Source: Prasinococcaceae sp. CCMP 1430 | Taxonomy: Eukaryota > Plantae > Prasinodermophyta | NCBI GenBank assembly: GCA_013416795.1 | Contig: RQSC01000006.1 | Coordinates: forward strand, 280,885-289,858 | DNA: 8,974 nt | Direction of reading: 5' to 3' | In this document: positions 1 to 8,974 of the stretch, piece by piece | Layout: every line of letters begins with the position of its first letter | Numbering within the stretch: position 1 is the stretch's first letter | Program-made: the position numbers and the translations under genes | The notes under the pieces: generated by a model | What the model was told of the DNA's origin: nothing | What the model saw: the letters and a program-made list of their open reading frames with translations, nothing else | Database searches by the model: none

Positions 1-474
1 GGGTCAGTGGTTGGTGGGGGGGTGGGGGAGGGGGCGCCCAGCGCGCGCGCTCTGGCGGGGGTGAGGGGGTGTTGGCCGCGCCCCGACGATGGATACGTCA
101 AAACGCATTGCGTTGCGAGCGACGGTTTTTAAAGATCGCCCGTGGGTACTGTACATGTGCCTTATATGTGCTTTATCTGAACGATGCGGCGCAGCGAGCG
201 CGGGTGGGGCAGCAGTCTGGGGCGCTGACCGGCGAGGGGCTCGGCGCCTGTCAGCTCGCCCTCTAGGCAGCTAGAGCGCGCCGCGAGGAGGTTCGACTCG
301 GCCACGCCTCAGGCTGCTACTCGGCAATGGTTCAACGTGGTTGTATGTAGCCCTCAGTGGCTGCTGTAGTGAGGCTAAGGAGACGTGCTCCTTGCTCGGT
401 CGGAGCCGCGCTCCCCCCTTGCTGGGCGCGCATGCCTTGGCCTCTTGCAAGAGGCCGGCCCTGAGTCCGCTCTA

Positions 475-1420
475 TCAGGCCGTCAAGGAGCCGATGCATA
501 CGTTCAAGAGCATGGCCGCCGTGCACGAGAAGCCCGTGAAGAACGCCACCCCGCGCGCCTCCGAGGGCCCCTCGTGATAGTAGATCTGGTGCGCGCGTCG
601 GGGCGCGCCCCGTGCTCGCGCAGTCAGCGCATGCACGAGCAAAGTGAGTGCTCGATGGCAGGCGGCGCGCGCGCGGACTTACGATCGTGTGGGCGACGCG
701 CCCGAGCGCGTAGGCTATGCATAGGAACGCATGTGCGGACGGCCGCGAAGCGAGCCCGAGGGCACCTAGCCACATCAGCGGAATCGCGAACGCGTTGTTC
801 TCCGAGTCGTTCTGCCACAGGCGAGCCAGGCGAGCCTCCTTCTCGATCGCCTCAAGTTTCTGCGGGTCCTTCTCATCGCGCGAATAGTCTGGCACGAGCG
901 CCTGCTCCCCGGACACCGGGATGACAGCGCTGCCGGCGGTCGCAACGCTCTGGTCCTCAGGCGGGCGCATGCCGGCCGAGAAGCGCTGCTGGGCTGTTGC
1001 CCCCAGCAGCCGGTCGCGACGGGGCGCGAGTTGCGGCGTCAGCGTCCGAGCGTCAGCATCACACGCCATTGCGCAGTTTTGCCGCCAGAGCGCCTTCAGC
1101 GCCAGTCGAGGGGGCCTCAGGGGGCGACATTCTGGCAAGGCACACATGACGTACGCACCTTGCTTCAGCACTATAAATGACGTTTTGAGCCAGACCACAG
1201 CGGTGGCGGCGGCGGCACACTTGAGCGCGAGCGGGTCCGCCGCGAGAGGGGCAGCGACGTGCTGCCACGCGCTCGCGACGACCACCAAGCGCCTGTGGTC
1301 GCTTGAGCGTGCCCACCCTCGCACCCCCCTGGCCGGCGGCGCCGCCAACGCCCGCGCGGGCGCCGCCGCGGCGGCAGGCGCTGCCCTCTTCGGCATGGCC
1401 ACGGCCACTGCGACGGCCAT
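475..1420 (-). CDS. MAPEG family membrane protein, microsomal glutathione S-transferase 1 / prostaglandin E synthase-like; 3 exons (1420-1159, 993-683, 585-475), ~227 aa
   Basis: The spliced product reads ...WLKTSFIVLKQ|AQQRFSAGMRPPED...EARLARLWQNDSENNAFAIPLMWLGAL...LGRVAHTI|IYYHEGPSEARGVAFFTGFSCTAAMLLNVCIGSLTA*. It has MAPEG hallmarks: K-x11-R..PED in TM1, R-x2-R-x3-ND-x-EN in TM2, GR-x2-HT-x2-Y in TM3, and R..FF.G...T..M in TM4 as in MGST1. Both introns are GT-AG and keep the frame. TGA at 477-475. The start codon is uncertain (ATG 1420 or the next in-frame ATG of MPKR). Confidence 0.88.
586..682 (-). other. Intron 2 of the MAPEG gene (97 nt, phase 0)
   Basis: Donor ATC|GTAAGT at 682 and acceptor ACCAG|ATC at 586. 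Splicing joins GRVAHTI to IYYH, restoring the conserved H-T-x-x-Y motif and TM4. Confidence 0.88.
994..1158 (-). other. Intron 1 of the MAPEG gene (165 nt, phase 1)
   Basis: Donor CAAG|GTGCGT at 1158. Acceptor AACAG|CC at 994 is the first AG after two GCTGAC branch-like motifs. Splicing gives the same K-to-R spacing in TM1 as mPGES-1. The intron has no in-frame stop, so the ORF finder reads through it. Confidence 0.72.
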
Positions 1421-1556
1421 CTCGTCGCCCGCGGAGCCCCTCGCCGCGGCGCTGCGGCGGCAGGCAGCTCTGACGCCGCGGCGTTGCTCTCCCTCTTCTG
1501 CGCCGCTGGCTGGGCAACGGGCCCGTGCACACGCACATGCGCGGACTCTGCTCACA

Positions 1557-1610
1557 TTGAATGAATGACTCAGAAATATTTAAAATACACGTCAAAATGC
1601 ACCCATACAT
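1557..1610. promoter_or_regulatory. AT-rich island upstream of the MAPEG gene containing TGACTCA (1566-1572) and ACGTCA/TGACGT (1589-1594)
   Basis: A sharp drop in GC (gaaatatttaaaata) about 140-190 nt upstream of ATG 1420. The two motifs match bZIP consensus sites (AP-1 and CRE/as-1 half site). Function is untested. Confidence 0.35.
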
Positions 1611-1875
1611 CGCGCCGCCGCGCACGTCTCCGGCGCAGGGTGCTGGCATGAGCGCGGCCGACGGCTACGCCAGAGCGTTAGAGCAAGCCTCCGGTGGTCG
1701 GCAATCGCAGAGCTCGAGCTGTAACTGCGTATGCTTACGATGGCTGGGCTGTGCTTTTGCTTGGCGCTCCCTGTGCTTGGTGTGGTGCGACGGTGACGAA
1801 GGGCGTCGGCGACGACTGATGGGCCGCGGCAGTGGTCCGCGGTCGTGTCGAGTTCTAGCTACTAGCGAGCCCGCT

Positions 1876-4284
1876 TCACGTCGGTGGCAGGGCGGTCCAT
1901 GGAGCTGCGCGAGCGCGCCCTCGGAGCAACATCACGGCCGCGATGACGCCGAGCAGCACGACCGCGAGAGCCGCCACGCATGCGATCGCGGCGTTGACGC
2001 CATCTTCCACACCCGCCCGCAGGCGCGATACAATCGAGCCAGATGCTGCCAGCGCCTTGCTACTGTGCTTGCCGAATCGCGCGCTGTCGCGCGCCGGCGC
2101 GGACTCGCTCGGCGGCCTTGCCTTTGTGGCTTCGCAAAGGAGGCGCTCGGCCTCCGCCGCCTTGAGCGTCGCGGCCATCGCCTTGCGCTCCAACAGCACG
2201 AGCTGTTCGGCAGCAGTTTCTCCCCGCAGGGTGAGCTCAGAGATCGTTGCCTCGGCTGCATCTGCCCTGCGTGCCTGCGCCGCTGCGTCGAGTGCAGATG
2301 CAAGCGCCTGCGCGTTCGCGTGTCGCTCGGCTGCCTCGGCGGCACCCGCGCTCTGTGCAAGCGCGTTGGCGACTGCAGCACTCGCGACTGCGCGCGCTGC
2401 GAGCCGCGTGGTTGCGGCGTCGTTTGTGCCTTCTGCAGACCGACTCGCAGAATGCGTCTCACTCGCTGATGTCGTGCTTGCGTCTCTCACCTCTCTGTCG
2501 GCAGCAGCAAGGAGGGCGCGAGCAACCGCTGCGCGTGCGATTGCGCGCGCAGCAGTCCGGGCGCTGTCATCTTCGTCGCCCTCGTCGCCCTCGCCATTCG
2601 CGCGGGTGGCAATGTCTCCGACAGTGGCGACAATGACGGGAGGTGCGCAGGGCGGCTGTGTGCCCGGTGTTCCGCTAGGACTGTCCACAGGAGCCTTTGC
2701 TGCTGCTTGCTCGAGCGCGACGGGTGCTCGCGCGCTAGCAGGGCTGTACTCTCCAAGCTCTTGCAGCGCCCCGAGGGCCTGTCGCACCGCCGTGTCGATC
2801 ACGAAGAGCGTGCAGCAATCTTGATCGACGGGCGACGCAGCTCTGATGGTGGCGCAACGCTGCTGCTGCGCGTGGCTCCCGGCCAATGAATGTGGCGACT
2901 GTCGCGTATCTGCCATGCGCGCCTCTCCCGGTCGTGGCCCTGGCTCCCTCGCATCCGCGCATTCGACGCCATCGCCAGCCTCGTCCCCTGACGAGTCATC
3001 ATCGGTGCTCGTGGGCGTGGCAGCAACGACTGCTGCGGTCGCAGCGACGTCGCTTGGTCTGGGCGTTGCGACAGCGGTCATGTCGCTCGACAGCGCGCGC
3101 GGCCGCAGCGGCGCGCGCCCCGCGCCCCGAATAGCAGTCTGACTGTCGTCGTTGCCTTGATCGCACATCGTCGGCGCGCCAACCTCTGGCCGCGCTGCAC
3201 GGCAGGTCGCAGGCGTCGCATTGCCATTCGCGCTCTTGATGTCTGCTTCGCCGTTGGGCGCATCGCCCTGATAGGATGCGTTCTCGTTGCTAGTGCGCTG
3301 TTGCGGACTCGCCGCAGGGCTGCTCTGCGCGCTCCCGCTGCGGCTGCGGCTGCGGCTGCGGCTCCGCGCTCGCTCTGCGCGCTGCACGGCGCGGCGCAAG
3401 GCCATCGTTGCGTCGTCCGCGCGGCGCAGGCGCGCGCGAAGCTCCTCCTCGGCGCGAACGATCGGCTGTTCATCGGCTGTACACGCGCTCGCCGGTGGAG
3501 AGGACTGCACGCCTGCAGAGACCGCCGCCATCCGCGCGACGAGCGCGTGTGCGTCTGCCGCACGCGCGAGGCTCGCGAGCGGCGCTTGCGCTGCCTGGTC
3601 GGCGCCATCTTTGGCCGGAGACGGCGCCTGGGGCGACGAGAGGATGTCGGGCGTGCCCACTAGAGATGCGGTGGTCGGCGCCACCACCGAGGCGATGTAC
3701 CCGGGCGTTGAGTCGGGCGATGAGGGCGCATAGCCACAGACTTGCCCGCGCTGGCCACCGCGGTTCAGGATCCGACGACGGGCAAGCGGCGGGGACGACG
3801 GTGATGGGCGTGTCCCACGCAGACCGGGGCTGTTACCACCGTGGCTCGCTCGCCCGCCGAGCAGGGGCTCGCGCTCGTCCTCGTCGCATCCCGCGTCTCC
3901 ATCGATGCCGCGAGTACCTCGCGAGCGCTCGAACGCCCCGAAGAGCGCGCGCACGTCGTCCTCCTCCATCGCGCCTCCGGCGCTCCCTCCTCCCGCGCTG
4001 CCTGCGAGCGCCGTGGACGAAAAGTAGCTCTCGACGCTCGCGTAGCTCCCCGCGAGGCACAGCACGAGGTCCGCGAGCTGCGGCGGCGCCAGCGCGGCCA
4101 GCGCGCCGCTCCTGAAGACGCTCGTCGTCGGCCGAGGCATCGCGTCTAAGGCCTCAGGCTCGGGCTCGCGCGGCGCGGCGGCGGGGTCGACGACCGCCGC
4201 GTCCCCGCGGGACTCCGCGTTGGCATGACCAGCCGCGCGCGCCCCGGTCTCGTCCCGTTCGCCGGGCCGGCCGGCGGACGCCAT
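1876..4284 (-). CDS. Uncharacterised ~802 aa disordered/coiled-coil tail-anchored membrane protein; candidate KASH-like
   Basis: Open frame from CCG-ATG-G (4284, MASAGRPG) to TGA (1878-1876). The body is Ala/Ser/Pro/Asp-rich. Heptad-like segments lie at ~3370-3470 and ~2125-2290, an (RS)5 at 3337-3366, and a hydrophobic helix AAIACVAALAVVLLGVIAAVMLL at 1924-1992, followed by RGRARAAPWTALPPT*. No signal peptide is seen. In-frame introns cannot be excluded. Confidence 0.68.
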   Translation of the reverse strand: MASAGRPGERDETGARAAGHANAESRGDAAVVDPAAAPREPEPEALDAMPRPTTSVFRSGALAALAPPQLADLVLCLAGSYASVESYFSSTALAGSAGGGSAGGAMEEDDVRALFGAFERSRGTRGIDGDAGCDEDEREPLLGGRASHGGNSPGLRGTRPSPSSPPLARRRILNRGGQRGQVCGYAPSSPDSTPGYIASVVAPTTASLVGTPDILSSPQAPSPAKDGADQAAQAPLASLARAADAHALVARMAAVSAGVQSSPPASACTADEQPIVRAEEELRARLRRADDATMALRRAVQRAERARSRSRSRSRSGSAQSSPAASPQQRTSNENASYQGDAPNGEADIKSANGNATPATCRAARPEVGAPTMCDQGNDDSQTAIRGAGRAPLRPRALSSDMTAVATPRPSDVAATAAVVAATPTSTDDDSSGDEAGDGVECADAREPGPRPGEARMADTRQSPHSLAGSHAQQQRCATIRAASPVDQDCCTLFVIDTAVRQALGALQELGEYSPASARAPVALEQAAAKAPVDSPSGTPGTQPPCAPPVIVATVGDIATRANGEGDEGDEDDSARTAARAIARAAVARALLAAADREVRDASTTSASETHSASRSAEGTNDAATTRLAARAVASAAVANALAQSAGAAEAAERHANAQALASALDAAAQARRADAAEATISELTLRGETAAEQLVLLERKAMAATLKAAEAERLLCEATKARPPSESAPARDSARFGKHSSKALAASGSIVSRLRAGVEDGVNAAIACVAALAVVLLGVIAAVMLLRGRARAAPWTALPPT

Positions 4285-4439
4285 CGGCGCCGCGGCCGCG
4301 GAGACTGGACGCCGGCGGTGGCAGGGCCCGCACCTGGCTGGCGCACGCGCACGCTGCGCGCGGAGGAGTGGAGGACGCGCCCGTCGCCCCCTACTGTGGC
4401 GAGGCGCCCGCGCGCCACCGATTGCTCTCTCACACCCAC

Positions 4440-4500
4440 ACCAAAAAAAAAGGCGCGCAAAAAAATCGCGCGCACGAATTCGAAATGTGCTGCGCGCGCA
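4440..4500. promoter_or_regulatory. A-tract cluster upstream of gene B, candidate nucleosome-depleted promoter
   Basis: A9 (4443-4451) and A7 (4459-4465) separated by GGCGCGC, about 160-180 nt upstream of ATG 4284 in otherwise very GC-rich DNA. Confidence 0.3.
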
Positions 4501-4520
4501 GACACACGGTCGACGCCCTA

Positions 4521-4546
4521 ACACACACACACACACACACACACAC

Positions 4547-4583
<37 letters not shown>

Positions 4584-4718
4584 AACACACACACACACAC
4601 ACAGTCACACGCACACACACACACATACACACACAGTCACACGCACACACACACACATACACACACACAGTCACACGCACACACACACACACACAGTCAC
4701 ACACACACACACACACAG

Positions 4719-4779
<61 letters not shown>

Positions 4780-4801
4780 CACAAGCACACGCACACACAC
4801 A

Positions 4802-4837
<36 letters not shown>
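4521..4837. repeat. Compound (CA)n/(TG)n microsatellite, ~317 bp, with recurring interruptions
   Basis: Directly visible CA run interrupted by GCAAA x2, CAGTC x5, CATAC x2 and CAAGC x2. Confidence 0.98.
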
Positions 4838-4839
<2 letters not shown>

Positions 4840-5108
4840 CACGGATGGGATGGGCGGAGTTTGGGGTTGAGCGTCTTTTACTGTACAGTAAGGTGTGGTG
4901 GAGGGTTTCCTGAGCGTGGACGACTTCGAATACGACGGGACCCATCCGGACGGCACTCGCGACGAGGAGCGCGACGCGGCCGGCTTGTGCGAGGACGAGG
5001 GCAGCGATGTTGTGTACGCTGGATTCAATGGCGTCGGCGGGGGGTCGCTGCTCAGTCCTGAGGAGGGTTTCTTTAGCAGCATTCTCGCCGCGCCGCGCAC
5101 TGTGCGTG

Positions 5109-5308
5109 CGCGTCGCGTCGCGTCGCCGCTATGCGTGCGCGTCCCGCCACTCCCGTGAGGGGTCTGAGGCGCCGGGCGCCGCGTCGTTCGTTCGGTGCAG
5201 TGTTCGATGTCCGTCGCATCGTGTGCACGCGTCGCGTCGCGTCGCCGCCGCGCGTGCGCGTCCCGCCACTCCCGTGAGGGGTCTACTACTGAGTCTCTGG
5301 GCGCCGCG
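5109..5308. repeat. Imperfect direct duplication with a 119 bp offset (5109-5183 and 5228-5308)
   Basis: 5109-5165 and 5228-5284 match at 54 of 57 nt (cgcgtcgcgtcgcgtcgccgc-tat/cgc-gcgtgcgcgtcccgccactcccgtgaggggtct). Similarity continues after a 6 nt ACTACT insertion in the second copy. Confidence 0.9.
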
Positions 5309-5352
5309 CACGCCGTGCATGTGTTGCTGCGTGCGCCGCCGCGCGGGACCGT

Positions 5353-6687
5353 CTACGCCGCGGGGTCGAAGCCGCGGCACTGGGACTTGTGCTGCGGCCA
5401 GTGCGCCGCCTGGCACTCCCTGGAGCAGTAGAAGGCCTCGCCGCAGAAGCCGCAGCACCTGAGCCTGTCGACGGCGGCGGCCGACGGCGTCGCGTCGCAC
5501 GCGTCGCACTGGCGGGTCAGGCGCAGCACGTCGAGCGTGCGCCGGGCGGCGCAGCTCCCGGTCTCCTCCCTCAACGTCCGCTTGATCGCCTCGGAAGCGG
5601 CGGCGCTCACGGCGCCGGCGGCGGCCTCGCCCTGCATCTTGGCGAGCCTCGCCTGGAAGAGCGCCGTGTTTGCCGCGTCGTCGTCCTGTGCGGCCGCCTC
5701 GGCGGCCTGGCGCATCCAGTCGAGGCGCTCGGCATCGCTCAGCACGCCCTCCATCTGCGACAAGTAGTACATGGCGACGTAGTCCCCATGCTCGAAGACC
5801 GCTCGGCGGGCCCACGCCTCTGCCGCGCGGCCATCCCTGGCGACGCCCTCGCCGTTGAACAACCGCGCGGCGAGGACGCGCTGCGCCGCCGCGTCGCCCT
5901 GCTCTGCGGCCCGCGAATACCACGTTGCCGCCTCCTCGGCGCTCCGGTGGACTCCCCTGCCCTCGTCGTGGCACTGCCCGAGGATCCGCTGCGCCACCGA
6001 GTGTCCTTGCTCGGCCGCCAGGCGGTACCACCTCGCGGCCGCCTCGTGGTTTCGATCCACGCCCTGGCCCATCGAGCAGAAGAGCCCCAGCGCGTGCTGC
6101 GCGCGCGCGAGGCCCCGCTCGGCCGCGCGCCGGCACCACTCGGCGGCACCGCGATCGTCGCCCTGCTGCGACAGCTCTGCGGCGAAGTGGCACTGCGCCT
6201 CTGCATGCCCGGCCTCGGCCGCGCGTCGCATCCACGCGACGCGGGCGGCCTCGTGGCCGAGCTCTCGAAACGCCTTCGATCGCCGCCACATCGTCTCGGC
6301 GTCGGGGTTCCCTTGCGCCGCGGCCAGCGCGGCGCGCTGGCGAGCGGCGCGGGCACTGGGCGATTGGAGCGGCGTCCACGCGAGCACTTCGACGCGCGAG
6401 GCGCCGCTGGTGCTGGTGGAGGCGTCGCCGCCGCTGCTGCGGCGCTCGTCGCCCCGCTCAATCGCTTCGCCGCAGCAGCGCCGCTCCTCCCGCTGCGGCC
6501 CTGGCATGGCGTCCGGCAGCGCGGCCCCCGCGTAGCACGTCGGGCGCAATCGCGCCTCGGGCTGCGCCCGCTGCCTCGCTCCGCTCAGTCGCTTCCCAGC
6601 CTGTCCGGACACGGCTCCGAGCGCGCCCGGGCGCATGGGCTCCGCGCGCGGACCCGCAGCTGCTGCCGCCGCTATCGTCCCCGGCAT
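5353..6687 (-). CDS. Sel1-like (SLR) repeat protein with C-terminal MYND-type zinc finger
   Basis: About 5-6 Sel1 repeats at ~6309-5695, e.g. AQHALGLFCSMGQGVDRNHEAAARWYRLAAEQG and AQRILGQCHDEGRGVHRSAEEAATWYSRAAEQG. MYND motif CDAC...CGFC...YCSRECQAAHWPQHKSQC at 5508-5377. TAG at 5355-5353. Start uncertain: ATG at 6873, 6687, 6636 or 6507 (GCC-ATG). Confidence 0.9.
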   Translation of the reverse strand: MPGTIAAAAAAGPRAEPMRPGALGAVSGQAGKRLSGARQRAQPEARLRPTCYAGAALPDAMPGPQREERRCCGEAIERGDERRSSGGDASTSTSGASRVEVLAWTPLQSPSARAARQRAALAAAQGNPDAETMWRRSKAFRELGHEAARVAWMRRAAEAGHAEAQCHFAAELSQQGDDRGAAEWCRRAAERGLARAQHALGLFCSMGQGVDRNHEAAARWYRLAAEQGHSVAQRILGQCHDEGRGVHRSAEEAATWYSRAAEQGDAAAQRVLAARLFNGEGVARDGRAAEAWARRAVFEHGDYVAMYYLSQMEGVLSDAERLDWMRQAAEAAAQDDDAANTALFQARLAKMQGEAAAGAVSAAASEAIKRTLREETGSCAARRTLDVLRLTRQCDACDATPSAAAVDRLRCCGFCGEAFYCSRECQAAHWPQHKSQCRGFDPAA

Positions 6688-6965
6688 TGCCACCCACGTA
6701 GGCCTCGGCGTTGCGGATGTGCCAGCCCACCCATGCGCCGCGATCGACGTAGCAGGGCGAGCGCACGCCCGAGGGGGGGCACTCTTCGCGCGACGACTCG
6801 TCGGCGANAAGTACACGCGATCGGCGTTGCGTATGCTTTGATATGTGCACCCCACGGTGCTGTACAAATACATTCAATTTGATGGGCTCCGCGCCCGTTT
6901 TCGTAACGGCTTGTGGGGGAACGGAGCGGCGCGCCCTCGGCCTCGGGCGGCGGGTGTCTGGCGGC

Positions 6966-6995
6966 GGGGGGCGGGGGGGGGATGGGGGGAAGGGG
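6966..6995 (+). other. Canonical G-quadruplex motif G6-C-G9-AT-G6-AA-G4
   Basis: Four runs of at least 4 G with 1-2 nt loops, between the gene D stop and the gene C start. Confidence 0.6.
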
Positions 6996-7249
6996 TGTGC
7001 CCGGAGCGATGGGCTGGGGCGCGCCTCGGGCACGGTGCGCGCGCGCGCGGCGGCCGCTGCTGCGCTGGGCGATGGGCATCGGCTCGCTGCACGGAGCCCG
7101 CTGAGGGGAAATGGTCGGTGTCGTTGCACTTGCCTATCAGTGCAAGCGAAGAAAGGAAGAAGGGGGTGTCGCGGCGCGATGGTGGTGGGGGTCTACTACT
7201 AATTGCCCTCCGCGCGCGGTGCCCGTCGCCACTCGCACGGTCACGCCGC

Positions 7250-8974
7250 CTACGGGACAGGCACCGGATCGGGCACCGCGATGGGCGCCTTGGTGGGCGC
7301 GTCGGGGGGGAGGCACCCCACCGGCACGAGCTCGGCCCACAGGCCCACGACTCTCTCTTGGCCCTCGGGAGTCCAGAAGTGCTTGGTGTCCAGCTCGAAG
7401 GTCTCGATGTCCAGCGTCATCTCCCCCACGAGCGGGAAGACCCTGAAGAAGGGCTTGATCGCGTAGTCGATGCGGCCTGCGGCGCCGGGCAGGCTGATGA
7501 TCGTCGGAGTCTTGTTGATGATGGAGACCTTGTCGGGGCACAGCTTGACGCAGCCCAACCCCCCCTCCGGGCAGACCTCCTCCGGAGGGGTGAGGCCGGC
7601 GAGCTCGCCCGCTGGGGGCAGGCCGTCCCGGAGGAAGTCGGGCAGAGCGTAGCACGTGCCGTTGTTGGGCCACTGGTCCGGATCGTTGGTGGTGGACAGC
7701 AGCTTGATCGGCACGTCGACCGTCACAGTCCCGTCGGGCACGCCAAACGGCGGGGGGGTTATGATGACGTCGAAGGAGGCGATCACCGTGTACAGGTAGG
7801 GGGGGTCAACCGGGGTGTTGTCGTACGAGAAGCTGCTGGCGAGCTGGAACTTCGTGCGCGGCTTGTCGCAGTCGGGGGTGCACTGCACGGGCGCCTTGGT
7901 GGGCCCGCCTTGGAGGGGACCCGTGCAGAAGGAGCTGCGCTCGTCGAAGGGGATGCCAAACTCCGTCGTGGGCGTGCCCCAGAAGACGCCGTTGGGGCGC
8001 TCGAGGCTCTCGCAGTCCTTCAGCTCGGGCAGCGACGCGTTGGGAGGGGGCCTGTGCTGCACCGTCGGGCGCGAGAACTTGCCGGTCGCGTCGTCGATGA
8101 GAAAGGCTCCAAAGTACGTGGCTTCCGGCTCGAAGCAGGGGTTGAACGCCGGCGACTTCGTGGGCACGGCGGGCGACTTGGTGGGCGCCGCGGTCGGGGC
8201 GGCCGTGGGGTTGGCGGTCGGGCGGCGCGTGGGGGCCTCCGTCGGCGGGGCGGGGCGCGTGGGCGCGGCCGGCAGCGGCTCGCGGGTGGGCGCCACGGGC
8301 CCCACCGGCACGATGGGCGCGTCGGTGGGCGGCTCCACGGGCGCCGGGGTAGGGGGCGGGCGCTCGGTGGGGCTGGGCGTCGGGCTGGTGGTGGGCGAGG
8401 CGGTGGGCCTGCGCGTGGGGTTGACGGTCGGGTAGGCGGTCGGGTTGGCGGTTGGGTTGTGCGTGGGCGAGTCGGTGGGCGCCTTGGTGGGGCGCGGGCA
8501 GGCGCCGCACACCTGGCAGGCGCCGGGGCAGCAGTCGCCGCTCAGGTCGCACTGCGAACGGGGTTTGGGGGTGTCGGGTGGACGTGTGTGCAGAGCGCGG
8601 CGAGGTCAGTGCTCGGGTCGACCGCGGCGGTGTGGGCGACGCGCGCTCGCTCAAACAGCCCGCTGCGCGCCGCACCTGCTCGTCGCAGTAGCAGCCCGAG
8701 GGGAGCTGCTTGCCGCAGGTGCGCAGCGTGCAGCGCTCGTTGGAGACGGGCGACTTGGTGGGGCTCTTGGTGGGAGGCTCGAGCGGCGCGTAGGTGGGCT
8801 TGACTGGCACCGCTGGCGCCTCGGTAGGCCCCTTGCCGGGCACTACGGGGGCATCGGTCACCGGCCTGTAGGTACGCGCGGGCGCCTCGGTGGGGTAGGG
8901 GCGCGTCATGACGGCTCCTGCGTCGCGCGCGGCGAGGAGCGCCGCGACGGCCGCCACGACGGCCGCCGCGACCG
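7250..8974 (-). CDS. Secreted mucin/extensin-like Pro-Thr-rich protein with a somatomedin-B-like Cys module and a C-terminal choice-of-anchor K / THxN-like beta domain; 5' end outside the window; exons >8974-8676 and 8551-7250
   Basis: The frame is open to the window edge and reads VAAAVVAAVAALLAARDAGA|V, like a signal peptide h-region and cleavage site. PT(K/E/A/D)(A/S)P repeats flank the spliced module CTLRTCGKQLPSGCYCDEQ|CDLSGDCCPGACQVCGAC, which has the SMB core C-x-CD-x2-C-x3-GDCC. A globular region at ~8137-7313 carries N-glycosylation sequons NAS, NGT and NKT. Strong GC3 bias. TAG at 7252-7250. Confidence 0.85.
8552..8675 (-). other. Intron of gene D (124 nt, phase 0)
   Basis: Donor CAG|GTGCGG at 8675 and acceptor TTCGCAG|TGC at 8552. 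Splicing joins two ORFs in different frames and completes the Cys module. Confidence 0.9.

Follow-up and report, generated by a model that had tools for sequence, protein, structure and literature searches.

An orphan tail-anchored protein with a candidate KASH-type C-terminus in a deep-branching green picoalga

According to reviews of the nuclear envelope in plants, SUN proteins go back to the green algae, while the known KASH families appear only from the mosses onward. This gap between the two ranges has raised the possibility of an ancestral SUN function that was independent of KASH partners. Under the DORY definition, a putative KASH domain directly follows the transmembrane domain (TMD), measures 9-40 aa and has the pattern [DTVAMPLIFY][VAPIL]PT at its end (Zhou et al., 2014; PMC4050730). 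The strict plant consensus consists of V or I followed by PT, a tail of 9-13 aa and, in SINE-type tails, an acidic patch (PMC13200780). For tail-anchored proteins in general, the ER consensus is a nonpolar or negative tail. A TMD with a GRAVY of 2.4 is regarded as "highly hydrophobic", and a strongly hydrophobic TMD can direct the protein toward the ER in spite of the charge of its tail.

The gene described here lies in a window of 8,974 nt, the whole stretch of DNA that was analysed, from a marine green picoalga with a proteome of 7,139 genes and a GC content of 70%. It is very probably a real gene that is restricted to one lineage, Prasinoderma, and encodes a mostly disordered, tail-anchored orphan protein without a signal peptide. 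As judged from features of its sequence, the protein is also a tentative candidate, somewhat short of an even chance, for a KASH-type protein that would form the cytoplasmic half of a LINC bridge. The premise of an earlier note, that no KASH protein is known from this lineage, agrees with the reviews, which report none in green algae. Its further argument, based on a complex plastid and plastid ER continuous with the outer nuclear membrane, is inapplicable to this green alga, whose plastid is primary.

Gene model and constraint among wild alleles

The coding sequence occupies positions 1876..4284 of the minus strand and consists of 802 codons and a TGA stop, uninterrupted by introns. In the ORF reading of the window the ATG is at 4284 and the TGA at 1876-1878, and this frame is open in all ten distinct alleles. 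A longer mechanical ORF of 1074 aa (5100..1876) was rejected as the gene because its first 272 codons pass through a (GT)n microsatellite and then through sequence that the relatives do not maintain in frame. The sequence upstream of 4284 contains stops and frame changes in the relatives, and the ATG at 4284 is considered the true start. A gene on the opposite strand was likewise rejected, as the frame there, which has a similar substitution ratio, contains stop codons in 8 alignment columns.

The ten distinct wild alleles that were compared are 94-99% identical, with a divergence of about 5%. The frame is under purifying selection, and its limits are exactly the ATG at 4284 and the TGA at 1876. 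All six indel blocks inside the CDS have lengths that are multiples of three, compared with one of five in the upstream 240 nt and one of nine in the downstream 240 nt. No indel falls in the final 1.1 kb of coding sequence, and out-of-frame indels start 5-7 nt past the stop. In addition, variation is in excess at third codon positions, and no frame other than that of the CDS is free of internal stops. The CDS frame holds 58 synonymous and 72 non-synonymous states, with a non-synonymous/synonymous ratio of 0.46 (binomial P = 1.4e-5). The protein is fast-evolving.

Windows of 58 aa without any amino-acid change among the alleles are confined to three blocks. The C-terminal block comprises the last 58 aa (1879..2052, minus strand), which include a juxtamembrane segment, the TMD and the tail, and is identical in all nine aligned proteins. 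Its codons carry 4 synonymous and no non-synonymous states, as opposed to 53 and 76 in the rest of the gene (Fisher P = 0.03). Few other parts of the protein are as constrained in the wild alleles as the TMD and tail, a result that counts in favor of the KASH-type reading. The N-terminal block (aa 54-118; 3931..4125, minus strand) is predicted by AlphaFold2, at low pLDDT, to form short helices at residues 60-64, 67-78, 82-96 and 108-122, and it has no match in Pfam, the PDB or the Atlas. The central block (aa 475-532; 2689..2862, minus strand) contains a predicted helix at 485-509. Its a/d hydrophobic periodicity is the highest in the protein apart from the TM region, and the lowest pN/pS of the protein, 0.18, is found there, at alignment columns 470-560. 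Elsewhere, an (RS)5 dipeptide run (aa 307-316, RSRSRSRSRS; 3337..3366, minus strand) is encoded by a hexanucleotide repeat of variable copy number. This tandem repeat, of period 6, extends over 3325-3363, and alleles show an in-frame difference of 6 nt in length there.

The body of the protein is predicted to be disordered, as the earlier note had proposed. It is of low complexity and rich in Ala, Ser, Arg, Gly and Pro (23% Ala), and the AlphaFold2 model, built on a four-sequence alignment, has a mean pLDDT of 33.5 and no globular domain. The coiled coil claimed at 2125-2290 (aa 666-720) is not confirmed, as this segment is a low-confidence predicted Ala-rich helix with a heptad a/d periodicity no higher than that of shuffled sequences. 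It is contained in a larger Ala-rich region (aa 571-721; 2122..2574, minus strand), for which AlphaFold2 predicts long helices at 571-608, 617-645, 648-686 and 689-721 with pLDDT of 30-50. The best heptad score in this region is 0.35 versus a shuffle mean of 0.43 (P = 0.85), in a crude test that ignores Ala at core positions. A motif scan of the protein found no W-acidic kinesin-binding, LIR or classical NLS motif, and no cytoskeleton- or motor-binding domain was recognisable in the Pfam scan, the sequence features or the AlphaFold2 model.

The narrow distribution of the gene is apparent from several searches. An exhaustive phmmer search of 1.84 billion representative proteins recovered only the protein's own cluster and no relative below 94% identity, and a word-based search of 5.8 billion clusters matched three clusters at 94-96% identity and nothing else. 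A scan of JGI metagenomes yielded 600 pattern matches with zero relatives among them. The proteins of the known relatives are ORF calls on metagenome scaffolds and not transcript-based models. No family was found in a Pfam scan of the protein with E up to 1, no match in a PDB sequence search with either the whole protein or the TM plus tail, and no Rfam match in the window. Queries of the ESM Atlas with the whole protein and with aa 45-130 and 560-802 gave look-alikes that scored below 0.9 throughout and are thus uninformative.

Membrane anchor, tail and the KASH patterns

The C-terminal architecture on which the earlier note based its proposal is borne out. By hydropathy, the only hydrophobic segment of the protein is a single transmembrane helix of 23 aa, AAIACVAALAVVLLGVIAAVMLL (aa 765-787; 1924..1992, minus strand), with a GRAVY of 2.93 and a Hessa-scale sum of -4.1. 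Kyte-Doolittle 19-mer windows above 1.6 are confined to aa 758-775 and beyond, the N-terminus has a charged, polar character, and the TM region is helical in the AlphaFold2 model (residues 747-792). In the ORF reading, a 15-aa exoplasmic tail, RGRARAAPWTALPPT, begins directly after the helix at aa 788 (1879..1923, minus strand) and ends in LPPT at the stop TGA. The tail has a net charge of +3, contains no Asp, Glu or Cys and carries the only Trp of the protein. Its three arginines are spaced R-G-R-A-R, so that no adjacent dibasic pair is formed. With one TMD 15 aa from its end, no N-terminal hydrophobic segment and no signal peptide, the protein has the organization of a tail-anchored protein. 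The stop and the terminal motif are kept in 10 of 10 alleles, which are themselves 94-99% identical.

The terminal LPPT (1879..1890, minus strand) is a candidate SUN-interacting motif identified by pattern match, and it conforms to both the plant pattern [DTVAMPLIFY][VAPIL]PT and the animal pattern [PATHQL]PP[QTVFILM]. All three sequence features of the DORY definition are found, since the tail adjoins the TMD, is 15 aa long and ends in LPPT. The strict consensus for SUN-interacting tails of plants is not matched, as the tail has Pro before PT, a length of 15 aa, a charge of +3 and no acidic residue.

If the protein is of the KASH type, the membrane of the ER would take up its 23-aa, very hydrophobic TMD post-translationally, and from there the protein would spread into the contiguous outer nuclear membrane. 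Retention there would depend on the 15-aa lumenal tail, whose LPPT with its free carboxylate would dock into an inner-membrane protein with a SUN domain. The result would be the cytoplasmic half of a LINC-type bridge, and the invariant cytoplasmic blocks at aa 54-118 and 475-532 may be the sites that bind the cargo tethered to the nucleus. Counted against the KASH-type reading is that the green algae Chlamydomonas (PLAZA) and Medakamo are reported to have mid-SUN proteins only. The basic tail, the Pro before PT and the lack of a recognisable domain for binding the cytoskeleton or motors also weigh against it. The supplements of the genome paper contain no mention of SUN.

Alternative readings of the C-terminus

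The alternative that survives best, while rather unlikely, is a generic ER or endomembrane tail-anchored protein without a SUN partner. LPPT would then be a chance product of a Pro/Thr/Ala/Leu-rich proteome encoded at 70% GC, and the C-terminal constraint would reflect insertion and anchoring only. Based on the amino-acid frequencies of the protein itself, the estimated rate at which a random tail ends in the plant or the animal KASH pattern is about 1.5 in 1000. Assuming that about 100-280 of the 7,139 genes encode proteins with a C-terminal TMD and a short tail, 0.15-0.4 chance matches are expected per genome, and the motif is therefore enriched evidence and not proof. It also favors a generic protein that the invariant block spans the TMD and the juxtamembrane segment and not the tail alone, and that no cytoplasmic domain of the type found in KASH partners is recognisable. 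The GRAVY of the TMD exceeds the 2.4 level and favors the ER, which is compatible with the generic and KASH-type readings alike. Against chance, LPPT fits the plant and animal patterns exactly, and in two plant proteomes most of what the rule picked out was either verified or homologous to known KASH families. In Arabidopsis, the five new hits of a looser XXPT rule comprised four candidates that were later verified and one that was rejected, so at least one match is judged false, and in maize six of the eight candidates obtained with the full rule are homologous to known KASH families. The 15-aa tail is also unchanged in every allele, although this weighs little given a divergence of about 5%.

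It is improbable that the protein is instead directed to the outer membrane of the plastid or mitochondrion, or to the peroxisome, by its three arginines on the C-terminal side of the TMD. The tail does have the positive charge expected of such proteins, at +3 with no acidic residue. With positive C-terminal elements, tail-anchored proteins are sorted to the outer membrane of mitochondria and, in plant cells, to the envelope of the chloroplast, and an ACBD5 mutant with a tail of +2.9 reached mitochondria. Organelle outer-membrane proteins combine a shorter, moderately hydrophobic TMD with either such an element or an adjacent dibasic motif, and this protein lacks both a TMD of that kind and the dibasic pair. 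At 23 aa and a GRAVY of 2.93, the TMD is longer and more hydrophobic than those of mitochondrial tail-anchored proteins, and raised hydrophobicity has overridden tail charge toward the ER. Moreover, peroxisomal proteins with hydrophobic TMDs required a far higher charge, +9 in FALDH-PO. These sorting rules derive from animals, yeast and land plants and not from this alga.

Expression of the ORF is represented by metatranscriptome contigs that match it at 2238-2524 and 3808-4082. In all, the ORF is matched by no more than three short contigs of RNA or putative RNA, none of which extends to the C-terminus, and the full-length matches are genomic assemblies. Among the runs on record, no RNA run was found that covers 1780-2140. 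A collection of 15 billion proteins contains neither the exact 802-aa product nor any of ten versions that begin at another Met and share its end. While these observations, and the derivation of the relatives' proteins from ORF calls, would be expected if a 3' intron or alternative polyadenylation changed the true C-terminus or if the ORF were not expressed as protein, this is very unlikely given that the ORF is the only open frame and is under purifying selection, that the zone with no or only in-frame indels reaches precisely to the stop, that the last 58 codons vary only synonymously and that the contigs cover two other parts of the ORF.

Comparison with known KASH and tail-anchored proteins

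A slightly more doubtful proposal, also drawn from the sequence, is that the protein may represent the first case of a KASH-type protein of the outer nuclear membrane in a green alga, in which case SUN-KASH bridging through a tail ending in Pro-Thr would already have been present in early green plants. The host lineage is reported to branch before Chlorophyta and Streptophyta diverged, and the tail would be intermediate between the animal PPPX and plant VPT types. If so, the view that SUN proteins of algae function in the absence of KASH partners would have to be revised. Verification of a KASH partner in a green picoalga that branches this deeply would help to settle the question of the ancestral SUN function, and the gene would offer a minimal, single-exon test case, 802 aa long and with three conserved blocks. 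Should the motif match by chance only, the gene is simply another orphan tail-anchored protein.

Ordinary tail-anchored proteins, whether of the cytochrome b5 type in the ER or of the mitochondrial or plastid outer membrane, have the same single C-terminal TMD, short exoplasmic tail and lack of a signal peptide, and their sorting is expected to follow from TMD hydrophobicity and tail charge. In contrast, the orphan combines an ER-type TMD, a basic tail of the organelle type and a terminal motif that obeys the KASH rule, which is an unusual mix.

The plant KASH proteins, Arabidopsis WIP1-3 and SINE1-5 and maize MLKG1/2, are likewise tail-anchored, with a short Cys-free lumenal tail that ends in xxPT and is 9-13 aa long, compared with 15 aa here. 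No sequence homology between the orphan and these families was found by Pfam scan or phmmer. The cytoplasmic parts of the plant families are themselves mutually unrelated, and several families, such as the verified SINE3/4 and MLKG, are confined to narrow clades, similar to the orphan. In every plant KASH domain examined PT is preceded by V or I, whereas the orphan has Pro. In addition, the tail of AtWIP1, PEPDTVVPT, is acidic and those of SINE proteins contain an acidic patch and an aromatic residue, while the tail of the orphan has a charge of +3.

Among animal proteins, the KASH consensus is PPPX and the tails are 8-32 aa long, the long ones containing a Cys that forms a disulfide with SUN, whereas the orphan tail has 15 aa and no Cys. 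Spectrin, CH and other nesprin-type domains are absent from the orphan in the Pfam scan. Nesprin-4 ends in LPPV, of which the orphan shares LPP, and L-P-P is reported to sit in the SUN2 pocket in PDB 6WMD. Finally, the report on Plasmodium SUN1-ALLAN (PMC12092005) describes a lineage without a recognisable KASH protein in which SUN is paired with a lineage-specific partner.

Reading frame and setting of the orphan gene

The orphan (minus strand, ATG 4284 to TGA 1876) lies within a 1074-aa mechanical ORF, an open frame on the minus strand at 5100..1876. Because the G+C content of the window is ~70%, long ORFs are expected in every frame and the ORF alone is no proof of a gene. Ten distinct alleles were compared, namely the window and nine near-identical copies of the locus from TARA/ENA marine metagenome scaffolds. 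Upstream of ATG 4284, relatives possess in-frame stops, and the same DNA is read in three different frames. All six indel blocks found within 4284..1876 have lengths divisible by three, the corresponding fractions being 1/5 in the 240 nt upstream and 1/9 in the 240 nt downstream. The final 1.1 kb of coding sequence contains zero indels, and the first out-of-frame indel occurs 5-7 nt past the stop. Variation by codon position is 33/32/56, a third-position excess (P = 0.01), and the frame holds 58 synonymous and 72 non-synonymous states (ratio 0.46, binomial P = 1.4e-5). It is also the sole frame without internal stops. Additionally, two metatranscriptome runs from seawater contain short contigs that match 2238-2524 and 3808-4082, and one run of guessed RNA type matches 3645-4146. 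Because of the in-frame indels, the substitution pattern, the single open frame and the metatranscriptome contigs, we conclude that the orphan is a genuine coding gene whose 802-aa product needs no intron, and that its reading frame is constrained all the way to TGA 1876.

Two other possibilities were rejected. The mechanical ORF as a whole is not the gene: its first 272 codons cross a microsatellite of 317 bp, with a "CVCVCV" translation, and relatives contain stops and frame changes there. The opposite-strand frame that shares wobble positions with the ORF has stop codons in eight alignment columns.

The microsatellite, an (AC)n/(GT)n repeat at 4521-4837, is located 240-550 nt upstream of the orphan ATG, and its presence is polymorphic among alleles. 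Four wild alleles (L003, L007, L008 and L010) have zero (GT)n runs of at least 6 units in 600-1644 nt upstream, L007, L008 and L010 have a spacer of only ~560 nt before the Sel1/MYND gene versus ~1070 nt in the window, and several TARA scaffolds terminate within the repeat. This upstream neighbour (5353-6873, minus strand) encodes Sel1 repeats (Pfam, E = 4.5e-22) and, at its C-terminal end, a MYND zinc finger (E = 1.4e-8), with a single N at 6808 in its ORF. The downstream neighbour (332-1555, minus strand) has a Pfam match to the MAPEG family (E = 3e-7, aa 227-292 of its mechanical ORF). Its predicted start is only ~320 nt past the orphan stop, so the orphan 3' UTR must be short. The order of these three genes is kept on metagenome scaffolds. 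A further minus-strand ORF at 7250-8512 has repeats rich in Pro and Thr, with a weak match to Pfam PT, and tandem repeats of period 12-36.

Body of the protein and search for relatives

Ala makes up 23% of the protein, in which Ser, Arg, Gly and Pro are also abundant and which includes an (RS)5 run encoded by a hexanucleotide repeat of variable copy number. AlphaFold2, run with a shallow alignment, gave a mean pLDDT of 33.5 and no globular domain, with helices predicted at aa 272-314, 571-721 and 747-792. The coiled coil claimed in the earlier note (aa 666-720) falls in an Ala-rich predicted helix. Its a/d hydrophobic periodicity was not above that of shuffles in a crude test (P = 0.85), and the coiled coil is therefore treated as unproven.

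Only three 58-aa windows are without amino-acid change among the ten alleles: aa 54-118 (3931-4125, minus strand), aa 475-532 (2689-2862, minus strand) and the last 58 residues. The first two each contain predicted amphipathic helices within disordered protein that drifts fast, had zero matches in any library searched, and are candidate partner-binding sites. The last 58 codons hold 4 synonymous and 0 non-synonymous states, the counts elsewhere being 53 and 76 (Fisher P = 0.03). The hoped-for pattern, in which anchor and tail are kept as the body drifts, is seen among ten near-identical alleles and carries modest statistical weight. In allele L002 (L002:2838-3103), the last 61 codons are identical to the window. 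Similarity in its 3' flank drops from ~95 nt past the stop, identity to the window across the first 240 nt of flank being 66%; either this allele is a structural variant with another 3' flank or the scaffold is chimeric.

No Pfam family was found in the orphan, and a word search recovered only clusters at 94-96% identity. HMMER, run exhaustively against 1.84 billion representatives, returned nothing beyond the orphan's own cluster, and JGI metagenomes, the PDB and the ESM Atlas yielded zero further relatives. A 15-billion-protein collection contained neither the exact 802-aa product nor any of ten versions that begin at another Met. Judged by these searches, the orphan appears to have no relatives beyond the ten alleles in the databases covered.

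The probable C-terminal anchor and its possible functions

The final 39 codons of the mechanical ORF encode a 23-residue hydrophobic segment, AAIACVAALAVVLLGVIAAVMLL (nt 1924-1992, minus strand), a 15-aa tail ending in LPPT, RGRARAAPWTALPPT (nt 1879-1923, minus strand), and directly thereafter the stop codon TGA (1876-1878, minus strand); the helix, tail and terminal LPPT reported earlier are all present. This segment alone exceeds a Kyte-Doolittle 19-mer mean of 1.6, and it has a GRAVY of 2.93 and a Hessa-scale plain sum of -4.1. The tail contains three Arg and zero acidic residues. The N-terminus is charged and polar, and thus without a signal peptide. The predicted architecture is that of a tail-anchored protein, and the orphan is very probably a real one.

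Under the published sequence definition, or KASH rule, a putative KASH domain directly follows the TMD, is 9-40 aa long and forms the protein C-terminus with a terminal pattern, [DTVAMPLIFY][VAPIL]PT in plants or [PATHQL]PP[QTVFILM] in animals (PMC4050730). All three criteria hold for the orphan end (LPPT, 15-aa tail), under both patterns. The track record of the rule is good. In Arabidopsis, relaxing the search to XXPT added five new models, four of them positive candidates that were verified afterwards (PMC4050730); in maize, six of the eight candidates from the full rule were homologous to known KASH families. A random tail drawn from the orphan's own composition is estimated to fit one of the two patterns ~1.5 times in 1000. 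Assuming 100-280 proteins with a C-terminal TMD and short tail in a 7,139-gene proteome, an estimated 0.15-0.4 chance matches are expected per genome. From its sequence features, the orphan might act by a KASH-type mechanism, a reading that we hold tentatively and short of even confidence.

The consensus signal that sends tail-anchored proteins to the ER combines a long, hydrophobic TMD and a tail that is either nonpolar or negative, whereas positive tails lead to the mitochondrial outer membrane, or the chloroplast envelope in plant cells (PMC8644595), which counts against the KASH reading. A TMD with a GRAVY of 2.4 has been termed "highly hydrophobic", a value well below that of the orphan, and in mammalian cells making the TMD more hydrophobic outweighed the charge of the tail and shifted sorting toward the ER (PMC5450235). 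Because the basic tail points to organelles but the GRAVY points to the ER, the predicted sorting is ambiguous, leaning ER. This leaning would also suit a plain ER or endomembrane anchor that carries the motif by chance, which seems somewhat less likely than the KASH-type mechanism. An organelle outer-membrane anchor, consistent with the tail charge but less so with the hydrophobicity, is more doubtful still. A wrong or unexpressed C-terminus is very improbable with the frame constrained to the stop, although none of the matching RNA contigs extends to the C-terminus and zero RNA runs are on record for 1780-2140.

Host, SUN partners and known KASH proteins

The earlier argument from complex plastids and plastid ER is not applicable if the host is Prasinoderma coloniale, a green alga whose plastid is primary and whose lineage is reported to branch before the Chlorophyta/Streptophyta split (PMC7455551). 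The published G+C of this alga, 69.8%, matches that of the window. In reviews, SUN proteins are recorded for Ostreococcus and Chlamydomonas, and Cter-SUN is reported without loss in the chlorophytes sampled; PLAZA gives Chlamydomonas mid-SUN only, and Medakamo has mid-SUN only. According to reviews, plant KASH families appear earliest in mosses (SINE1/2) and others later. The reviews describe zero KASH families in green algae, and their authors note that SUN could, on this distribution, have had an ancestral role independent of KASH. If the KASH reading is true, the orphan would add a new and unrelated protein to the KASH kind, in a lineage with no known member; if it is wrong, it would be an orphan tail-anchored protein.

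Overall, the KASH-type function proposed in the earlier note has partial support: the orphan agrees with the operational definition in every sequence criterion that could be tested but departs from the strict plant consensus. Specifically, in all plant KASH domains examined PT follows V or I, whereas in the orphan it follows Pro; plant KASH tails are 9-13 aa, and that of the orphan is 15 aa; and the AtWIP1 tail is acidic (PEPDTVVPT) and SINE tails have an acidic patch, in contrast to the three Arg of the orphan. Each of these differences counts against KASH. The L-P-P of the orphan is shared with the nesprin-4 ending, which occupies the SUN2 pocket.

Follow-up and report, generated by a model that had tools for sequence, protein, structure and literature searches.

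The window, that is, the whole stretch of 8,974 nucleotides analysed here, carries on its minus strand a spliced and transcribed gene that runs from beyond position 8974 down to 7250. The encoded protein of about 530 residues consists, in order, of an N-terminal signal, a Pro/Thr linker, a 10-Cys knot, a Pro/Thr stalk and a 275-residue head. The parts lie as follows, in coding order.

8676..8974, minus strand: exon 1, from translation; its 5' end lies beyond the window
8676-8732, minus strand: first half of the Cys-rich module in exon 1, C-x4-C-x8-C-x-C-D-E-Q
8552..8675, minus strand: intron of 124 nt, GT..AG, phase 0, interrupting the Cys-rich module
8498..8551, minus strand: second half of the Cys-rich module at the start of exon 2, C-x5-C-C-x3-C-x2-C-x2-C
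8138..8497, minus strand: Pro/Thr/Ala-rich, mucin-like stalk of about 120 residues, from composition
7313..8137, minus strand: globular head of 275 residues (residues 126-400 of ORF 7250-8512)
7250..7312, minus strand: Pro-rich C-terminal tail and TAG stop (TAG at 7250-7252)
7100..7249, minus strand: 3' untranslated region, reaching at least to 7100 in an X15 transcript contig

RNA contigs cover 8676-8946 of exon 1, and contigs of three runs (X15, X16 and X17; in the X15 contig, side 255) join 8551 directly to 8676. The 124 nt absent from these contigs are bounded by CT..AC on the plus strand, which is GT..AG in the coding sense (GTGCGG...TCGCAG), and the intron is far more diverged between gene copies than the adjoining exons. 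The X15 transcript contig at the other end of the gene equals positions 7100-8200 of the window with 0 differences, and pieces of the gene are present in a true metatranscriptome as well. GC3 amounts to 0.92 in the head domain, the adjoining Sel1/MYND gene having 0.87. Synteny links the locus to a metagenome contig (L002), on which the same Sel1/zf-MYND gene comes next, and the word share of the stretch reaches 0.96-0.98 in about 14 runs that carry two organism labels. Because the intron is spliced in RNA contigs, the GC3 resembles that of the neighbours and a paralogue of the head gene is transcribed too, the gene is real and eukaryotic; it belongs to the nuclear genome of a marine green picoalga and is spliced and expressed. 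The host is among the most abundant picoalgae of the ocean and is wall-less.

Exon 1 encodes a hydrophobic core (from 8972), followed by a short Pro/Thr linker, and ends with the first half of the Cys-rich module. As read from the syntenic contig L002, the N-terminus consists of Met, an Arg-rich n-region and then about 21 Ala/Val/Leu residues, which suggests a signal peptide or signal anchor by which the protein would be secreted or displayed. The Cys-rich module gave no Pfam match when either exon half was scanned alone; its C-x-C-D-x-x-C-x4-D-C-C-x3-C pattern across the exon junction may resemble the somatomedin B core (Pfam PF01033, an eight-Cys pattern). The stalk is made up of 38 Pro, 23 Thr and 18 Ala among 118 residues (ORF residues 8-125), is presumably O-glycosylated, and is 96-100% identical at the DNA level to that of the paralogue on contig L001; a Pfam scan of it returned a weak PT-repeat match under the cut-off. 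RNA contigs, composition and GC3 thus confirm the intron, stalk and host-like codon usage described in the earlier note, and L002 confirms an N-terminus of signal type. Inspection of the tail found no hydrophobic C-terminal segment and hence no anchor of the GPI, transmembrane or PEP-CTERM type, and no PEP-CTERM sorting signal model matched in the NCBIfam scan of the ORF.

The head contains 10 Cys, three N-x-S/T sequons and an insertion of about 25 residues (about 7595-7670). It was here that the earlier note had pointed out an ordered series of motifs, likened to a bacterial surface domain of the choice-of-anchor K/THxN kind. Every quoted motif is indeed found in the minus-strand ORF, in the order given and within residues 126-400. 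Positions are from the ORF translation except where alignments are named.

7970-7987, minus strand: VFWGTP
7928-7936, minus strand, with a second copy at 7829-7837: SSF
7811-7849, minus strand: FQLASSFSYDNTP
7775..7849, minus strand: counterpart of F-x-L-G-x-F-T-H-x-N-x-P and the next loop, FQLASSFSYDNTP then VDPPYLYTVIAS, from alignments
7760-7786, minus strand: VIASFDVII
7697-7726, minus strand: VTVDVPIKLL
7649..7720, minus strand: counterpart of F-x-F-x-H-x-E-T-P-N, loop 2 (N333 in MpPBD), VDVPIKLLSTTNDPDQWPNNGTCY, from alignments
7682-7696, minus strand: STTND
7514-7540, minus strand: CPDKVSIIN
7445-7468, minus strand: DYAIKPFF
7361-7378, minus strand: FWTPEG
7328-7342, minus strand: LWAEL
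7328..7540, minus strand: C-terminal third of the head (CPDKVSIIN ... DYAIKPFF ... FWTPEG ... LWAEL), with the bulk of the homology signal

The bacterial family was collected with a back-translated F-x-L-G-x-F-T-H-x-N-x-P pattern, which yielded more than 100 bacterial ORFs. All ten of the proteins tested pass NF038131 (choice-of-anchor K), bacterial controls scoring 68-135 bits, and most pass the THxN model NF038125 too. The consensus rebuilt from 98 verified members, G.W...WG...SGY.F...F.LGTFTH.N.PI...F.F.H.ETPN...PC...C.D.V...Y...I.GF...F.T.E...N.A.L.A, is almost the pattern given in the earlier note, and that pattern is genuine; these 98 members also define the near-invariant residues, namely W-G, S-x-Y-x-F, H-x-E-T-x-N, the D of C-x-D-x-V, G-F and the E of F-x-T-x-E, with F-x-L-G-x-F-T-H-x-N-x-P itself being imposed by the search pattern. 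The family spans at least eight phyla, many marine alga-associated genera included, and to our knowledge the domain is known from prokaryotes only.

Searched against the PDB, the bacterial profile (A2) matches 6X5V/5K8G at E 5e-40 and 9Y9W at 5e-39, and RTX adhesins of Aeromonas carry the choice-of-anchor K annotation. Choice-of-anchor K is the same family as the domain with which the RTX adhesins MpIBP of Marinomonas primoryensis and FrhA of Vibrio cholerae bind peptides in a Ca2+-dependent way. At the tip of the sandwich, two loops of this domain clasp a surface protein of diatoms or host cells by its free C-terminus, the carboxylate being held via two Ca2+ ions in an EDTA-sensitive manner, as established by crystallography and binding assays. 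Marinomonas attaches to diatoms by this domain, and Vibrio cholerae uses it on diatoms, red cells and gut epithelium; inhibitory peptides have already been made against it. The small THxN PEP-CTERM proteins of the Roseobacter group, Marinobacter, cyanobacteria and others thus consist of this peptide-binding domain of solved structure in stand-alone form, and a function is thereby suggested for many bacterial surface proteins that lack annotation.

With the NF038131/NF038125 proteins the algal head shares a collinear series of W-G, S-x-[YF], F-x-L-x-x-F-x-x-x-N-x-P, P-N, C-x-D-x-V, an aromatic pair, F-x-T-x-E and L-x-A. Of the bacterial residues the alga retains W-G, N and P in T-H-x-N-x-P, P-N in E-T-P-N, the strand's F/L/F, and the D of C-x-D-x-V and E of F-x-T-x-E, the last two as in the MpIBP/FrhA domain. 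It has S-Y in place of T-H, A in place of a G and P-F-F in place of G-F, and it has lost both H and E from H-x-E. The replacement of THxN by SYDN had been noticed before; the algal copies have S-Y-D-N or S-Y-A-N at this place, and the motif on which NF038125 rests is absent from them. One motif pairing in the earlier note, that of ETPN with STTND, is probably wrong. HMMER local alignment favours it, whereas hhalign and MAFFT align ETPN with QWPN, keeping the P, the N and the following Cys, and we prefer the latter. The Asn of QWPN is the sole invariant column across all 102 aligned sequences, algal and bacterial, and is the equivalent of the peptide-contacting N333 of MpPBD, the peptide-binding domain being solved for MpIBP RIII_3 (PDB 5K8G, 6X5V/W, 6X6Q) and for FrhA (9Y9W, 9YBQ).

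No block of the algal family is better conserved than the segment around this Asn (7649..7720), and the two algal copies of full length do not differ at all in head block 110-121. The loop within 7775..7849 is about 5 residues longer in the alga than in bacteria and maps to the calcium/peptide-binding loop 1 of MpPBD, whose residues are V293-G296 (bioRxiv 10.1101/2020.11.18.389114). Besides this longer loop 1, the algal protein differs from the NF038131/NF038125 proteins in having 10 Cys rather than 2, the insertion of about 25 residues and an intron in its gene. The algal domain is predicted to be an all-beta sandwich and, as in bacteria, would lie outside the cell at the end of a tether, but in the alga it lies C-terminal to a eukaryotic signal and a Pro/Thr stalk, whereas in bacteria it lies N-terminal to a PEP-CTERM, VPLPA-CTERM or other anchor. 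The MpIBP and FrhA domains project from a 'split' domain within a giant protein secreted by the type 1 route; the alga has neither split domain nor RTX repeats nor such a secretion signal, and its loop 1 is rebuilt.

AlphaFold and Foldseek had been proposed as a check. AF2 with algal sequences only (a two-sequence alignment) gave an unusable model with a pLDDT of 31. With a mixed algal and bacterial alignment the pLDDT rose to 64.6 (80-87 in the C-terminal third) and the pTM to 0.69, and the head is predicted to fold as an all-beta sandwich. Foldseek matched this second model to the MpIBP and FrhA peptide-binding domains only (E 1.9e-5), and the model superposes on residues 200-404 of 5K8G with Z 13.2 over 189 residues (rmsd 3.9), the next unrelated fold reaching Z 3.4, with the bacterial rows driving the model. 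Since the fold is owed to these alignment rows, its agreement with the solved structure does not count as independent support.

Three rival explanations need to be weighed. The least credible is bacterial contamination or misassembly, suggested by a domain type that is otherwise bacterial. We reject it, and give it practically no weight, on the strength of the spliced GT..AG intron in RNA contigs, the eukaryotic genes that flank the locus both on its own contig and on the independent metagenome contig, a GC3 equal to that of the neighbours, and the recurrence of the stretch across runs. An unlikely but more serious rival is that chance or convergence explains the few short motifs shared with the bacterial domains, the head being an orphan beta-sandwich particular to this lineage. 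Several negative results speak for it. Plain hmmscan against NCBIfam and Pfam, which the earlier note had recommended, returned no family at E<=10 for the whole ORF or for the head alone, scores staying below the 30-bit cut-off of NF038131, and scans of the ORF, head and exon pieces gave nothing but sub-threshold PT-repeat and keratin noise. The algal profile found no PDB sequence at E<=10, and an exhaustive HMMER search of 1.84 billion representative proteins retrieved nothing beyond the alga's own cluster and two fragments. The shape search of the ESM Atlas, at TM<=0.35 throughout, was uninformative either way. Key family residues are missing, and the N-terminal two thirds of the head are marginally similar: compared alone, the N-terminal 165 residues align at the correct template position with E 0.01, about 3 SD over shuffles. 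Nevertheless, hhalign of the algal (A3) against the bacterial (A2) profile gives a probability of 88.4% and E 2.8e-6, collinear over about 206 columns at low mact. The score of 43.8 compares with 13.0 for the reversed profile, 13.0±1.8 (max 17.8) for column shuffles and 19.3±1.3 (max 23) for block shuffles, that is, 16-19 SD above controls in which the order is destroyed, so the motif series exceeds chance. Most of this signal comes from the last ~75 residues; head residues 186-275 alone reach a probability of 92.8%, E 3.8e-7 and a score of 42 against 10.6±2.1 for shuffles. An HMM of 101 bacterial sequences scores the algal copies at 6e-7, 6.7e-6 and 1e-4 (Z=1), or 7.9-15.2 bits with filters off (7.9 for the copy in the window), and none of 2000 shuffles matched the scores of the three copies. 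ESM Atlas feature searches with two copies that are 66% identical both placed a 'THxN family PEP-CTERM protein' cluster on top, at 0.86 and 0.87, values under the tool's 0.9 'lead only' line. Two kinds of method thus reach the same family among millions of clusters, eight motifs agree in order and spacing along about 200 residues, and one Asn is invariant in 102 of 102 sequences. The head is therefore a very distant, divergent homologue of the choice-of-anchor K domain, the relation proposed in the earlier note standing at the level of remote homology. It is not a member of the family, because the THxN His and the HxE of HxETPN are lost, the curated models return sub-cut-off scores and the bacterial anchor is absent. 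This is a case in which curated HMM scans overlook a relationship that profile-profile comparison finds.

The third rival accepts the homology and holds that the gene was not acquired directly from a bacterium, but is either an ancient one, of eukaryotic or plastid descent, that was lost elsewhere, or one passed on by a virus or another eukaryote. The tree lends this some colour: the algal stem measures 2.8 changes per column, an extreme divergence from every sampled bacterial sequence, and its placement is unstable. A quick tree puts the algal clade with Chloroflexota and Methanothrix (SH-aLRT 96), and after removal of eight long rows it groups with Cyanobacteriota and Actinomycetota (95). 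Since placement shifts with taxon sampling, as expected of long-branch behaviour, we rejected the phylogeny as a guide to the donor and name none. Amelioration is moreover complete, intron included, and the eukaryotic distribution rests on searches with the algal profile, so that members nearer to the bacterial type could exist. Against this, the algal profile found no relatives in metagenome, bacterial-genome and viral collections and no head domain in other eukaryotes in the collections searched. A word-based protein search returned only P0001 and P0002, the alga's own copies; one tblastn match among plasmids (E=2) was discarded, and we found no eukaryotic choice-of-anchor K member in the searchable literature. 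Identity among all known algal copies is ~58% or higher, pointing to a young and narrow family, and an indirect origin would need many independent losses. We consider such an origin improbable. Horizontal transfer, as the earlier note had suggested, is the best reading for the origin of the head and draws on distribution only; the tree gave it no stable donor, and the direction from bacterium to alga is inferred.

Taken as a whole, we think it probable that this is a real, spliced gene of the secretory pathway whose head is a diverged choice-of-anchor K homologue, acquired by transfer from a bacterium and binding at its tip. A single transfer from a bacterium into this algal lineage would have been followed by full adaptation, with gain of an intron and host-like GC3 and with a eukaryotic targeting signal and stalk replacing the bacterial C-terminal anchor. 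Duplication may then have produced the paralogues, whose stalks are near-identical and whose heads have diverged (66% identity, dN/dS about 0.66). The head would be held off the cell on its glycosylated stalk, or released, and would bind an extracellular ligand at the same sandwich tip as in the bacterial adhesins, as suggested by the conservation of the two loop regions, which in the algal family exceeds that of all other blocks. The pocket appears to have been rebuilt, with T-H changed to S-Y, H-x-E lost, loop 1 lengthened by 5 residues and extra disulfides, so that something other than a peptide C-terminus could be the ligand. The protein may have an adhesion or cell-covering role, as the earlier note suggested, with binding as the putative function of the head.

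Bacterial surface-protein domains have been seen before in secreted eukaryotic proteins. The Trailins of diatoms combine choice-of-anchor A with Pro/Thr/Ser-rich regions and have been read as horizontal transfers from bacteria (bioRxiv 10.1101/2023.03.06.531300), and MSP130 carries choice-of-anchor I (PMC11878542). The algal head resembles these cases in that respect, but the domain families and folds are unrelated and the host lineages differ. If our reading is correct, it would join them as the first eukaryotic member of the choice-of-anchor K family, and would offer a testable handle on how a wall-less alga deals with bacteria, viruses and partners. A more speculative and rather doubtful extension is that the alga captured the very domain with which marine bacteria grab algae and put it to its own use in the phycosphere, the paralogues forming a small, variable recognition family that might trap particular bacteria or particles, take part in recognition between cells or gametes, or serve as soluble decoys that occupy the ligands of bacterial adhesins or viruses. 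The peptide, Ca2+ and cell-binding assays that exist for MpPBD and FrhA are applicable to the algal head.

The gene at the right end of the window and the gene downstream of it comprise the following features.

8676-8972, minus strand: upstream frame; Ala/Val/Leu run, short linker of Pro and Thr, first half of a Cys-rich module
8552-8675, minus strand: 124-nt GT..AG intron joining both frames, seen in RNA-type contigs
7250-8512, minus strand: ORF of 420 codons
7313-8137, minus strand: head, exactly ORF residues 126-400 (275 residues, 10 Cys, three sequons)
5353-6873, minus strand: 506-codon ORF with Sel1 repeats, then a C-terminal zf-MYND-type Cys/His cluster (Pfam names taken from the syntenic gene on L002, a Tara metagenome contig)

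All motifs that the earlier note had listed lie in order in ORF 7250-8512. The intron was first predicted from the sequence and then confirmed: RNA-type contigs from three runs contain the joint 8551->8676, its shorter side measuring up to 255 nt. A contig of run X15 covers 7100-8200 without any difference, and pieces of the gene are present in a true seawater metatranscriptome (X19). GC3 is 0.92 in the head versus 0.87 in the neighbouring gene. Both the intron and the host-like GC3 described earlier are borne out.

From its N-terminus the protein is built of a targeting signal and linker, then a 10-Cys knot interrupted by the 124-nt intron, a stalk of ~120 residues in which Pro, Thr and Ala account for 38, 23 and 18 of 118 positions, the head, and a short Pro-rich tail without a hydrophobic anchor. 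The knot, which may resemble somatomedin B, had no Pfam match for either half when the exon halves were scanned separately. L002 is syntenic with the window (97% identical, same downstream Sel1/zf-MYND gene), and its frame starts with Met, followed by an Arg-rich stretch and ~21 hydrophobic residues; judged by eye from such features, the N-terminus is a predicted signal peptide or signal anchor. A joint going back 483 (8798->8316), with ~19 other letters between, occurs at window 8316-8798 in contigs of X19 and of X16 (a further run with RNA-type contigs), and another joint, 8798->8871, skips 72. Both joints probably reflect variants in stalk or linker length, or additional paralogues.

The earlier note had matched the head by eye to the bacterial choice-of-anchor K / THxN family. 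The family pattern that it gave is real. A scan of bacterial and archaeal genomes with back-translated F-x-L-G-x-F-T-H-x-N-x-P recovered more than 100 ORFs, many of ~250 residues ending in PEP-CTERM or VPLPA-CTERM tails; all ten tested score above the NF038131 cut-off of 30 bits (68-135 bits) and most pass NF038125 too. The consensus of an alignment of 98 of these domains (A2) closely matches the note's pattern; the search motif is invariant there by construction, and the conserved positions independent of it are W-G, S-x-Y-x-F, H-x-E-T-x-N, D, G-F and E. Against the PDB, the A2 profile matches the peptide-binding domains of two RTX adhesins, MpIBP, the ice-binding adhesin of Marinomonas primoryensis (6X5V, 6X6Q and 5K8G, E 5e-40), and FrhA of Vibrio cholerae (9Y9W, E 5e-39). 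The choice-of-anchor K / THxN family is therefore the same domain as the Ca2+-dependent peptide-binding domain of these adhesins. Indeed, several pattern matches are giant RTX-type proteins (Marinomonas, Halomonas, Castellaniella and others), and choice-of-anchor K is annotated in Aeromonas RTX adhesins (2026 preprint). The domain has been said to appear always in large type-1-secreted adhesins (PMC10523503). It also stands alone in ~250-residue PEP-CTERM / VPLPA-CTERM proteins of the Roseobacter group, Marinobacter, cyanobacteria, Chloroflexota, actinomycetes and a Methanothrix MAG, and a Paracoccaceae MAG locus (L060, 2042-3661) carries two THxN-family VPLPA-type genes in tandem.

Searches with the algal sequence itself returned little. 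Pfam and NCBIfam scans with the whole ORF and the head alone gave no family at E<=10, so that by the letter of the plain hmmscan check set beforehand the family claim would have failed. A word-indexed protein search found only two proteins, P0001, whose head is identical, and P0002, whose head is 66% identical; both come from a single Tara sample. Exhaustive HMMER against 1.84 billion representatives returned only P0001 and two fragments, and scans of metagenome, bacterial-genome and viral contigs gave no confirmed relative. All cluster members of the algal protein come from ENA or Logan assemblies. One copy, P0003, is a 572-nt ENA contig; its ORF encodes head residues ~98-184 with almost no change, between two stretches of unrelated translation, which suggests a copy from another strain whose head is interrupted by introns. 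An ESM Atlas feature search ranked a 'THxN family PEP-CTERM protein' cluster first for the window copy (0.86, 182/256 features) and again for the 66%-identical paralogue (0.87), scores which the tool itself rates as a lead only.

Profile comparison was more sensitive. An algal alignment (A3: the window copy, P0002, P0004 and the exon of P0003) matched A2 in hhalign with a probability of 88.4%, E 2.8e-6 and a score of 44, versus 13.0 for the reversed query, 13.0±1.8 (max 17.8) for 60 column shuffles and 19.3±1.3 (max 23) for 60 shuffles of 10-column blocks, in which motifs are kept and their order lost. At low mact the alignment stays collinear for 206 columns, pairing the motifs largely as the earlier note had proposed. 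Head residues 186-275 alone reach a probability of 92.8% and E 3.8e-7; residues 1-165 alone give E 0.01, ~3 SD above shuffles, the matching part being the W-G block, which falls collinearly on the template. The bacterial HMM with filters off scored P0004, P0002 and the window copy at 15.2, 11.7 and 7.9 bits (per-sequence E 6e-7 to 1e-4), and none of 2000 shuffles per algal sequence exceeded 6.2 bits. The hhalign E-value is near 0.05 if ~20,000 testable families are allowed for. Since the hypothesis was fixed beforehand and a method of a different kind reached it independently, we consider it very likely, as a rough estimate, that the head is genuinely homologous to the bacterial domain. It is nevertheless not a family member by curated criteria, as it falls below the HMM cut-off, lacks T-H-x-N and carries no bacterial anchor, all of which were tested.

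AF2 failed on two algal sequences (pLDDT 31). With a mixed algal and bacterial alignment (A4) it gave an all-beta model (pLDDT 64.6, pTM 0.69; 80-87 over the C-terminal strands), which in the PDB matches only the MpIBP/FrhA peptide-binding domains (Foldseek E 1.9e-5). VIA placed it on 5K8G 200-404 with Z 13.2 (189 residues, rmsd 3.9), the next unrelated fold having Z 3.4. Because bacterial rows dominate A4, the model indicates compatibility with the solved fold, not independent proof. The MpIBP/FrhA domain is an oblong beta-sandwich whose tip carries a pocket with two Ca2+ ions, and it is these ions that bind a protein at the free alpha-carboxylate of its last residue; binding is abolished by EDTA or amidation, and the domain attaches bacteria to diatoms, erythrocytes and epithelial cells. 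Mapped through the A2-PDB alignment, T-H-x-N-x-P runs directly into calcium/peptide-binding loop 1 (V293, Y294, S295, G296), and the Asn of E-T-P-N is N333 of loop 2. The algal head keeps W-G, the strand F-x-L-x-x-F with N and P, P-N of E-T-P-N (its Asn being the sole column invariant in all 102 aligned sequences), the Asp of C-P-D-K-V and the Glu of F-W-T-P-E. However, S-Y replaces T-H, as noted earlier, H-x-E has lost its H and E, loop 1 is Pro-rich and extended by ~5 residues, loop 2 is followed by a ~25-residue insertion, and there are eight additional Cys. Conservation within the algal family is highest in the two loop-equivalent blocks (12/12 and 23/24 positions identical, overall 66%). 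The simplest reading would be a putative binding site that is conserved at the same tip but differs in chemistry, and most likely the head works like a choice-of-anchor K / RTX peptide-binding domain on a tether.

The bacterial family spans Pseudomonadota, Actinomycetota, Chloroflexota, Cyanobacteriota, Gemmatimonadota, Acidobacteriota, Chlamydiota and one Methanothrix MAG, and many of its genera are marine and associated with algae. The algal family is narrow, with an identity of at least ~58% among all copies; its word share is 0.96-0.98 in runs of organisms A and B, and it is present in more divergent form in organisms C and D. The horizontal acquisition suggested earlier is thus favoured by the distribution, as seen with algal-sequence queries, in the form of one bacterium-to-alga transfer followed by complete domestication. 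The trees cannot add to this reading, as placement is unstable: with an algal stem of 2.8 changes per column, a quick tree grouped the algal clade with Chloroflexota and Methanothrix (SH-aLRT 96), and removal of eight long rows moved it to Cyanobacteriota and Actinomycetota (SH-aLRT 95). In the papers searched, we found no report of a eukaryotic choice-of-anchor K member, the term occurring only with bacterial proteins. Precedents from other choice-of-anchor families in eukaryotes are choice-of-anchor A in diatom Trailins, also beside Pro/Thr/Ser-rich regions (bioRxiv 10.1101/2023.03.06.531300), and choice-of-anchor I in MSP130 (PMC11878542).

The paralogue P0002 lies on metagenome contig L001, where the downstream gene differs from that of the window copy; its transcript (X15 record 2) occurs in the same organism as that of the window copy, and the head's three sequons are kept. 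Between window 7250-8974 and L001 399-2201, DNA identity is 96-100% in exon 1 and stalk (dS 0.044), 73-77% in the intron between them and 60-81% in the head (dS 0.43, dN/dS 0.66). Near-identical stalks with diverged heads would be consistent with a small family whose binding specificity is diversifying. The identity is mosaic, with homogenisation confined to exons. Elsewhere in the window, long CA/TG-type dinucleotide-rich repeats (4500-4900; GC down to 0.55, GC skew -0.37) lie inside a 1074-codon minus-strand ORF (1876-5100), and an assembly N falls near 6807, at the 5' end of the 506-codon ORF.
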